IMG/VR virus record: IMGVR_UViG_3300027782_000066
Location: 15,303-79,302 of that record
DNA: 64,000 nt
Reading direction: 5' to 3' (one strand)
From: a virus
Within the stretch, counting starts at the first letter, position 1, and every line of letters starts with the position of its first letter. The translations under genes were made by a program, and so were the position numbers. This document shows, in pieces, positions 1 to 64,000 of this stretch. The notes under the pieces were generated by a model. The model did not search any database. It was not told the DNA's origin and saw nothing but the letters and a program-made list of their open reading frames with translations.

Positions 1-1311
1 TTCAAGGGTGCTACAGAGTCTACAACTATTATCACATCAACAGAAACTCAACTCTTCAAAGTTTCTGGAATTGCAACAACACGTTACAACGCAGTTTATA
101 CATCTTCTGTTGGTGGAACAGAATTTATTTCTGGTGCAGCAACTCAGACCAGATATGTTCCGAAATATACTGGTTTTGGTTCACTCTTTACATTCAATGG
201 TCTCACAGAATCTTCCACAAGAACACTTTCATCAGAGACCAGACTGTTCAGAATTTCTGGTTCTGCGTTAACACCAAGAATCAGACAATTTATTGGTTCT
301 GGAACAGAGTTTATTGCCTCAAACACTGCTACCAGCAAGACCACTATTTACAGTGGTTCTGGTTCACTCTTTACACTCAAGAGTGCTACACAATCCAAAA
401 CAGATGTTTCAACATCAACAGTTCTATTCAAAGTTAGTGGAACTGTTGGAGAATCGTTCATCAGAACCACTTATTTTGGTTCTGGAAAAGTTTCTCTGCT
501 TCGTGGTGCTGCAGAATCTTCATCAGTCAGAGTACCACCAGAAACACAACTGTTCAGAATTATTGGTGTCTCTACACAATCTACATCAAAAGGAAATTAT
601 ACAGTTTCTGGATCAGAATTTGTTTCTGGACTTGGAACAGAATCTACAAGAAAAATTTACACAGGTTCTGGTTCACTCTTTACATTCAAGAGTGCTACAG
701 AATCCAGTTCTTTTGTTCCAGTATCGAAAATTACCGATATCAAGATTTATGGTTTTGCGACTACAACTCATACAGAATCTTATCAAGCAACTGGATCAAC
801 ATTTGTTTACAATTCTGCAAAAGTATCTCGTACATATCCAACTTACAATGCTTCTGGCACAGAATTTATTTCTGGTGCAGCAAATCAAAGAGCAATTTCT
901 TCCTATCAAGGAAAAGGAAATATTACGGAATTTGGTGGTTCTGCTCAATCTACATTCACTACAATTCCACCAGAAACTCTTCTTTACAGAATTTCTGGAA
1001 CAGCAACAACCAGTTTCAAAACTGTATACACAGCAACATCATCTGGTCAATTTACTTACAAAGGAAATGCAGATCTACTTCGCAGACAAGCATTCACTGG
1101 ATCTGGATCTCTATTTGCAATCAACTCTGCAACAATTGCACAAAGAGTTACACTTATTGTCGAGACAAATCTCTTCAAAATTAGTGGAGGTGAACGTAAT
1201 AGTTACACAAGAATTTCCATATTTGAAGGCGGTCAAATTAATACTTCTGGTAAGTCTACAGATGAAAAGGTATTATTCACACCATCAAGAATTTTTGGTA
1301 CGATAATCTAA
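1..1311 (+). CDS. Repeat-rich virion structural protein, 5'-truncated (C-terminal ~436 aa)
   Basis: Frame +1 reads from base 1 (FKGATESTT...) to TAA at 1309-1311. It is S/T/G-rich with recurring G(S/F)GSLFT(F/L) and LF(K/R)(V/I)SG motifs. It is missing from the ORF track because its start is off-window; track ORFs 8..271 and 293..1306 are shadow frames. Confidence 0.8.
   Translation, partial: FKGATESTTIITSTETQLFKVSGIATTRYNAVYTSSVGGTEFISGAATQTRYVPKYTGFGSLFTFNGLTESSTRTLSSETRLFRISGSALTPRIRQFIGSGTEFIASNTATSKTTIYSGSGSLFTLKSATQSKTDVSTSTVLFKVSGTVGESFIRTTYFGSGKVSLLRGAAESSSVRVPPETQLFRIIGVSTQSTSKGNYTVSGSEFVSGLGTESTRKIYTGSGSLFTFKSATESSSFVPVSKITDIKIYGFATTTHTESYQATGSTFVYNSAKVSRTYPTYNASGTEFISGAANQRAISSYQGKGNITEFGGSAQSTFTTIPPETLLYRISGTATTSFKTVYTATSSGQFTYKGNADLLRRQAFTGSGSLFAINSATIAQRVTLIVETNLFKISGGERNSYTRISIFEGGQINTSGKSTDEKVLFTPSRIFGTII
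355..699 (+). repeat. Intragenic direct repeat: 36 nt at 355-390 and 664-699 (1 mismatch)
   Basis: ggttctggttcactctttaca(c/t)tcaagagtgctaca; partial copies near 172 and at 1. Confidence 0.85.
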
Positions 1312-1318
1312 AAAATTT

Positions 1319-1326
1319 TATAAATA
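1319..1326 (+). promoter_or_regulatory. T4-type late promoter
   Basis: TATAAATA just upstream of the ATG at 1351. Confidence 0.85.
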
Positions 1327-1350
1327 AAGTAGCATCTATTAATCTCTTAA

Positions 1351-1539
1351 ATGACGACACAAGTACAGTTTCGTAGAGGAACTACATCTCAACACGCAGC
1401 ATTTACTGGTGCTCAAGGTGAAATTACAGTAGATACTGATAAAAAAACCGCAATTATTCATGATGGTTCTACAGCTGGCGGAATTGAATTAGCCAGAGCC
1501 GATGGTGCAATTGCTATGGCAATTGTATTCGGTTTATAA
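1351..1539 (+). CDS. Small fibre-associated protein, major-tropism-determinant N-terminal (Mtd_N)-like domain
   Basis: QVQFRRGT...FTGAQGEITVDTDK...HDGSTAGG motif, typical of fibre N-termini. Confidence 0.7.
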   Translation: MTTQVQFRRGTTSQHAAFTGAQGEITVDTDKKTAIIHDGSTAGGIELARADGAIAMAIVFGL

Positions 1540-1589
1540 TTTAGATATATAGAATAACGTAAAAACGACCTCGCAGGAATTTTAAACAA

Positions 1590-4500
1590 ATGGCAAAGCA
1601 GTTATCGTACTACTACACTTTTACACCAGGAACTAGAACGGTTGTAATTAGTGGTAATGTTAATAGAAAAAGATTGTTATTGATTACCAATACAACACGT
1701 AATGTAATTGTTTATAATATGACCCAACCATCGTTGGGTGCATCAGCAATTACTTATAATGCCGATAATGATGAAACTACAGTTGTATTAACATATGACA
1801 CTGGAGCTGCTGGGCATCAATCGGGAGATACTCTTCAAATTTTTGCTGAGCAAGATACAGTAAAATTTGAACCCGCTGAGTATCTGATTGATCCTGTTAG
1901 CAAACTGCGTGTATCGCAACCAAACACTCTGATTGATACGGACTTTGAATATGGTCTGCAATCTACTAAATGGGAAACACTTGAAAGATGTAATAACGTT
2001 CCATCATTCTATTCAGTTGCTGGCGATACAAGTATTTCTAATATCACTGCTATTACTACAAATGGTGGTAGAGAAGTTACTGTAACTACTGCAAGTGCTC
2101 ATGGTTTAACGACAGGTATTCCTATTGATATTCGTGGTATTACCTCAATTACTGTTGAAGGTACTTGGTTGATCCGTAAAACAACTGACTATCAATTCAC
2201 TTTCGAAACTCCTTTTACTCAGTTAGGAACAACTTCAGTTCCAGTTTCAATCTTAACTCCTTACTCTACTATTATTGTTGGTAGATTTTACGTTAACTCT
2301 GTACTCAACTTAGATAATAGTGTAACAGTTGATGAAGGTCCTATGGTGACCGATGGTGTATCACCTGCCAGCACCATTTCTGTAACTACATCATATGATC
2401 ACGGATTTGTAACTGGTTCGCCATTCTACCTTACAAACTCTCTTGGTAATATTTCCGTAAACTTTGACCCAGCATCTTTCTCGGTCGGCGGTAATATTGA
2501 AGATAGAACTTCATTTGATTATGATACAGGTTTCTTCAACCCTTATGAGCCAATTCATGATGGTTGTACCCTTAAAAAAATTCCCGCAAACTTTATTGAT
2601 AGCAACACTGGTGCTACAATATCAACAACTGGATCTATTGCTACATTTACACTGACCACAACAGGTAACCCAGCACTGCTTGCGGGTCATACAATTACTG
2701 GTACTGGTGTTGCACCTAACACCATTATTTTAAGTGGTTCTGGTAATACTTGGACAGTTAATATTTCACAAACTACAACTAATGGTCCTCTGACTGCATC
2801 TTTCCCAACTGCTGGTTTTATCAGAATTGATAATCACGGATTGGAAAATGGAGATCCACTTTGCTACATTGGTACTACTCATACCACTAGTCCACAAATT
2901 CTTGCGGTATCATCAGGATACTTCCAAATTGCTTCTGGTAATCTTCCATCCTATAATAATGATGGTACTGGCGGTGCAAACGCATCTGGTTGGTTATATG
3001 CTGCAGTAATTGATGAAGATCATATCAGAGTTGCTACTAACCCCAAAGATGCTTATGATCGTACCAATTTAATTTCATTCTCAAGTTTTGGTGGTAACTC
3101 CACTGCAACTCTGTTCTTCGGTCTGATGAACAAGAGAGGATATGAAATTCAATCAAGCATTTTTTCTATTCAAACGATTGCATCTTCTTCCGAAGTAAGA
3201 GTAGCATTCCCTGCTGGTACTACTTGCAAGTCTCTGAATATTTACCCAGAGATGCAAATTTCACTGAACAACACTGGCGTATCTTCACTTGATGGTGTCT
3301 ATGTTGTCAAAGAGTATCCTGTAACTTCTAATTTTACTAACGATATTTTTAATGAAAATGATACTCACTTTATTATGGAGGGTCCAACAAACTCTTCTGG
3401 CAACTTTGCCACACAAGCATCTAGCGTAACATATTCATTCTCTGGTTCCGCTGCTTCTGTAAATACTATTTTAACTCTCAGTAGCTATGAAAGATCCATT
3501 CAACCAACTTCAATTACTGCAGTTTCTGGTAGCACTGTAACTATCAATGGTGTTTCTGCTCTTGGTGATGGCACTAATCCTTATCGTGTAGGTTCTGTTG
3601 TAAGATTTACTGCATTAGGTTCATTGACTGGAGTAACTCCTAACTTAGATTATTTCATCTCTGCAGTAGGAGCACTTAGTTCAGGTTCTGTAACTCTTAC
3701 ACTTTCTACTACGCATCCAACAATTGCAACAACTGCTGTAACTCTTGGTGGTACAACTAGTGCTGGAACCTTTACTGGTAGTATTACTGGTAATACTTTA
3801 ACTGCTGGTTCTGTAACTGGATATGTTCAAGTAGGACAATTAGTTACTGGTACTGGTATTACTGCTGGTACAGTTATTACTGGATTTGGTAGTGGCACTG
3901 GTGGCGCTGGTACTTATTTTGTAAATACTCAGCAAACAGTAACCAGTACTGCAATGACTGTTTCTGCTAACTTGAAAATTTATACTAATGGTATTCGTGC
4001 TCAAGTACATTCTGGTGCTAATTCTTGGCAGAACCACACAAGAATGTCCATTCATGATTGGTCTTCCTTGACTGGTAAAATGTTTACTCGTGAAGCAATT
4101 TCCAATACAGGACATTCCATCTATATCAAAAATCACGGTCTTTCAAACGGTCAACCATTGATGTTTGTTGGTGGTGGTAATGGATTTGTAAACTCTGCTG
4201 GTAGTGGTACTGCAGTTGCTTCTAACTATGCTATTTTAAACGAATCTGTAAACCAAGGTTATGTTTATTTCGTTTTAGTAACAGATAGAGATAATTTCAC
4301 ACTTTGGACCTCTGAACCAGATGGATTTACTGGTGCATATGGTGGTTGGGTAACTACACCAACTGTTGGTGGAACTATGGGTACATTGAGTGGTAACGTT
4401 GCTCAAGTAGTTTTAAGTCCAACTGGTTCACCTTCAGTTCTTCCAATCACTCAGTCTGGTGGTATCTATCAACTCCATCCTGGTTTTATGGTTGGTAACT

Positions 4501-7500
4501 TTAGCTATAATACCAACTCCGTTTCTCAAGGTAGAGATCGTGTTATCTCTAATCAAGGAAAACTTCCTGCCTGGTTGACTGATAATGCTCCTGTTATTGT
4601 TAAATCAAACGTAGGTGCTACTGTTCCAACTAACGTTGGATTTACTCCAAATACTTATGCTTGGTATAATAAGTACTTTACAAGAGGTGTTCAAGAAGCA
4701 ATTACTAACGTAACTTCGTTTAGTGGTGGTATTAGTGGAACTACTCTTACAGCAACTACAATGACCTATGGCGCTCTGCAAGTAGGTCAAGAAGTAACTG
4801 GAACTGGTGTAACTGCTGGTACATTCATCACTTCATTTGTCACTGGTACTGGTCAAAATAACGGTGGTACTTATACCGTTAATATTTCACAAACTGTTGC
4901 TGGCGGCACAACTTTAGTTGCATATCAAAAATCAGAAATGGCAACTTCAGGTAAAGGTGAATTTGGTATTTCAATTGTGCAGAATGGTCAACCCATTGAC
5001 TTCGGTGGCAGTCCAACTCCTGGTACTTCAACAGCGACTGCTCCTGCTAAGTTCTTCTGCACAAGAATTGTAGAAAATCTATATTCCAACTCGTTCTTCC
5101 TACCATTCCACGGCGGCACTATTGGACAAAGAACAAATTATGTAACTGGCGCATTTGCTGGATCTACTGATACATCACCTGTTCTCCCAGTAGCAACAGG
5201 ATATCCAAAACCAGCATTTGATTATGTAACTGACCGTTATAACATTAGGTGGCCAAGAATCAGTCTGTTTATGTCACAGACAGGTACTGCTGGACAAGGT
5301 ACTACAACCTTTACTGGTAACGTTTGGGGTACTGGTAACGTAGCATATTCTTCAATGCCTGTTGCTGCTGGTGGTGCTACTAACGCAATTTCTTCAGGTT
5401 CTGCTGGTGTTCTCGGAACAACCAAGTATAATATGGTTCCAGTAACCAATGATATCTTCAAGATTACTCAAACTGGTACTTCATTCCTACCAACAGGTCA
5501 ACCAACAATTCAATTTACAATTAACTCTTCACAATCAATTTCTTATGGTGCGTTCAACAACGCAACTGTAGGTACAAGAGGTACTTCATCTGCTGGTGGT
5601 CCTTTAGGTGTAACAGCGTTTAAGTTTGCTACAACTTCTTCTGCTAAAATTCCTAACTCCAATAGTAACAGAATTATTGTTCCTATTCAGAAAATGTCAT
5701 TCTTAGAGAATGATCTGGTACGTTATGATACAAGTGGTGGTACTGAAATTGCTAGTTCATTTACTGGTATTTCAGGTCTTCAAAATGGACAAGTTTATTC
5801 CATTAAGAACGTTTCATTAAAAACTCCTATTGCAACTTCATTAAATACAGCAAGAACATTAAGCGCAACTGCAACTGTATTTGATCTTGATACCAGCGTT
5901 ACTGAAGTATTTACTGGTTCTATTGCAGGTAATACTTTAACTGTAACTGCAGTAACTACAGGAGTACTTCAAGTTGGTATGGTTATTACTGGTACTGGTA
6001 TTACTGCTGGTACTGTTGTAACTGCATATGGTACAGGTCTTGGTGGTGTTGGTACTTATACTGTCAATGGTCAATCACAAACAGTATCTTCCACAACAAT
6101 TCAAGGTATCACGTCAGTTAATATTCTAGCAGGTGATATTCTTCAAATTGGTACTGATGGTATTGAACAAGTTTTCGTACTTCCTCCTGCAACATTTACT
6201 GCAACAATTTCTGGCACTACTTTAACAGTATCTGCTGTATCTGGAACTCTTGCAGCAAACCAATTAATTACAACTTCTGGACTTACCTCAAATCCATTAC
6301 AAACTGTTGTTGATAATACTACGATTGTAAGTCAGAGTAGTGGTACTCCTGGTGGTGTTGGTGTTTATGTAATCAACAATGCTCAAACAATTTCAACTGC
6401 AACTAATATGACTGCTTCTTCTGGAGGCAATCAAATTACTGTAACCAGAGGTTATGGTGGTACAATTCCCACAATTATTCCAGAAGGAACACCAATTTAT
6501 AAACTCTACGGTTCATTCCAATTGTACTCACAAGTACTTCTGCAACCAAGAGCACTTGGTTTTGGTATTACTCTTGGGCAGATTGATGCTACCAATATGA
6601 TCTTCCACTTTGGTGGTACTGTAGCTTCTTCTGGTACTCCAAGAGCACATAACCTGCGTACTGGAGATCCATTGCTTCTGTCATCTGGTGGTGGTGGTAT
6701 TGTTGATCCATTTACTGGTAATACTATTACTACTGGCATAACAGTTTTTGCTATTGTACTTACTGACTTTGCATTCAAGATTGCTCCTACAAGAGAAGCA
6801 GCATTCTCTGACTTCTCAATGACCATTACAAACGTTGCTACATCATTCACTACAATTGTAGATACAATTCCTCTGAAGTCATATGTAAATATCTCTGATG
6901 TCACACATAAACTTCTGAACGTTTCTTCTACTGGTTCTATTGACGGTCCTTATAATGCATCTTCCGTAACCACAAGAAAAGTTAATCTGAGACCACAAAC
7001 AAATACATCTCTGACAATTAATGCTAGAGATTTAACATTCAACCCAGCAAAAACTCTTAACCAAAAAACAGGTCAGTTCTTGTATGGCGGTCACGGATTT
7101 TCAACTGGTTCGAGAGTAATCTACTCTAGAAATAATAATCCATTTGAGATTGGTAGAGAGAGGCAAAAGAATTATCAGATTAATAACGTAACTAGAGTAC
7201 AGCAGGCAACTGCAACTGGTACTCCTGGACTTGCAACTCTGACATTCACTGCACCACACGGTCTGACGATTGGTCAAATTTATCAAGCACAATACATCAA
7301 TATTGATGGTACTGGTGCTACAACTGAAACGTTTGATGCTGTAAGTGTTCCTGTATACGTTAGTTCAACAACTCAAGTTCAATACATCAGTCCTATTTCA
7401 AACAGTGTAGTAGGTTCTACAAGTGTAACTGGTACGATGTCTTTGAGAGGAACTAATCATCCTCAGCTTGGTTATAATGCACTTTATGATCTTGATCTGA

Positions 7501-10500
7501 CTGCTGCTCCTTCAGGAAACGGCGCAACCGTAACTTATACCTTTGCAAATACATATGAAGAAGCTTTCGCAGTTGGTGATAGTGTAAACGTAACTGGTGT
7601 TCTGGTTGCTGGTAGCACTACTAATGGATACAATGGAACCTTCAAGGTTACTAATTGTACTACTACAACTGTTACTGTAACAAATACAACAACTGGTGGT
7701 TCACCTTCAATTACTGCTACTGGATGTTCTGTAAGAGGTACTTATTATGTAATCAGAGATAGCTTTGATCTGTTCCGTCTTGCAAGAACAAAAGCAAATT
7801 CTTTTGCTGGTATTGCAATTGCTAACTACTCTACAACTGGTTCTAACCAGATTGTACCAGCACAATTCAATATTCACACAATTCAAAGAACTTCTGGTGT
7901 AACTACAGTTACAACTGGTCAGCAGAATGGTGGGGTACTTGGTCACAACTTAGTAATTGGTATGGTTTATAATGCATCATTCATTGATATCAACTGCGGT
8001 GGTGCTTATATTTCTGGTTCTACTGTAGTTCCTTATAACTCAATGAATGCAAGTAATATACAAATTACTGTAACTACAACTACTCAGTTTACATATTCCA
8101 ATCCTGGTCCTGATATTCCATCAACAAACATTGGTACTACCAATACACCAATTCTTGGTACAATGACCATTTCTGGTGTAAATGAAACTGGACATAAACT
8201 GATTTCATTCCAAGTAGCTGGTGAAACGATGGGTAATGGTACTGCTACCATTAACTCTAAGGATGCTCTCCTGACTGATCCAACTAGTACATCAAACAAT
8301 ATTAGACCAGCGACTGAAAGAATTGTTCTCACTTCACACGGGTTCCAAACTGGTGATCGTGTTATCTATCGCGTATGGGCGAATGGTACTCCAATTCTTG
8401 GTCTGGCTAATGGTGGTGAATATTATATCAATAACACAGTCAACCAAATTTCATCAGGTCCTTTGGTTCGTGGTGGTACTGAAAGTGGTCAAACTGCTAA
8501 CCAGTTCTCACTTCACAACTCTTGGGTGGGTGCTTATACAAACACTGACCTAGTTGATATTCTTGGTGGTGGTACTGGTAACGTACACCAATTCAAGATT
8601 TCTAACCCAACATTGAAAGGAACAACATATAAAGGCGAGTGGTCTTCAGGAGATAACTATTTCTACGGCGATATTGTTCTTTTCCGTAGTCAGTATTTTA
8701 TGTCTAATAATGGTGTAGTTACTACTGCTGGTACTTTTGCTAATAACAACCAACAGCCTGTAAGAAATGATGGTTTATTTAATAATAACTGGCAAGAAGT
8801 TCCAAACCTTCCCGCATACTCTTCAAGATTCCTTGCTCAGTATAAAGGTGGTGATATACTGAAACTTAGTAATACAGTTCCTTCAAGAACCGTACCATTT
8901 GCATTCAGTGCTGTATCAACAACAACTGGTATCTTTAGTGTAAGTAGTCACAGATTAACAACTGGTGATGCTGTAATCTATCGTGTAAATGCTGCTGGTG
9001 GTAACAATAGTAATGCATCAACACTTTCTAACATTTATGGTCAAGTTAATGGTACTGGTGATTTCCCGATGAAACCACAGGCAGGAAATAATTCTGCCAC
9101 AAATAATGATAAACTAATTGCTGATTATGTTTACTATGTAAACGTACTTGATACTTCAAACTTTACTCTGCATACATCACTATCTGGTGCTATTGCTGGT
9201 CAATCTTACACTTCAACAGCACTTAATACAATCTCTGGTGCTGGTTTCACATTCTCTAGTGTTTCTGGTTCTAGAACTGCTGCTGGTCTTGTAAGTATCA
9301 CAACTGGTGCTCACGGTTTACAAATAGGTGCTACTTACCTTGCTTCTATCAACGTTGATACTGCTGGTTTTGAAAACTATGATGCTTATAATGTAACGAT
9401 CAACGTACCTAGCTCTACGGTAATTACATATCAAACAAACATTCTGAGTGCAAACTCAGGTACAATCACTGGTACATTCCGTCTGATTGATCAAACTGAT
9501 CTGGTTGTTCCTGGAGCACCGACTAATACTGTAGCATATAATGGTCTTGGTTCTTATCATAGACTTGAAAAACTTGAAGGGCAAGTTTACGAACCAATTA
9601 TTATTGCGGTTAATAGTGATACTGAAATGGTTATCACTGATCCATACCCATCCAGACAGTTCACCTTCAACCCTCAAGGTACATTTAATTCACCATCAGG
9701 TACTCAGTTACCAAATGTTAACTTAACGAATGGTGATTTTTATATTCCATCTCACGGAATTATGACTGGTACTAAAATGTACTATTCTCCTGGTTTAAAT
9801 ATTGGTATCAGACTTGGTAATATAACTGCTGGTGGTACTTATTATGCAATTAAAATTAATGATGATGTAATTCGCCTTGCTACATCACTTTCTGATGCTC
9901 TCTTAATGGTTCCAGTTATCCCAACTAACACTGGCGCTGGTTTCTATCACTATATCGTAGTTGCAACTCCTGCTGGTTCTACAAATATTCGTTATAATAC
10001 AAGTGGAGCTCTAATTGGAGATACTCAGGGTTCTGGTACTCAGTTTGCGGGTATCGCATCTTCAAACTATTATAGTAGTCAAACTTCTGCTAATATCAGT
10101 CCTGGTGTTCTTCAAGGTTTGAATTTCCTTTATCCTACCAGTGTTTATGCAAGAGCAAATTGCATCAATCTTCACAGACCATTTGATGGTGGTGTTGAAC
10201 TTCAAAATGCTAAGAACCCACAGACACAAGTTATCCGTCAGACACGTAAATACTTCCGTTATCAGTCTGGTAAAGGTCTGCAATATTCTAGTGGTATTAA
10301 CTTCAGTCCATCAATTGATGTTTCATACATCACACACGATGGAACTACATATGCAACTCTTGTTAGCAGAAAAGCTCATAACTTCTCCGCTGGTAATAGA
10401 ATTAAAGTTGAAGGTGTGGCAGTAACAAGTGGTGTTGCAACTCCTTATACAAATCCAGCAAACGGTCTATACTTTACCGTATTTGATACTCCTGATGAAT

Positions 10501-11792
10501 TCACACTTCGTTATGCTACTAATGGTGTGCCAGCTGATTTAGCACCATCAGGATATCCAGATCTCTTCCCATATGAGTGGACTGATGCTTCTGTTCGCGC
10601 TGGTATGTATGACGACCAAAATGGTATGTTCTTCGAATTTGATGGTCAAAATCTTTATTGTGTAAGAAGATCTTCTACCGCTCAACTTGCTGGATTTGTA
10701 TCAACAACATTTAATAGCAATGTTATTACTGGTGTTGATACTAGATTTACTAAGCAATTAGTTGCTGGTGATTATATTGTGGTTCGTGGACAAAGTTATA
10801 AAGTAACTTCTGTAACTTCAAATACTACCATTAATATTTCTCCTGCATATAGAGGTGCTGCTGGTACAAGATTGATTTTAACTAAAACTGATGAATTGAG
10901 AATTCCACAATCTTCTTGGAATATTGATAAGTGTGATGGAACTGGAATTAGTGGATTTAGATTGAACATCAATAGAATGCAAATGGCATATATGGATTAC
11001 TCCTGGTATGGTGCTGGTAGAGTTCGCTTTGGTTTCAAAGATACTCACGGTAAAGTATTCTATGTTCACGAATTTGTTCACAACAACAAAAAAACTGAAG
11101 CATACTTACGTTCTGGTAACCTCCCCGCACGTTATGAAATTCTGAATGGTAACAACCCAACATATTCACCATCACTCTACCATTGGGGTGCATCGGTAAT
11201 TATGGATGGTGGATTTGAGGATGACAAAGCGTATCTGTTTACTGCTGCTTCAGGTTCTGGTGGTTCTGATATTATTACAGTTCCTTCAGCACTATTTGGT
11301 ACTCAGGTTCCAATCATCTCAATGCGTCTGGCACCTTCTGTAGATAGTTCTTTGGTTGGCGCTCTTGGTTCACGCGACCTGATCAACAGAATGACACTGA
11401 AGCCTAACTCTTGCGGTATCGTTATTACTAACACTAACAACAGAGCCTGCTCTGTTCGCCTGATTCTGAACGGTAACCTCTCACAGTCTGCATACTTCAC
11501 GAACTACGGTTCACCTTCACTGACCCAAGTAATTAAGCACACTGGTGCTATCAACGATACCATCTCTGGCGGTACAGTTGTATTTGAATTCCGTGCTGCT
11601 TCTGGTGCATCGGTAACTCAAGATCTGGGTCAACTGATTGAACTTGGTAACTCAATTATGGGTGGTGATTATGTATATCCTAACGGTCCTGATATTCTGT
11701 CTATGGCGGTCGTACCAACAGATCCTACTGCTGGTACTGCTGGCAATACATTCGTAACTGCACGTCTTACTTGGACTGAATCACAAGCGTGA
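1590..11792 (+). CDS. Giant (3400 aa) virion structural protein, tail fibre/baseplate-associated
   Basis: T/G/S-rich, multiple internal repeats (HG(L/F)xxG modules; FTGSIxGNTLT...GTGITAGT...GTYxVN); follows a late promoter and lies directly upstream of the neck genes. Confidence 0.8.
3844..6013 (+). repeat. Identical 28-nt repeat (3844-3871 and 5986-6013) within ~60-aa protein repeats
   Basis: ttactggtactggtattactgctggtac at both sites; protein repeat copies start near 3771, 4719, 5910 and 6195. Confidence 0.85.
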
Positions 11793-11814
11793 TTTTTTCT
11801 CAAAACTGAATCAA

Positions 11815-11840
11815 GGAGGGGGGAAACCCCCTCTTTTTTT
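11815..11840 (+). terminator. Rho-independent terminator
   Basis: GGAGGGGG-GAAA-CCCCCTCT stem followed by a T-run. Confidence 0.85.
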
Positions 11841-11847
11841 ATAAATA
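11840..11847 (+). promoter_or_regulatory. T4-type late promoter
   Basis: TATAAATA upstream of gp13. Confidence 0.85.
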
Positions 11848-11871
11848 CTTTTATAGGAATATTATAACCCA

Positions 11872-12681
11872 ATGGCACGTCCATCATCACGCCAACAATT
11901 AATTGATTATTGTCTGAGAAGATTAGGTTTTCCAGTATTGGAAATTAATATAGACGATGATCAAATTGAAGATCTGGTGGACGATGCTGTGCAATTTTTT
12001 CAAGAACGTCACTTTGATGGTAACATTCGTACATTTTTAAAATATAAAATTACACCTGAAATTACAGCGGCTGCAAAAACAAATAAAACTATTACAGTAT
12101 CTGGTGCAACTCCAGCAATTCTTTATGAGCAGAATAACTATGTACCAATTCCTGATCATATCCTAAGTATTCAACAAGTATATGCTCAGGATAACAGTGT
12201 GTCTTCTGTATCAGGAAATATTTTTAGTATGAAATATCAGTTATTTTTAAATGATTTTTATAATTTTGGTTCGATGGAAATTTTAAACTATTATATGATT
12301 AAAAGTTATATGGAAACTCTTGATTGGGTACTTTCAAACTTTAAACCAGTACGTTGGAATAAGAGAGAAAATAAATTATGGATTGATACTGATTGGGATC
12401 AACTATCATCAGGAAATTATTTGATTATTGATTGTTATAGAATGCTTGATCCAAATGAAAGCACAGAAATTTGGAATGATGTATGGATGAAGAGATATCT
12501 TACTGCACTGATTAAACGTCAATGGGGACAAAATCTTATCAAATTTAAAAACGTTGCATTACCTGGAGGCGTTACATTAAATGGCAGAGAAATTTATGAA
12601 GACGGTGACAATGAAATTCAGCAAATTATGGCAGAGTTCCAACTGGCAGCAGAACTTCCACCATTGGATATGATAGGATAA
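11872..12681 (+). CDS. gp13: Neck protein gp13
   Basis: LIDYCLRRLGFPVLEINIDDDQ...KRQWGQNLIKF...LPGGVTLNG; T4-like synteny. Confidence 0.95.
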   Translation: MARPSSRQQLIDYCLRRLGFPVLEINIDDDQIEDLVDDAVQFFQERHFDGNIRTFLKYKITPEITAAAKTNKTITVSGATPAILYEQNNYVPIPDHILSIQQVYAQDNSVSSVSGNIFSMKYQLFLNDFYNFGSMEILNYYMIKSYMETLDWVLSNFKPVRWNKRENKLWIDTDWDQLSSGNYLIIDCYRMLDPNESTEIWNDVWMKRYLTALIKRQWGQNLIKFKNVALPGGVTLNGREIYEDGDNEIQQIMAEFQLAAELPPLDMIG

Positions 12682-13787
12682 TGGCAAGAAATCTTTACTT
12701 CACTCAAGGTACTAAGGGTGAACAAAATTTAGTTCAAGATCTTATTGATGAGCACATCAAGATTTATGGTATTGAATGTTATTATATTCCCAGAAAAATT
12801 TATGAAGATAAACTTTGGAAGGATATCTACTATTCAGAGTTTAAAGATAGTTATCTAATTGAAATGTATCTTGAAAACTTTGAAGGATTTGGTGGCAAAG
12901 GAGATATCCTTTCTAAGTTCGGATTAAAAGTTAGTGATGAAATTACTCTCACAGTATCACGTCGTCGTTGGAAAGATTTTGTAGATCTTTCTACTAATAA
13001 AATTGTACAAGGAAGACCTAATGATGGTGACCTTATTTTCTTCCCATTAAATCAAAACGTATTTGAAATTAAATTTGTAGAAAATCAAAGTCCTTTCTAT
13101 CAATTAAATAAATTATACATCTATACTTTGACGTGTGAAATATTTGAGTATGGTGATAGTATCTTTGATACTGGAAATGCTGAAATTGATAATCTTGATA
13201 AAGAAAGTGGAGACTATCCTATCATTCTCAATGTTGGTGGTACTGGAAACTTTACTCCAGGAGAAAAGATTTTCGGATCTAAATTTACAGCAACTGCTTC
13301 AGGAGTATTGGTAGATAATTATCTTGGAACTATTAGAATAACTTCGTCTGGTTCTGGATATGTAACTCCGCCAGTAGTTTCTGTCTACAGTGCTCAAGGC
13401 AACTTTATTGATAATGGTTCTTGCACAATTTCTGGCGGTAAAGTTAAGCAAATAACTGGTCCAACAGCAATTTATACATTCTCTGGTGTTCCTTCAATTC
13501 TTCTTGGAGCATCACCACAAGATTCAACTGCAAGTGTTGCTACTTGGGATCCTGATAATAGAACTGTCACTGTTGTTTATACTAAAGGAGACTTTGCTGA
13601 CGGAGAACTTATTAGAGGAGAGACCTCCAAATCTGCTTGGAGAATTACTAGCACTGATGATATTGATACTAGTGTTGGAACCGATTACTCAGAAAATAGA
13701 CAGATTGAAGATGTTGGAAATCTTCTTATTGATTTTTCTGAAAGTAATCCATTTGGTAATTATGGAGATATGGAGGAATTATTCTAA
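12681..13787 (+). CDS. gp14: Neck protein gp14
   Basis: EQNLVQDLIDEHIKIYG...SKFG...RPNDGDLIFFP...DFSESNPFG. Confidence 0.95.
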   Translation: MARNLYFTQGTKGEQNLVQDLIDEHIKIYGIECYYIPRKIYEDKLWKDIYYSEFKDSYLIEMYLENFEGFGGKGDILSKFGLKVSDEITLTVSRRRWKDFVDLSTNKIVQGRPNDGDLIFFPLNQNVFEIKFVENQSPFYQLNKLYIYTLTCEIFEYGDSIFDTGNAEIDNLDKESGDYPIILNVGGTGNFTPGEKIFGSKFTATASGVLVDNYLGTIRITSSGSGYVTPPVVSVYSAQGNFIDNGSCTISGGKVKQITGPTAIYTFSGVPSILLGASPQDSTASVATWDPDNRTVTVVYTKGDFADGELIRGETSKSAWRITSTDDIDTSVGTDYSENRQIEDVGNLLIDFSESNPFGNYGDMEELF

Positions 13788-14590
13788 TGTTAGGAAATTA
13801 TTTTTACCACAAAATTATTAGAAAAACAGTTTCCACATTCGGTACACTGTTTAATAATGTACAAATTAAAACATATGACGGTCAAGCAAAATTCATAAAG
13901 CAGGAAAAAGTTCCTTTGGCATATGGAGCTATGCAAAAATTTCTTGCTAGATTAAAGCAAGCTCCAGATATTGATAAAAATTTTACTATCAATGTACCAA
14001 GATTGTCATTTGAGATGACAGGAATTTCGTATGATGGCGGTAGAAAAGTTCCGCCTATTCAAAAGAATAGAATAGTTAATGAGGAGACTAAAGGATATGA
14101 TGTGCAGTATATGCCTGTTCCTTATAATGTAGAATTTGAGTTAGGTATCATTACGAAATCGCAAGATGATGCTTTACAAATTCTTGAACAAATTCTTCCA
14201 TTTTTTCAACCACAACTGACTGTAACTATTGAAATAATTCCAGAAATGAATGAAACTCGTGACATTCCAATTATATTAAATAGTGTTGACTTTAATGATG
14301 ACTATGAAGGTGATTTAATGGAACGCAGAATTATTACCTATACATTAAGATTTACAGCAAAAACTTATCTGTACGGTCCTATTAGTTCTGGCGACATCAT
14401 TAAAAAATCTATTGCCAATATTAATATTGGTAATAAGGTTACTAATGCTAAGGTTCTTAAATATCAAGTAGAACCAGAAGCAATTACAGATTTGAATAAT
14501 GATAATGTTGTGAATGCTGCTGACACAGCATTACTTACAGCAGAAGATGATTTTGGATTTAACGAAGGTGTGACCTATTATGGACCATAA
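13787..14590 (+). CDS. gp15: Tail sheath stabiliser/terminator gp15
   Basis: YFYHKIIRK...FGTLFN...VPLAY...PRLSFE...QILEQILPFFQP. Confidence 0.95.
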   Translation: MLGNYFYHKIIRKTVSTFGTLFNNVQIKTYDGQAKFIKQEKVPLAYGAMQKFLARLKQAPDIDKNFTINVPRLSFEMTGISYDGGRKVPPIQKNRIVNEETKGYDVQYMPVPYNVEFELGIITKSQDDALQILEQILPFFQPQLTVTIEIIPEMNETRDIPIILNSVDFNDDYEGDLMERRIITYTLRFTAKTYLYGPISSGDIIKKSIANINIGNKVTNAKVLKYQVEPEAITDLNNDNVVNAADTALLTAEDDFGFNEGVTYYGP

Positions 14591-15002
14591 ATTTCAAGAG
14601 AATATGGAAAACATTTTTGACATTGAAGCAGTAGAAACGGAAACAGAAGTTGTTTCTGAAAATTCTGTCGTGGAAAATATAGATGATATTGATAGTGATT
14701 ATAAGTATGCTCGTACTGAGTTATATGAATTAATTAAAAAAGGACAAGTTGCTATTGATGAATTAATTGATGTTGCTCGTAGTAGCAATCATCCTAGAGC
14801 ATATGAGGTTGCTTTTCAAGGAATTAAAAATGTTGCTGACATTACAGATAAGTTAGCAGACCTTCAAAAGAAAATGAAAGATATTAAAGCAGAAGATAAA
14901 AAATCTAATCCAACTATCGTTAATAATACTATGTTTGTTGGATCAACTGCTGACCTTGCGAAGATGTTAAAGAACGCTTCAAAAAACCTAAATAATCAAT
15001 AA
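14580..15002 (+). CDS. gp16: Terminase small subunit gp16
   Basis: DYKYAR...HPRAYEV...NNTMFVGSTADL. Confidence 0.93.
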   Translation: MDHKFQENMENIFDIEAVETETEVVSENSVVENIDDIDSDYKYARTELYELIKKGQVAIDELIDVARSSNHPRAYEVAFQGIKNVADITDKLADLQKKMKDIKAEDKKSNPTIVNNTMFVGSTADLAKMLKNASKNLNNQ

Positions 15003-15015
15003 ACGGAAAATTAGA

Positions 15016-15273
15016 ATGAGAACCAGATTACTTGGAACGCAAGTAGCATTATCAACAACTAGTGGTAATACTTTTACTAATGCTACTGTACTTAGATTAA
15101 TTAATACTGCAACTAGTGGTGTAACTATTACTTTAAATGAAAATGATGACACAACTTTAGTGGGAGTTATAACTCTTTCTGCTGGTCAAGTAGAATTTTT
15201 AGAAAAAGATTCTGACCAAAGAGTTCGTGGTAACACTGCAGTTTATGGCAATAAGGTGGCGTATACTCACTAA
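15016..15273 (+). CDS. Hypothetical protein (small, beta-rich, possibly virion)
   Basis: 85-aa ORF after the late-promoter-like CTAAATA (~14988). Confidence 0.7.
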   Translation: MRTRLLGTQVALSTTSGNTFTNATVLRLINTATSGVTITLNENDDTTLVGVITLSAGQVEFLEKDSDQRVRGNTAVYGNKVAYTH

Positions 15274-15923
15274 TGGCACAATTTAATAAGGTATTACAAA
15301 CTTTTCTTGGTCAACAAAAATCACTTTATGAAGTGATGATGCTTGCCAATAAAGATGGAGACCCAATTAACCAAGCAAATCCACTTCATGTTTCTCTGGG
15401 AGCAGAAAGTATTACAATTACTGGTTCTGCAGGAAGTTTTTATTCCTTCAACAATCACGCAACAAATACAAATCGTGGTTGGACTATGGATGATACAATG
15501 AGACCTGTAATCAGTATTAGAGTGAATAGTTCTGGAACTACTACATCAGACTTGACAGAAATTACAGAATATGAAATTGGAAATAATAATGCAAGTCAAA
15601 GCACTATCATCTATGAGTGGTATGAGGGTGATATTAATATTGCTGGAGCAGCAATTCCTGCTTGGAATTCACTAGGAACAAAATTACAATATAGAATATA
15701 TCAAGATAAGTATAGTAGTAATGCAGGAAATACCTTCACACAAAATAGTTCTGTTATGAGACATAGTGGAGTTATTATTGGAAAAAATACTTCTGGTGAT
15801 GAAGGACCATCAACTATGCATGGTGGAGCATCTCCAAATATGCTTACACTTTGTATGAAAAGAGTTGATAACTCAACAAAATTAGATGTTTGGTTTGCTT
15901 TTACTTGTAAGGAATTATTATGA
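15273..15923 (+). CDS. Hypothetical protein (probably virion-associated)
   Basis: 216-aa ORF translationally coupled to both neighbours. Confidence 0.7.
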   Translation: MAQFNKVLQTFLGQQKSLYEVMMLANKDGDPINQANPLHVSLGAESITITGSAGSFYSFNNHATNTNRGWTMDDTMRPVISIRVNSSGTTTSDLTEITEYEIGNNNASQSTIIYEWYEGDINIAGAAIPAWNSLGTKLQYRIYQDKYSSNAGNTFTQNSSVMRHSGVIIGKNTSGDEGPSTMHGGASPNMLTLCMKRVDNSTKLDVWFAFTCKELL

Positions 15924-16666
15924 AAAAAATAGTTCCTACCGAAAAAGAAATTGCTCGGCAACATGGAGTTTCTGTTAAATATGTTATACGTCAGGCAGAG
16001 ATTGGTTCTACCGTTGAGCGTGAGCATGTAACTACGCATGAAGAAGCTTACGGTATTGCCCTTCAGCATATTATGGAGTTCCCCGATTACTACAAACATT
16101 TACTACCTATGGAAAAACAACTTAAATCAGAGTGGAAGAAGAAAGACCCGATTAAAGAAAATCATATTGCCATTGCTATGGGCCAAATGCTTGATGATGA
16201 AGGTAGTATGATCATCAATCAACTTGATGAAATTGAGCGTTATGTACAAATGCTTCGTGGAGTTATCACTGGACCTGAGATGCAAGTACCTGGATGGGTT
16301 CAATCAAAGGTAACTCTAGCAACAGATTATATGAATACTGTTGCAAATTATATGTCAAGTAAGAACGAAGAAGTTCAATTGGATAAGTTATCATTCAAAG
16401 AATTCACGGAAATTTGCGAAGGTGCTGCCTGGACTAAAAGTTCAGGAAAAAATAAAAATGGTGGTCTCAATGAAAAAGGAAGAAAATCTTATGAAAAAGA
16501 AAATCCTGGTAGTGATTTAAAAGCACCATCAAAAGAAGTTGGTAATTCTCGTAGGTCTTCATTCTGTGCGAGGATGAAAGGTATGAAGAAGAAACTTACA
16601 TCAAAGAAAACTGCTTCAGATCCAGATAGTAGAATTAATAAAAGTTTAAGATCTTGGAATTGTTAA
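15920..16666 (+). CDS. Modular hypothetical protein (three small modules; C-terminal module resembles DUF6321)
   Basis: Modules GSTVEREH...HIMEFPDYY / VPGWVQSKVTLATDY / AAWTK...GGLNEKGRKSYE...SFCARM...SLRSWNC, joined by Glu-rich linkers. Confidence 0.7.
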   Translation: MKKIVPTEKEIARQHGVSVKYVIRQAEIGSTVEREHVTTHEEAYGIALQHIMEFPDYYKHLLPMEKQLKSEWKKKDPIKENHIAIAMGQMLDDEGSMIINQLDEIERYVQMLRGVITGPEMQVPGWVQSKVTLATDYMNTVANYMSSKNEEVQLDKLSFKEFTEICEGAAWTKSSGKNKNGGLNEKGRKSYEKENPGSDLKAPSKEVGNSRRSSFCARMKGMKKKLTSKKTASDPDSRINKSLRSWNC

Positions 16667-16669
16667 AGT

Positions 16670-18334
16670 ATGTCTAATCAAGTATATAAGGGTTCGCCAA
16701 ATCTTAAAGCGGCGAACGTGCAAATGCAGTTCACTGCAACTGAAATTGAAGAATGGTTGAAGTGTAAAGATAACCCAGTATATTTTACTAAAAATTATAT
16801 CAAAATTGTTTCTCTTGATCACGGTTTAGTACCATTTGAAATGTGGGACTTTCAGGAAGAAATGATTGACAGGTTTCATAACAATCGTTTTAATATTGCT
16901 AAACTCCCAAGACAAACTGGTAAAAGTACTACTGTAGTAGCTTATCTTTTACATTATGCTATTTTTAATGATAACGTTAATATTGGTATCCTAGCAAATA
17001 AACTATCAACTTCCAGAGAACTATTAGGAAGATTGCAGTTGGCATACGAGAACCTTCCCAAGTGGATGCAGCAAGGTATTGTATCGTGGAACAAAGGTTC
17101 TTTAGAACTTGAGAATGGTTCTAAAATAATGGCAGCATCTACTTCAAGTTCTGCTGTTCGTGGTATGTCATTTAACATCATCTTCTTGGACGAATTTGCG
17201 TTTGTTCCTACCCATATAGCTGAACAGTTCTTTAGTTCTGTATACCCCACCATCTCATCGGGTAAATCTACAAAAGTTATTATCATTTCAACCCCTAACG
17301 GGATGAATATGTTTTATAAACTTTGGCACGATGCTGAGCGTGGTAAGAATGAATACATTACTACAGAAGTTCATTGGAGTCAAGTTCCTGGAAGAGATGC
17401 TAATTGGAAAGCACAAACAATTGCAAACACTTCACAACGTCAGTTTACTCAAGAATTTGAATGTGAATTCTTAGGATCAGTTGATACTTTAATTGCTGCG
17501 TCTAAACTTAGAACAATGGTCTATGAGGACCCTGTACAGTCCTCTGCTGGACTTGATGTTTATGAGGAACCTAAGGAGGATCACGATTATATAATGACTG
17601 TGGACGTTGCTAGAGGCACTGGGAATGATTATTCTGCCTTTGTCGTATTTGATATTACTCAGTTCCCATACAGAATTGTTGCCAAGTATAGAAACAATGA
17701 AATTAAAGCAATGATTTATCCAACAATCATTGATCAGGTTGCAAAATCTTATAATAGAGCATACCTTTTAATAGAGGTAAATGATATTGGTGATCAGGTA
17801 GCATCAATGATACATTATGATCTTGAATACGATAACGTTCTGATGTGTGCTATGAGAGGTAGAGCTGGTCAAATTGTTGGTACTGGGTTCTCTGGAAAGA
17901 AAACTCAGTTAGGTGTAAAGATGTCCAAGACAGTTAAAAAAATTGGATGTCTAAACTTAAAAACTTTTATTGAAGATGATAAATTGATGATACCAGATTA
18001 TGATACCATCAGTGAACTAACAACTTTTATTCAAAAAAATAATTCATTTGAAGCAGAAGAAGGTTGTCACGATGACCTTGCAATGTGTTTAGTAATCTTC
18101 TGTTGGTTGGCAGTTCAAGATTACTTCAAAGAAATGACGGATAATGATATTCGTAAAAGAATTTATGAAGAACAAAAAAATCAAATTGATCAAGATATGT
18201 CACCATTTGGTTTTATTTGTGATGGTGTTAATGATGAAGAAAAGAGTTTTGTAGATGTAGATGGTGACCGTTGGTACTTAGATGAATATGGTGATACCTC
18301 AAGTGAATTCACATATATGGCATCATACCTCTGA
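16670..18334 (+). CDS. gp17: Terminase large subunit gp17
   Basis: Walker A PRQTGKST, Walker B IIFLDEFAF, nuclease motifs DVARG and HDDL. Confidence 0.98.
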   Translation: MSNQVYKGSPNLKAANVQMQFTATEIEEWLKCKDNPVYFTKNYIKIVSLDHGLVPFEMWDFQEEMIDRFHNNRFNIAKLPRQTGKSTTVVAYLLHYAIFNDNVNIGILANKLSTSRELLGRLQLAYENLPKWMQQGIVSWNKGSLELENGSKIMAASTSSSAVRGMSFNIIFLDEFAFVPTHIAEQFFSSVYPTISSGKSTKVIIISTPNGMNMFYKLWHDAERGKNEYITTEVHWSQVPGRDANWKAQTIANTSQRQFTQEFECEFLGSVDTLIAASKLRTMVYEDPVQSSAGLDVYEEPKEDHDYIMTVDVARGTGNDYSAFVVFDITQFPYRIVAKYRNNEIKAMIYPTIIDQVAKSYNRAYLLIEVNDIGDQVASMIHYDLEYDNVLMCAMRGRAGQIVGTGFSGKKTQLGVKMSKTVKKIGCLNLKTFIEDDKLMIPDYDTISELTTFIQKNNSFEAEEGCHDDLAMCLVIFCWLAVQDYFKEMTDNDIRKRIYEEQKNQIDQDMSPFGFICDGVNDEEKSFVDVDGDRWYLDEYGDTSSEFTYMASYL

Positions 18335-18346
18335 AATGCAGTAATT

Positions 18347-18354
18347 TATAAATA
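18347..18354 (+). promoter_or_regulatory. T4-type late promoter
   Basis: TATAAATA upstream of gp18. Confidence 0.85.
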
Positions 18355-18391
18355 AGTTTAGAATAAAAAATTTGATCTTTAGGGGTAAAAG

Positions 18392-20344
18392 ATGGCAACA
18401 CAATTATCGCCAGGAATTGTTGTTCAGGAGCGCGATTTTACAAATTCACGTCTTCAGGAAACAATTACAAATATTGCAGCTCTTGCTGGTCCTTTTACAA
18501 AAGGCGAAGTTGGTGTAGCAAAGCTTATCACTAGCGAAAAAGAATTAGTAGAAACTTTTGGTAAACCAACTTCTGATAATTTTGAGTATTGGTTTACTGC
18601 TTCTGAATTTCTTAACTATGGCGGAAATCTTCAACTAGCAAGAATTTCTTCTTCAAGCGCTAGTTATCTTACGAATGCAAACGCTACTGGTGCAGTAGCA
18701 AGTGGTGTTGCTTCTGTAAAAATTAATAACATTAAGGATTATGAAACAAACGTAGAAAATACTGCTCAAACATACAAATATGCTGCAAAAAATCCTGGTA
18801 CTTGGGGCAATGCTCTTACAGTAGCATCAATTGATGCTGGTGCCGATCAAATTCTTACACTTGCTTCTGGAGTTTCATTTGCTCAGGGTGCTACTGTAAC
18901 TAACGGAACTGCAACTGGTAAAGCATATGTAGCAAATAGTGGCGACACAACTAAGGTTGCTGTTGTATTAAATACTGGTTCAGTTAAATTTGCTTCTGCA
19001 ACAACTGTTTCTGGTTCTTTGGTTTCATCAGTAACTGATTGGTATGATGAGCAATATGCTATTGCTGGATCAGTCAAGTGGAATTCTATTGCTCCACGTC
19101 CTCGCACTTCTCCTTATGCAGCATCTAAAGGTGGCTCTAATGACGAAATTCACGTAATTGTAATTGATACTACAGGAGCTATTACAGGACAAACAAATGC
19201 AATTGTTGAAAAACTTCTTTATCTTTCAAAAGCATCTGATGCTAAGACAACTGAAGGAGAAAACAATTTTTATAAGAGTGTAATTAAAGGACGTTCACAG
19301 TACATATATCTGGGTTCACACGAAGCATCTTATGATTATTCACCAGCTGGAGCGGTATCAATTTCTGATACTGGATTATCAGCATCTACATTCAAGTTTA
19401 CTGGTCCTAAGTCCTACGCTTTTGCTGCTGGTACTGATTACCAAAATTATAATGTAGGAAATGAAACTCAAACTTATGTTGATGTTTTCATGGATACAGA
19501 AACAATTTCAATTGATTATATTCTTACTGGACCATCAACTTCTAGCAAAGCAAATTCAATAATCAATATTGCTACAACTAGAAAAGATTGTATTGCATTT
19601 GTTTCACCTAAAAGAAGTGATGTTATTGGAAGTGATGCTTCTACAACATCGGCACAGAAAACTAATGTAGTTGCATTTTTTGAATCAATTAGTGACAGTT
19701 CTTCTTATGCTGTATTTGATAACAATTATAAGTACATCTATGATAGATTTAACGATGTTTATCGTTATATTCCTTGTAATGCTGACCTCGCTGGTTTGTG
19801 TGTAAATACTGCCGCTGTTTCAGAAGCATGGTATTCACCTGCTGGTTTCAACAGAGGTAACCTTCGCAATGCTATTAAGATTGCATTTAATCCAACTAAG
19901 GATCAGAGAGACGAACTTTATGCTAAGCGTGTAAATCCTATCGTATCATTTCCTGGTCAAGGTGTAGTTCTTTTTGGTGATAAAACTGCTCTTCGCAGTC
20001 CTTCAGCATTTGACAGAATCAATGTTCGTCGTCTCTTCTTAATTCTTGAAAGAACTGTTAAGGATTTTTCAAAGAATGTTTTGTTTGAATTAAATGATGA
20101 AACAACACGTAATAATTTTACTTCACAAGTAAATAATTATTTGCGTGATATTCAAGCAAGAAGAGGTCTTACTGATTTCCTCGTAGTTGCTGATGAATCT
20201 AATAATACTGCTAGTGTGATTGATAGAAATGAATTTGTTGCAGACATCTATATCAAGCCAAGTCGTTCTATTAATTTCATTACTCTTACCTTTGTTGCAA
20301 CTCGCACTGGGGTAAGTTTTGATGAAGTAATTGGCAAAGTTTGA
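18392..20344 (+). CDS. gp18: Tail sheath protein gp18
   Basis: SPGIVVQERD; WYSPAGFNRG; FDRINVRRLF; IYIKPSRSINFITLTF. Confidence 0.98.
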   Translation: MATQLSPGIVVQERDFTNSRLQETITNIAALAGPFTKGEVGVAKLITSEKELVETFGKPTSDNFEYWFTASEFLNYGGNLQLARISSSSASYLTNANATGAVASGVASVKINNIKDYETNVENTAQTYKYAAKNPGTWGNALTVASIDAGADQILTLASGVSFAQGATVTNGTATGKAYVANSGDTTKVAVVLNTGSVKFASATTVSGSLVSSVTDWYDEQYAIAGSVKWNSIAPRPRTSPYAASKGGSNDEIHVIVIDTTGAITGQTNAIVEKLLYLSKASDAKTTEGENNFYKSVIKGRSQYIYLGSHEASYDYSPAGAVSISDTGLSASTFKFTGPKSYAFAAGTDYQNYNVGNETQTYVDVFMDTETISIDYILTGPSTSSKANSIINIATTRKDCIAFVSPKRSDVIGSDASTTSAQKTNVVAFFESISDSSSYAVFDNNYKYIYDRFNDVYRYIPCNADLAGLCVNTAAVSEAWYSPAGFNRGNLRNAIKIAFNPTKDQRDELYAKRVNPIVSFPGQGVVLFGDKTALRSPSAFDRINVRRLFLILERTVKDFSKNVLFELNDETTRNNFTSQVNNYLRDIQARRGLTDFLVVADESNNTASVIDRNEFVADIYIKPSRSINFITLTFVATRTGVSFDEVIGKV

Positions 20345-20350
20345 TTATAA

Positions 20351-20358
20351 TATAAATA
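20351..20358 (+). promoter_or_regulatory. T4-type late promoter
   Basis: TATAAATA upstream of gp19. Confidence 0.85.
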
Positions 20359-20380
20359 CCACTAAGGAGATAATCAAACA

Positions 20381-20980
20381 ATGGCAAATTTAACTGAATT
20401 TAAAGGAAAAATTGGATACGGCATTCGCCCTAATCTGTTTCAAGTTTCAATTCCCACAAAACCAACAGCAGTAACTTTAGCTTCAGCTTACGCTGATGAT
20501 TTTACATTTCTCTGTCGTTCAGCTGGTATTCCAGCAGCAAGCGTAGGTACTGTAGAAGTTCCTTTCAGAGGAAGAGTTATCAAACTTCCAGGAGACAGAA
20601 CATTTGAATCTTGGACAATAACTGTATTTGGTGATCAAAATTTAAAACTTAGAAGTTATTTTGAAAAATGGTTGGATGTATTAAATGAGCACACAAGTGG
20701 TGCTGGTTATACTACATCACTAAGTTATTCTGCAACTCTTCAAGTTGATCAATTGTTTAGAGGTAGTGGTACATCAACTACTACAGATACTAAGAGTCCT
20801 CATTCAGTAATTAGATCTTACCAATTTCTTAATTCTTTTCCGACAAATATTTCTCAAATTGATTTGTCTTATGACAACAATAATAGCATTGCTGAATATA
20901 CTGTAGAATTCCAATACGATTATTGGACGACTAGTGCTACAGTTGCTGGAACTGCTACTATCGGTAATGGCACTATTTAA
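20381..20980 (+). CDS. gp19: Tail tube protein gp19
   Basis: RPNLF; VPFRGRVIKLPGDRTFESWTIT; EYTVEFQYDYW. Confidence 0.97.
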   Translation: MANLTEFKGKIGYGIRPNLFQVSIPTKPTAVTLASAYADDFTFLCRSAGIPAASVGTVEVPFRGRVIKLPGDRTFESWTITVFGDQNLKLRSYFEKWLDVLNEHTSGAGYTTSLSYSATLQVDQLFRGSGTSTTTDTKSPHSVIRSYQFLNSFPTNISQIDLSYDNNNSIAEYTVEFQYDYWTTSATVAGTATIGNGTI

Positions 20981-21014
20981 ACAAACTAAATAATATAAGG
21001 TTTGAATTTATAAA

Positions 21015-22661
21015 ATGGCTGAATTGTTTGGATTTTCGTTAGATAAAAATGGCGAGAAGAAAAAAAAGCAGCAGGGAGAATTATCTCCTGTTGCTCCTAA
21101 TAATGATGATGGGGCCGTAGCAATCTCTGCTGGAGGTTATTACGGTCAATATGTTGATATTGAAGGTATTTCAAAAAATGAATTTGAAATGATTCGTAAG
21201 TATCGTGAGGTATCTTTGCACCCAGAAGTAGATGGGGCTATTGATGAAGTAGTAAATGAAGCAATTATTTCTGATTTAAATGACTCCCCAGTAGAGGTTG
21301 AGTTATCTAATTTGGAAGTTAGTGAAAGTATTAAGAAAAGAATTCGTGATGAATTTAAAGAAATTAAACGTCTATTACAATTTGATAAAAAGGCATATCA
21401 AATGTTCCGTCGTTGGTATATTGACGGGAGATTATATTATCATAAAATAATTGATGTAAATAAACCTGGAGAAGGAATTAAAGAAATTCGTTATATTGAT
21501 CCACTAAAGATCAAAAAAATGAGGGAGATCAAGAAACCAGATAAACCACCAATTAATCAATTAGCACAAATTGATTTTGGTGACATCAAAGAATATTATC
21601 TTTTTAATCCTAAAGGTATTTTTTCAAGTACATCTACAGTACAAGCTCCCAGAGATTATATGGGAATTAAAATTTCTGTAGATGCTATCACATTTGTACC
21701 TTCTGGTCTTATGGATCTAAATTTAAATATTCCTTTGTCATATCTTCATAAGGCATTGAAGGCAATTAACCAACTGCGAATGATTGAAGATTCGCTGGTT
21801 ATCTATCGTATGTCTCGTGCTCCAGAACGCAGAATTTTTTATATTGATGTAGGTAACCTTCCTAAAGTAAAAGCAGAGCAGTACCTCAGAGAGGTTATGT
21901 CACGCTATAGAAATAAATTAGTGTATGACGCACAGACTGGTGAGGTACGTGATGATAAGAAGTTTATGAGTGTGCTAGAGGACTTCTGGCTGCCTCGCAG
22001 AGAGGGTGGTAGGGGCACAGAAATTACTACTCTTCCTGGTGCTCAAAACTTAGGAGAACTGAGAGACGTTGAGTATTTTAAATCAAAATTATATAAATCT
22101 CTTAATCTACCACCTTCTAGAGTTGGTGAAGATAGTTCTTTTAGTATTGGTAAATCTGATAACATTTTAAGAGATGAACTTAAATTTGTTAAATTTGTTG
22201 GAAGACTTCGTAAACAATTTGCAACTTTATTTAACGATATTTTAAAAACTCAATTAGTTCTTAAAAATGTAATTTCATTAGATGATTGGGAAATGATGGA
22301 GGAGCATATTCAATATGACTTCTTGTTCGATAATCATTTTTCTGAACTCAAAGATATTGAAATGATGAATGAACGTATGAATATTGTTAATCAAGTTCAA
22401 CCATTTATAGGCGTTTATTTTTCCAACCAATATGTAAAGAATCAAATTCTTAAACAGACCGATCAAACTGTTAACGATATAAATATTCAAATTCAATCTG
22501 AAAAGAAATCTGGTGAGCTTATGGATATTCCTATGGCACCAGTTGAACCAGATCCGATGGCAGTAGAACCTCCGAAAAATGGACCTAAAGAAACTAAAAC
22601 AAAGGATTCTTTGAAACCACAATCGTCCAATAAAGGTACGTCAAAAGATAATATTAAATAA
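21015..22661 (+). CDS. gp20: Portal protein gp20
   Basis: NQLRMIEDSLVIYRMSRAPERRIFYIDVGNLPK; EDFWLPRREGGRGTEITTLPG. Confidence 0.98.
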   Translation: MAELFGFSLDKNGEKKKKQQGELSPVAPNNDDGAVAISAGGYYGQYVDIEGISKNEFEMIRKYREVSLHPEVDGAIDEVVNEAIISDLNDSPVEVELSNLEVSESIKKRIRDEFKEIKRLLQFDKKAYQMFRRWYIDGRLYYHKIIDVNKPGEGIKEIRYIDPLKIKKMREIKKPDKPPINQLAQIDFGDIKEYYLFNPKGIFSSTSTVQAPRDYMGIKISVDAITFVPSGLMDLNLNIPLSYLHKALKAINQLRMIEDSLVIYRMSRAPERRIFYIDVGNLPKVKAEQYLREVMSRYRNKLVYDAQTGEVRDDKKFMSVLEDFWLPRREGGRGTEITTLPGAQNLGELRDVEYFKSKLYKSLNLPPSRVGEDSSFSIGKSDNILRDELKFVKFVGRLRKQFATLFNDILKTQLVLKNVISLDDWEMMEEHIQYDFLFDNHFSELKDIEMMNERMNIVNQVQPFIGVYFSNQYVKNQILKQTDQTVNDINIQIQSEKKSGELMDIPMAPVEPDPMAVEPPKNGPKETKTKDSLKPQSSNKGTSKDNIK

Positions 22662-22683
22662 ATAAAAGGAGAAGGTTAAAAAA

Positions 22684-22860
22684 ATGTCTATTACTAAAGA
22701 ATTAATTAATCAAATTGTTAATGGTCAAAATATTACTGCTTCAGATGAAGTGATTAATATTTTATATAATAAAGCCATCTCACAATTAGATGATTATAAG
22801 CAACTAGTTGCTTCACGTTTAATGAATACACCAGAGGAAGAATCCACAGAAGAACAATGA
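22684..22860 (+). CDS. Small prohead core protein (gp67/gp68 position), 58 aa
   Basis: Not in the track; ATG at 22684 after AGGAG; MSITKELINQIV...PEEESTEEQ; stop overlaps the gp21 start (ATGA). Confidence 0.7.
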   Translation: MSITKELINQIVNGQNITASDEVINILYNKAISQLDDYKQLVASRLMNTPEEESTEEQ

Positions 22861-23501
22861 AACTTATTGTAGAGCACATTGAGGACATTGAGTTTCTCGT
22901 AGAAGAAAAAGATGGAAAAGAGTATACATACATTCAAGGAGTATTCCTGCAGGGGGATATCAAGAACCGTAATGGTCGTGTATATCCTATGCCTATTCTT
23001 CAGCGCGAGGTAACCAACTATAGTACTAACTATATTGACAAATCTCGTGCTCTTGGAGAATTGGGTCACCCTGATGGTCCTACCATTAATCTCGATAGAG
23101 TTTCTCATAAAATTGTAGAACTTTATCAAGATGGTTCTAACTTCATTGGTAAAGCAAAATTGCTTGAAACTCCGATGGGTAATATTGCTAAGAACCTCCT
23201 TCGTGAAGGTGTACAACTAGGAGTTTCTTCTAGGGGTGTTGGTAGTTTGGATTCTAAAGGTGGTTCTAATTATGTTCGTGATGATTTTATGCTCACCACT
23301 GCTGCAGATATTGTAGCAGATCCTTCTGCTCCAGACGCATTTGTGAATGGAATTATGGAAGGAAAAGAGTGGGTATGGGATAATGGTCTTCTCAAAGAAT
23401 CAGAAATCCAAAAAGTTAAAGAACAGTTAAATAAAGTTTCTAAAGCACAACTTGAGGAGACAATCCTTGAGTCATTTGAAAAATTATTGTTTAACTTATA
23501 A
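22857..23501 (+). CDS. gp21: Prohead protease gp21
   Basis: NRNGRVYP; ALGELGHP; GVSSRGVGS; DIVADPSAPDAFV. Confidence 0.97.
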   Translation: MKLIVEHIEDIEFLVEEKDGKEYTYIQGVFLQGDIKNRNGRVYPMPILQREVTNYSTNYIDKSRALGELGHPDGPTINLDRVSHKIVELYQDGSNFIGKAKLLETPMGNIAKNLLREGVQLGVSSRGVGSLDSKGGSNYVRDDFMLTTAADIVADPSAPDAFVNGIMEGKEWVWDNGLLKESEIQKVKEQLNKVSKAQLEETILESFEKLLFNL

Positions 23502-23551
23502 AATTAATAAATAAGTATTAGAAAATCAAAGTATCCGTAGGGGTAATTTTA

Positions 23552-24736
23552 ATGTCAAATTCGTTAAACGAGAAATTCAAAGATTTTGTATCAGAAAATA
23601 TTAATGCGGAAACTGTTACAGAAATGAAAAACGCTGTAACTGCTGGCTCTGTTCCCGCAGAAGCTTCACATCTTTCTAAAGCATCTGCTTCAGAAGTTGC
23701 TGTCGCTAATGTAGAACCAATGGCAGCAGGATCTTCTGCTGAGTACAATGGTAAGTTTGAAAACTCTGGCGCTAAAGCAGCCGCCGCTGTTAAGAAGTCT
23801 AAGACTCAAGTTAACGCTGGTGAGGGTGGTCAAGACCCAATGCCTAAACTAGGATCATCATTTCCAGGAGATCGTGGTGGTAAAGGAACCACTCGTGGTG
23901 GTGGTGAATCAATGCCGACTGTTACTAAAGAAGGCAAAGAAGTTGAGAAGGAAGTTGAGAAAGAAGAAGGTCATGAAGATGAAAAACAAGATAAAAAGTT
24001 CATCAAAAAAATGATGAAGAAAGAAGATCTTGATATTAGTGCTGATGTAAATGCTTTGATAAATGGTGAAGATCTTTCAGAAGAATTTAAAGAAAAAGCA
24101 ACTACTATTTTTGAAGCTGCTCTTGTTTCCAAACTCAATGAAGAAATTGGAAAAATTGAAGAGCAGTATGTTGCTCAATTGAATGAACAAATTGAAGTGA
24201 TTAAGGAAGAAATGGCTGGTAAAGTTGATTCATTCCTTAACTATATTGTAGAACAATGGATTCAAGATAATAAACTTGCGGTTGATCACGGTGTTCGCAC
24301 CGAAATCGCAGAATCGTTTATGTCTTCTCTCAAAGATGTCTTTGTAGAACACTACATTGATATACCAGAAGAGAAGTATGACATGGTTGAGGGTATGACT
24401 GACAAACTAGATGAGATGGAACAGAAACTCAACGAACAAATTGAAAAAAATATAGATTTAAATTCTGCTCTTGGAGAATTCATCAAGGAGTCAATCGTTG
24501 CTGAAGTATCACAAGGTTTAGCAGATACTCAAAAGGAAAAACTTTCCTCACTTTCTGGGGGTGTAGAGTTTACCACTGAGGAAACCTATCGTGAAAAAAT
24601 TGAAACAATTAAGGAAAATTATTTCCCCAAAGTTCAAATTTCAGAATCTGCTGAAGCATCTGAGCCAGTGATTGAACGGGAAGTTCCTGCTCATATGGCT
24701 GCTTATGTTAATGCAATAGCTCGTTATTCAAAGTGA
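23552..24736 (+). CDS. gp22: Prohead scaffold/core protein gp22
   Basis: Acidic coiled coil, LSEEFKEKATTIFEAA; lies between gp21 and gp23. Confidence 0.93.
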   Translation: MSNSLNEKFKDFVSENINAETVTEMKNAVTAGSVPAEASHLSKASASEVAVANVEPMAAGSSAEYNGKFENSGAKAAAAVKKSKTQVNAGEGGQDPMPKLGSSFPGDRGGKGTTRGGGESMPTVTKEGKEVEKEVEKEEGHEDEKQDKKFIKKMMKKEDLDISADVNALINGEDLSEEFKEKATTIFEAALVSKLNEEIGKIEEQYVAQLNEQIEVIKEEMAGKVDSFLNYIVEQWIQDNKLAVDHGVRTEIAESFMSSLKDVFVEHYIDIPEEKYDMVEGMTDKLDEMEQKLNEQIEKNIDLNSALGEFIKESIVAEVSQGLADTQKEKLSSLSGGVEFTTEETYREKIETIKENYFPKVQISESAEASEPVIEREVPAHMAAYVNAIARYSK

Positions 24737-24745
24737 TCTTTAATT

Positions 24746-24753
24746 TATAAATA
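24746..24753 (+). promoter_or_regulatory. T4-type late promoter
   Basis: TATAAATA upstream of gp23. Confidence 0.88.
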
Positions 24754-24790
24754 GTTCAAACCTAACAATTCCTAAAGGAGAAAAAAGCAA

Positions 24791-26146
24791 ATGTTCAACA
24801 CCGAGCATCTGCAGGAAAAGTGGGCACCTGTTCTGTCTCACGGCAATTTGCCTGAGATCAAGGATAATTACAAAAAGGCTGTCACTTCAATCCTGCTCGA
24901 AAATCAAGAGAAGTTCCTCCGTGAGGAGAGAATGCTGACCGAAGCTTCACCTACAAATCACGGTCCTATTAATACTGCTACCACTGGTGCAGGTAACATC
25001 GCAGGTTTTGATCCCGTACTGATCTCATTGATCCGTCGTTCAATGCCTAACCTGATTGCTTATGATATCTGTGGCGTTCAGCCAATGAACGGTCCTACAG
25101 GTCTTATCTTCGCAATGCGTTCACGTTACGATGGACAAACTGGTACTGAAACCTTCTTCAACGAAGTCAACAGTCAGTTCTCTGGTTCACCATACGTTAC
25201 CGCTTCTGGTTCAACTGGTTCTGCTCCTACTGGCACCAACCCTGCTGTCCTGAATGATTCAGGCACTTATGGTTCTGGTTCAGCAATGAGCAGCACTACT
25301 GCAGAAGCTCTGGGTGATGCATTTACTAATGCATTTCCTGAGATGGCATTCAGCATCGAGAAGATTGCTGTTACTGCTAAGTCAAGAGCACTGAAAGCAG
25401 AATACACCATTGAACTTGCACAAGACCTCAAGGCTATTCACGGTCTTGATGCTGAAACTGAACTGGCAAACATTCTGTCTGCTGAAATTCTGACAGAAAT
25501 CAACCGTGAAGTTGTTCGTACCGTATTCCGTTCTGCTAAGCCTGGTGCTCAACAGAACGTTGCATCTCAAGGTACTTTCGACCTTGACATTGACTCCAAC
25601 GGTCGTTGGTCAGTTGAGAAGTTCAAGGGTCTTATTTTCCAGATCGAGCGTGAAATGAACGCTATCGCTAAGGAAACTCGTAGAGGCAAGGGCAACATGC
25701 TCATCTGTTCTTCAGATGTTGCTTCAGCTCTGTCAATGGCAGGTGTTCTTGATTACACCCCTGCTCTTAACAACAACCTCAACGTTGATGACACTGGCAA
25801 CACCTTTGTTGGTGTTCTGAATGGTCGCATTAAGGTTTATATTGATCCTTATTCTGCACTTCCTTCAGAAGGCAACACTGCTGCTCAGTTCTTCGTTGCT
25901 GGTTATAAGGGTACTTCCCCTTATGATGCTGGTCTGTTCTACTGCCCATACGTTCCTCTTCAGATGGTTCGTGCAATTGGTCAGGATACATTCCAACCCA
26001 AGATTGGCTTCAAGACCCGTTATGGAATGGTACTTAACCCATTCTCGAAAGGTTCTGCTGCTCTGTCTGATTCAGACCCAATTGCTGGTGGAAACCTCTC
26101 TACCAACGTTTACTATCGTCGCGTAAGAGTTACTAACCTAATGTGA
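24791..26146 (+). CDS. gp23: Major capsid protein gp23
   Basis: LIRRSMPNLIAYDICGVQPMNGPTGLIFAMR; KSRALKAEYTIELAQDLKAIHGLDAE; FQPKIGFKTRYG. Confidence 0.99.
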   Translation: MFNTEHLQEKWAPVLSHGNLPEIKDNYKKAVTSILLENQEKFLREERMLTEASPTNHGPINTATTGAGNIAGFDPVLISLIRRSMPNLIAYDICGVQPMNGPTGLIFAMRSRYDGQTGTETFFNEVNSQFSGSPYVTASGSTGSAPTGTNPAVLNDSGTYGSGSAMSSTTAEALGDAFTNAFPEMAFSIEKIAVTAKSRALKAEYTIELAQDLKAIHGLDAETELANILSAEILTEINREVVRTVFRSAKPGAQQNVASQGTFDLDIDSNGRWSVEKFKGLIFQIEREMNAIAKETRRGKGNMLICSSDVASALSMAGVLDYTPALNNNLNVDDTGNTFVGVLNGRIKVYIDPYSALPSEGNTAAQFFVAGYKGTSPYDAGLFYCPYVPLQMVRAIGQDTFQPKIGFKTRYGMVLNPFSKGSAALSDSDPIAGGNLSTNVYYRRVRVTNLM

Positions 26147-26167
26147 TTTAATTCACCACAGGTCCTT

Positions 26168-26197
26168 AAAGACCCCTCCTGAGAGGGGTCTTTTTTT
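26168..26197 (+). terminator. Rho-independent terminator after gp23
   Basis: AAAGACCCCTC-CTGA-GAGGGGTCTTT followed by a T-run. Confidence 0.9.
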
Positions 26198-26221
26198 ATC
26201 TAAATAATTTTATTTAAAATA

Positions 26222-26740
26222 ATGTCTCAATCAACTTGGGTTAAAGAAAGAATTAATAATAGAAATTTTCTTGCGCCTAATGGGTTTAAATTATCATTAA
26301 TTAATTTCCCTCAAGTTTCTTTCTATTGCCAATCAGCAAACATTCCTGGAATTTCTATTCCTGAAATCACTATCCCTACACCATTCAGAGATTACCCAGT
26401 TGCTGGTACTGAAACTGAGTATGAAGATCTAAGAGTAAATTTTCTAGTGGATGAAGATATGACTAACTACTGCACCATTCATAAATGGTTGCGTAGAACT
26501 GGTCTTGCCGAAACTTTTGATGAATATAAAAATCCATTAGAAGGTCAAGGAGTTTTACAAATTTTAAATAGTAATTGGAGAGCAAATATTACTATTGAAT
26601 TTGATGATATATTCCCTGTTTCTATAACTGCTTTAGAGTTTGATGCTACGGATACAAACGTAGAATACCTCACCGCTGCAGCGGTCTTTAAATATAAGAT
26701 ATATAGAATTAAGAACAAAGATGGAGATGTTATTTCATAA
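26222..26740 (+). CDS. gp3: Tail completion protein gp3
   Basis: NRNFLAPNGFKL...FYCQSANIPG...FLVDEDMTNY; follows gp23. Confidence 0.9.
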   Translation: MSQSTWVKERINNRNFLAPNGFKLSLINFPQVSFYCQSANIPGISIPEITIPTPFRDYPVAGTETEYEDLRVNFLVDEDMTNYCTIHKWLRRTGLAETFDEYKNPLEGQGVLQILNSNWRANITIEFDDIFPVSITALEFDATDTNVEYLTAAAVFKYKIYRIKNKDGDVIS

Positions 26741-27168
26741 TGAATTTTGAAGATATTATGCAAATGTGGGAACAGGATTCGAAAATTGATCCGATAGAAC
26801 TTGATACTGCTTCTATTAATATACCATCACTACACGCTAAGTATTTAAAAATTTTTTCAGATTATCGTTTTAGGAAAAAGCAGGTAACTCTGCAAATGAA
26901 ACAACTAGTTCGCAGTAAGTTTGAATATTATACAGGTAAAGCATCTGCACAAGAATATAAAGATAAGCCATTTGATTTAAAAATTCTTAAATCGGATCTG
27001 AATCTTTATATTGAATCTGATGAAGAAGTTAAAAATTTACAATTACGAATAGACCAGTACGAGATCATTATTGATTACCTTGATGGGGTAATTAAAATGC
27101 TCAACAATAGATCGTATCAGATTAAAAACGCCATCCAATGGAAAACTTATATTGAAGGAATCACTTAA
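26740..27168 (+). CDS. uvsY: Recombination mediator UvsY
   Basis: IPSLHAKYL...EYYTGKA...RSYQIKNAIQW. Confidence 0.93.
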   Translation: MNFEDIMQMWEQDSKIDPIELDTASINIPSLHAKYLKIFSDYRFRKKQVTLQMKQLVRSKFEYYTGKASAQEYKDKPFDLKILKSDLNLYIESDEEVKNLQLRIDQYEIIIDYLDGVIKMLNNRSYQIKNAIQWKTYIEGIT

Positions 27169-28634
27169 TGTCAGACATTATTATCCGAAAGCGCAACGAA
27201 GTATATCTTGAAATTGAATGTGAAGCGCATATTAAATATGAACTTTCGGAATATTTTACGTTTGAAGTTCCTGATGCAAAATTTATGCCACAATTTAAAA
27301 ATAGACTGTGGGATGGAAAAATTCGTTTGTTCAGTCCAGCAGAAGGAAAACTTTACATAGGGTTATTATCACATCTTATGGAATGGGCAGGGGAGTGTGA
27401 ATACTCCTGTCTGTTTGAAGAAAATCAATTTTACGGTAAACCTAATGAAACAGATCCATTAATCTCACCAGAAGGTGTCAAAGATTATATGGATTACCTT
27501 ACCGATAAAATTAAACCTCGTGACTATCAATACGATGCTGTCTATAGAGCATTAAAAAATTATCGCAGAATTATTATATCACCAACTGGATCTGGTAAGT
27601 CATATATGATTTACTCACTAGTAAGATATTTTACTGCTGCTCATCTCAAAACATTAATTATTGTACCAACTATTTCTTTGGTGTCTCAACTCTTTAATGA
27701 TTTTAAAGATTATGGTTGGGATGCTGAGGGTAATTGTCATCAGGTATTTTCTGGTGAGGCAAAGTTATCTGATATGCCTGTAGTCATAACCACTTGGCAA
27801 AGTGTCTACAAACTTCCTAAAAAATATTTTGACAGTTATACTGCTGTTATTGGAGATGAATGCCACACCTTTAAAGCAAAATCTCTTACTGGCATTATGA
27901 CTAAACTTCACGAAGCAAAATATCGTATTGGATTTACTGGAACTTTAGATGGTACTAAAACACATCGCTTAGTTTTGGAAGGTCTGTTTGGGCTTTCAAA
28001 CAAAGTAACCAATACTGCTGAGTTAATGAAGAGAGGTCAACTTGCAGATCTTAAAATTAATATTTTATTACTTCAACACGAATCTTATAAATTTGAAAGT
28101 TATCCTGATGAGATGGATTATATTGTAACACATCAGAAAAGAAATACATTTATTAAAAACTTAGTCAAAGATCTTTCGGGTAACTCTTTAGTTCTTTTCA
28201 ACTACGTTGAAAAACACGGTGAACCTTTGTATGACATTATAAATAATGATATAGGATCTGAACGTAAAGTTTTCTTTGTTCACGGTGGAGTTGAAGCCGA
28301 AGAACGAGAACAGATTCGTCAATTAACAGAACAACAAAATAATTGTGTAATCATCGCCAGTTACGGAACATTTTCAACTGGCATTAATATTAAAAATTTA
28401 CACAATATTGTTTTCGCTTCTCCGAGTAAATCAAGAATTAGAAACCTACAATCAATTGGTAGGGTATTAAGAAAGGGTGATAATAAATCTCAGGCAGTAT
28501 TATATGACATTGCTGATGATTTTTCTAAAGGAAATTATAGAAATTATACTTTAAACCATCTTAAAGAAAGGATTAAGATTTATAATGAGGAGAGTTTTAA
28601 TTATGAAATTATCCCAGTAAATATAAAAAAATGA
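27168..28634 (+). CDS. uvsW: SF2 helicase UvsW
   Basis: PRDYQ; SPTGSGKS; GDECH; GFTGT; LQSIGRVLR. Confidence 0.97.
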   Translation: MSDIIIRKRNEVYLEIECEAHIKYELSEYFTFEVPDAKFMPQFKNRLWDGKIRLFSPAEGKLYIGLLSHLMEWAGECEYSCLFEENQFYGKPNETDPLISPEGVKDYMDYLTDKIKPRDYQYDAVYRALKNYRRIIISPTGSGKSYMIYSLVRYFTAAHLKTLIIVPTISLVSQLFNDFKDYGWDAEGNCHQVFSGEAKLSDMPVVITTWQSVYKLPKKYFDSYTAVIGDECHTFKAKSLTGIMTKLHEAKYRIGFTGTLDGTKTHRLVLEGLFGLSNKVTNTAELMKRGQLADLKINILLLQHESYKFESYPDEMDYIVTHQKRNTFIKNLVKDLSGNSLVLFNYVEKHGEPLYDIINNDIGSERKVFFVHGGVEAEEREQIRQLTEQQNNCVIIASYGTFSTGINIKNLHNIVFASPSKSRIRNLQSIGRVLRKGDNKSQAVLYDIADDFSKGNYRNYTLNHLKERIKIYNEESFNYEIIPVNIKK

Positions 28635-29038
28635 ATGAAAATCAATTCTTTGCTTCAGTAAAATTAACGACAGGAGAAGAAGTTCTCGGACTTATTAAAC
28701 TAGAACAAGACGGCATACTTATTGAAAATCCTTTGATCTTAGAAGATATGCATATATTTGATGAAGTATCAGAATCTCTATCATCTAAAGGATTGAAACT
28801 TTCAAAGTGGATTAAATCTTCTACTGAAAATTTATTTTTTATTAAAGATGATAAAATTATTACTATTAGTGAATTGCAAGAACCAGGATTAACTGGTTAT
28901 AAAAGAGCAGCAATAGATATTGAAAGAGATAATCAAAATTTAAATAATCATATTACAAATAAGAAAAAATATGGTGGACATCATAGTAAAGTAAAAGATG
29001 CTCGTATTAAATTTGAAAAATTATTTAATGATTATTAA
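28631..29038 (+). CDS. Hypothetical protein, Sm-like small beta-barrel
   Basis: VKLTTGEEVLG...NP motif shared with ORFs 34591, 37330 and 37598. Confidence 0.7.
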   Translation: MNENQFFASVKLTTGEEVLGLIKLEQDGILIENPLILEDMHIFDEVSESLSSKGLKLSKWIKSSTENLFFIKDDKIITISELQEPGLTGYKRAAIDIERDNQNLNNHITNKKKYGGHHSKVKDARIKFEKLFNDY

Positions 29039-29074
29039 TTAAAGATACTATTGGGTTTCAACCCTGACAGAGTT

Positions 29075-29103
29075 ATCATACTCGTATTTCAGAGTCTTGT
29101 CAA
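29075..29103 (-). promoter_or_regulatory. Sigma70-type promoter on the minus strand (antisense to the uvsW region)
   Basis: Reverse complement reads TTGACA-N17-TATGAT. Confidence 0.65.
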
Positions 29104-29126
29104 GCCCCCTTAAAATGTGGTATAAT
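29097..29126 (+). promoter_or_regulatory. Sigma70-type promoter for the gp55 operon
   Basis: TTGTCA-N18-TATAAT with extended -10 (TGTGGTATAAT). Confidence 0.75.
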
Positions 29127-29162
29127 ATGTACATACAAACACTAAACGAGTAATGAGCGTCA

Positions 29163-29639
29163 ATGAGAATCAAAAAAAAGCCAGAGCATTATGTAGACAA
29201 TAAGGAACTTTTATCTGCTCTATCCCTCTACAAAATTAGAGTTAATAGGGCATTGACAGAGGGGACCGCTCGTCCTATCATACCAAACTACATTGGAGAA
29301 TGTTTTTTGAAAATTGCCACTCACCTATCATACCGTCCTAATTTTGTCAACTACCCGTTCAGGGAAGATATGATAAGTGATGGTATTGAAAATTGTGTTC
29401 AATATATTGATAGATTTGATACAGAACGTACAAATCCATTTGCTTATTTTACACAAATTATTTACTTTGCTTTCCTTCGAAGAATTCAGAAAGAAAAAAA
29501 ACAACTGGAAATAAAATCAAAAATTCTTGAACGATGTGGATACGATGAAGTATTACATGCAGATGTTAATGAATTAAATTTTTCTTCCGCTGATTATAAC
29601 AGCATCAAACACAACATTGAACAAAGAACTAGAAGATGA
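29163..29639 (+). CDS. gp55: Late-transcription sigma factor gp55
   Basis: HYVDNKE; YIGECFLKIA; NPFAYFTQIIYFAFLRRIQKEKKQ. Confidence 0.97.
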   Translation: MRIKKKPEHYVDNKELLSALSLYKIRVNRALTEGTARPIIPNYIGECFLKIATHLSYRPNFVNYPFREDMISDGIENCVQYIDRFDTERTNPFAYFTQIIYFAFLRRIQKEKKQLEIKSKILERCGYDEVLHADVNELNFSSADYNSIKHNIEQRTRR

Positions 29640-30682
29640 AAGTTGCTCTGCTTACAGATACACATTATGGGTTTAAGAAAGGTAATCAAGATTTCCATGA
29701 TTACTTTTTAAAATTTTATAATGATGTATTTTTTCCTACTTTAAAAAAAGAAAAAATTAAGCACGTTATTCATATGGGTGACGTGTTTGATATTCGTAAA
29801 AATATTGATTTTTGGAGTTTGAATTGGGCAAAGAAAAATATCTTTAAACCATTAGAAGAGATGGGTATCACTTGTGATCTTCTTGTTGGTAATCACGATA
29901 GTTTTTATAAGAACACTCTAGAAATTAACTCTCTGGAGTGTTTGCTTTTGGAGTTTGCTAATCTTAAGGTCTTCAGTAAACCTTCAGAAGTTACTGTAGA
30001 CAAAACTAAACTGATGTATGTTCCTTGGATTTGTCAAGATAATGAGGAACAAACTCTTAATCTTATTCAAGATACTGAAGCAAAGGTAGTATTGGGTCAC
30101 TTAGAACTCAAAGGTTTCACTGCTAATCCAGGATGGACTTGTGAGCACGGCTATGATGCATCTATCTTTGATAAGTTTGAGTTAGTAATGTCTGGGCATT
30201 TCCATACTCGCAGTAAGAAAAGTAATGTTCAGTATGTCGGAAATTCATATCAGATGTATTGGAATGACTATAATGATAAGCGTGGGTTTAATATCTTTGA
30301 TACTGATACTCAAAAACTTAAGTTTTATGAAAATCCCTATCAGATGTTTCATAAAATATTTTATGATGATATTAAGAATGAGTATTATGATGTTGACTTT
30401 GAGCAATATAGAGATACTTGTATTAAGTTAATTGTAGAAAACAAAACTGATTATACGCAATTTGATCACGTTATTACTAATCTTCAAGATGTCGTAATTG
30501 ATCTTAAAGTAATTGAAGATTTTTCAGTCGAAGGTGAGACAGACGATGATATTGAACTGGAGCATGAAGATACATTGACTATTCTAGAAAAATATATTGA
30601 CGAAATGAATACCAGTTTAAATAATGTAAAGATTAAAGAAATTATGAAATCACTTTACGTTGAGGCATTGGAGGTGGTATAA
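29636..30682 (+). CDS. gp47: Recombination endonuclease gp47 (Mre11/SbcD-like)
   Basis: TDTHYG, GDVFD, GNHD and SGHFH metallophosphoesterase motifs. Confidence 0.96.
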   Translation: MKVALLTDTHYGFKKGNQDFHDYFLKFYNDVFFPTLKKEKIKHVIHMGDVFDIRKNIDFWSLNWAKKNIFKPLEEMGITCDLLVGNHDSFYKNTLEINSLECLLLEFANLKVFSKPSEVTVDKTKLMYVPWICQDNEEQTLNLIQDTEAKVVLGHLELKGFTANPGWTCEHGYDASIFDKFELVMSGHFHTRSKKSNVQYVGNSYQMYWNDYNDKRGFNIFDTDTQKLKFYENPYQMFHKIFYDDIKNEYYDVDFEQYRDTCIKLIVENKTDYTQFDHVITNLQDVVIDLKVIEDFSVEGETDDDIELEHEDTLTILEKYIDEMNTSLNNVKIKEIMKSLYVEALEVV

Positions 30683-30948
30683 TGTATATTCTATGCCTTG
30701 ACGGGAAAGAAGATGAAGGTGCTTATGCAATGGCAAATAGTAATGGCGAAAAAACTCTTTTGATTTTTGAAGAAGAGGATGATGCCGACCGATATATTGG
30801 AATGCTTGAAGCAGATGACTTTGCTGCTTTAGTTGCTGTAGAAGTTGACGTTGATTCTATGATTAATATGTGTAAACATACTGGATATGAATTTATGATC
30901 ATATCTCCCAATGAACTTGTAATTCCACCTTCTCATAATAATTTATGA
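30682..30948 (+). CDS. Hypothetical acidic protein (DUF3110-like, cyanophage type)
   Basis: EGAY...LLIFEEEDDADRY...LVIPP; lies between gp47 and gp46. Confidence 0.65.
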   Translation: MYILCLDGKEDEGAYAMANSNGEKTLLIFEEEDDADRYIGMLEADDFAALVAVEVDVDSMINMCKHTGYEFMIISPNELVIPPSHNNL

Positions 30949-32678
30949 TTATCTTTAAAACTATTCGCTTTAAGAACTTTCTTTCAAGTGGTAATAATTT
31001 CACAGAAATTTCCTTAAATTCTCATAGCAATAATATTATCATTGGAACTAATGGAGCAGGTAAGAGTACCATTTTAGATGCTCTTACTTTTGGTTTGTTT
31101 AATAAACCTTTTCGTAAGATTAACAAACCACAACTAGTTAATTCTATCAATGGTAAAGATTGTTTAGTGGAAATTGAATTTTGTATTGCTAAGAAAGAAT
31201 ATAAGGTTATTCGTGGGATGAAACCCAATGTGTTTGAAGTTTATGTGAATGGAAAAATGCTTGACCAAGATGCTGCTACTGTAGATCAGCAGAAATTTTT
31301 AGAGCAAACTATTCTTAAACTGAACTATAAATCATTCACGCAAATTGTTGTACTTGGTTCTAGTACTTTTGTTCCTTTCATGCAACTGCCACTGGCATCT
31401 CGCAGGGAAATCATTGAGGATCTTTTGGATATTCAAGTATTCAGTATTATGAATACTAATCTAAAAGAAAGAATGAAACAATTAATGGATGATATTCGCC
31501 TCACTGATAGTAATATTGATCTTGCTAAACATAAAATTGGAACACAGAAAAATCTGATTGTAGAATTAGAAAATAAAAGTGACAGTATCGTTCTAGATAA
31601 GTCAAATAAGATTGATGAATTTTCTAAGCAAAGCAATTTGCTTCTTAAAGAAAATAAAGATCTGAATATTTACATAACTGAAAAGCAATCCCTGCTTGAT
31701 AATCAAGATAAAATTTCCAATAAGTTTGATAATTTAAAAGAAATAAAATATAAATTTAAAAATAAAGTTTCAAATCTAATTAAAGAAAACAAATTTTATA
31801 ATGAAAATGACAACTGCCCCACCTGTAAACAAATCTTAGATGAAAGTTTTAAGTTAGAAAAGATTGCTAAGAACTCCAGTACTCTGAAAGAGACAGAGAA
31901 TGCTTGGACTGAGTTAGAAACCGAAATGCAAAAGGTCGGAGAGCAATTAGATAATTTTAAAATAATTAATTCGGATATTCAAACCAGATATTTACAGATT
32001 GATAAAAACAATAGTATGATTAATCATCTACAAAGACAGATTACTCAACTAGAAAAGGAAATTGATGATGTTCAAGATCAAAAAAATACTTCTAATAAAG
32101 AGAAGGAAGTTCTTGAGAAATTGAATTCTCAATTAGTAGCATACGAAGAAATTCTTATTGATTATAAACAGAACAAAGATTATTATAGTCTCTGTTCAAA
32201 CTTGCTGAAAGATACTGGTATTAAAACCAAGATCATCAAACGGTATTTGCCTGTAATGAATAAACTTATTAATCAGTTTCTTCAGCAAATGGATTTCTTT
32301 GTAAACTTTACTCTCAGTGAAAGTTTTGAAGAAACTATTAAGTCTCGTTATCGAGATGACTTTAGTTATCCATCATTCTCGGAAGGTGAAAAATCTCGTA
32401 TTGATATCGCTCTGATGTTGACTTGGCGTTCTATAGCAAAACTTAAGAACAGCGTGGACACCAACCTGCTGATCCTAGACGAAATCTTTGACAGCTCACT
32501 TGACAACACGGGCACTGATGAGTTATCATTTATATTGAGGAACTTCACCACCGACGTAAACCTCTTCATCATTTCCCATCGGGAGCATATGGTTGATAAG
32601 TTTGATAGGGTTCTTAAATTCAACAAAGTGAAAAATTTTAGTAAAATGGAGGAATTGACAAATGCAATGGAAGTATAA
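30945..32678 (+). CDS. gp46: Recombination ATPase gp46 (Rad50/SbcC-like)
   Basis: GTNGAGKST; CPTC zinc hook; FSEGEK; LILDEIFD. Confidence 0.97.
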   Translation: MIIFKTIRFKNFLSSGNNFTEISLNSHSNNIIIGTNGAGKSTILDALTFGLFNKPFRKINKPQLVNSINGKDCLVEIEFCIAKKEYKVIRGMKPNVFEVYVNGKMLDQDAATVDQQKFLEQTILKLNYKSFTQIVVLGSSTFVPFMQLPLASRREIIEDLLDIQVFSIMNTNLKERMKQLMDDIRLTDSNIDLAKHKIGTQKNLIVELENKSDSIVLDKSNKIDEFSKQSNLLLKENKDLNIYITEKQSLLDNQDKISNKFDNLKEIKYKFKNKVSNLIKENKFYNENDNCPTCKQILDESFKLEKIAKNSSTLKETENAWTELETEMQKVGEQLDNFKIINSDIQTRYLQIDKNNSMINHLQRQITQLEKEIDDVQDQKNTSNKEKEVLEKLNSQLVAYEEILIDYKQNKDYYSLCSNLLKDTGIKTKIIKRYLPVMNKLINQFLQQMDFFVNFTLSESFEETIKSRYRDDFSYPSFSEGEKSRIDIALMLTWRSIAKLKNSVDTNLLILDEIFDSSLDNTGTDELSFILRNFTTDVNLFIISHREHMVDKFDRVLKFNKVKNFSKMEELTNAMEV

Positions 32679-32973
32679 TGAGGATAAAATTCTCAAGGAC
32701 ATTGAAGATTATATTGCGAGTACCTATGGTAGTCATTACTGCGGTCACGGAGAAGAATATAAAGATATTCAAACAATTGATTTGATGGCAGCAAAAGACT
32801 TGGCATCAGATTTCTGTCAAGCAAACATCATCAAATATGGTAGTCGTTATGGAGACAAGGATGGTCACAGCAAGCGGGACTTGCTAAAAGTAATCCACTA
32901 TGCTATGCTGTTACTTCACTTCGACCGTCACTACAGTCGTACAGAAAACGGTCTCTCTGAATTCAAATTTTAA
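32662..32973 (+). CDS. Hypothetical protein (DUF3310/nucleotide-kinase-like)
   Basis: TYGSHY...NIIKYGSRYGDKDG...DLLKVIHYA. Confidence 0.6.
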   Translation: MQWKYNEDKILKDIEDYIASTYGSHYCGHGEEYKDIQTIDLMAAKDLASDFCQANIIKYGSRYGDKDGHSKRDLLKVIHYAMLLLHFDRHYSRTENGLSEFKF

Positions 32974-32975
32974 TT

Positions 32976-33635
32976 ATGAAATTATCTGAAAGCACATTCA
33001 ACATTCTCAAGAACTTTTCTAATATCAATCAATCTATTTCTGTCAAGTCAGGCAATACTCTTCGCACCATTTCTGTTGCCGAGAATATTTTCTGTGTGGC
33101 ACAGGTAGAAGAAGATTTTCCTCGTGACTTCTCACTCTATGATCTTAATGAGTTTCTGGGTGGTATTTCTTTACTGAAGAATGCTGAAATGGTATTTGAT
33201 GACCACGACTTTGTTCGCATCAAGACCAATCGTTCACAAATTAAATATTTCTTTTCTGACCCTAGTTTGATTAAGCAAGCACCAGAGAAAGATATTTCTA
33301 TGCCCGATGAGGATGTAAAATTCTCATTGTCTGAAGCAGATCTTAACAGTGTTATTCGTGCTGCTTGTGTATATCAACTTTCAGATTTTTCTGTGGTTGG
33401 TGATGGTAAAGATATCAGTATTGTTGCTCGTGATAAGGACAATGATACTTCAAATACTTTCTCTATTTCTGTTGGTGCTACCAATGAAGATTTTGTATTC
33501 AATCTTAAAGTAGAGAATATTAAACTTCTCAAAGGTGATTATCACGTCACCATTTCTAAGAAACTGATTAGTAAATTTGTTCATCAAACAATTCCTCTTG
33601 TGTATTATATCGCACTAGAACCTGACTCTAACTGA
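32976..33635 (+). CDS. gp45: Sliding clamp gp45
   Basis: MKLSESTFNILKNFSNINQS; YDLNEFL; YYIALE. Confidence 0.96.
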   Translation: MKLSESTFNILKNFSNINQSISVKSGNTLRTISVAENIFCVAQVEEDFPRDFSLYDLNEFLGGISLLKNAEMVFDDHDFVRIKTNRSQIKYFFSDPSLIKQAPEKDISMPDEDVKFSLSEADLNSVIRAACVYQLSDFSVVGDGKDISIVARDKDNDTSNTFSISVGATNEDFVFNLKVENIKLLKGDYHVTISKKLISKFVHQTIPLVYYIALEPDSN

Positions 33636-33652
33636 CCTTTACCCCCTTTATA

Positions 33653-34594
33653 ATGAACCATAAATATCTCTGGGTGGAGAAATACCGCCCACAGACGATT
33701 GAAGAATGCATCCTTCCCGAGAGTATTAAACGGGACCTTCAACAACAGGTTGCTGCTGGTGAGTTGAATAATCTTCTTCTCACGGGTCCTCCTGGTGTAG
33801 GTAAAACAACTGCCGCTAAGGCACTCTGTAACGAACTCAACCTATCTCATATTGTAATCAATGGATCTGATGAAGGACGATTTTTGGACACGGTACGGAA
33901 CCAAGCAAAGCAGTTTGCTACGACCGTATCACTTCAAGGAACTAAGCACAAGGTCATCATTATTGATGAAGCAGATAACACAGGGAACGATGTACAACTC
34001 CTACTTAGGAGTAGTATTGAGGTGTATCATAGCAACTGCAGATTCATCTTCACCTGCAACTACAAAAACAAAATCATTGAACCCATCCAATCAAGATGTT
34101 CAGTCATTGATTTTACATACAAACGAAAAGAACGAGCGTCCGTCGCTTCTCAATTCTTTAAGAGAGTACAGGAAATCTTGGTTGCAGAGGGTGTTGAGTA
34201 TGATCCGAAGGTAGTTGCTGAACTGATTCAGAAACACTTCCCTGATTGGAGGCGTGTTCTAAATCAACTTCAGAAGTACGGTAATACTGGTTCTATTAAC
34301 ACTGGTATTCTTACAGAAGTTTCTGATGTTAATCTTCAAGAACTTTTGAGTGCTTTAAAAAATAAAGAGTTTGGAACTGTTCGTAAGTGGGTAGTCGCAA
34401 ATTTGGATAATGATTTCAATATGATTATTCATCGCATCTACGAAGCATTATATAATGTTCTTGTAGAAAATACTATTCCTGCTGCAGTTCTTATTATTGC
34501 TAAGTATCAGTACCAGGCGGCATTTGCTGCTGATCAGGAGATTAATCTTCTTGCCTGTCTTATAGAAATCATGATGGAGTGTCAATTTAAATGA
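33653..34594 (+). CDS. gp44: Clamp loader ATPase gp44
   Basis: LWVEKYRP; GPPGVGKTT; IIDEAD; SRC. Confidence 0.97.
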   Translation: MNHKYLWVEKYRPQTIEECILPESIKRDLQQQVAAGELNNLLLTGPPGVGKTTAAKALCNELNLSHIVINGSDEGRFLDTVRNQAKQFATTVSLQGTKHKVIIIDEADNTGNDVQLLLRSSIEVYHSNCRFIFTCNYKNKIIEPIQSRCSVIDFTYKRKERASVASQFFKRVQEILVAEGVEYDPKVVAELIQKHFPDWRRVLNQLQKYGNTGSINTGILTEVSDVNLQELLSALKNKEFGTVRKWVVANLDNDFNMIIHRIYEALYNVLVENTIPAAVLIIAKYQYQAAFAADQEINLLACLIEIMMECQFK

Positions 34595-34878
34595 ATGTAA
34601 AACTTATTCGTATGTCCTCTGGTGAGGATGTCATTGCTGATGTAGTAACTGAATTAGATGAATTTATTAGAATTCAAAATGCTATTGTAGGTGTACCTAC
34701 AGGGCAAGGAACATTAGCATTTGCTCCTTGGTCTCCTATGATTAGTAAAAAAGATAAAGAAATTGTTGTAGATCGTAGGTTCATAGTTTATATTGCTAGG
34801 GCAGATGAAAAAATTGTTGAGCAATACATGCAAATGTTTTCAGTAATTTCAACTTCAACCAAGAAACTTATTATTTGA
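34591..34878 (+). CDS. Hypothetical protein, Sm-like
   Basis: VKLIRMSSGEDVIADV...FAPW. Confidence 0.75.
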   Translation: MNVKLIRMSSGEDVIADVVTELDEFIRIQNAIVGVPTGQGTLAFAPWSPMISKKDKEIVVDRRFIVYIARADEKIVEQYMQMFSVISTSTKKLII

Positions 34879-34914
34879 TGAAATCTTTAAACCTTGACCT
34901 TCCAATTATTAACT

Positions 34915-35130
34915 ATGACTAAAGAATCTTATTTCGTTATTGCTAAAAACGGTGTTGCTCAACTCCGTAGTTTGTCTGGTCCTGTTGCCACATTTGGTAA
35001 GGATGTTTCTTCTGCCGTAATTCAGGGAGATAACATTGTAGTTACTCAGTATAATGGTACTATACAGATCTTCCAATTCACTGCATCTGGTAAAGGTGTG
35101 ATGGGTCCTATTCGTACAATTAAATCATGA
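34915..35130 (+). CDS. Hypothetical protein
   Basis: In-frame ATG at 34915 preferred over TTG at 34894; stop overlaps the gp62 start. Confidence 0.65.
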   Translation: MTKESYFVIAKNGVAQLRSLSGPVATFGKDVSSAVIQGDNIVVTQYNGTIQIFQFTASGKGVMGPIRTIKS

Positions 35131-35507
35131 AAACTGAACTGAAGCATTGGTTGAATTCCATCAACCACGAAAAAGAAAATATTATGACGGAGGATAATAA
35201 AAAAGAATATCCTCCTTTTATTATCAATCGTTGTCTCTCTGGTTTCATTGATACAGTTATGGCGGCAAATGAAATGAATATTAATCATCACCTTTCTTCC
35301 GAACTACAATATCACTTCTTACTAAATAATATCAGACCAAAAAGAAGATTTTCTCCGTGGTTGAAAAAAGAAAAATTAGATGATCTTGAAGTAGTCAAAT
35401 CTTATTATCACTATAGTGATGAGAAAGCAAAATCTGCTTTAAATATTCTTTCTAATGATCAACTTAATTCTATTAAACTGAAACAAATTAGAGGTGGAAA
35501 ACAATGA
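35127..35507 (+). CDS. gp62: Clamp loader subunit gp62
   Basis: WLNSIN...YPPFIINRCLS...RFSPW...YYHYSDEKA. Confidence 0.93.
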   Translation: MKTELKHWLNSINHEKENIMTEDNKKEYPPFIINRCLSGFIDTVMAANEMNINHHLSSELQYHFLLNNIRPKRRFSPWLKKEKLDDLEVVKSYYHYSDEKAKSALNILSNDQLNSIKLKQIRGGKQ

Positions 35508-35941
35508 CAACAGCAACTGATATTGAAGTATCTTGGACACCAGATCAAATGGTCGAAGTTACTTTGGCTGAACCTGATGATTTTCTTAAAGTACGTGAAA
35601 CGCTGACCCGTATTGGAGTTGCCTCACGTAAAGAAAAGAAACTCTATCAGAGCTGTCATATTCTGCATAAACAAGGACGATACTATATTGTTCATTTTAA
35701 AGAACTGTTTGCACTTGATGGTAAACATTCTAATCTAACACTGAATGATGTTCAACGTCGTAATCGTATTACTCAACTATTAGTTGATTGGGAATTGATT
35801 AGTGTAATTAAACCTGATCAGATTGAGGATGTATCACCGCTCAATCAAATCAAAGTCATTGCATATAAAGAGAAGAGTGAATGGATTTTGGAAGCAAAGT
35901 ATAACATTGGTAAGAAAAGAGTAGTGCCAACCGAAGAATAA
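35504..35941 (+). CDS. regA: Translational repressor RegA
   Basis: DDFLKVRETLTRIG...LYQSCHILHKQGRYYIVHFKELF. Confidence 0.97.
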   Translation: MTTATDIEVSWTPDQMVEVTLAEPDDFLKVRETLTRIGVASRKEKKLYQSCHILHKQGRYYIVHFKELFALDGKHSNLTLNDVQRRNRITQLLVDWELISVIKPDQIEDVSPLNQIKVIAYKEKSEWILEAKYNIGKKRVVPTEE

Positions 35942-35980
35942 TATACGGGGGCTTCTACCCTCTTGTTTTATAAAATGTGG

Positions 35981-36008
35981 TTAAATAGTAATGTCGCCTT
36001 CGGGGACA
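35981..36008 (+). promoter_or_regulatory. Late-promoter-like TTAAATA and a C(UUCG)G hairpin in the hsp20 leader
   Basis: TTAAATA at 35981-35987; TGTC-G-CC-TTCG-GG-GACA at 35992-36008. Confidence 0.55.
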
Positions 36009-36043
36009 ACTAAACTAACTACAGACGCTTAAGGAGGTCTACT

Positions 36044-36484
36044 ATGTTCACTACTACTAACGTGGTCAAATATAATGTCACAGACATTGATAAACTTTTA
36101 AATGATGCTAATAGATTTGGGATTGGAATGGATGAATGGATTCGTAGGTTTGCTACAGTACACGAATCAACGCCAAATTTTCCACCATACAATCTTATTC
36201 AAGAAAGTTCTACCCAGTATATTTTAGAAATTGCTCTGGCTGGATACAGAAAAGAGGACATTGAAGTTTCCACTGAATGGAATAAACTCTTTGTTGAATG
36301 TAAAAAATCAGAAGATGAATCTGAATATTTACATAATGGTATTGCTAAGAGAGCATTTACTCGCACTTGGACTTTATCTGATGATGTAGAAATTGGTAAT
36401 GTAAATTTTGCTGATGGTCTTCTGACTATTACACTTAATCGTATCATTCCAGAACATCAGAAGAAAAAAACATATACGTTATAA
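36044..36484 (+). CDS. hsp20: Small heat-shock protein Hsp20
   Basis: NFPPYNL; EIALAGY; YLHNGIAKRAFTRTWTL; FADGLLTI; strong AAGGAGG RBS. Confidence 0.95.
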   Translation: MFTTTNVVKYNVTDIDKLLNDANRFGIGMDEWIRRFATVHESTPNFPPYNLIQESSTQYILEIALAGYRKEDIEVSTEWNKLFVECKKSEDESEYLHNGIAKRAFTRTWTLSDDVEIGNVNFADGLLTITLNRIIPEHQKKKTYTL

Positions 36485-36516
36485 TAAATAGTATTGAGCT
36501 AACTATCGTTGCCACT

Positions 36517-36556
36517 GGAGCCTCCCTGCCAAATAACAGGGGTGGCTCCTTTTTTT
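36517..36556 (+). terminator. Rho-independent terminator
   Basis: GGAGCCTCCCTG-N8-CAGGGGTGGCTCC followed by T7. Confidence 0.85.
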
Positions 36557-36563
36557 ATAAATA
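36556..36563 (+). promoter_or_regulatory. T4-type late promoter
   Basis: TATAAATA upstream of ORF 36582. Confidence 0.8.
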
Positions 36564-36581
36564 AAAATAAACTCCTGCCTG

Positions 36582-37292
36582 ATGAAAACCTATAGAGATT
36601 TGAAATTAACTCTGCGTTATCATAATACTCTTAATTCTAAGTTCTGGGTTGGTGAGGCAATTAAGCCAGAAGTCAGAGAAGCATTATTGAAAATTGCTGA
36701 CGAGTGGGCACGGTTTGCTAACATTCCACTTCACGCTATTCAAGATGTAATCTTGGTTGGCGGTAATGCTAACTATAATTACACCAAGTATTCTGATTTA
36801 GATCTTCATCTATTAGTAAGGAAAGAAGAGATTGCTAACTGTCCAGAATTAATTGATGATTATCTTCAGGATAAGAAGCAACTGTGGGCATTAACTCATA
36901 ACATTCAAATCTATGGGCACGATGTAGAATTATATGCTCAGGATTTATCTGCACCAACTCCATCAGGTCAAGGAGTATTCTCACTTCAAAGTAGTTTGTG
37001 GTTAATCCGTCCCGTATATCAAGAAGTTAATTTATCTGATCCAGCAATCACTGCTAAAGTGAAACAGTATATGGATAAGATTGATTTTCTTATTCAGAAC
37101 AAAGCAGATGACCGTGATGCTTTTGAAAAGTTGAAAGAAAAAATTCGTGAAATGAGAGCATCCTCAATTCAACGTGGTGGAGAATTTGCTGTAGAAAATC
37201 TTGTATTCAAAGAACTTCGTAACAGAGGATACTTAGATAAACTCAGTCAGCATTTGAAAAGTCTTAAGGTAACGAGCTTGTCATTGAACTAA
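36582..37292 (+). CDS. Pol-beta-superfamily nucleotidyltransferase-like protein
   Basis: VILVGGNANYNYTKYSDLDLH (G[GS]-x-DxD signature) and a downstream acidic strand (HDVELY). Confidence 0.75.
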   Translation: MKTYRDLKLTLRYHNTLNSKFWVGEAIKPEVREALLKIADEWARFANIPLHAIQDVILVGGNANYNYTKYSDLDLHLLVRKEEIANCPELIDDYLQDKKQLWALTHNIQIYGHDVELYAQDLSAPTPSGQGVFSLQSSLWLIRPVYQEVNLSDPAITAKVKQYMDKIDFLIQNKADDRDAFEKLKEKIREMRASSIQRGGEFAVENLVFKELRNRGYLDKLSQHLKSLKVTSLSLN

Positions 37293-37306
37293 CTCTGTGC
37301 TATAAT
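37278..37306 (+). promoter_or_regulatory. Sigma70-type promoter for the polymerase operon
   Basis: TTGTCA-N17-TATAAT with TG extension. Confidence 0.75.
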
Positions 37307-37329
37307 TGGGTATATTTCGTGAGAGGTTT

Positions 37330-37653
37330 ATGACCGTTCAACTCGTGCTGCTTAAGTCGGGGGAAGAACTTATTGCAGATGTAAGGGAAATTGTGGATAA
37401 GGATACTGAAAAATCTATGAGTTTAGTATTCATTAATCCTCATATTTTAGTGACCTCTGGTGATACTTTAGTGTTTGATCCGTGGCTTCCTTTGTCTGAT
37501 TCACGACAGTTTTTTATCCCTTATGACTGGGTAGTAACTGTTTGTCAGCCAGTCAATCATATTGTAGAAGAATTTAACAACCAATTTGGAGAAAATAATG
37601 ACAGTCAAAGTGATTCTATTGAAAACCCATCAGTGTCTGATCTCGGAGATTGA
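37330..37653 (+). CDS. Hypothetical protein, Sm-like
   Basis: ATG at 37330 after GAGG; VQLVLLKSGEELIADV...PWLPLS...DWVVT. Confidence 0.75.
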   Translation: MTVQLVLLKSGEELIADVREIVDKDTEKSMSLVFINPHILVTSGDTLVFDPWLPLSDSRQFFIPYDWVVTVCQPVNHIVEEFNNQFGENNDSQSDSIENPSVSDLGD

Positions 37654-37927
37654 AGAACGAGAAGATGAAGATGCTGATTGCGTACTGATTAATCCTAAAG
37701 AAATTGTACGCAACTATCTTTATGAAGAAGAAGATGAAATCCCACCTAATTGTTTAGAATTTGGAACAGAATTTCTTGGTAAGAAGGGGGCACGGGTATA
37801 TTTGACTCTTGATAATTATATTGATTATACTTATCAAAAACAAATTCCCATCAGATCTACTGATATTATGACCATTGTAGATCCTCGTGAGGATGTGCTA
37901 AAATTTTATCATGAAGTTGTTGGTTGA
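37598..37927 (+). CDS. Hypothetical protein, Sm-like
   Basis: ATG at 37598 after GGAG; VKVILLKT...LISEI...LINP...IMTIVDP. Confidence 0.7.
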   Translation: MTVKVILLKTHQCLISEIEEREDEDADCVLINPKEIVRNYLYEEEDEIPPNCLEFGTEFLGKKGARVYLTLDNYIDYTYQKQIPIRSTDIMTIVDPREDVLKFYHEVVG

Positions 37928-40419
37928 TGAATTTTTACACAAATGTTGTTATTGTTTCCGACACGGTTCTTTATCGTGGTTTCTCGGGAGGTGAACGTGT
38001 TGAGTTGAGGGAGAAATTCTCTCCAACTCTTTTTGTTTCAAGTAAGAATGAAACCAAATATAAAACTCTTGAAGGTGAATGTGTAGAACCTATTAAGTTT
38101 GGTGGTATCAATGAAGCAAAAGAATTTGTCAAGAACTATGAGGCAGTAGAAAATTTTACCATCTATGGTAATACCAAGTATCTGTATCAATACATCCTGT
38201 CGGAGTATCCTAAGGAAGTTGATTATGATTTTACTAAACTGAATATTATTTCTTTGGATATTGAAACTACTTCGGAGAATGGTTTCCCAAATGTTGAAGA
38301 AGCAATTGAGGAAATTCTTTGCATCACAGTCAAAGATTTTACCTCCAAGAAAATTACAACTTGGGGTTGTGGTGAGTTTGAAAACTCTCGTGCTGATGTG
38401 AATTATATCTATTGTGAGAACGAGAAAGATCTTCTCTTAAAATTCCAGCACTTCTGGGTTAATGCAACACCAGACATTGTTACTGGATGGAATGTTAAGC
38501 ACTTTGATATTCCATTCATCTGCCGTCGTATGAATCGTGTACTTAACACTAAGCATATGAAATCTCTATCTCCTTGGAACCTCGTGTATGAGCGTGATGT
38601 TTATATTAAGGGACAGAAAAAGATTTACTATGACATTCTCGGAGTAGCTACATTAGACTATTACGATCTCTATCAGAAATTTACATACACCAATCAGGAG
38701 AGTTATCGCCTGGATCATATTGCATCTGTGGAACTTAATGCAAACAAACTAGACCACAGTGAGTTTGAAAACTTTCAAGATTTCTATCGTAACAACTGGC
38801 AGAAGTTTATTGAGTACAACATCCACGACGTAGAACTTGTGGACATGTTGGAAGATAAAATGAAATTGATTGAACTTGCTGTGACGATGGCATATGACGC
38901 AAAGGTAAACTTTGAGGATGTGTTCTATCAGGTTCGTATGTGGGACAGTATTATTTACGATGCTCTTTCACAGGAGAATATTGTCATTCCTCCAAAGAGT
39001 AATAGTACTAAGGACCAACAATATGCTGGTGCTTATGTGAAAGAACCTGTTCCTGGTATGTACGATTGGGTGGTGAACTTTGACTTAAACTCTCTGTATC
39101 CACACCTGATTATGCAGTACAACATCAGTCCTGAGACGCTCCTGGATGAGCGTGTGAGTGGCATTAATGTGGACCGTCTCCTTAATCAAGAGATTGATAC
39201 GAGCACCCTGCAGGGGGTTACGCTGTGCCCTAACGGCACTCTGTACAACACCACCAAGCAGGGGTTCCTCCCTAAACTGATGCAGAAGATCTATGATGAA
39301 CGTACCATCTATAAAAAGAAAATGCTTGCTGCTAAGCAGGAGTATGAGAACACTAAAAATCCTGAATTGCTGAAGGATATTTCTAAGTACAATAACATTC
39401 AGATGGCACGTAAGATTCAACTTAACTCTGCCTATGGTGCTATTGGCAATGAGTATTTTCGCTATTTCCGAATAGAGAATGCTGAAGCAATTACTCTGTC
39501 TGGTCAACTTTCAATTCGCTGGATTGAAAAGAAAATGAATGAATACCTTAACCGTATCTTAAAAACAGGAGACAAAGATTATGTCATTGCTATTGATACT
39601 GATTCCATTTATCTCAATCTGGGTGATCTGGTGCAATCTGTATTCAAGGGAAGAAAAACGCCTGATGAGAAAATTGTTGGGTTCCTTGACAAGATCTGTC
39701 AAGTGGAACTTGAACCTTTTATTGAAGGTTGCTATGAAGAACTGGCGAAGTATGTAAATGCTTATGCTCAGAAGATGAATATGAAGCGTGAGAACATTGC
39801 CAATCGTGGTTTCTGGACCGTGAAGAAGCGTTATGTTCTTAACGTATGGGACAGTGAAGGTGTTCGTTATAAAGAACCTAAGATGAAAATCTGTGGTATG
39901 GAAACTCAACGTTCTTCCACTCCATCATACTATCGAGATAAATTATATGAGGCATACAAAATCATTATCAATGGTACTAATGATGACCTTATTATATTCG
40001 TTGATAAGATCAAGACCGATAGTAAAAAGCAAAGTTATGTTGACGTAGCATCACCCAGAGGTTGTAATAATCTTGAAAAATATAGAAGTTATAGTAGCGT
40101 TTATAAACCCGCTACGCCAATTGCTGTCAGAGGTGCATTACTTTATAATCACTATGTACGAGAGCATAAGATTACTAATAGATTTCCTATCATCCAAGAG
40201 GGAGAAAAAATCAAATTCATCTATTTGAAAACTCCAAACCCAATTGGAGAGAACGTAATCTCATTCTTCCAGAGTATCCCGCCTGAATTTGGTCTGGAAA
40301 AGTACATTGACTATACACTGCAATTTGAAAAGTCCTTCTTAGAACCGCTCAAATCTGTGTTAGAATGCATTCACTGGCAATACGAACGTCGTGGTTCACT
40401 TACAAATTTCTTTAGTTGA
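37927..40419 (+). CDS. gp43: Family B DNA polymerase gp43
   Basis: Exonuclease DIETT; FDLNSLYPHLI; KIQLNSAYG; DTDS; uninterrupted. Confidence 0.99.
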   Translation: MNFYTNVVIVSDTVLYRGFSGGERVELREKFSPTLFVSSKNETKYKTLEGECVEPIKFGGINEAKEFVKNYEAVENFTIYGNTKYLYQYILSEYPKEVDYDFTKLNIISLDIETTSENGFPNVEEAIEEILCITVKDFTSKKITTWGCGEFENSRADVNYIYCENEKDLLLKFQHFWVNATPDIVTGWNVKHFDIPFICRRMNRVLNTKHMKSLSPWNLVYERDVYIKGQKKIYYDILGVATLDYYDLYQKFTYTNQESYRLDHIASVELNANKLDHSEFENFQDFYRNNWQKFIEYNIHDVELVDMLEDKMKLIELAVTMAYDAKVNFEDVFYQVRMWDSIIYDALSQENIVIPPKSNSTKDQQYAGAYVKEPVPGMYDWVVNFDLNSLYPHLIMQYNISPETLLDERVSGINVDRLLNQEIDTSTLQGVTLCPNGTLYNTTKQGFLPKLMQKIYDERTIYKKKMLAAKQEYENTKNPELLKDISKYNNIQMARKIQLNSAYGAIGNEYFRYFRIENAEAITLSGQLSIRWIEKKMNEYLNRILKTGDKDYVIAIDTDSIYLNLGDLVQSVFKGRKTPDEKIVGFLDKICQVELEPFIEGCYEELAKYVNAYAQKMNMKRENIANRGFWTVKKRYVLNVWDSEGVRYKEPKMKICGMETQRSSTPSYYRDKLYEAYKIIINGTNDDLIIFVDKIKTDSKKQSYVDVASPRGCNNLEKYRSYSSVYKPATPIAVRGALLYNHYVREHKITNRFPIIQEGEKIKFIYLKTPNPIGENVISFFQSIPPEFGLEKYIDYTLQFEKSFLEPLKSVLECIHWQYERRGSLTNFFS

Positions 40420-40425
40420 GGTATT

Positions 40426-41436
40426 ATGAGTTTTTTAAACAATGTTATTAAAGAGTTAGACAATCCATACGCAAATGTTGTGGATGATTCAACTGTATGT
40501 AAGACGTTTGTTGATACTGGGTCTTACATACTCAATGCTCTTATCAGTGGGAGCATATTTGGTGGTCTCCCATCAAATAAAATCACTGCACTTGCGGGAG
40601 AATCTGGTACAGGTAAAACTTTCTTTGCTCTCTCCATCGTCAAGCACTTTCTTGATAGCAACCCAGAAGCACAAGTAATCTATTTTGAATCTGAATCAGC
40701 TATCGAAAAGGATATGCTTGGTGTTCGTGGTATTGATATTAAACGTGTTGGTTTAGTTCCTGTTACTACGGTACAAGAGTTTCGCACTCAAAGTATTAAA
40801 GTAGTCGATGAATATATGAAACTTAAGAAAGAAGTTAGACCTCCGCTGCTTTTTGTGCTAGACTCCTTAGGTATGCTCTCTACTACTAAAGAGGTTCAGG
40901 ATGCTACCGATGGTAAGGAAACTAAAGACATGACCCGTGCTCAGGTTATCAAATCCATCTTTCGTATTCTTTCACTCAAGTTGGGTCAAGCAGAAATTCC
41001 TTTGATTGTTACAAATCACACATACGATGTGGTTGGTGCTTATGTACCAACTAAAGAAATGGGTGGCGGCAGTGGTCTAAAGTATTCAGCATCGTCTATT
41101 CTTTTTCTTTCCAAGAAGAAGGAGAAAGATGGCACTGAAGTTATTGGCAACATCATTAAAGTGAAGGCACATAAGTCACGCTTTACAAAAGAAAATTCCA
41201 TTATTGAAACGAGGTTATACTATGATGCAAGAGGTCTCGACAAGTATTACGGGTTGGTCGAACTTGGAGCAAAGCACGGAGTATTTGAACCTGTGGGTAA
41301 CCGTGTTAAGGTGGGGGATATCACTGTATATCCTTCGGTCATTTATAAAGATCCTGATAAGTATTTCACTCCAGAAATCCTCCAAGCACTTGACGAATGT
41401 GCCCGAAAAGAATTCTCCTACGGATCTGAATCTTGA
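40426..41436 (+). CDS. uvsX: RecA-like recombinase UvsX
   Basis: GESGTGKT; DSLGML; MGGGSGLKY. Confidence 0.97.
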
Positions 41437-42818
41437 TGGAAACGATTGAAAGTACAATTCTGAAGAACCTCGTTTCTAACGAGAGTTATATGCGTAAGGT
41501 AGTACCTTATATCAAGGGTGAATACTTTACGCAGTATTCTGATAAGATTATGTTTGATATTATTTCAGACTTTGTAGTTTCATATGGTCAATGTCCTACT
41601 AAGGAAGTTCTACAGATTGAAGTAGAGAATCGTAAGGATTTGAATGAAGATTCTTATAAGGAGTTACAAATCAAGATTGATGATATCAGCAACACTGAAG
41701 TAGATTTTCAATGGATGTTGGATTCTACTGAGAAGTGGTGTAAGCAGAGAGCAGTATATCTTGCACTTCTTGAGAGTGTAAAGATTGCAGACGGCAAGGA
41801 TAAGAACCGTACTGAAGATGCCATTCCAAGTATTCTTCAGGAAGCACTTGCTGTATCATTTGATGAACATATTGGTCACGATTATATTGAAGATTTTGAA
41901 AAACGATTTGAATACTATCACCGAAAGGAAAATAAAATTCCGTTTGATTTAGAACTCTTCAATAAGATTACCAAAGGTGGTCTGCCTAATAAGACATTGA
42001 ATGTTGCCCTCGCTGGTACTGGTGTGGGTAAATCATTGTTTATGTGTCACTGTGCTGCTGCTGCGCTCACCGAAGGTAAGAATGTTTTATACATTACTTT
42101 GGAGATGGCAGAAGAAAAGATTGCTGAACGTATTGATGCTAATCTTCTCAATGTCAATATCAAAGACATTGAGGATATGCCAGAACAATTGTTCAGTAGT
42201 AAGATTACAAGACTAGCACAGAAAACTTCAGGGAAACTTATTGTTAAAGAGTATCCAACTGCATCTGCTCACTCTGGGCATTTCAAAGCACTTCTTAATG
42301 ATCTTTCAATGAAGAAAAATTTCAAACCAAATTTAATCTTTATTGATTATCTGAACATCTGTTCCTCGTCTAGATATAAAGGATCATTGGTTAATTCTTA
42401 TACCTATGTTAAAGCAATTGCAGAGGAACTTAGAGGGTTGGCTGTGGAGTTCAATGTCCCCATTATGTCTGCTACTCAAACTACTCGTAGTGGTTATGGT
42501 AGTACTGATGTTGACCTTACCGACACTTCTGAATCCTTCGGTCTTCCTGCTACTGCTGACTTTATGTTTGCTCTTATAAGCACTGAAGAATTAGAAAACC
42601 TTAATCAGATTATGGTTAAGCAACTGAAGAACCGTTACAACGATCCTACTATATTCAAAAGATTTGTGGTGGGTATTGACAGAGCGAAGATGAGGTTGTA
42701 TGATGTAGAACAATCTGCTCAGAAGGACATTGGCGATTCTGGGCAGCAATATGACTTTGAGGAAGTTGCCAAAACTCAAAGTACTTCAAAGGCAAAACTA
42801 ACCGATTTTAAATTTTAA
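41436..42818 (+). CDS. gp41: Replicative helicase gp41
   Basis: AGTGVGKS; TLEMAEE; IDYL; SESFGLPATAD; KQLKNRY. Confidence 0.98.
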   Translation: METIESTILKNLVSNESYMRKVVPYIKGEYFTQYSDKIMFDIISDFVVSYGQCPTKEVLQIEVENRKDLNEDSYKELQIKIDDISNTEVDFQWMLDSTEKWCKQRAVYLALLESVKIADGKDKNRTEDAIPSILQEALAVSFDEHIGHDYIEDFEKRFEYYHRKENKIPFDLELFNKITKGGLPNKTLNVALAGTGVGKSLFMCHCAAAALTEGKNVLYITLEMAEEKIAERIDANLLNVNIKDIEDMPEQLFSSKITRLAQKTSGKLIVKEYPTASAHSGHFKALLNDLSMKKNFKPNLIFIDYLNICSSSRYKGSLVNSYTYVKAIAEELRGLAVEFNVPIMSATQTTRSGYGSTDVDLTDTSESFGLPATADFMFALISTEELENLNQIMVKQLKNRYNDPTIFKRFVVGIDRAKMRLYDVEQSAQKDIGDSGQQYDFEEVAKTQSTSKAKLTDFKF

Positions 42819-42821
42819 TCT

Positions 42822-43226
42822 ATGACTATTGATTTGGATAAGTATGTTCAATTTGTTGGTGCTGTTACCAGTCCAGCATCCCGTAATACCACAGAGTTTG
42901 TTGATCGCATTCTTGAATTGAAAGATCAAGGTGCTGACATTCAACGTCTGCTTACTGCTGCTTGTGGTATTACTGCTGAGGGCGGAGAGTTTACTGAGAT
43001 TGTAAAGAAGATTGCATTTCAAGGAAAACCTTATAATGAAGATAATGTCTATCATATGAAGCGGGAACTTGGAGATATTATGTGGTACATTGCTCAAGCG
43101 TGTATTGCTCTTGATATGTCATTTGAAGAGATTGCTCAGATGAACTTTGATAAGTTGAATGCACGATACCCAGAAGGAACGTTCAGTATTGAACGAAGTG
43201 AGAACCGAGTAACTAATGATATCTAA
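42822..43226 (+). CDS. mazG: MazG-like NTP pyrophosphatase
   Basis: AEGGEFTEIVKK...ELGDIMWY...KLNARYP. Confidence 0.93.
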   Translation: MTIDLDKYVQFVGAVTSPASRNTTEFVDRILELKDQGADIQRLLTAACGITAEGGEFTEIVKKIAFQGKPYNEDNVYHMKRELGDIMWYIAQACIALDMSFEEIAQMNFDKLNARYPEGTFSIERSENRVTNDI

Positions 43227-43254
43227 TAAATACCCCCTATAAGGGGGATTTTTT
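43225..43254 (+). promoter_or_regulatory. Late-promoter-like AATAAATA adjoining a terminator-like hairpin
   Basis: AATAAATA at 43225-43232; CCCCCT-ATA-AGGGGG then ATTTTTT. Confidence 0.6.
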
Positions 43255-44601
43255 ATGGCTAGATCTGGAAAGGAGGCGTGGGAAAAATATTTTAAAGGAC
43301 AAGAAGTACAAACTACTGTTAAGGCAAATAGCAAATCCAGTGCTAGTACTAATAACCTTAATGTAGGTAGTTCTAAAACTAAATTAGAACATGGAACACC
43401 GATCACTGTTTTTGGTGGAGATGAATATAAAGCACAATTAGGTGTGCGATTAAAGGATGGTACATATGGTTTCTTACCTCTTACCAGTATTCAGAAACCT
43501 ACAGAGCAAAAAGTAAGATATAATATTGAGGCATATAAGTTAATTCAACTTGGTAAAAAAGAAAAACGAATGTACAATGGAGTTGAGTATGACTTCAGAG
43601 TATTTAAAACTTCGGAAGAATTAGCAAAATCAATTCTTCACGGACTAGAAAATGAACCATCGGTTCCTGAATATCTTGTTGAGCAAATGTTTGAATTTTT
43701 TTATGAGAACGTTGAAGGTGATGTCTCTAAGATAAATTGGAATGCTAATGTTTTAGGTGGTGATAAAACTGAAATTGGAAAATATATTGGTGAGTTACTT
43801 CCTGGATTTTTAATTTTATCTAAGAAATTTTCTGCCTTTAGTCAGCAAGATTTTATTTACACTGGTTCTCTTCCAGAATATATTGTACCAGAAGATCCAT
43901 CATTCTCTGGTGTTGATAGTATGTTTGATTATAGAGAAGTTCAAAAAGATGGAGGTATTTCTGCCATCTCAAGTAAGTATGGTGTTGGTGCTAAAGCATC
44001 ATTCTGGTCTAATATTATGCCAGAAGTACTTAAGTATCCAGATAAATTTTCTAAAATGTCTAGAGATTCTACAATAAAAAGATTAATTTCTATTGCTAGT
44101 AACTATAATAATGTAGAAAGATCTGGTAGAAGTATTGTATTTCAATATGGAATGGAATATTTTCTGGGAGATTTAGTTCACAATCCAGAAGATATTTACA
44201 AAAAGATAGCAGCAAATACTACAAAGGTAGATCCTGATGTTGCATCAGTTTCTCGTACAGCAAAAAATAAATTAAGTGTATTAAATAGTAGTGTATATAA
44301 AGAAACTTCTGCACCAGTTTTACTTCGTAATTTAAAAGGTGGTAAGTCACTGACATCTATATTTTCTCGTGCAATTGCTGATGAATTGAATGCTGATAAT
44401 AAAACTATTGCAGCAATTAAAGAACTGGTATCTGGTAAAAATTTCTTTCAACTCAATTTAGATGAAAGTAAATTTAAGAGAGGACAAATTTATTTTAATG
44501 TTAAAAAATCATCTGCTGTACAAATTACATTCACTGGAACAAAAGCAGCGACTAATGATATTGCAGCAAAACAAGGAACAGTAAATTACTTATTAAATTA
44601 A
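43255..44601 (+). CDS. Hypothetical protein, putative PD-(D/E)xK-type nuclease with N-terminal SH3-like domain
   Basis: KYIGE helix ... GVDS ... AISSK arrangement; weak motif-level evidence. Confidence 0.45.
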   Translation: MARSGKEAWEKYFKGQEVQTTVKANSKSSASTNNLNVGSSKTKLEHGTPITVFGGDEYKAQLGVRLKDGTYGFLPLTSIQKPTEQKVRYNIEAYKLIQLGKKEKRMYNGVEYDFRVFKTSEELAKSILHGLENEPSVPEYLVEQMFEFFYENVEGDVSKINWNANVLGGDKTEIGKYIGELLPGFLILSKKFSAFSQQDFIYTGSLPEYIVPEDPSFSGVDSMFDYREVQKDGGISAISSKYGVGAKASFWSNIMPEVLKYPDKFSKMSRDSTIKRLISIASNYNNVERSGRSIVFQYGMEYFLGDLVHNPEDIYKKIAANTTKVDPDVASVSRTAKNKLSVLNSSVYKETSAPVLLRNLKGGKSLTSIFSRAIADELNADNKTIAAIKELVSGKNFFQLNLDESKFKRGQIYFNVKKSSAVQITFTGTKAATNDIAAKQGTVNYLLN

Positions 44602-45809
44602 TGGCAAACATAGTAAAACTAAAACATCTTGAACATTTAGAAGATGAAGTTCTGAATTATGGTTCGGAAGGATGTTTTGCTATTGTTAGATTTCTTACCG
44701 AACTCAAAGATATGATTGGTAAGAAATCAACAGGAGGATTTCTACAGACAAAATGGGATGGAGCACCTTCAGTAGTTTGTGGTATGGACCCAATGACTGG
44801 TGGATTTTTTGTAGGAACTAAATCAGTATTCAATAAGAAAGATCCAAAGATTTGCTACACAGAGGGTGACATTGACGGTATGTATGAGGGTGAGTTAAAT
44901 AAAAAACTTAAAGATTGTTTAAACTATTTCTCTCAACTTGGTATCAGTGGTGTCATTCAAGGGGACCTTCTATACACTAGTGATAAAAAAACCCAAAGAA
45001 TAAATGGTGAAGAACTAATTATATTCAGACCTAATACAATTACTTATGCTATCCCAACTGATCATCCGATTGGTCAAAAAGTCAATAGATCTAAAATTGG
45101 AGTGGTTTTTCATACTCATTATGCTGGCGGCCCTGATCTTGCAGATATGTCTGCAAGACCTCGCGTGGATATTTCAAAGTTTAGTTCTGTTGATGATGTT
45201 GCCGTTATCTCTAATGATACGCAGGTACAGAAAGTATCGTTTACGCAATCAGAAGAACAAACATTCGACAGATACATTCAACGAATAAACAGAATGTGTG
45301 AGATTTCTGCATCATTCCACGACTATATTGTAGAAAATTCTGGTACTACTGGTGATGCAAAATTTTTTGTTGGGTCTTATATCAAACCATTTTTCAATAA
45401 TGAAATTAAGGAAGCAAGAACTATTACTAATGTTGATGCTACTCTAAAATCGTTTGCTGAATTTTATAAAGCAAAGATGGATAAAGAAATCTCCTCAGTT
45501 AAAACTGCAGCAGCACAGACAAAGAAGCGTGAATTTTTCTACACTGGTGTTAAATACTTGGAAGATAATGTAAAAGAATTCAAAGCATTTGTGGCACTTT
45601 ATAAAACTATTCAGGAAGCAAAGTTATTCATCATCTCAAAATTGGACTCACTTGAACAGTTCAGAACTTTTGTTGAGATTGACGGTGGGTATAAAGTTAC
45701 TACTCCCGAAGGTTATGTTCTCCACCAAGATGGAGATATGGTGAAATTAGTTAATCGTATTGAGTTCAGTAAAAACAATTTCACTATAGAAAAAAACTGG
45801 AAAAAATGA
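44601..45809 (+). CDS. Conserved phage protein (DUF6267-like) with ligase-type covalent nucleotidyltransferase motifs
   Basis: KWDG (K51), IQGDLL, EGYV (E370), VKLV: the order of ligase motifs I, III, IV and V. Confidence 0.6.
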   Translation: MANIVKLKHLEHLEDEVLNYGSEGCFAIVRFLTELKDMIGKKSTGGFLQTKWDGAPSVVCGMDPMTGGFFVGTKSVFNKKDPKICYTEGDIDGMYEGELNKKLKDCLNYFSQLGISGVIQGDLLYTSDKKTQRINGEELIIFRPNTITYAIPTDHPIGQKVNRSKIGVVFHTHYAGGPDLADMSARPRVDISKFSSVDDVAVISNDTQVQKVSFTQSEEQTFDRYIQRINRMCEISASFHDYIVENSGTTGDAKFFVGSYIKPFFNNEIKEARTITNVDATLKSFAEFYKAKMDKEISSVKTAAAQTKKREFFYTGVKYLEDNVKEFKAFVALYKTIQEAKLFIISKLDSLEQFRTFVEIDGGYKVTTPEGYVLHQDGDMVKLVNRIEFSKNNFTIEKNWKK

Positions 45810-46378
45810 GCCTCATAGAATATAAAAGTTGTTACTTCACATTCGGTAGATTTCAACCCTGCACCACAGGTCATGCAGATAACTTTGCGAACCTGAAAAA
45901 GATTGCTGGTAGTAATGATTATCGTATTTACATCAGTCAGTCAGTAGATGCTAAAGGTAATAATCCTTTACCTCCCGATGTTAAACTTAGCTATATGAAT
46001 AAGTCATTACCAGAACATCGTGGTAAAATATTCAGTAGTGCTAGTACCAATTCTCATGTGAGTATCCTACAGGAACTACAATCTCTTGGGTATGATAATG
46101 CATATTTTGTAGTTGGATCTGATAGAGTTGCAAAATTTCAATATATAAAACAATATAATGGTAAGGACTTTGTATTCAATGAACTTGATATAATTTCCTC
46201 TGGTGATCGTGATGCTGATGGTGATGGTTTTGCTATATCTGGAACTAAAATGAGAAGAGCAGCATTTGCTGGTGACTTCAAAACCTTCAGAACTGGTATT
46301 CCTACAGCACTAACTGATCCTGACTGCAAGAAACTTATGAAAGAAATTGCATCTAAATTGCCCACAAACTTTAAATAA
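45806..46378 (+). CDS. Cytidyltransferase-like (HxGH-class) nucleotidyltransferase
   Basis: FTFGRFQPCTTGH; NPL; VVGSDRV; ISGTKMR. Confidence 0.85.
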   Translation: MSLIEYKSCYFTFGRFQPCTTGHADNFANLKKIAGSNDYRIYISQSVDAKGNNPLPPDVKLSYMNKSLPEHRGKIFSSASTNSHVSILQELQSLGYDNAYFVVGSDRVAKFQYIKQYNGKDFVFNELDIISSGDRDADGDGFAISGTKMRRAAFAGDFKTFRTGIPTALTDPDCKKLMKEIASKLPTNFK

Positions 46379-46386
46379 AATTCCCA

Positions 46387-47118
46387 ATGAAAAAATTAAC
46401 ATTTGACGACGCTAAAAATAATAAAATATTTACTATCATTGAAAAGAATGGTGATAGTAAATATATTAATTTGATTGAAGATGCATATGAGAAAGCAAAA
46501 AAATATGAAAGTAAACTTCCAGAATGGGTTATTACTATGGAAGGAATGTCTGGCGTTCAGTACAGACACTTCATCAATAACTTATTTGAGAACATTGAAA
46601 CCTCTGACTACCTTGAAATAGGATGCTGGAAGGGGTCTACAACCTGCTCTGCCACTTATAAAAATTCAGTTAAGGCATATTGTATTGATAACTGGAGAGA
46701 GTTTGGTGGACCCAAAAATGAATTCTTAAGTAACATTCAGAGATGTATGAATGAAAGTGACGGTAAATGTGATATTCAATTGGTTGAAAATGATTTCAGA
46801 AGATTGGAATATAATAACATCGGTAAGTATAATGTGTATATGTTTGATGGTCCACATTCATTAGATGATCAGAGAGATGCATTAATATTTGCTAAGGATG
46901 CACTTGAGGATGAATTTATTTTTATTTGTGATGACTGGAATTGGGGTCATGTAAGAGAAGGTACTATACAAGGATTAGAACAATCTAATATGGAAGTAAT
47001 TTATTCAATTGATCTTAGAACTACTCCTGACAATACTACTTGCACTCACGAGAATGGATATGAAAGAAGTGACTGGCACAACGGCTATTATATTTCAGTA
47101 GTTAAAAAAATTAAATAA
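46387..47118 (+). CDS. Class I SAM-dependent methyltransferase (Methyltransf_24-like)
   Basis: YLEIGCWKGST; CIDNW; FDGPH; ICDDWNW. Confidence 0.85.
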   Translation: MKKLTFDDAKNNKIFTIIEKNGDSKYINLIEDAYEKAKKYESKLPEWVITMEGMSGVQYRHFINNLFENIETSDYLEIGCWKGSTTCSATYKNSVKAYCIDNWREFGGPKNEFLSNIQRCMNESDGKCDIQLVENDFRRLEYNNIGKYNVYMFDGPHSLDDQRDALIFAKDALEDEFIFICDDWNWGHVREGTIQGLEQSNMEVIYSIDLRTTPDNTTCTHENGYERSDWHNGYYISVVKKIK

Positions 47119-47144
47119 ATATAATATCTCTTAATTCAGTATTA

Positions 47145-48197
47145 ATGTATAATTTTTCTGAATACTCCACAAAAATTTATATGCGTGAGAAGTATTACAA
47201 CGGTGAAGTGTTCCCAGAAGGAATGAAAGTAAGAAATAATAGCGATAGAGTAGGTGTTATAATTCGTCGTGGACCTAATTATGTTATCTGCTTGGGAGAA
47301 GATCAGAAAACTTTTAGGAGTTGGATTTCTGATATTAGTGAGGTCCACGAACTAGGTACTGATGAAACGAGAGAATATCTACAATCAATAACTCCCAATC
47401 AAAAAGTTGAGAGGTATGGCAAAACCAAGACCCCTAAGCATACTACTATGATAAATAATAAAAAAGGTACTTACAAGGAAATGTTTAACGATAGTTTTTC
47501 TAAATCTTTGATTGAAAGATCTGCCAATGGAATTGGCGGCACAGATTGTTTTGGGGAGGTTGAGAATAAGCAGGAAGTTACAACCGAGTATAATAATTCC
47601 TTGATGCAAAGTGCAGTAGAGCATATTACGTCAGGTAAATTGTTTGAGGCTAAGAATAAAAAAGGTAAAGAGCAAGGTGCTGATGGCAAAGCTTGCTGGG
47701 ATGGTTATAAGTATGCTGGTACTGAGAACGGTAAAGATAAGTGTGTCAAGGTAGAAGGGTATGGTACTAAGAAAAAAACTGAAGCATTAGATCCTGTCGG
47801 CAAAGAAGATGGTGATGTTGATAATGACGGTGATACTGATAACTCTGATAAGTATCTGAAGAAGCGTAGGGCAGCAATCTCTAAATCAGTTAAGAAAGAA
47901 AATTTTTCTGATTGGAGATCTGAACTTAATGAAAAATGTAATTATACTGAAGAAGGTGTGGAATGCCCTGAGCACGGCAAGGATGCCTGCTCAACAGTTA
48001 AGGAAGCAGATTGTGGTTGTGGCACTCCTTCAAAGATGAAGAAGGAAGAAGCTTTAACTAAAGGTGAAACTGACAAGAAAGAAAAAATTGTTCGTTCAAT
48101 GAAAAAAAATCTTAAGGATTTTAAATCACGCTATGGAGAGCGTGGTAAATCAGTTATGTACGCTACTGCCACGAAAATGGCAAAGAATGATAAATAA
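47145..48197 (+). CDS. Modular hypothetical protein/putative polyprotein
   Basis: N-terminal REKYYNGEVF...GVIIRRGPNYVI...FRSWISD module, then short Cys-rich, acidic and basic modules. Confidence 0.75.
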   Translation: MYNFSEYSTKIYMREKYYNGEVFPEGMKVRNNSDRVGVIIRRGPNYVICLGEDQKTFRSWISDISEVHELGTDETREYLQSITPNQKVERYGKTKTPKHTTMINNKKGTYKEMFNDSFSKSLIERSANGIGGTDCFGEVENKQEVTTEYNNSLMQSAVEHITSGKLFEAKNKKGKEQGADGKACWDGYKYAGTENGKDKCVKVEGYGTKKKTEALDPVGKEDGDVDNDGDTDNSDKYLKKRRAAISKSVKKENFSDWRSELNEKCNYTEEGVECPEHGKDACSTVKEADCGCGTPSKMKKEEALTKGETDKKEKIVRSMKKNLKDFKSRYGERGKSVMYATATKMAKNDK

Positions 48198-48223
48198 AAG
48201 CAAACCACATTAACGAGGTCACT

Positions 48224-48409
48224 ATGTCAATCGCAGCAATTTTCGCTTGGGCGACTGCCAACCAAGCACTTATCGCAACTGTTCTTTTCGCAGTTTCTGA
48301 AGCACTTGGAGCAAATCCAAAGATCAAGGCAAACGGTATTCTTTCGCTCATTCTTTTACAAGTCCAAGGACAACTAAAAGCAAAGGGTGCTAAAGACGTT
48401 ACGCCCTGA
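48224..48409 (+). CDS. Small membrane protein (holin-like?)
   Basis: 61 aa, two hydrophobic stretches, basic tail; GAGG RBS; GATAAATA upstream. Confidence 0.6.
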   Translation: MSIAAIFAWATANQALIATVLFAVSEALGANPKIKANGILSLILLQVQGQLKAKGAKDVTP

Positions 48410-48437
48410 TATAGTATAGTATAATATAATAATACTG

Positions 48438-48465
48438 ATGGGGGATTGCTATGTCCCCATTTTTT
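48438..48465 (+). terminator. Rho-independent terminator
   Basis: ATGGGG(G)A...TCCCCAT followed by a T-run. Confidence 0.7.
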
Positions 48466-48472
48466 ATAAATA
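48465..48472 (+). promoter_or_regulatory. T4-type late promoter
   Basis: TATAAATA. Confidence 0.85.
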
Positions 48473-48502
48473 TAAAAAGAACGACTAAATTGGAGAACTA
48501 AA

Positions 48503-49057
48503 ATGCCTCTCTGGGGAAAAAGTACAGGCGACGAGTCAAGACCTAAGTGGTTGAGACCAGAAGATCAACCAGCAAATAATCTTAACACCTGTTTTGCAGA
48601 TGCTCGTGGTTGGGTTATTAAACACGCCAATGGGTTTGAAGAAGTTATTGCTACTATTGGTGGTCTTGGTGGCGCTGGTTCTACTGACCTTTTAGGCAAT
48701 GCCACGATTGTTGGTGTTTACTTTGCTGCAAAAACTTATGCAAGGAATGCTACTGGCACAGTAACTGTTAATTATAATGAACTTGTTACCGCAACTTCGG
48801 GAGCAACTCTTGTTGTTACTGGATCTGTATCTGGCGCTATTACAGCAACTGCTGCTACACAAACAGGTGTTCAGCAAGTAGCATTTACATTCACAGTACC
48901 AAACACAGCACAAACACTTTCAATTGCTGCTCAGACAATCTCTGGCACTGTTGTTGATAAGGGCACAGCAACTGCTTCTGACAAGGTATTTGTTGCTGGT
49001 GATGTTATCAACACTGCTGCTGGTACAGGAACCGTAAAAACAATCGCTGTTGCATAA
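48503..49057 (+). CDS. Putative virion protein (Ig-like, A/T/G-rich C-terminus)
   Basis: MPLWG N-terminus, late promoter, beta-rich composition. Confidence 0.65.
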   Translation: MPLWGKSTGDESRPKWLRPEDQPANNLNTCFADARGWVIKHANGFEEVIATIGGLGGAGSTDLLGNATIVGVYFAAKTYARNATGTVTVNYNELVTATSGATLVVTGSVSGAITATAATQTGVQQVAFTFTVPNTAQTLSIAAQTISGTVVDKGTATASDKVFVAGDVINTAAGTGTVKTIAVA

Positions 49058-49060
49058 TAA

Positions 49061-49423
49061 ATGAGATTTGATGAACTGAATGAAGACAACTATATTTTCT
49101 TCGCTATTAAACATTATAACAATCCTCAATGTACAACCAGAGAGGAATTTGAAGAGGATCTCAAACGATTTAAGTATGTTAAAAAATTGATTAGGAAATA
49201 TCTAAAAGATGATATTCTTAAAGATCATTTAATTTTAAATCATATGATCATCCTCTTCAATGTTTTTAATGATGCTACTGTGCCATTGTTGTTTTATAAA
49301 ATTGAAAGTAATTGTTGGCCAGTTCTAAAATCTTTTTTACTTTATCTTGATAGATTTCCCGAAGGATATTTAAACTATCTTGATCCAGATCTTAAATGTT
49401 TAGAAGAACTAAATAAGATATGA
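49061..49423 (+). CDS. Conserved T4-like hypothetical protein
   Basis: FAIKHYNNPQC...EFEEDLKRFKY...LILNH..ILFNVF. Confidence 0.8.
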   Translation: MRFDELNEDNYIFFAIKHYNNPQCTTREEFEEDLKRFKYVKKLIRKYLKDDILKDHLILNHMIILFNVFNDATVPLLFYKIESNCWPVLKSFLLYLDRFPEGYLNYLDPDLKCLEELNKI

Positions 49424-50190
49424 AAACCTTAAGAGAACTTTTACAAAAGGCACGACAAAAAGTATGGGAAGATGCCCCTGTTAATTCAGTCGGCACTGGT
49501 GCCAATCTTTCAATGCCGCCTGCTGTAGAACCATTTGTTTCTTCTAAAAAGAAAAAATCTTATGACGGAAGAACAAAGGCTGGACGAAAGTTCGTCAATA
49601 CTATTCTATTAAATAGAGATAAAAGAACGAGAAAAAAAATGACCAACGAAGAATTAAACATTTTTGAAGCTGATGATAATGTAAAGCAAGGTCCTTCAGA
49701 AACTGAAAGGGCACAGAAGCAAATTGCTCAGTCGAAAAAATTAAATAGGCAGAAAGAGATTCAGCAAAAATCTCAAGAAGCTAAAACAAAAATGCAGAAT
49801 AAAACTAAAGAGATGGACACCTTAATGAAGGCTCGTCTGTCAGACTTTAGAAAGAAAGCTAGTGAAAAAACTACTCAACTTCAAAAACAAAATAATAGTT
49901 TTGAAGTTGAAGGTTCAGATCTTCAAGAAACTATTGGTACTATTCAAGCAGGTCGTGAAGTTCTTTCTACTTTGATGCGTCTCGCTGGTGATGCTACCTT
50001 TGAATATAAAGAAGGATTTGTTCAATTCCCTGATGGTAGAAGTATGAAGGTTAACTCAGATATTGCTAAGAGAGTTGTATCAACCTTTGAAGCACTGGAT
50101 CACGACCGTCAACAACAGTATCGTTTCTTGATGAACAGGGACGTAGAATCATTCCTTAAAATTATGCAGTTCAGTACAACTTCTATTTAA
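49420..50190 (+). CDS. Hypothetical protein (modular, coiled coil; candidate internal head protein)
   Basis: MKTLRELL N-terminus; EDAPVNSVG and YDGRTK modules. Confidence 0.7.
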   Translation: MKTLRELLQKARQKVWEDAPVNSVGTGANLSMPPAVEPFVSSKKKKSYDGRTKAGRKFVNTILLNRDKRTRKKMTNEELNIFEADDNVKQGPSETERAQKQIAQSKKLNRQKEIQQKSQEAKTKMQNKTKEMDTLMKARLSDFRKKASEKTTQLQKQNNSFEVEGSDLQETIGTIQAGREVLSTLMRLAGDATFEYKEGFVQFPDGRSMKVNSDIAKRVVSTFEALDHDRQQQYRFLMNRDVESFLKIMQFSTTSI

Positions 50191-50200
50191 GGAACTAAAA

Positions 50201-50650
50201 ATGTTTTCTAGAGACTCTTCAGTATCCCAAAAACTAGCAAAATTAGATGTTCTTGAATCTAAATTTGGAATGTATGAAACGTTCTCTAAAGAAATGTTTG
50301 ACAAATTAGAAAATGCTGTAAATAAAATTTCAGAATCCAATCAAAGAATTGCGACAATATTAGTTAAACACGATGAAAGAATTGATCAGGCAACTAGATC
50401 TGATGAATTAATTATTAAAATGATAGATGAAGTTAAAGGCTCAAATACTAAGGAACATATGTCTGTCATTAATAGGATAGATAAAATGGAAAAAGCTATT
50501 GATGACCTATCAAAATTTCGTTGGCAGGTAGGTGCTGTAGCGGGTCTTGCCGTTCTCCTCATTGGACTTCTCGTTCCCCTTATTGACAATATGCTCTCAC
50601 CACAGTACAATGACAGGAGTAAGACCTCTCTTGTTAATGAGTTACATTGA
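50201..50650 (+). CDS. Hypothetical coiled-coil protein with C-terminal transmembrane helix
   Basis: LVKHDERI; FRWQVGAVAGLAVLLIGLLV. Confidence 0.7.
   Translation: MFSRDSSVSQKLAKLDVLESKFGMYETFSKEMFDKLENAVNKISESNQRIATILVKHDERIDQATRSDELIIKMIDEVKGSNTKEHMSVINRIDKMEKAIDDLSKFRWQVGAVAGLAVLLIGLLVPLIDNMLSPQYNDRSKTSLVNELH
50583..50611 (+). promoter_or_regulatory. Sigma70-type promoter for primase-nrdA-nrdB, embedded in the upstream ORF
   Basis: TTGACA-N17-TACAAT. Confidence 0.75.
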
Positions 50651-51638
50651 TACGAAGTACATCAATCTCATTTCTCCACAACTCGTAAAGTTTGCAAAGA
50701 AAAAAGAAGATTTATATACTTTCAGATGCCCCTATTGCGGCGATTCTTCAAAGAATCGTAACAAAACTAGGGGTTATTTTTATCGGAAACGTTCGGATTA
50801 TTTTTTCAAGTGTCACAACTGTGGGCAGGGCAGGACGCTTACAAATTTCCTGAAGGATAATTCCCCCCTACTCCACGATGAATACGTTATGGAGCGGTAT
50901 ATGGAGGGTCTGACGGGCAAAGCAACGAACACTCCCGACCCCAAATTTAATATCAAACCTCCAGTATTCAAAAAAAATGAACAGTCAGAAGATGAAAATA
51001 TTTTTTCAAATCTTAAGAAAATATCAGATCTAAATAATACACATCCCGCCAAAGAGTATCTCATAAATCGTAGAATTCCAGAGAAATATTTCTCAAATTT
51101 CTATTACATAGAGGACTTTAATGCTTGGGCTTGTTTGGAAAATACTCAACAAGAGTCAAGAATTGTCATCCCATTATTTACGACAGAAGGAAAAGTATTT
51201 GGATATCAAGGTAGATCCTTGAATAAAAATACAAAGTTACGTTATATCACTACCATACTAGATAAAGGATATCCTAAAGTATTCGGCCTCAATAATGTAA
51301 ACCCTTTAGAGAAAATATATGTCACAGAAGGACCATTTGATTCATTATTCCTACAAAATGCCATCGCAATGTGTGGATCTGATGTTACCCTTGATCAGTT
51401 TAAATTCACTGATGTTGTTTATGTTTTGGACAATGAACCCAGAAATAAACAGATCGTTGATAGATATGAAAAACTCATTGATCAAGGTAGATGTATAGTT
51501 ATCTGGGATTCTGAAATTAAAGAAAAAGATATTAATGATATGGCGCTGGCTGGACGAGACGTTCGAAGTGTGGTAGAATGTAGTGCCTATCAAGGACTAG
51601 AAGCAAAAATCAAATTAACCTCCTGGAAAAAAGTATGA
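50637..51638 (+). CDS. gp61: DNA primase gp61
   Basis: Start at MSYIDTKY (50637); CPYCGDS...CHNC zinc finger; TOPRIM EGPFDS and DNEPRN. Confidence 0.96.
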   Translation: MSYIDTKYINLISPQLVKFAKKKEDLYTFRCPYCGDSSKNRNKTRGYFYRKRSDYFFKCHNCGQGRTLTNFLKDNSPLLHDEYVMERYMEGLTGKATNTPDPKFNIKPPVFKKNEQSEDENIFSNLKKISDLNNTHPAKEYLINRRIPEKYFSNFYYIEDFNAWACLENTQQESRIVIPLFTTEGKVFGYQGRSLNKNTKLRYITTILDKGYPKVFGLNNVNPLEKIYVTEGPFDSLFLQNAIAMCGSDVTLDQFKFTDVVYVLDNEPRNKQIVDRYEKLIDQGRCIVIWDSEIKEKDINDMALAGRDVRSVVECSAYQGLEAKIKLTSWKKV

Positions 51639-53950
51639 GTAACGGAATTAAAGTTGTAAAGCGTAGTGGAACAATCGAACCTTTGGATCTAGACAAAATT
51701 CATTCTATGGTTGATTGTGCGTGTGGTGGTCTCTCTGGAGTTTCTGCATCACAAGTTGAAATGCAATCTGGCATTCAATTTTATGATGGAATTACAACTG
51801 ATCAAATTCAGGAAATTTTAATTCGTTCTGCCAGTGATCTTATTTCTTTAGATAATCCTAATTATCAATTTGTTGCAGCACGTTTATTGTTGTTCGGACT
51901 ATACAAACAAGTATTTGGAGAAGATTGGAATCAAGGATTTCCCTCAATTCAAGGAGTTCTACTTATTGGGGTTCAAAAAGAAATCTATGACTCAGAATTA
52001 ATCTATAAGTATTCTGATGAAGAATGGAATAAAATTAATAATTTCATTGTTCATAATCGTGACTACTTGTTTACCTATGCTGGCCTCAGGCAAGTTGTTG
52101 ATAAATATCTTGTACAAGATCGTAGCAATGGTGGAGTATATGAAACTCCTCAGTATGCTTATATGTTAGTTGCAGCAACTATTTTTGCTGAGTATCCAAA
52201 ACAAACACGATTAGATTATGTAAAAAAGTATTATGATGCAATCTCAAAACACAGAATCAATGTACCAACACCCATCCTCGCAGGAGTTAGAACACCACTT
52301 AGACAATTTGCGTCTTGTGTTCTTATTGATAGTGATGACACCCTCGACAGTATCTTTAGCAGTGACATGGCTATTGGTCGTTATGTTGCACAACGCGCAG
52401 GCATTGGTATCAACGCAGGCAGAATCCGTGCTCTCAATAGTAAAATCAGAGGGGGAGAAGTTTCTCATACGGGGGTTATCCCATTCCTCAAAAAGTTTGA
52501 ATCAACTGTCAGATGCTGTACACAGAACGGGATTCGTGGTGGAAGTGCTACTGTCCATTTTCCAATCTGGCACAGAGAAATAGGAGATATTATTGTTCTC
52601 AAAAATAATAAAGGCACTGAAGATAATAGAGTTCGTAAACTAGATTACAGTATTCAGATTTCTAAATTATTCTATGAAAGATTTATTAAGAATGAATCAA
52701 TTTCTCTCTTTTCTCCTCACGATGTTCCTGATTTGTCGGACGCTTTTGGTCTTCCTAATTTCGATGAGTTGTATGTACGTTACGAAGAAGATAGTTTTAT
52801 TCCTAAGAAAACTGTCAACGCTCAAGAACTTATTCTTGACATCTTAAAAGAGAGAGCAGAGACTGGTCGTATCTATATTATGAATATCGACCACTGTAAC
52901 GAGCATTCTTCTTTCAAAGATAAAGTTTGGATGAGTAATCTTTGTCAAGAGATTACACTTCCCACTACACCACTAAAGCACATTGATGACCCAGAAGGTG
53001 AGATTGCTCTCTGTATTCTTTCTGCTATTAACATAGGAAAAATTAAATCTGATGAAGAGTTTGAATCCCTGTGTGATTTAAGTGTACGTTCATTGGATGA
53101 ATTGATTGATTATCAGCACTATCCAGTAGCAGCAGCTGAAAAATCTACTAAAGCACGTAGGTCTTTGGGTGTTGGTTATATTGGTCTTGCTCATTATCTA
53201 GCAAAACTTGGTTATAATTATAACTCTCAAGAGGCGTGGGATGCCATTCATGAACTGACTGAATCATTTCAATACTTTTTACTGAAAGCATCCAACAATC
53301 TTGCTAAAGAGAAAGGACGTTGTGAATATTTTGATCGCACTAAATATGCTGATGGCATTCTTCCTATAGATACCTATAAAAAAGATGTAGACCAAATTGT
53401 ATCACACAAACTTAATTATGAATGGGAATCTCTTAGAGCATCTATCATTGAATACGGTCTTAGGAACTCAACACTGTCGGCACAAATGCCTTCGGAGAGC
53501 AGTTCCGTTGTGTCAAATGCAACTAATGGAATTGAACCACCTCGCGCATACTTGTCCATTAAGAAGTCAAAAAAAGGTCCACTCAAACAAATTGTTCCAC
53601 AGTATGCAACTCTCAAGAACAACTATACTCTTCTTTGGGATATGCCTGACAATAGCGGGTATATTAACATTGTCGCCATCATGCAAAAGTTCTTTGATCA
53701 AGCAATCAGTGGAAACTGGTCATACAATCCAGAAAACTACCCAGATAACGAAGTGCCAGTAAGTGTAATTGCAAATGATTTACTTAAGACCTACAAGTAT
53801 GGTTGGAAAACAAGTTATTATCAGAACACTTATGACAGTAAGACCGATGCAATTGAAACTGAAGAATTCAAAAAAGAAAATATTCAAAGTTTAGTTAAAA
53901 ATATTTTAAATTCATCAGAGGAGGAAGCTTGTGACAGTTGTTCAATTTGA
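51635..53950 (+). CDS. nrdA: Ribonucleotide reductase class Ia alpha subunit
   Basis: ATP cone; PTPILAG; ASCVL; SNLCQEI; C-terminal CDSC. Confidence 0.98.
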   Translation: MSNGIKVVKRSGTIEPLDLDKIHSMVDCACGGLSGVSASQVEMQSGIQFYDGITTDQIQEILIRSASDLISLDNPNYQFVAARLLLFGLYKQVFGEDWNQGFPSIQGVLLIGVQKEIYDSELIYKYSDEEWNKINNFIVHNRDYLFTYAGLRQVVDKYLVQDRSNGGVYETPQYAYMLVAATIFAEYPKQTRLDYVKKYYDAISKHRINVPTPILAGVRTPLRQFASCVLIDSDDTLDSIFSSDMAIGRYVAQRAGIGINAGRIRALNSKIRGGEVSHTGVIPFLKKFESTVRCCTQNGIRGGSATVHFPIWHREIGDIIVLKNNKGTEDNRVRKLDYSIQISKLFYERFIKNESISLFSPHDVPDLSDAFGLPNFDELYVRYEEDSFIPKKTVNAQELILDILKERAETGRIYIMNIDHCNEHSSFKDKVWMSNLCQEITLPTTPLKHIDDPEGEIALCILSAINIGKIKSDEEFESLCDLSVRSLDELIDYQHYPVAAAEKSTKARRSLGVGYIGLAHYLAKLGYNYNSQEAWDAIHELTESFQYFLLKASNNLAKEKGRCEYFDRTKYADGILPIDTYKKDVDQIVSHKLNYEWESLRASIIEYGLRNSTLSAQMPSESSSVVSNATNGIEPPRAYLSIKKSKKGPLKQIVPQYATLKNNYTLLWDMPDNSGYINIVAIMQKFFDQAISGNWSYNPENYPDNEVPVSVIANDLLKTYKYGWKTSYYQNTYDSKTDAIETEEFKKENIQSLVKNILNSSEEEACDSCSI

Positions 53951-55109
53951 AACTAATAACGAAAACAAAATAAAAGGACTAACAGTTTTTAATAAAGAGA
54001 TAATTGATTCTAAGAAGCAACCAATGTTCTTTGGTGCTCCTTTGGGTGTTCAAAGATATGATTCTTATAAGTATCCTGTCTTTGATAAACTTACTCAGAC
54101 ACAACTCGGATATTTCTGGAGACCCGAAGAAATATCTCTTCAGAAAGATCGTGCTGATTATCAAAATCTTCGATCAGAACAAAAACATATCTTTACTTCT
54201 AACTTGAAGTATCAGATTATGCTTGATAGCGTTCAGGGTCGTGGTCCTGGTATGGCATTCACTCCTTATTGTTCTCTACCAGAACTAGAAGCTTGTATGC
54301 AAGTATGGGGACTTATGGAGATGATTCATAGTCGCTCTTATACATACATTATTAAGAATATCTATTCAGATCCTGCTGAAGTATTTGATACTATTCTGAC
54401 TGATGATATGATTCTTTCTCGTGCTGAAAGTGTCACTAAAGCATATGATGATTTCATTAATGATGCTCATGCTTATGGTACTAGTGAGCGTTGGCTTCAT
54501 AATCTAGAAGGTGTTCCATCTGCTAAACTTGATCTTTATGAAGTTAAAAGAAAACTTTATCGTGCTATTGTAAATGTAAATATCCTGGAGGGGATTAGGT
54601 TCTATGTTTCGTTCGCATGTTCATTCGCTTTTGGCGAACTTAAACTTATGGAGGGATCCGCTAAAATTATCTCTCTCATCTCAAGAGACGAAAATCAGCA
54701 TCTTGTTCTTACACAGAACATTATCAATAAATGGCGTGAAGGGGATGATCCAGACATGCTCAAAATCGCTGCAGAAGAAGAACAGTGGGTTTATCAAACG
54801 TTTGATGGAGCGGTAAACGAAGAAAAAGTTTGGGCAGATTACTTATTTAAAAATGGTAGTATGATCGGACTAAATTCTAAACTATTAGTACAGTATGTTG
54901 AGTGGATTGCAAACCGTCGCATGAGGTCAATTGGACTTAAACCACAGTATGATATCGCTGCTAAAAATAATCCTCTTCCCTGGACGGAGCATTGGATTAG
55001 TTCTAAGGGTCTTCAGGTTGCTCCTCAGGAAACTGAAGTTGAATCTTATGTCGTTGGCGGAATTAAACAAGACGTTAAAGCAAATACTTTCTCTGGGTTC
55101 ACCCTCTAA
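53931..55109 (+). CDS. nrdB: Ribonucleotide reductase class Ia beta subunit
   Basis: FWRPEE; DSVQGR; EMIHSRSY; EGIRFYVSF; DENQH; APQETE. Confidence 0.98.
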   Translation: MTVVQFETNNENKIKGLTVFNKEIIDSKKQPMFFGAPLGVQRYDSYKYPVFDKLTQTQLGYFWRPEEISLQKDRADYQNLRSEQKHIFTSNLKYQIMLDSVQGRGPGMAFTPYCSLPELEACMQVWGLMEMIHSRSYTYIIKNIYSDPAEVFDTILTDDMILSRAESVTKAYDDFINDAHAYGTSERWLHNLEGVPSAKLDLYEVKRKLYRAIVNVNILEGIRFYVSFACSFAFGELKLMEGSAKIISLISRDENQHLVLTQNIINKWREGDDPDMLKIAAEEEQWVYQTFDGAVNEEKVWADYLFKNGSMIGLNSKLLVQYVEWIANRRMRSIGLKPQYDIAAKNNPLPWTEHWISSKGLQVAPQETEVESYVVGGIKQDVKANTFSGFTL

Positions 55110-55120
55110 TAAATCACAAA

Positions 55121-55579
55121 TTAAAACATATCAACCAATCCCAGATCCCTGGTACGATTGAATAGATTTTTTTTTGTTTCTTCTGAATGTTCTGATTTAG
55201 GAATAAATTTTATAGCTGCTATTGAAGCATTATACCAAATTCTTTCTCTATTAATATCTCTTTCTACTAATACATTATTTTTATGTTGAAGATTTGTTTC
55301 GGCATAAGTTAGATCTCCTCTCGTTTTACATTCAAATAATATTTCAAAGTAAAAATTGTCCATACTAAATTTTTTAATATCTTCTTTCAAATACTTTGAT
55401 GAAGAAAAATACTTTTTCCAGTCAGATTCTTTATTCTTTTTGTTAAATTTGTAAGTATAGTATTGTTTTTTACCAATATATTTTTTATTAGTTATAATAT
55501 TTTTCACATAGTAAATAAACCCAAATGAATTAACTGGATCTAAAATGAAACTATGATTCCAGTGTTCTGTTTTAAACAT
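55121..55579 (-). mobile_element. Free-standing GIY-YIG (Seg-like) homing endonuclease gene
   Basis: GFIYYVKNIITNKKYIGKK; YFSSS; WYN; partial NUMOD3-like HSEETKK; the only minus-strand gene, very AT-rich. Confidence 0.75.
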
Positions 55580-55637
55580 TTAATATAAAAATATTGATAC
55601 AATTATCTATGACAGTAAATAATTTTTTTAGGGGGGC

Positions 55638-55666
55638 TTGACAAAAGCTAAATAATTTCATATAAT
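55638..55666 (+). promoter_or_regulatory. Consensus sigma70 promoter
   Basis: TTGACA-N17-TATAAT; spacer contains CTAAATA. Confidence 0.88.
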
Positions 55667-55670
55667 GCTT

Positions 55671-55699
55671 AAGCAGTCCTTAATAAGATTGCTTTTTTT
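55671..55699 (+). terminator. Terminator-like hairpin directly after the promoter
   Basis: AAGCAGTC-N8-GATTGCTT followed by a T-run. Confidence 0.6.
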
Positions 55700-55724
55700 A
55701 TTATGAGATTTTGACGTGACAACC

Positions 55725-55791
55725 TAGAGCCGTGGAAGATGCCCTTCGAGAGAGGTGGTATACCCCTCTTCTATACGGATGCCGAATTCTA
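55725..55791 (+). ncRNA. Structured RNA element, tentatively abiF-motif-like
   Basis: Nested stems UAGAG/UUCUA, CCGU-GGAAGA/UCUUCU-(AU)-ACGG, UGCC/GGUA, and CUUC-GAGA-GAGG with a GNRA loop; family name from recollection only. Confidence 0.55.
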
Positions 55792-55800
55792 TTAAACTTA

Positions 55801-56439
55801 ATGCTACTATCAACAATTACTGCCCTAACAGTCTCAACTGCGTTTGCGTCACCACTCTTAATACCAGTGAGTGCTCCACCAGTGCCTGAGAAAGAAAGTT
55901 TAGAACTTACTGTTCGAGACTTATCAAATCAGAGAGACACCAAACAATCAAAGGTCGAAAAACTAGAGAAAATTTGGAAATGTACAGGGTGTAATCAAAC
56001 AGAAACTTATGCTTTGAGTTACTTGCAAAAACAAGGAATCAAAGATAAGAATGCTCTAGCAACCATCATGGGTAATATCAAACAGGAATCTGGATTTGTT
56101 CCTAATATCTGTGAGGGTGGGTCTAGAGTTTCCTACCAAGGATGTGGAAGCGGTGGTTACGGATTAATCCAGTGGACCGATTCTACACGATATGATGGAT
56201 TGGGAAGACATGCTGCCCGTATGGGTGCCAGTGCTTCTACACTTGATACTCAACTCAACTATATGTTGAATGAGGGTGATTGGAAAATGATTGAACCAAG
56301 AATGAAAACTCCTGGTAAATCAATTGACCAGTATATGTACTACGCAAGTAAGTGGATACGCTGGGGACATCACGGAGCAAGAACTGACTTTGCTTATAAC
56401 TACGCAAAGAAAATGGTTCTTACAGAAGTAGATGCTTAA
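55801..56439 (+). CDS. Phage-tail-lysozyme-type peptidoglycan hydrolase with N-terminal signal peptide
   Basis: ATG at 55801 (MLLSTITALTVSTAFA); ATIMGNIKQESG...GYGLIQWT...QLNY. Confidence 0.8.
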   Translation: MLLSTITALTVSTAFASPLLIPVSAPPVPEKESLELTVRDLSNQRDTKQSKVEKLEKIWKCTGCNQTETYALSYLQKQGIKDKNALATIMGNIKQESGFVPNICEGGSRVSYQGCGSGGYGLIQWTDSTRYDGLGRHAARMGASASTLDTQLNYMLNEGDWKMIEPRMKTPGKSIDQYMYYASKWIRWGHHGARTDFAYNYAKKMVLTEVDA

Positions 56440-56474
56440 TTGAATAAATAACGGGGAGTGGCGCTCCCCTTACT

Positions 56475-56885
56475 ATGTTTAACTTTAACTTTGGAAAGAA
56501 GAAGCCAGATATAAAACAATACGCTATAATCAGTATAGTATTAACAACTATTATCGCCACTCTTTCTCAATGTACTGGTATATCTCAAACTAATATCTGG
56601 GATATACTTGATGAAGTCCAAAGAAAATATTTTCCACAAACTATATTAAATGAGTTTATCATCAAAGACTCAGAGAAATTAGACAGAAGAATTCATAGAG
56701 ATGTTGATCAAGCAATTGCAGAGTACGAACGCTTGATAGGCGAAAACGAGAAAGTTAGAATACCTCCACCACGATACTCAGAGACCCCACTGGATGCCTC
56801 TGTATGCCACACTAATGAGTGTCGGTCACTGGGAGGGGAAATCAGGTTATGTGCTCCTTGGGTTGACGGATGTCCCAATGAGTAG
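56475..56885 (+). CDS. Hypothetical membrane-anchored protein
   Basis: N-terminal TM segment; C-terminal Cys cluster; AATAAATA at 56443. Confidence 0.7.
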   Translation: MFNFNFGKKKPDIKQYAIISIVLTTIIATLSQCTGISQTNIWDILDEVQRKYFPQTILNEFIIKDSEKLDRRIHRDVDQAIAEYERLIGENEKVRIPPPRYSETPLDASVCHTNECRSLGGEIRLCAPWVDGCPNE

Positions 56886-56891
56886 TATAAT
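56863..56891 (+). promoter_or_regulatory. Sigma70-type promoter of the tRNA cluster
   Basis: TTGACG-N17-TATAAT, 10 nt before tRNA-Tyr. Confidence 0.8.
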
Positions 56892-56900
56892 ATTGTTATT

Positions 56901-56982
56901 GGGTAGGTGTCCGAGTGGTTAATGGAAGCGGACTGTAAATCCGCTGGCTCTGCCTACGGGGGTTCAAATCCCTCCCTGCCCA
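56901..56982 (+). tRNA. trnY: tRNA-Tyr(GTA)
   Basis: Cloverleaf, anticodon loop CTGTAAA, long variable arm, TTCAAAT T-loop; no encoded CCA. Confidence 0.95.
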
Positions 56983-56986
56983 TCTT

Positions 56987-57059
56987 GGGTCAATAACTCA
57001 GTTGGTAGAGTAGCGGGCTTTTAACCTGTAAGTCGTGAGTTCGAGTCTCACTTGACCCA
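56987..57059 (+). tRNA. trnK: tRNA-Lys(TTT)
   Basis: GGGTCAA/TTGACCC acceptor stem, loop CTTTTAA. Confidence 0.93.
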
Positions 57060-57062
57060 CTT

Positions 57063-57134
57063 GGGAAATTAGCTTAGGGGTAGAGCATTCGACTGATAAT
57101 CGAAAGGTCGATGGTTCAAATCCATCATTTCCCA
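57063..57134 (+). tRNA. trnI: tRNA-Ile(GAT)
   Basis: GGGAAAT/ATTTCCC acceptor stem, loop CTGATAA. Confidence 0.93.
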
Positions 57135-57135
57135 C

Positions 57136-57164
57136 TTGACAATCAAATCCATAACTGGTATGAT
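57136..57164 (+). promoter_or_regulatory. Sigma70-type promoter inside the tRNA cluster
   Basis: TTGACA-N17-TATGAT; overlapped by inverted repeat ACAATCA/TGATTGT. Confidence 0.75.
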
Positions 57165-57172
57165 TGTTTTAT

Positions 57173-57246
57173 GTCTCAGTAGCACAGCGGATTAGTGCAA
57201 CATCCTTCTAAGATGTGGGTCGGGGGTTCGAATCCCTCCTGAGACG
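57173..57246 (+). tRNA. trnR: tRNA-Arg(TCT)
   Basis: GTCTCAG/CTGAGAC acceptor stem, loop CTTCTAA. Confidence 0.93.
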
Positions 57247-57252
57247 TATCAT

Positions 57253-57324
57253 TCCCCTTTGGCGCAGCGGTAGCGCAAACGACTGTTAATCGTAGGGTCT
57301 CTGGTTCGAATCCAGAAAGGGGAG
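57253..57324 (+). tRNA. trnN: tRNA-Asn(GTT)
   Basis: TCCCCTT/AAGGGGA acceptor stem, loop CTGTTAA. Confidence 0.93.
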
Positions 57325-57366
57325 TTTAAAATTATCGTTGATATATACAATAGAATATTTAATATA

Positions 57367-57663
57367 ATGACTAAGATTAGATGCAAGTGCTGCAATAAAG
57401 AATTAGAAACTTCTCAAGCTAATAAAGGTGTTGGATGTCATTGCTCCAACGAAACTTATATTACACTTGATCGTACTGGTCAAGTGAAAATTTCTGCATT
57501 TGATATGTCATCAGTTGAAATCATTGAAGGTTCTTATAAGAAACGCTTCACAGAACAAAAAAAATCTGATACAATATTATCAGATTCAGATCTTCAATGG
57601 CAACAACAACGCAAGGAACGAAACGTTTCTCGCAAACTTTTGAACTCAGTGGAGATACGCTGA
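57367..57663 (+). CDS. Hypothetical zinc-ribbon protein
   Basis: CKCC...CHC cysteine pairs. Confidence 0.7.
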   Translation: MTKIRCKCCNKELETSQANKGVGCHCSNETYITLDRTGQVKISAFDMSSVEIIEGSYKKRFTEQKKSDTILSDSDLQWQQQRKERNVSRKLLNSVEIR

Positions 57664-57709
57664 TATCTAACAGAGTGTGGTATAATATAAGAGTAATTAA
57701 ATTTGTGCA

Positions 57710-57922
57710 ATGACCAAACAAAAACTTATTCGTAAATTCTCCAATGATGTTAATATCCTTGCTGATGCTATTGATGGAGTTATAAATCTCGAATGCGATC
57801 ATCCTCAACTTTATAAAAAACTTTATGAATTTTATGATGTAAATGGAATTCAACTCTATGGTGACTCCGATGACAATTATGAAGTTATCATGGCTCAACT
57901 GACAAAGGACTTGACATTCTGA
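57710..57922 (+). CDS. Hypothetical protein
   Basis: 70-aa ORF downstream of extended -10 TGTGGTATAAT (57676-57686). Confidence 0.7.
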   Translation: MTKQKLIRKFSNDVNILADAIDGVINLECDHPQLYKKLYEFYDVNGIQLYGDSDDNYEVIMAQLTKDLTF

Positions 57923-57939
57923 TCTGGACCTGCTACAAT
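57911..57939 (+). promoter_or_regulatory. Sigma70-type promoter
   Basis: TTGACA-N17-TACAAT. Confidence 0.78.
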
Positions 57940-57961
57940 TTATTTGCAATTCAAATTTGTG

Positions 57962-58213
57962 ATGACTGCCACCCTACCAAAAGTTTTTCTAGAACGAGAA
58001 GGTTTTCGTTTCGTTCAAAAAGGTATAATTGAATTGAATGGTCTTCCAGATTACCGTTTACAAACGCAAGATTATTATACTAAACGTTGGCAAGATGTTT
58101 ATTTGTTTGATAATTCTATGCAATTTTTATTGACTATGGAAGACATTGAATATGCTAAATGGTTGACTGATCAACCTTGCTACATGGACCCAGAAGATAT
58201 AGAGTATTTTTAA
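57962..58213 (+). CDS. Hypothetical protein (cyanophage-type)
   Basis: ATG at 57962; RFVQKGIIELNGLPDYRLQ...YLFDN..Q...MED.EYAKWL. Confidence 0.72.
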   Translation: MTATLPKVFLEREGFRFVQKGIIELNGLPDYRLQTQDYYTKRWQDVYLFDNSMQFLLTMEDIEYAKWLTDQPCYMDPEDIEYF

Positions 58214-58214
58214 T

Positions 58215-58574
58215 ATGACACCCAACAACACCCCAATGACATTTAACAACACCCCACTTAATTGGAAAAACCAAACTGAATTCGTACCATCTAAACCACA
58301 GGAGAAAACTATGTCTACTTTTGATTATTTGAATAACGCTGAAACTGAACTTCGCAGTGCTTTGAAATCCACGAGTGATGTCTCTCAGGCATATCAACTT
58401 AGTAGGATTGTTGATACTATTACTACTGTAGCAGAAATTAGAAATCAATTTAAATTCTCTGTAACTGAAGAGAAGAAAGTTAATGATGGATTCTTTCAAC
58501 GTGAAAACTTTGAAGATTTGTATGGAACACCATTTCCCAGTGCTAGTTCACCCGATAAACTAATTCTTGGTTGA
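58215..58574 (+). CDS. Hypothetical protein (alternative start at 58311 with AGGAG)
   Basis: ORF; N-terminal 21-nt tandem duplication. Confidence 0.65.
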   Translation: MTPNNTPMTFNNTPLNWKNQTEFVPSKPQEKTMSTFDYLNNAETELRSALKSTSDVSQAYQLSRIVDTITTVAEIRNQFKFSVTEEKKVNDGFFQRENFEDLYGTPFPSASSPDKLILG

Positions 58575-58576
58575 TT

Positions 58577-59347
58577 ATGATTCCCGTATTAGGTGTACCA
58601 ATTTTAAATCGAGGAGACCTTCTTTTAGATCTCGTTGCAAGTATTGATTTTCCTGTAGAAAAACTTGCCATTGTACAGAATGGACAAGAACAGGATGTAG
58701 TTGATGCTGTTGAAAAAATTAAATCTGGAACCAATCCTAATGTGAAATCTGTTTATGTTTCTATACCATTCAGAAATCTTGGTGTAGGTGCTGCTTGGAA
58801 TCATATCATTAAAAGTTTTCCTGAAGCATCACTTTGGATGATTGCTAATAGTGATATGATTTTTGCAGCAGGTGACTTAGAAAAATCTTATAATGCACAC
58901 GTAGAAAATCCTAATGCTTTTCTTATGTCAATAGGATTTGCATTGTTTGGTATTACACCACACGTCGTTAATGAATGTGGATTGTTTGACGAGAATATCT
59001 ATCCAGCATACTTTGAGGATAATGAATATCAAGCAAGATTATATAATAGTAATATAGAAAGAATTGATGTTCCGTCAAGGGTTGTTAGGGAAGAAGGTAG
59101 TTTTACAATTAGAAGTAATTCTTTTTATAATTCTGCCAACGGACAAAGTTATCCTATGAATGAAATTTATTTCTTTAAAAAATGGGGAGTGAATGCAGTT
59201 CAGCCAGATGGATCAGTAGGATTTAAAACTCCTTATAATGATCCTAATAAATCATTAGGAACGTGGCAATATGATCCAATGAGAAGAAGAATTCAAAGTA
59301 AATTTTGGGATAACATGGACACCTTTAGTAACAGGACAGTATTTTAA
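58577..59347 (+). CDS. Glycosyltransferase, GT-A fold (family 2-like)
   Basis: NLGVGAAWN; ANSDM; GLFDENIYPAYFEDNEY. Confidence 0.85.
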   Translation: MIPVLGVPILNRGDLLLDLVASIDFPVEKLAIVQNGQEQDVVDAVEKIKSGTNPNVKSVYVSIPFRNLGVGAAWNHIIKSFPEASLWMIANSDMIFAAGDLEKSYNAHVENPNAFLMSIGFALFGITPHVVNECGLFDENIYPAYFEDNEYQARLYNSNIERIDVPSRVVREEGSFTIRSNSFYNSANGQSYPMNEIYFFKKWGVNAVQPDGSVGFKTPYNDPNKSLGTWQYDPMRRRIQSKFWDNMDTFSNRTVF

Positions 59348-59348
59348 T

Positions 59349-59999
59349 ATGGCATTTAATAAATTAGTAATTGACTCTACCAGTTCTAGGACTGAGCTTT
59401 GTGATCTTGGAGTTAAATACCCAACAGATAAATCTCCTTACAGTGTAGGATCTAGTAGTGGTCATAGGCATCCATATACTGCTGTCTATGATCTTCTCTT
59501 TGCTCCACTGAGGTATAAAGATATTAACTTTGGGGAGATTGGAATTGAGTATAACAAATCTATGATTTGCTGGAGAAACTATTTCACTAAGGCAAAACTT
59601 TGGGGATGGGAATACTATCAAGAAAAAATTGATAGTGCTCTCCGTGATGGATTAGAAGATACCACTTATATTAATATGAATGTAACTCTAGAGGAATCAA
59701 TCCAAGAAGGATTTGAAAAATCTGGAGTTAAATTTGATATCATCATTGATGATTCTACTCATTCATTCGAAGATCAAATTCGTATTTCTAAAATTGTCCA
59801 TAAATATTTAAAACCAGGCGGTTACTTTATCATCGAAGATATTTTTAGAAATCGTTGGGAAGATGATTACAATCAACAAATCGGTGAGTACTCTAAGTAC
59901 TATCATAGTATTACATTTATTGATACTGAACATTCGAATAAACTATCAGAACACTGGGACAACGACAAACTATTAGTAATGGTGAGGAATGAATTATGA
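59349..59999 (+). CDS. Class I SAM-dependent methyltransferase (sugar O-methyltransferase-like)
   Basis: TDK...HPYTAVY; EIGI; FDIIIDDSTH; LKPGGYFIIEDI. Confidence 0.85.
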   Translation: MAFNKLVIDSTSSRTELCDLGVKYPTDKSPYSVGSSSGHRHPYTAVYDLLFAPLRYKDINFGEIGIEYNKSMICWRNYFTKAKLWGWEYYQEKIDSALRDGLEDTTYINMNVTLEESIQEGFEKSGVKFDIIIDDSTHSFEDQIRISKIVHKYLKPGGYFIIEDIFRNRWEDDYNQQIGEYSKYYHSITFIDTEHSNKLSEHWDNDKLLVMVRNEL

Positions 60000-60544
60000 T
60001 ACACATTATTACTCCCTGCTCTCGTCCAGAAAATTTAATCTTTTTAAAAGATTCTATTCCTGAAAAGTGTAATTGGATTGTTGTATATGATAAGTTGGCA
60101 AAACCAACTTCAGAAATTGAAGGAGCAACCATTTTATATTCTCCTTATACGGGAAGTGCTGGAAATCCCAATAGAAATTATGCATTAGATACTATTGAAT
60201 TTTCTGATACTGATTGGATATACATTCTTGATGACGATAATATTATTCATCCAGAATGGTATGATAAAGTAAAAGATTTCACTGCCGATTATCTTAATAT
60301 GATTGCTTGGGGTCAAGTTTGGAAAAATAATAGTGTTCGTTTAGCACCATCAAATAATCCAAACGTTGGTAACATTGATACCTCTTGCTATATGGTTAGA
60401 GGTAAGGTAATGAAGACCCTTCGTTATGATATGCTGTATGAAGCAGATGGTATTATGGCAAGACAAGCATATGAGCAAGGAGGTTTTATGATGCTTGATC
60501 AATATCTTGGGTATTATAATTACCTTAGAACGCCTCCTTGTTAG
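59996..60544 (+). CDS. Glycosyltransferase, GT-A fold
   Basis: IITPCSRPENL; WIVVYD; RNYALD; YILDDDN (DxD); IDTSC; ADG. Confidence 0.8.
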   Translation: MIHIITPCSRPENLIFLKDSIPEKCNWIVVYDKLAKPTSEIEGATILYSPYTGSAGNPNRNYALDTIEFSDTDWIYILDDDNIIHPEWYDKVKDFTADYLNMIAWGQVWKNNSVRLAPSNNPNVGNIDTSCYMVRGKVMKTLRYDMLYEADGIMARQAYEQGGFMMLDQYLGYYNYLRTPPC

Positions 60545-60577
60545 ATGTTAAGAGTTTTAGTATCCTATTTCGCTTAT

Positions 60578-60585
60578 TATAAATA
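60578..60585 (+). promoter_or_regulatory. T4-type late promoter
   Basis: TATAAATA. Confidence 0.85.
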
Positions 60586-60614
60586 CTTTTAAGCAAAAGT
60601 ATTAAAGTTATCGA

Positions 60615-62750
60615 ATGTCACGTATATATGTTGACGAGGTTATAGCAAGTGGCTTAACTCAGGTAAATTTTCCTCAGGGAATTAAAATTGCTGCAGCTAA
60701 AACCATAGATTTAAGCGAATCAGCTATTAATTTAACCTCTGGTATTGGTATTGACGGTCAAGTATTGGCTGCTACTGGCACTGGACTTGCTTGGTCTACC
60801 AGAGTTAATACTGATACTACTTACACTTTTGATGGTAGAGGTCTTGCTGTAAATGATGTTAAGCTTGATCTTACTGCTGGTGGATCTGGATCTGGTACAC
60901 AAACTATTACATTTGCTGGAGAGAATGCAGTAAATGTAACTTATTATAGTGGTTCAAGAACAGTAAGAATATCTGCTACAGATACTAATACGACTTATCA
61001 AGTATCTGCTGTAGATGGAACCACTGGTAAAAAAATTATTAGATTGACTGGATCTGATTCCATTACAGATGATGTCACTTTAGTTGCTGGTAGTAATATT
61101 AGTCTTAGCAGAACAAATGATGAAATTACTATTAGCACTGTTCTTTCTGGAACTATAAGCGGTCCTGGTTCCTCAACTGATACTGCAATTGCTTTGTTTG
61201 ACGGAACTGCGGGAAATCTTTTAAAAAATTCTTCTGTTAGAGTAACTACTTCTGGTGCTATTGTAACGACATCAGGAGTAGGTAATTTACTTCCTTTCTA
61301 TTATCCTACTCAAGCAACCTTCCCGAGTCCGACACAATACAAGGGCGCGGTTGCATATTCTGATAATGGCGGCAATCTTTTTTATTCAACCAATGCACAA
61401 TGGATTCAGTTAGCAAAACTCTCTGATATTTCTCCTGATACTAATACTACCTATAGTGTATCAGCAGTTGATGGTAACACATCTCAGAGAAAACTTATTC
61501 GTTTAACTGATTCAAATGCAATCACTGATGATGTAACTTTAGTTGCTGGTAATGGTATTTCTTTATCAAGAACAAATGATGAAATTACTTTTGCATCTAA
61601 AACTTATAATATTTCTGCAGAAACTGCGAGCGGTAATGCAGTAAATTTACGTCTCACTGATTCTTTATCTGGAATTGATGATGTTACTTTTATTGGAGCT
61701 AATGGTATTGCAGTAGCAAGAACCGATATTCATACTATTACAATTGGTACTACAAACTCTGGTGTAACCCAATACACTGATGCTCTAGCAAAACTTGCTG
61801 CATTCACTGCATTAAATAATGGTACAAAATCTGGTATTAGTTTTACTTACGATTCTGCTAATAATGTAATTAATACTATTGTTACTGCTAGTGGTGTTGG
61901 AGGTGGAGGCGGTGGAATTCTTTATGATTTTTATGGAAGTAATTCCACTAGCAATCAAGTAATTTTAACTCTTGATCCTAGTGATGGTGTTAATGATACC
62001 GTAGAATTTGCAGGTACTGGTGGTACTACAGTATCTTGGGATAGTATTAATAAAAAAGCAAGCATTCAAAGTACTGCTCCTGTTAATTCTGATTGGAATG
62101 CTACTACTGGTCTCGCTCAGATTTTAAATAAACCTACAATTCCTTCAGCATATACACTTCCAACTTCTTCAACATCAGTTCTTGGCGGTGTCAAGATTGA
62201 TGGATCCACAATTACTATCACTGCTAGTGGTATCATCAGTGCAACTCCTGGTGGATATATTTTACCAACAGCAACATCATCAGTTCTTGGCGGTATAAAG
62301 ATTGGTGCTGGTCTTTCTATTGATGGTAATGGTGTAGTCACAGTTACTGCCAGTGGAGTTGGTGGAGGACTAGTATCTCGCCAAGCATTAGCAGGAACTA
62401 CATCTTCAATTAATAATAACGCAACCACAGAACTAAATATAATTGGATATAAAGCATATACATTATTAAATATTCAAACAACAGCAGCCGCTTGGGTCAG
62501 AGTTTATACAGACGATGTTTCAAGAGATGCTGATTTGACCAGAAGTGAAGGTCAAGATCCTGTAGCTGGTTCTGGAGTAATCACTGAAGTGAGAACGACG
62601 GGAGCACAAACAGTTCTTATTTCTCCTGGTGTGATTGGATTTAATAATGATGCTGTACCAACTACTAATATTTACCTTTCTGTTACAAACAGAAGTGGCT
62701 CGGCAACTCCCATCACTGTAACCCTTACCGCAATTAGATTAGAGGCATAA
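60615..62750 (+). CDS. Tail fibre-like protein with internal repeats
   Basis: ~50-aa repeats DTNTTY.VSAVDG...IRLT...DDVTLVAG..ISLSRTNDEIT; two LPT..S.VLGG.KI repeats. Confidence 0.8.
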   Translation: MSRIYVDEVIASGLTQVNFPQGIKIAAAKTIDLSESAINLTSGIGIDGQVLAATGTGLAWSTRVNTDTTYTFDGRGLAVNDVKLDLTAGGSGSGTQTITFAGENAVNVTYYSGSRTVRISATDTNTTYQVSAVDGTTGKKIIRLTGSDSITDDVTLVAGSNISLSRTNDEITISTVLSGTISGPGSSTDTAIALFDGTAGNLLKNSSVRVTTSGAIVTTSGVGNLLPFYYPTQATFPSPTQYKGAVAYSDNGGNLFYSTNAQWIQLAKLSDISPDTNTTYSVSAVDGNTSQRKLIRLTDSNAITDDVTLVAGNGISLSRTNDEITFASKTYNISAETASGNAVNLRLTDSLSGIDDVTFIGANGIAVARTDIHTITIGTTNSGVTQYTDALAKLAAFTALNNGTKSGISFTYDSANNVINTIVTASGVGGGGGGILYDFYGSNSTSNQVILTLDPSDGVNDTVEFAGTGGTTVSWDSINKKASIQSTAPVNSDWNATTGLAQILNKPTIPSAYTLPTSSTSVLGGVKIDGSTITITASGIISATPGGYILPTATSSVLGGIKIGAGLSIDGNGVVTVTASGVGGGLVSRQALAGTTSSINNNATTELNIIGYKAYTLLNIQTTAAAWVRVYTDDVSRDADLTRSEGQDPVAGSGVITEVRTTGAQTVLISPGVIGFNNDAVPTTNIYLSVTNRSGSATPITVTLTAIRLEA

Positions 62751-62751
62751 T

Positions 62752-64000
62752 ATGGCAATTGTAAAAAGCGTTGTTCAAGTTAATAACGGAAACACTGGTT
62801 GGACAAAAACACATGTATTAAATGCTTTAGAGCAAACATTTGCTAATCTTGGGTTCAATGATGGGTCTCAAGTAAATGGAGTTGCTTGTACTACTCTTGC
62901 TCCTACTTCAACTACTCCTTATAGTGTCACTAGTGCTAATGAAAGCTGGAGATTTTGTGGTGGTTATGCTGCAGAATCTTATTTAACTTCAGTAACAAAA
63001 TCTTATCAAGTTACTACAAGTGGTAATTCATATTTAATGAGAGAATTTTTTGGACCGTCTTATATTTCAACCAATGATCAACTTACTATTAATAGACATG
63101 GATTAACAACTGGAGCCCCAATTGTAGCGTCTGGTGCTACTAGTATTTCTACTTCTACAGGATCTTTAACTAATAGCACTACTTATTATGCAATTGTAAT
63201 TGATGTTAATAATATTAAACTTGCTACTTCTTCTGGAGATGCAAGTTCAGGAATTGCAATAGACATTACAAATAATTATAATAGTCCGAATATTAGGTTT
63301 ACGAAACTTGATTATGTTACACACCCAAATATTACTCTGTATCAAAGTGATTCACTTTATTTTGAATATGTAAATATAACTGGTCATCCATTGTATCTCA
63401 CCGATACTGCGGGAGCTTACTCTACAAATAGAGTATTAAATACTACTAATTATAATGCAGTCAGTTATAGAAATCAACCAACTGGACAGGGAAATACTTC
63501 TGGAAATCTATCTTGGGATACCAATGGTTGGAAACAAGGAAGCTATTATTACGTTTGTCAAAATCACAGTTCTATGACAGGAACAATTACTGTTCTTCCA
63601 AATACTTATACTTATGCAACTGCGATTGGATACAATTTTCCTTATTGGGATTATACAGTTCCTTCTTCTGGTTCAAGAAGTTCATTGACAGTTCGTGTGT
63701 ATAGATACCCTAGAACTTATTCATATCCTGGTTATGTTGCCGCAATACAAATATTAAGTACTACCAGTAGTGGATGGTCAAACGATGAAGTGTTTACTAT
63801 TCCTGGTAATCAAATAGGTGGAGCGACTTCAACAAATGATATTGTTTTTGGTGTAAATAATTCTACAACCCCCTCAATTAAAGTTACTAACTTAGGAGCT
63901 GGTGCTAATTTCTATCAGAAGTTTACTAATCAATCCAAAGCAATTTTAAAAGTAGTTAATAATGTATCTAAGACATATGGAACTACTTATTATGGATTTG
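62752..64000 (+). CDS. Virion structural protein, 3'-truncated, with a cupredoxin-like domain
   Basis: ATG at 62752 (MAIVKSVVQVNNGNTGW...), reads on to the window end; contains GHP...YYYVCQNHSSM; not in the track. Confidence 0.8.
   Translation, partial: MAIVKSVVQVNNGNTGWTKTHVLNALEQTFANLGFNDGSQVNGVACTTLAPTSTTPYSVTSANESWRFCGGYAAESYLTSVTKSYQVTTSGNSYLMREFFGPSYISTNDQLTINRHGLTTGAPIVASGATSISTSTGSLTNSTTYYAIVIDVNNIKLATSSGDASSGIAIDITNNYNSPNIRFTKLDYVTHPNITLYQSDSLYFEYVNITGHPLYLTDTAGAYSTNRVLNTTNYNAVSYRNQPTGQGNTSGNLSWDTNGWKQGSYYYVCQNHSSMTGTITVLPNTYTYATAIGYNFPYWDYTVPSSGSRSSLTVRVYRYPRTYSYPGYVAAIQILSTTSSGWSNDEVFTIPGNQIGGATSTNDIVFGVNNSTTPSIKVTNLGAGANFYQKFTNQSKAILKVVNNVSKTYGTTYYGF

Follow-up and report, generated by a model that had tools for sequence, protein, structure and literature searches.

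Systems that repair RNA, such as bacterial Pnkp/Hen1 and the Pnkp/Rnl1 repair of phage T4, bring together an enzyme of the ligase fold and enzymes that modify ends. A comparable assembly is found in a five-gene block (P1 to P5) of a T4-like cyanophage, one of a group of viruses through which a considerable fraction of marine cyanobacteria is turned over: the block encodes a ligase-like protein (P2) and a methyltransferase (P4), and relatives of the block add fusions to a kinase and to a Pol-beta nucleotidyltransferase. The likeness is partial, however. The window, by which we mean the whole 64,000-nucleotide stretch analyzed (positions 15,303 to 79,302 of IMG/VR record IMGVR_UViG_3300027782_000066), contains neither a Hen1-type methyltransferase nor a kinase, and end-healing domains of the HAD or metallophosphatase kind are absent from it too; the conservation of P2 with P3 does not extend to the methyltransferase P4, and the block is late, not early.

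Taken singly, the proteins have closer counterparts. For P2, these are the RNA ligases Rnl2/REL1, Rnl5 (Naegleria NgrRnl), the ligase domain of Trl1 and T4 Rnl1, to none of which it shows detectable sequence similarity; in contrast to them, its helical domain sits as an insertion between motif IIIa and motif IV and is not appended, its motif III reads QGD and it carries an invariant N-terminal HLEHLED element. Unlike an ATP-dependent DNA ligase or a capping enzyme, P2 has no C-terminal OB domain, and no described Rnl family known to us has, as P2 has, an HxGH nucleotidyltransferase as its partner or fused domain. That partner, P3, has the GRFQPxxxGH and ISGTxxR motifs of NadR and the archaeal (MJ0541) NMNATs, its best solved relatives, but in its lineage Thr takes the place of the first HxGH histidine (TTGH; His in S-SZBM1 and Cr30), and its relatives carry a C-terminal beta-rich domain and occur in virions. 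The closest known enzymes to P1 would be the monomeric type IIP restriction endonucleases MspI, HinP1I and HhaI (PD-(D/E)XK). Lastly, the injected head proteins of T4 (Alt and the internal proteins) are likewise late-made enzymes or charged modular proteins found in virions; they have no homology to the block, and the likeness is seen in the proteomes of relatives.

Organization and expression of the block

The host virus is a T4-like cyanomyovirus, as seen from the synteny of uvsX, gp41, mazG and gp61 and from best matches in Kyanoviridae; a megablast search with the region as query found, among phage records, nothing beyond one 164-nt match. Directly 3' of mazG (42822-43226), five contiguous plus-strand open reading frames extend over 43255-48197, in agreement with an earlier note on this DNA: P1 (43255-44601, 448 aa), with an SH3-like domain and a putative restriction-endonuclease-like body; P2 (44601-45809, 402 aa), a DUF6267 protein with an RNA-ligase-like fold; P3 (45806-46378, 190 aa), a short form of the cyanophage "cytidyltransferase" (CTase); P4 (46387-47118, 243 aa), a class I SAM-dependent methyltransferase (Methyltransf_24); and P5 (47145-48197, 350 aa), a mosaic. 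A plus-strand gene for a small hydrophobic protein of 61 aa follows (48224-48409), gp187-like and syntenic with the "gp187" genes of relatives. P1 and P2 overlap by one base (TAATG) and P2 and P3 by ATGA; because start and stop codons overlap, the translational coupling earlier claimed for the first three genes is possible.

TAAATA alone is a weak signal, with 75 occurrences on the plus strand of the window. ATAAATA occurs there 21 times and never on the minus strand, and of these 21, 14 fall between genes at a distance of 19-39 nt 5' of a start codon; starts preceded in this way include those of the tail sheath, tail tube, scaffold, major head protein and head-tail adaptor genes. The cyanophage late promoter has been published as NATAAATA (PMC2984593). 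Four late-type TAAATA sites had been proposed for the block, and two of them fit the pattern exactly, the late-promoter-like plus-strand motifs at 43226..43232, 23 nt 5' of the P1 start and overlapping the stop region of mazG, and at 47115..47121, 24 nt 5' of the P5 start. The site at 46372 was rejected as a late promoter, being TAAATA only, without ATAAATA, and just 10 nt from the P4 start. The remaining one sits inside P5 (plus strand, 47451-47457; feature 47451..47483), 24 nt 5' of the in-frame ATG of M113 (47481), a spacing identical to that of the validated late sites; it is a possible second late start, which would yield the virion-protein part of P5 without its CTase-derived domain. A further plus-strand ATAAATA at 48190 precedes the 61-aa gene (feature 48190..48409).

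Two plus-strand terminator-like hairpins, both previously missed, bracket the block. One (CCCCCTATAAGGGGG followed by T6; feature 43233..43253, hairpin 43233-43247) lies between mazG and P1; the other (hairpin 48441-48458 with T6; feature 48441..48472) marks the 3' boundary, and a canonical TATAAATA on the plus strand at 48465 precedes the virion structural gene that comes next (48503-49057; phrog_11617, "structural/head protein" genes in relatives). Altogether, nine such hairpins were found against 2.3 expected. The hairpin at 43233-43247 would block read-through from the replication genes into P1, while a transcript begun at the 43226 motif would start within the hairpin and so evade termination. 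Since the block is bounded by hairpins and has the ATAAATA that stands 5' of the sheath, tube, scaffold and capsid genes, its earlier assignment as late stands.

A ligase-like protein and its partner

P2 matches PF19782 (DUF6267; E 3e-124), and its AF2 model has a pLDDT of 91.9 and a pTM of 0.88. The eight best solved structural neighbors of the model are RNA ligases without exception (8/8), and the solved DNA ligases in the match list all score lower than these; recovering the ligase neighbors needed VIA-align wide, Foldseek against the PDB having returned only noise (carbonic anhydrase) and no ligase. The motifs KWDG, QGD, EGYV and VKL are present, and across 43 homologues with identities of 31-92%, K51, D53, D122, E370, G371 and K382 are invariant and G54, F142 and Y149 invariant or nearly so. 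P2 shares the nucleotidyltransferase-domain fold with solved ligases, and its motifs follow the ligase order, I-III-IIIa-IV-V, with the conserved residues on predicted beta-strands. It departs from the usual form in having Asp instead of Glu in motif III and one Lys plus R386 in motif V, in its helical insertion, which measures about 135 aa (about residues 214-350) and is unusual for ligases, and in its lack of motif VI along with the OB domain: after motif V (strand 379-384) comes only a helix (386-395), and the protein ends at 402.

Sequence comparison places P2 in no known RNA ligase family. Pfam gives only DUF6267 and NCBIfam nothing, phmmer and a profile search against the PDB found no ligase, and no sequence-level link of DUF6267 to any solved or curated ligase was found; in BFVD, there are weak matches to annotated phage RNA ligases. 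Because no ligase family profile or member matches, P2 forms a separate family of the same fold. The model, its structural neighbors and the invariant residues thus uphold, for fold and motifs, the earlier description of P2 as ligase-like. We assign it to the superfamily of covalent lysine nucleotidyltransferases (polynucleotide ligases), as a divergent member with ligase chemistry to be expected, and give the whole explanation to which this belongs about an even chance. A literature search found no paper mentioning DUF6267, though the family may have been named before. As a ligase-fold enzyme, DUF6267 was previously unrecognized, and a concrete and cheap biochemical test now becomes available.

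P3 matches PF01467 (23.3 bits against a gathering cutoff of 21) and phrog_3041. It contains FGRFQPCTTGH, with T12, F13, G14, R15, F16, G22 and H23 invariant, and, as a C-terminal ISGTxxR motif, AISGTKMRR, with S145 and R150 invariant. A P3 profile searched against solved proteins finds NMNATs first (NadR 6gye, E 8.6e-4; MJ0541 NMNAT, E 4.9e-3), then H. influenzae NadR (E 0.051) and TagD (E 0.83); the NMNAT models of NCBIfam all stay below their cutoffs, and the single sequences of P3 and P4 gave chance matches in the PDB (T-cell receptor chain, gelsolin). Judged by motifs and profile, P3 is a (T/H)xGH nucleotidyltransferase nearest to NadR and the archaeal NMNATs, at marginal E-values, and the HxGH type that had been ascribed to it is confirmed.

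In IMG/VR loci, P2 and P3 are fused in 2 cases and adjacent in 48, and they lie within 3.5 kb of each other in about 60 of 70; the linkage is also found in 74 MAG contigs. The latter 74 "genome" matches were considered as cellular homologues of DUF6267 and rejected: they are aquatic and gut MAG contigs of binned phage DNA, recognized as such because gp41- or mazG-type neighbors occur on most of those with enough flank. Fusions of P2 and P3 are seen in P0182, P0242, P0307, P0317, P0325 and a 591-aa protein of S-PM2, and DUF6267-nucleotidyltransferase fusions include gut-type contigs without cyanophage backbone genes (L141, L145, L148). One relative (L051) has an AAA_33/zeta-type P-loop kinase fused to the nucleotidyltransferase and, near DUF6267, a methyltransferase other than P4; in another (L043), the fusion is to a Pol-beta nucleotidyltransferase. 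Both fusion partners are of a repair type. With P2 as the query, tblastn matched 468 phage records, almost all of Synechococcus or Prochlorococcus phages, and clustering of the DUF6267 family at 50% identity leaves 2,384 representatives. The pair is thus carried by most T4-like cyanophages, with fused or adjacent pairs on gut-type contigs too, and in annotation a near-universal cyanophage gene still passes for a "domain of unknown function", the partner gene for a "cytidyltransferase" or a cell-wall enzyme. The coherent five-gene pathway of the earlier note found no support: co-occurrence of all five genes was not found in other genomes and is limited to P2 and P3 (about 60 of 70 loci). The cut, activate and seal chemistry proposed with it is a putative one.

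The CTase/NMNAT-like protein has been detected, together with its downstream neighbors, in virions of S-SZBM1, S-SCSM1, S-CBWM1 and S-CREM2 (PMC9146016, PMC9602691, PMC10665884). DUF6267 is absent from the virion protein lists of S-SZBM1 and S-CREM2, the two that were readable. Of the possible virion delivery suggested for the block, presence in virions of relatives is borne out for P3- and P5-type proteins and, in these two lists, not for DUF6267. Because the nucleotidyltransferase and P5-type proteins of relatives reach virions, some of the module probably enters the cell along with the DNA, and the repeated virion finds of the NMNAT-like protein gain a mechanistic frame from its ligase-fold partner.

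Favored and alternative explanations

The explanation that we favor, while holding it to be no better than a toss-up, is a late block with a conserved P2-P3 pair for nucleic-acid end joining or repair and with variable accessories. P2 would most likely self-adenylylate on K51 and then seal or adenylylate 5'-phosphate nucleic-acid ends; P3, adjacent or fused to it across hundreds of aquatic phages, would work together with P2, and P1, P4 and P5 would be lineage-specific accessories around the pair. Late expression counts against repair, as the T4 repair genes rnlA and pseT are early. The 79 kb of genome assembled showed no phosphatase for healing 3' ends, a kinase partner was seen in distant relatives only, and end joining gives no account of the part that an NMNAT-like P3 would play in it. 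A bolder version, in which P3 makes, or regenerates in place, a dinucleotide donor (NAD+ or a relative of it) with which P2 self-adenylylates and joins or caps nucleic-acid ends, would amount to an undescribed two-component ligation system of aquatic T4-like phages; we find it distinctly improbable. If true, it would supply the strand joining thought missing from cyanomyoviruses since the first genomes, with part of the ligation machinery coming preloaded in the virion. NadR and the archaeal NMNATs being the best solved relatives of P3, and both GRFQP...GH and ISGTxxR being present, P3 could instead be a true, virion-carried NMN adenylyltransferase that rebuilds or sustains NAD+ early in infection, for example against NAD+-depleting defenses, with DUF6267 either using that NAD+ as adenylate donor or adenylylating a target other than nucleic acid. 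The P-loop kinase fused to a relative's nucleotidyltransferase resembles the pairing in NadR, whose layout is kinase plus NMNAT domains; the fused kinase is, however, of the AAA_33/zeta type and need not be a ribosylnicotinamide kinase. While the authors of four virion proteomes propose an NAD+-supply role (PMC9602691, PMC10665884), the E-values linking P3 to NMNATs are marginal (8.6e-4 and worse) with no NCBIfam model at cutoff, the 79 kb revealed no partner, such as NAMPT, that would produce NMN, and the near-obligate linkage or fusion of P3 with a ligase-fold enzyme is left unexplained; on balance, we think this reading unlikely.

A ligase fold in DUF6267 also reopens the question of whether cyanomyoviruses truly lack a strand-joining enzyme. 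DUF6267 could be the "missing" joiner of the T4-like cyanophages, which lack a gene 30 ligase, serving DNA maturation by sealing nicks in replicated or concatemeric DNA before packaging, with the upstream nuclease trimming or resolving DNA. We consider this quite unlikely: P2 is without an OB domain and ends one helix past motif V, solved DNA ligases rank below RNA ligases among its structural matches, the nuclease in the upstream slot is not conserved, and the NMNAT-like partner and its virion association go unexplained. Finally, there may be no system at all, only a hyperplastic late region gathering unrelated accessory or virion-associated genes, where P2 and P3 are linked by ancestry and synteny and not by joint function. 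P1 and P4 are clearly not conserved parts and P5 is a mosaic, and because the same loci also preserve gp41, mazG and a gp189-like gene in synteny around the block, some of the P2-P3 linkage is inherited. Repeated DUF6267-nucleotidyltransferase fusions in distant lineages, gut-type contigs among them, argue against this, and the start/stop overlaps are hard to account for without functional coupling; that the block has no joint function is in our view very improbable.

Lineage-specific neighbors of the pair

P1 consists of an SH3-like N-terminal domain (about residues 14-84) and a putative restriction-endonuclease-like body (about 147-447) in which E180, D221, S239 and K241 are invariant. Its candidate catalytic signature, D221-X17-S239-x-K241, differs from PD-(D/E)XK in that the second acidic residue is Ser. 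The nuclease-like character noted before is supported for the fold, which appears MspI/HinP1I-like; Foldseek of P1 against the PDB gave SH3 matches only, and in the ESM Atlas the matches of P1 and P5 were confined to "hypothetical protein" clusters. In the slot 5' of P2, the P1 family occupies 1 of 80 loci and at least six other, mutually dissimilar families are found elsewhere; P1 is one of at least seven unrelated, interchangeable occupants, here nuclease-like, and this hypervariable slot may be where phages exchange accessory proteins. Among the slot families, the S-SZBM1-type family C is the sole remote homologue of P1 (96.9%, E 1.5e-10) and keeps P...D...SxK, and cluster 4 shares with P1 just the SH3 domain. 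The approximately 450-aa genes 5' of DUF6267 in S-WAM2 and P-RSM1 were rejected as P1 homologues, BLASTP and hhalign showing none; S-SCSM1_89 and S-SCSM1_90 were similarly rejected as DUF6267, the latter belonging to family B.

The methyltransferase assignment of P4 is secured by PF13578 (28.6 bits against a gathering score of 26.3; full-length domain 76-184). None of the 80 related loci contains P4, whose homologues in cyanophages sit elsewhere in their genomes; in L046 and L047, the CTase is followed by a P5-like gene without an intervening methyltransferase. From these arrangements, P4 is seen as a lineage-specific insertion into what other phages carry as one long nucleotidyltransferase gene, and it now parts the enzyme from what used to be its C-terminal domain. 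Residues 6-93 of P5 match the C-terminal domain of long cyanophage cytidyltransferases, and this N-terminal part of P5 is found in 377 phage records, mostly annotated inside "cytidyltransferase". P5 further matches residues 241-352 of S-SZBM1_140 (E 8e-9) and the downstream protein of P-RSM1 (E 2e-11). By its matches, P5 is a detached C-terminal domain of a long "cytidyltransferase" joined to virion-protein modules, as modular as had been supposed. The short conserved modules after this part are CWDGYK, LDPVGKEDGDVDNDG...YLKKRR, a stretch rich in Cys and one module at the C terminus, and P5 has all of them in common with proteins encoded 3' of the CTase in other phages.

A ligase-fold protein and its nucleotidyltransferase partner

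The best-supported reading of the five plus-strand genes behind mazG centres on two of them, P2 (DUF6267; 44601-45809) and P3 (a nucleotidyltransferase; 45806-46378), as a putative late, partly virion-borne pair for nucleic-acid end joining or repair with exchangeable accessories, and we give this reading about an even chance. The block directly follows uvsX (40426-41436), the gp41 helicase (41433-42818) and mazG (42822-43226), and on its 3′ side lie a small gene of 61 aa, a virion structural gene and, farther off, the gp61 primase; the source assembly is one 79.3-kb contig, and the genome is thus partial. All five ORFs described in the earlier note are present as claimed, and the overlaps are real, one base (TAATG) between P1 and P2 and ATGA between P2 and P3. 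A tblastn search with P2 reached 468 phage records, nearly all Synechococcus or Prochlorococcus myoviruses, and S-WAM2, P-RSM1 and S-SZBM1 are annotated with identical gene order.

In Pfam, P2 matches DUF6267 alone (E 3e-124), a family with 2,384 representatives at 50% identity; in PHROGs, it falls in a family of unknown function whose profile spans the cytidyltransferase, too. Residues H9, H12, K51, D53, K74, D122, F142, Y149, H171, T172, K341, E370, G371 and K382 are invariant in a 43-member alignment (31–92% identity). The AlphaFold2 model (pLDDT 91.9, pTM 0.88) found no match in the PDB with Foldseek; structural alignment against all representatives placed RNA ligases in the top eight positions, listed here with their two alignment values: Naegleria NgrRnl (5cot; 8.0, 181), Trypanosoma brucei REL1 (1xdn; 7.6, 192), fungal Trl1 (6n0t and 9r3w; 7.4, 189 and 194), T4 Rnl2 (2hvq and 1s68; 6.9 and 6.8, 178 and 176), the Candida glabrata Trl1 adenylyltransferase domain (9qw7; 6.8, 186) and T4 Rnl1 (9do4; 6.5, 162). 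In the model, the invariant residues fall on strands and succeed one another as ligase motifs should: I (K51xDG), III (QGD122), IIIa (F142/Y149), IV (E370-G-x-V) and V (K382), with a predicted helical domain of ~135 residues (~214-350) between IIIa and IV; the predicted structure has no OB domain. Our incomplete coverage of the literature returned no publication naming DUF6267 as ligase-like.

P3 scores above the PF01467 cutoff, carries the conserved motifs FGRFQPxTxGH and AISGTKMRR and is labeled "cytidyltransferase" in PHROGs. Its profile search was led by the NadR-type NMNAT 6gye (E 8.6e-4) and the archaeal NMNAT MJ0541 (E 4.9e-3), with TagD reaching only E 0.83; since NMNATs rank ahead of TagD, "NMNAT-like" seems, as far as sequence comparison goes, a fair description.

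Among the 70 IMG/VR loci with downstream sequence long enough to judge, the two genes are immediately adjacent in 48 and fused in 2, and a nucleotidyltransferase lies within 3.5 kb of DUF6267 in about 60. The linkage recurs in 74 contigs filed under "genomes." Almost all belong to aquatic or gut MAGs, and we take them for phage DNA because most of those with enough flank show gp41/mazG-type neighbours. Fusions of DUF6267 with the nucleotidyltransferase are recurrent across distant lineages, S-PM2 has one as well (a protein of 591 aa), and one protein (P0307) joins the NMNAT-like domain, DUF6267, a RimK-type ATP-grasp domain and a Zn-protease domain. Other fusion partners of the nucleotidyltransferase are an AAA_33/zeta-type P-loop kinase (L051, 7174-9915), a Pol-beta nucleotidyltransferase (L043, 7187-9169) and, often, a C-terminal DUF5824; RNA ligases in repair systems are usually accompanied by kinase and Pol-beta partners (PMC7824862).

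Against this record of adjacency and fusion, a shared neighbourhood alone, with no joint system, is the least probable of the other explanations. The sealing of DNA nicks in place of the gp30 ligase, which PMC2984593 states to be missing, we hold to be unlikely, with RNA ligases as the closest structural neighbours of P2. The provision of NAD+ by a true NMNAT agrees with the profile ranking of P3 and has the DUF6267 linkage to accommodate; it is doubtful, if somewhat less so than nick sealing. The end-joining or repair pair remains the reading that we prefer.

The cyanophage order of gp41, mazG, DUF6267, long cytidyltransferase and gp189-like gene was also seen on a 188-kb contig, the size of a T4-like phage, from the Nonlabens xiamenensis strain 1Q3 isolate (L091), probably a phage whose DNA was assembled along with that of the bacterium.

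Putative late promoters and hairpins

The cyanophage late promoter has been published as NATAAATA (PMC2984593). TAAATA carries little information as it occurs 75 times on the plus strand of the window; ATAAATA occurs 21 times on the plus strand and never on the minus strand, and 14 of the 21 sites are intergenic and 19–39 nt 5′ of a start codon, the genes behind such sites including the head-tail adaptor, tail sheath, tail tube, scaffold and major head protein. Of the late sites proposed earlier, those at 43226 (5′ of P1) and 47115 (5′ of P5) have the exact motif and spacing, while the one at ~46372 does not qualify and was rejected as a late promoter. A site at 48190, 5′ of the 61-aa gene, matches the intergenic set in motif and spacing, and the fourth of the sites proposed earlier, at 47451 inside P5, lies 24 nt 5′ of an in-frame ATG (M113), making an internal late start plausible.

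Immediately 3′ of the first motif, a terminator-like hairpin with a T-run (43233-43253) would stop read-through from mazG, and the late transcript would begin within it. The block looks like a dedicated late unit set into the replication gene region. A second such hairpin (48441-48464) is followed by a canonical TATAAATA, the whole within 48441-48472, so that the order differs, the motif being 5′ of the hairpin at the first place and 3′ of it at the second; such pairing may be a general insulation of late units within early and middle regions in this phage. The gene at 36582-37292, whose sole match is phrog_36119 of unknown function, has its own TATAAATA 19 nt upstream and is a second nonstructural gene with a late promoter in the replication region.

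Variable neighbours of the pair

The nuclease-like P1 (43255-44601) is not a conserved partner of the pair. Its sole tblastn match is Caulobacter phage Cr30, which alone among isolate phages has a clear homologue (gp073, 30% identity), with a cytidyltransferase 3 kb off (5001-6221 and 9347-10153); no DUF6267 was detected within the Cr30 stretch examined. Across 80 related loci (L006-L085), at least seven families of ~270–570 aa, unrelated in sequence, take the slot that separates mazG from DUF6267: leaving out reference sequences, family B occupies 20 loci, cluster 1 16, cluster 2 6, family C 4, clusters 4 and 5 3 each and the P1 family 1. Family C alone is remotely homologous to P1 (hhalign 96.9%, E 1.5e-10); cluster 4 has an SH3 domain in common with P1, and in certain families, an N-terminal SH3-like domain is the sole shared part. 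The slot has the look of a site for exchangeable accessories or effectors.

P4 (46387-47118), a Methyltransf_24 SAM methyltransferase, was found in none of the 80 loci, its cyanophage homologues are located in different genome regions, and in two loci (L046 and L047), a short cytidyltransferase has a full-length P5-like gene right behind it; together, these results mark P4 as a lineage-specific insertion. Given the distribution of P4 and the single locus with the P1 family, the five-gene pathway of the earlier note is unsupported, good as its gene-by-gene calls were. Elsewhere, a methyltransferase of a different family, two genes 5′ of DUF6267 (L051), is a weak hint of a recurrent methyltransferase association.

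Virion association and the mosaic P5

In relatives, virions contain the cytidyltransferase S-SZBM1_140 with S-SZBM1_139 (PMC9146016), S-SCSM1_89 to S-SCSM1_93, an NMNAT-like protein among them (PMC9602691), and S-CREM2 ORFs 154-156 (PMC10665884); S-CBWM1 is a further relative with a virion-associated NMNAT-like/cytidyltransferase protein (PMC10665884). S-SCSM1_90, placed in virions by mass spectrometry, belongs to slot family B. DUF6267 is not in the virion protein lists of S-SZBM1 or S-CREM2.

P5 (47145-48197) resembles the C-terminal domain of long cytidyltransferases at residues 6-93 (S-SZBM1_140 residues 241-352, E 8e-9), a domain mostly annotated within the "cytidyltransferase" gene (377 phage records), and the N-terminus of a P-RSM1 protein encoded 3′ of the cytidyltransferase at residues 208-250 (E 2e-11); its CWxGYK module resembles S-SZBM1_139. 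By these matches, P5 is a detached nucleotidyltransferase tail joined to downstream virion-protein modules. Within its conserved LDPVGKEDGD...YLKKRR module, residues 223-234 (47811-47846) read DVDNDGDTDNSD, a stretch that resembles the calcium-binding loops of dockerins or thrombospondins; the Atlas offered a weak lead to Dockerin (score 0.76, 32% of members).

What the first reader, a model, noticed from the sequence alone, without database searches (positions are those of the whole stretch)
55725..55800. Structured abiF-like RNA in front of an exported lysozyme-like gene
Seen: a ~67-nt nested stem-loop with a GAGA tetraloop ending 9 nt before the ATG at 55801, with no clear SD. My identification with the Rfam abiF motif (reported in cyanophages) is tentative. 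Established: bacterial AbiF is a HEPN RNase paired with an RNA antitoxin. No AbiF-like gene is recognisable in this window. Inference: either a phage decoy antitoxin RNA or a cis-regulator of the hydrolase.
Basis: partly seen in the sequence, partly recalled or inferred. Interest (0 to 1): 0.7.

Follow-up and report, generated by a model that had tools for sequence, protein, structure and literature searches.

The report
Cyanophage wall-hydrolase leader RNA hairpin
The stem-loop is a real, evolutionarily maintained RNA hairpin that hundreds of freshwater cyanobacterial viruses keep just ahead of their one exported cell-wall-cutting enzyme gene; it is not the abiF RNA, matches no catalogued RNA family, and probably controls translation of the enzyme.

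Summary
The stem-loop is real but it is not abiF. Rfam (4,227 families, including RF03085 abiF) gives no hit here or in ten relatives. The record has no Abi_2 gene.

Alone, the fold is no better than shuffles (z -0.22). However, over 120 IMG/VR contigs and phages S-SRM01 and DSL-LC03 carry the same 56-60-nt core. Its hairpin lies at 55730-55778. It has P1 CCGU/ACGG, P1b, a one-sided pyrimidine-rich internal loop, P2 and a GNRA loop. 95% of cells pair, 10-13 of 16 pairs show compensatory changes, and 0/500 shuffles reach this.

The element is single-copy per genome and was found only on phage DNA. It ends 22 nt before the SD-less start of an exported wall-hydrolase gene. That gene is a Phage_lysozyme2 protein or, in other phages, an unrelated RlpA-like DPBB protein. 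GTG 55732 is not a conserved start.

The hairpin is part of a ~130-nt leader behind an overlapping early/late promoter and a PeSL-type hairpin. A marine S-T4 clade keeps only the flanks and P1, so a ligand pocket is unlikely. I favour a translational operator, but the mechanism is untested. The scan found this same leader before on other genomes.

The parts
55638..55666 (+). Overlapping early and late promoter: TTGACA-N17-TATAAT, with the late-promoter core CTAAATA (55648-55654) in the spacer
   Evidence: 12/12 match to the consensus. 103 of 107 distinct relatives score 10/12 or better, and 103 of 107 carry TAAATA inside the promoter. It is the only such composite in the 64-kb window. The NATAAATA late motif and overlapping early/late promoters of cyanomyoviruses are described in PMC2984593.
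55671..55700 (+). Promoter-proximal 8-bp hairpin followed by a U run (PeSL-type stem-loop), starting at about the +1 of the early promoter
   Evidence: Found by the terminator scan. Relatives keep a hairpin here with different stems, and some relatives lack the U run. PeSL cassettes (a sigma70 promoter plus a terminator-like stem-loop) are described in PMC2839356.
55703..55714 (+). Conserved box WUUAUGAG-N4-UGA, readable as a 3-codon mini-ORF (AUG AGA UUU UGA); a second UGA lies at 55717-55719
   Evidence: ATG-N6-TGA is present in 93 of 107 distinct relatives, with varied peptides (MSL, MRF, MRL and others). The other 14 have no such ORF; the ATT-for-ATG variants seen are among them. Whether it is translated is unknown.
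55725..55729 (+). 5' flank UAGAG, single-stranded and invariant in the freshwater clade
   Evidence: 103 of 105 distinct sequences taken with a relaxed pattern have TAGAG. The GAG is also kept in the S-T4 clade and in the second form.
55730..55778 (+). The conserved hairpin. P1 is CCGU 55730-33 with ACGG 55775-78. The AU bulge is at 55773-74. P1b is GGAAGA 55734-39 with UCUUCU 55767-72. UG is at 55740-41. P2 is CCCUUC 55742-47 with GAGG(U)GG 55752-58. The GNRA loop GAGA is at 55748-51. The 3' internal loop UAUACCCC is at 55759-66.
   Evidence: The covariance model scores 89.9 bits here, E 6e-20. 62 distinct cores nearly all fold the same way. P1b and P2 covary; for example one P1b pair is A-U 67, G-C 12, C-G 11 and U-A 8. 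P1 covaries between clades: CCGU/ACGG, CCAC/GUGG and CAGU/ACUG.
55779..55800 (+). Conserved AUG followed by a 19-nt A/U-rich, SD-less translation initiation region (NN-GARUUC-WAUU...)
   Evidence: The start codon lies exactly 19 nt after ...GGAUG in 120 of 122 loci. The same stretch is kept, 1 nt shorter, in the S-T4 clade. There the upstream AUG is in frame with the start; here it is out of frame. Conservation is therefore at the RNA level, not the protein level. This is the only exact copy in the window.
55801..56439 (+). Regulated gene: a 212-aa protein with an N-terminal hydrophobic signal-like segment and a Phage_lysozyme2 domain
   Evidence: Pfam PF18013, E 4.7e-18. phrog_512, E 1.7e-67. 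Homologues follow the motif in 94 of 122 loci, and an unrelated DPBB_1 protein follows it in about 23.

Best explanation
The element is the core of a conserved ~130-nt 5' leader of the phage's single exported peptidoglycan-hydrolase gene. It acts in cis on translation initiation.

Shown: the mRNA strand can form a hairpin (P1, P1b, a one-sided internal loop, P2, a GNRA loop) that evolution maintains. The base of the hairpin and its single-stranded flanks (GAG on the 5' side, AUG-NN-GARUUC on the 3' side) are almost invariant. They sit at a fixed 19-22 nt from an SD-less AUG in an A/U-rich stretch, at about the 5' edge of where an initiating 30S subunit would sit (by textbook footprint sizes, my own knowledge).

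Inferred: the hairpin base plus its flanks form an operator or platform recognised by a trans-acting factor. That factor could be a phage or host RNA-binding protein, or the 30S/S1 itself. It would set when and how much hydrolase is made from transcripts that start at an overlapping early/late promoter. This resembles the hairpin-plus-adjacent-single-strand operators of T4 genes 43 and 32 more than a metabolite-sensing riboswitch. The distal part (P1b, P2, GNRA) is a clade-specific elaboration that may stabilise or fold back onto the base.
For: Structure: covariation is strong in two independently chosen sets, and invariant or frequent G-U pairs fit an RNA of the + strand only.

Position: 79 of 80 loci chosen only by lysozyme homology carry the element directly upstream, and the 80th is cut off. 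The spacing to the start is fixed in 120 of 122. Five near-complete 172-241-kb phage genomes and this record each have one copy.

Functional link: the same leader precedes two non-homologous exported wall enzymes, PF18013 and PF03330. All three internal-loop types occur with both genes.

Core definition: the S-T4 clade and a second copy before a DPBB gene keep GAG + a 4-bp P1 (with compensatory changes) + AUG-NN-GARUUCWAUU + the start, but have quite different distal parts.

Not coding.

Transcription: contigs from two metatranscriptome studies bridge the leader and the coding sequence, for example 55678-55796, 55723-55827 and 55767-55845. This is weak evidence, because DNA carry-over is not excluded.

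Precedent: the T4 gene 43 and 32 operators and RegA (PMC3014915).
Against: No binding factor is identified and nothing has been tested functionally. The start codon and TIR are not sequestered by any conserved helix, so the hairpin could equally be a passive stabiliser or insulator. In full-leader folding the predicted probability of P1 averages only 0.48, and the competing pairings are heterogeneous. The strong conservation of architecture and length (56-60 nt) of the distal part within the freshwater clade is not explained by an operator located at the hairpin base. The conserved mini-ORF box upstream is also unexplained.
Confidence: 0.45

Rival explanations
1. A passive structural leader. 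The hairpin, together with the promoter-proximal hairpin, protects the mRNA 5' region from RNases or insulates the unstructured TIR from upstream sequence. It gives robust expression without any trans-acting sensor.
For: No conserved alternative pairing with the TIR was found. The distal part is replaceable by unrelated hairpins in the S-T4 clade and in the second form. The stems are stable, at -12 to -23 kcal/mol.
Against: A mere stabiliser would not need a near-invariant P1 sequence, flanks, UG, GNRA loop and AU bulge across 62 or more variants while neighbouring stems drift freely. It would also not need an exact 19-nt spacing.
Confidence: 0.2
2. A riboswitch. The hairpin is an aptamer for a metabolite or second messenger related to the cell wall or to infection state, and it gates translation of the hydrolase.
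For: It is associated with two non-homologous genes of one function. It has strong covariation with invariant nucleotides. It has a compact size range and a GNRA loop that could dock on the conserved base (inference).
Against: The only sizeable internal loop comes in three unrelated sequence types (ACCCC, CUUCUCC, GUGCGC). The whole distal part is absent in the S-T4 clade, which keeps the flanks and TIR. There is no terminator or conserved RBS-sequestering helix to act as an expression platform. The element occurs in phages only, with none in 596 Gb of bacterial genomes apart from mis-binned phage contigs.
Confidence: 0.1
3. Control coupled to the upstream mini-ORF. Ribosomes translating or terminating on AUG-AGN-NNN-UGA (55703-55714), 10 nt before UAGAG, remodel the hairpin or feed ribosomes towards the main start.
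For: ATG-N6-TGA is present in 93 of 107 distinct relatives at a constrained distance, with a variable third codon. Stops follow in other frames.
Against: 14 of 107 lack the ORF; ATT-for-ATG variants are seen. The mini-ORF has no SD. The S-T4 clade and DSL-LC03 lack it but keep the hairpin base and TIR. The main start is about 85 nt away.
Confidence: 0.1
4. An abiF-like RNA acting as a decoy antitoxin against a host AbiF toxin.
For: Only a loose visual resemblance: a small GC-rich hairpin in a phage.
Against: RF03085 has 37 positions and gives no match at E<=1 in the record. No Rfam match was found at E<=10 on the site or in ten relatives. There is no Abi_2 gene. The fixed position in a hydrolase leader does not fit a free-standing RNA gene, and no terminator follows it.
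Confidence: 0.01
5. The stretch is protein-coding: an N-terminal extension of the hydrolase starting at GTG 55732.
For: The frame is open in this window.
Against: The frame is closed or shifted in 106 of 123 distinct relatives. TGA follows after five codons in S-SRM01 and DSL-LC03. The substitution pattern is that of paired helices, not codons.
Confidence: 0.01

Closest known systems
Translational operators of T4 genes 43 and 32 (PMC3014915)
   Same: Both have a folded RNA (a hairpin about 40 nt upstream for gene 43, a pseudoknot for gene 32) followed by single-stranded, A/U-rich sequence that runs into the ribosome-binding site. Both act in cis in a T4-type phage.
   Different: Those operators are bound by the protein that the mRNA itself encodes (DNA polymerase, ssDNA-binding protein). 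Here the product is an exported hydrolase that cannot plausibly autoregulate in the cytoplasm. There is no sequence or structure similarity, and no binding partner is known.
T4 gene e (lysozyme) inhibitory leader and its I-TevI, soc and gene 49 analogues (PMC3014915)
   Same: An RNA structure in the leader of a phage wall-lysing enzyme gene that is reached by both early and late transcription. The presumed purpose is to avoid untimely lysozyme synthesis.
   Different: In T4 the helix sequesters the SD and AUG, and the late promoter lies inside it, so late transcripts escape. Here the helix ends 22 nt before the AUG and sequesters nothing conserved, and the late-promoter core lies upstream of the whole leader.
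PeSL cassettes (promoter-early stem-loops) of T4-type phages (PMC2839356)
   Same: The upstream part (55638-55700) is a consensus sigma70 promoter with an adjacent terminator-like stem-loop. The leader is found joined to different genes in a mosaic fashion.
   Different: PeSLs are described from coliphages RB49 and phi1 as about 50 copies per genome in front of ORFans. This composite, with an embedded late motif and followed by the conserved hairpin and TIR, occurs once per genome. PeSLs do not include the covarying hairpin.
abiF RNA motif, Rfam RF03085
   Same: A small structured RNA candidate.
   Different: It is a 37-position model with no match here, and it has a different gene context (abiF/Abi_2 genes, absent here).
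Orphan cis-regulatory motifs of cyanophages in Rfam (manA, wcaG, PhotoRC, glutamine riboswitch; Weinberg et al. 2010, PMC2864571, cited from my own knowledge of the paper)
   Same: Conserved structured leaders found mainly in cyanophage genomes and aquatic metagenomes, defined by covariation. Several have unknown ligands or mechanisms.
   Different: None of their models matches this element. The architecture and gene association are different.

Membership tests
abiF RNA motif (Rfam RF03085) | Match to the family covariance model at or near its gathering score (37 bits) | tested here: not met
   No match at E<=1 in the 79-kb record. No Rfam hit at all at E<=10 on 55580-55900 or at gathering score in the window. 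None in ten relatives' loci. Caveat: the RF03085 control search found the family in none of the 14 control genomes either.
abiF RNA motif (Rfam RF03085) | Genomic association with abiF (Abi_2, PF07751) genes | tested here: not met
   No PF07751 match in the record. The downstream genes are PF18013 or PF03330 hydrolases in all loci examined.
Conserved structured RNA (generic) | Base pairs maintained by compensatory substitutions beyond controls | tested here: met
   95% of cells paired. 10/16 and 13/16 pairs have double changes, in 234 and 132 cells. 0/500 shuffles reach this, and slid controls pair 43-61%. The alignments were fitted to the model, which favours the structure, but 62 cores fold the same way de novo.
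Riboswitch | Conserved ligand-binding pocket (junction or internal-loop nucleotides shared by all members) | tested here: not met
   The internal-loop 3' strand has three unrelated sequence types. The distal half is absent from the S-T4 clade and from the second form.
Riboswitch | Expression platform: a terminator, or a helix that alternately sequesters the RBS | tested here: not met
   There is no terminator between the hairpin and the ATG. The only TIR-touching helix in the fold is broken in 56 of 105 relatives. No flank covariation was found.
Riboswitch | Direct ligand binding | not testable with these tools
   Needs in-line probing or ITC.
PeSL cassette (upstream part only) | Strong sigma70-type promoter with an adjacent terminator-like stem-loop | tested here: met
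   12/12 promoter and an 8-bp hairpin plus T run, conserved in relatives. Definition taken from PMC2839356.
PeSL cassette (upstream part only) | Many dispersed copies per genome, in front of ORFans | tested here: not met
   This composite promoter occurs once in the 64-kb window at up to 3 mismatches. The leader occurs once per genome.
T4 gene e-type inhibitory leader | SD and/or AUG sequestered in the helix, with the late promoter inside the helix's 5' strand | tested here: not met
   The conserved helix ends 22 nt upstream of the AUG. The TAAATA core lies at 55649-55654, upstream of the whole leader.
T4 gene 43/32-type translational operator | Folded element followed by a single-stranded stretch that reaches the RBS | tested here: met
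   Hairpin at 55730-55778, then 22 nt of conserved A/U-rich sequence to the ATG at fixed spacing.
T4 gene 43/32-type translational operator | Specific binding of a repressor protein that blocks initiation | not testable with these tools
   No candidate protein was identified. Needs EMSA, toeprinting or pull-down.

The most novel reading that the evidence does not exclude
The hairpin is a self-folding RNA module. Its GNRA loop would dock back onto the invariant P1/AU-bulge region across the one-sided internal loop. In this reading it does one of two things. It may recruit the 30S subunit to an SD-less start, acting as a bacterial IRES-like enhancer. Or it may sense an infection or cell-wall signal, giving phages a dedicated riboregulator for dosing a potentially suicidal wall hydrolase. 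Either would be a new functional RNA class restricted to phages.
Probability: 0.15. Interest if true: 0.8.

Novelty: new variant of a known kind. Interest (0 to 1): 0.55.

Why it matters
Structured leaders that time the synthesis of phage lysis enzymes are known from T4, but they work by hiding the ribosome-binding site. This element is a different, uncatalogued RNA architecture. It is abundant in freshwater cyanophage sequence, on 550 or more IMG/VR contigs judged by the linked gene. It has unusually clean covariation and a strict link to exported peptidoglycan hydrolases of two unrelated folds. Two cultured phages (S-SRM01 and DSL-LC03) carry it, so it can be tested experimentally. If it is a translational operator, it points to an unknown regulator of wall-hydrolase dosing in cyanophage infection. 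If it binds the ribosome or a ligand, it would be a new functional RNA class. It also deserves an Rfam entry so that it stops being misread as abiF or as a generic riboswitch.

Tried and rejected
1. abiF identity: rejected.

2. Coding from GTG 55732: rejected.

4. Pseudoknot or long-range pairing of the pyrimidine-rich internal loop or the flanks. A mutual-information scan over flanks and core found only the P1b pairs and register artefacts. The apparent link between the base 2 nt before UAGAG and the CCGAA-type TIR is not Watson-Crick.

5. A mutually exclusive 'switch' hairpin (P2 3' strand with the downstream C run). It is possible in many variants but is not maintained when P2 changes, for example in the CCCACC/GGUGGG variants.

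6. Internal-loop type as a marker of the downstream gene: no relation found.

7. TIR accessibility from partition-function folding: uninformative, with about 0.5 unpaired everywhere and heterogeneous competitors.

8. Host origin. There were only 4 exact-pattern hits in the GTDB genome collection, all on short MAG contigs that carry the same phage cassette.

9. Marine cyanophages ACG-2014d/e, S-H38 and S-TIM5. They have the lysozyme homologue, but with 8-16-nt upstream spacers or an ordinary SD, and no motif.

10. Other copies of the TIR or the composite promoter in the window: none.

11. Metatranscriptome contigs. They bridge the leader and the coding sequence. However, contigs cannot give 5' ends, strand or level, DNA carry-over is not excluded, and the lack of cover upstream of about 55622 is not evidence.

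12. Literature. The two conserved 11-mers occur in no relevant paper. The virus-wide catalogue of candidate structured RNAs (PMC10690425) does not mention a lysozyme or hydrolase leader in its text, and its supplement is not held. I therefore cannot exclude that the motif is one of its >10,000 unnamed candidates. A 2026 preprint on noncoding space does not mention phage at all.

Full report
CONTEXT. The window is part of a 79-kb IMG/VR record of a T4-like cyanophage. Around the finding lie nrdA (51635-53950) and nrdB (53931-55109). A segE-type GIY-YIG endonuclease gene sits on the minus strand (55121-55579). The gene in question runs from ATG 55801 to 56439. A phrog_3316 gene of unknown function follows, then five tRNA genes. 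The gene product has a hydrophobic N-terminal signal-like segment and a Phage_lysozyme2 domain (PF18013, E 4.7e-18).

OBSERVATION. The described stem-loop exists. On its own it is not more stable than dinucleotide shuffles (z -0.22). Rfam gives nothing on it, neither at gathering score over the window nor at E<=10 on 55580-55900. RF03085 (abiF, a 37-position model) has no match at E<=1 in the whole record, and no Abi_2 gene is present. The abiF label is therefore wrong.

COMPARISON. A distant-mode BLAST against GenBank phages showed that S-SRM01 and DSL-LC03 conserve the upstream region as well as the gene.

These gave 62 distinct 56-60-nt cores. Nearly all fold de novo into the same architecture:
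- P1, CCGU/ACGG
- a 2-nt AU bulge on the 3' side
- P1b, GG plus three or four variable pairs
- a conserved UG
- P2, five to seven pairs closed by GAGA (rarely GAAA or GGGA)
- an internal loop confined to the 3' strand

I built a covariance model from 19 equal-length members. It found exactly one copy in each of 100 sources, including the window (89.9 bits). On the resulting alignment 95% of cells pair, 10 of 16 pairs show double changes (234 cells) and 0/500 shuffles reach this. Slid controls pair only 43-61%.

Those loci were chosen by the conserved 11-mers, so I repeated the test on 80 loci chosen only by homology to the lysozyme. 79 carry the motif and the 80th is truncated. The statistics hold there too: 95% paired, 13 of 16 pairs with double changes, 0/500 shuffles. 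Invariant and frequent G-U pairs mean that the structure belongs to the + strand transcript.

WHAT IT IS ATTACHED TO. The start codon lies exactly 19 nt after the conserved ...GGAUG in 120 of 122 loci. The downstream gene is a lysozyme homologue in most loci. In about 23 loci it is a 120-aa exported RlpA-like DPBB_1 protein with no lysozyme nearby. All three internal-loop types occur with both genes.

Five near-complete phage genomes of 172-241 kb each have one copy. Among 596 Gb of bacterial and archaeal genomes, only four short MAG contigs match. All four carry the same phage cassette.

THE WHOLE LEADER. In 103 of 107 distinct relatives the leader starts at a TTGACA-N17-TATWAT promoter (score 10/12 or better), and 103 of 107 carry the late-promoter core TAAATA in its spacer. 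Overlapping early and late promoters are the proposed 'middle' mode of cyanomyoviruses (PMC2984593).

A hairpin follows, usually with a U run. This fits the PeSL description (PMC2839356), except that this composite is unique in the window.

Next comes a conserved box, WUUAUGAG-N4-UGA, which reads as a 3-codon mini-ORF in 93 of 107. Then come UAGAG, the hairpin, AUG and an A/U-rich SD-less TIR (NN-GARUUC-WAUU...).

The GTG frame through the hairpin is open and in frame in only 17 of 123 variants.

Contigs from two metatranscriptome studies bridge the leader and the coding sequence. This is weak support for co-transcription.

WHAT IS ESSENTIAL. Two natural 'deletion' forms are informative.

- The marine S-T4 clade has UUGAG-CCACC-(6-16 variable nt)-GGUGG-AUG-YYGARUUCWAUU...AUG in front of its homologue. 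P1 there is CCAC/GUGG, which is two compensatory changes from CCGU/ACGG. The TIR is one nucleotide shorter, so the conserved upstream AUG is in frame there and out of frame here. The conservation is therefore at the RNA level.
- In a few freshwater phages a DPBB gene placed after the lysozyme gene has AUGAG-CAGU-(an unrelated AU-rich hairpin)-ACUG-AUG-UAGAGUUCUAUU...AUG.

The family core is thus GAG + a 4-bp P1 + any distal hairpin + AUG-NN-GARUUCWAUU + the start codon. The elaborate P1b/P2/GNRA part is specific to the freshwater clade. Other marine cyanophages (ACG-2014d/e, S-H38, S-TIM5) have the gene without any such leader.

MECHANISM. Several points argue against a metabolite aptamer. The only sizeable internal loop is not conserved across types. 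The distal half is dispensable in related clades. No terminator or conserved RBS-sequestering helix exists.

Other points argue for sequence-specific recognition at the hairpin base next to the ribosome-binding site. These are the near-invariance of P1, its flanks, the AU bulge and the exact spacer, next to freely covarying stems.

The closest precedents are the T4 gene 43 and gene 32 translational operators, and RegA-controlled TIRs (PMC3014915). regA is a core gene of cyanomyoviruses (PMC2984593).

I therefore favour a cis-acting translational operator or platform (0.45). The rivals are a passive stabiliser or insulator (0.2), a riboswitch (0.1) and mini-ORF-coupled control (0.1). None of these has been tested. 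The conserved mini-ORF box and the conserved geometry of the distal part remain unexplained.

NOVELTY. No Rfam family matches the leader here or in ten relatives covering all forms. I found no paper describing it. I could not inspect the supplementary list of the IMG/VR-wide candidate catalogue (PMC10690425).

Earlier follow-ups in this scan reached the same leader from other genomes. Their main claims are covariation, two unrelated hydrolase genes, absence from Rfam and a PeSL-type upstream cassette. I re-tested these here and they hold.

Noticed in passing
window 55121-55579 (- strand): A segE-type GIY-YIG homing-endonuclease gene (PF19835, E 1.5e-26) sits between nrdB and the hydrolase leader. 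S-SRM01 and DSL-LC03 have other small genes at this position, so it looks like a mobile insertion.
   Followed up: partly
window 56900-57325: Cluster of five tRNA genes (Tyr-GTA, Lys-TTT, Ile-GAT, Arg-TCT, Asn-GTT) with near-consensus sigma70-like sites at 56863 and 57136. tRNA-Arg(UCU) reads AGA, the second codon of the leader's mini-ORF in about half of the relatives. This may be a coincidence.
   Followed up: no
relatives, e.g. L004, L031, L040 (upstream of the motif): In many relatives the loop of the promoter-proximal hairpin contains the same heptamer UUAUGAG that starts the mini-ORF box about 17 nt further on. No explanation was found for this duplication.
   Followed up: no
L149 1830-1899; L151 1731-1800; L028 9954-10023; L227, L228: A second, reduced copy of the leader lies directly after the lysozyme stop codon, in front of an RlpA-like DPBB gene. 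It has GAG, a 4-bp CAGU/ACUG helix around an unrelated AU-rich hairpin, then the same AUG-UAGAGUUCUAUU TIR.
   Followed up: partly
L209 1012-1064 (Synechococcus phage S-T4) and L218-L226: Minimal form of the leader in a marine clade: the flanks and a CCAC(C)/(G)GUGG helix around only 6-16 nt, with the same TIR. The upstream AUG is in frame with the annotated start there.
   Followed up: partly
L214-L217: The four genome-collection hits are short contigs binned into MAGs labelled Crocinitomicaceae, Halanaerobiales and 'bacterium'. They carry the cyanophage promoter-leader-hydrolase cassette, so they are probably mis-binned phage DNA.
   Followed up: partly
L002 356-412 (phage DSL-LC03): A near-threshold match to the glutamine riboswitch aptamer (RF01739, 34.2 bits against a gathering score of 35, E 8e-4), about 1.2 kb upstream of the hydrolase leader.
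   Followed up: no
window 56453-56469: A GC-rich 6-bp hairpin between the hydrolase stop codon (56437-56439) and the start of the next gene (ATG 56475, phrog_3316, unknown function). It scores as a terminator only on the minus strand.
   Followed up: no
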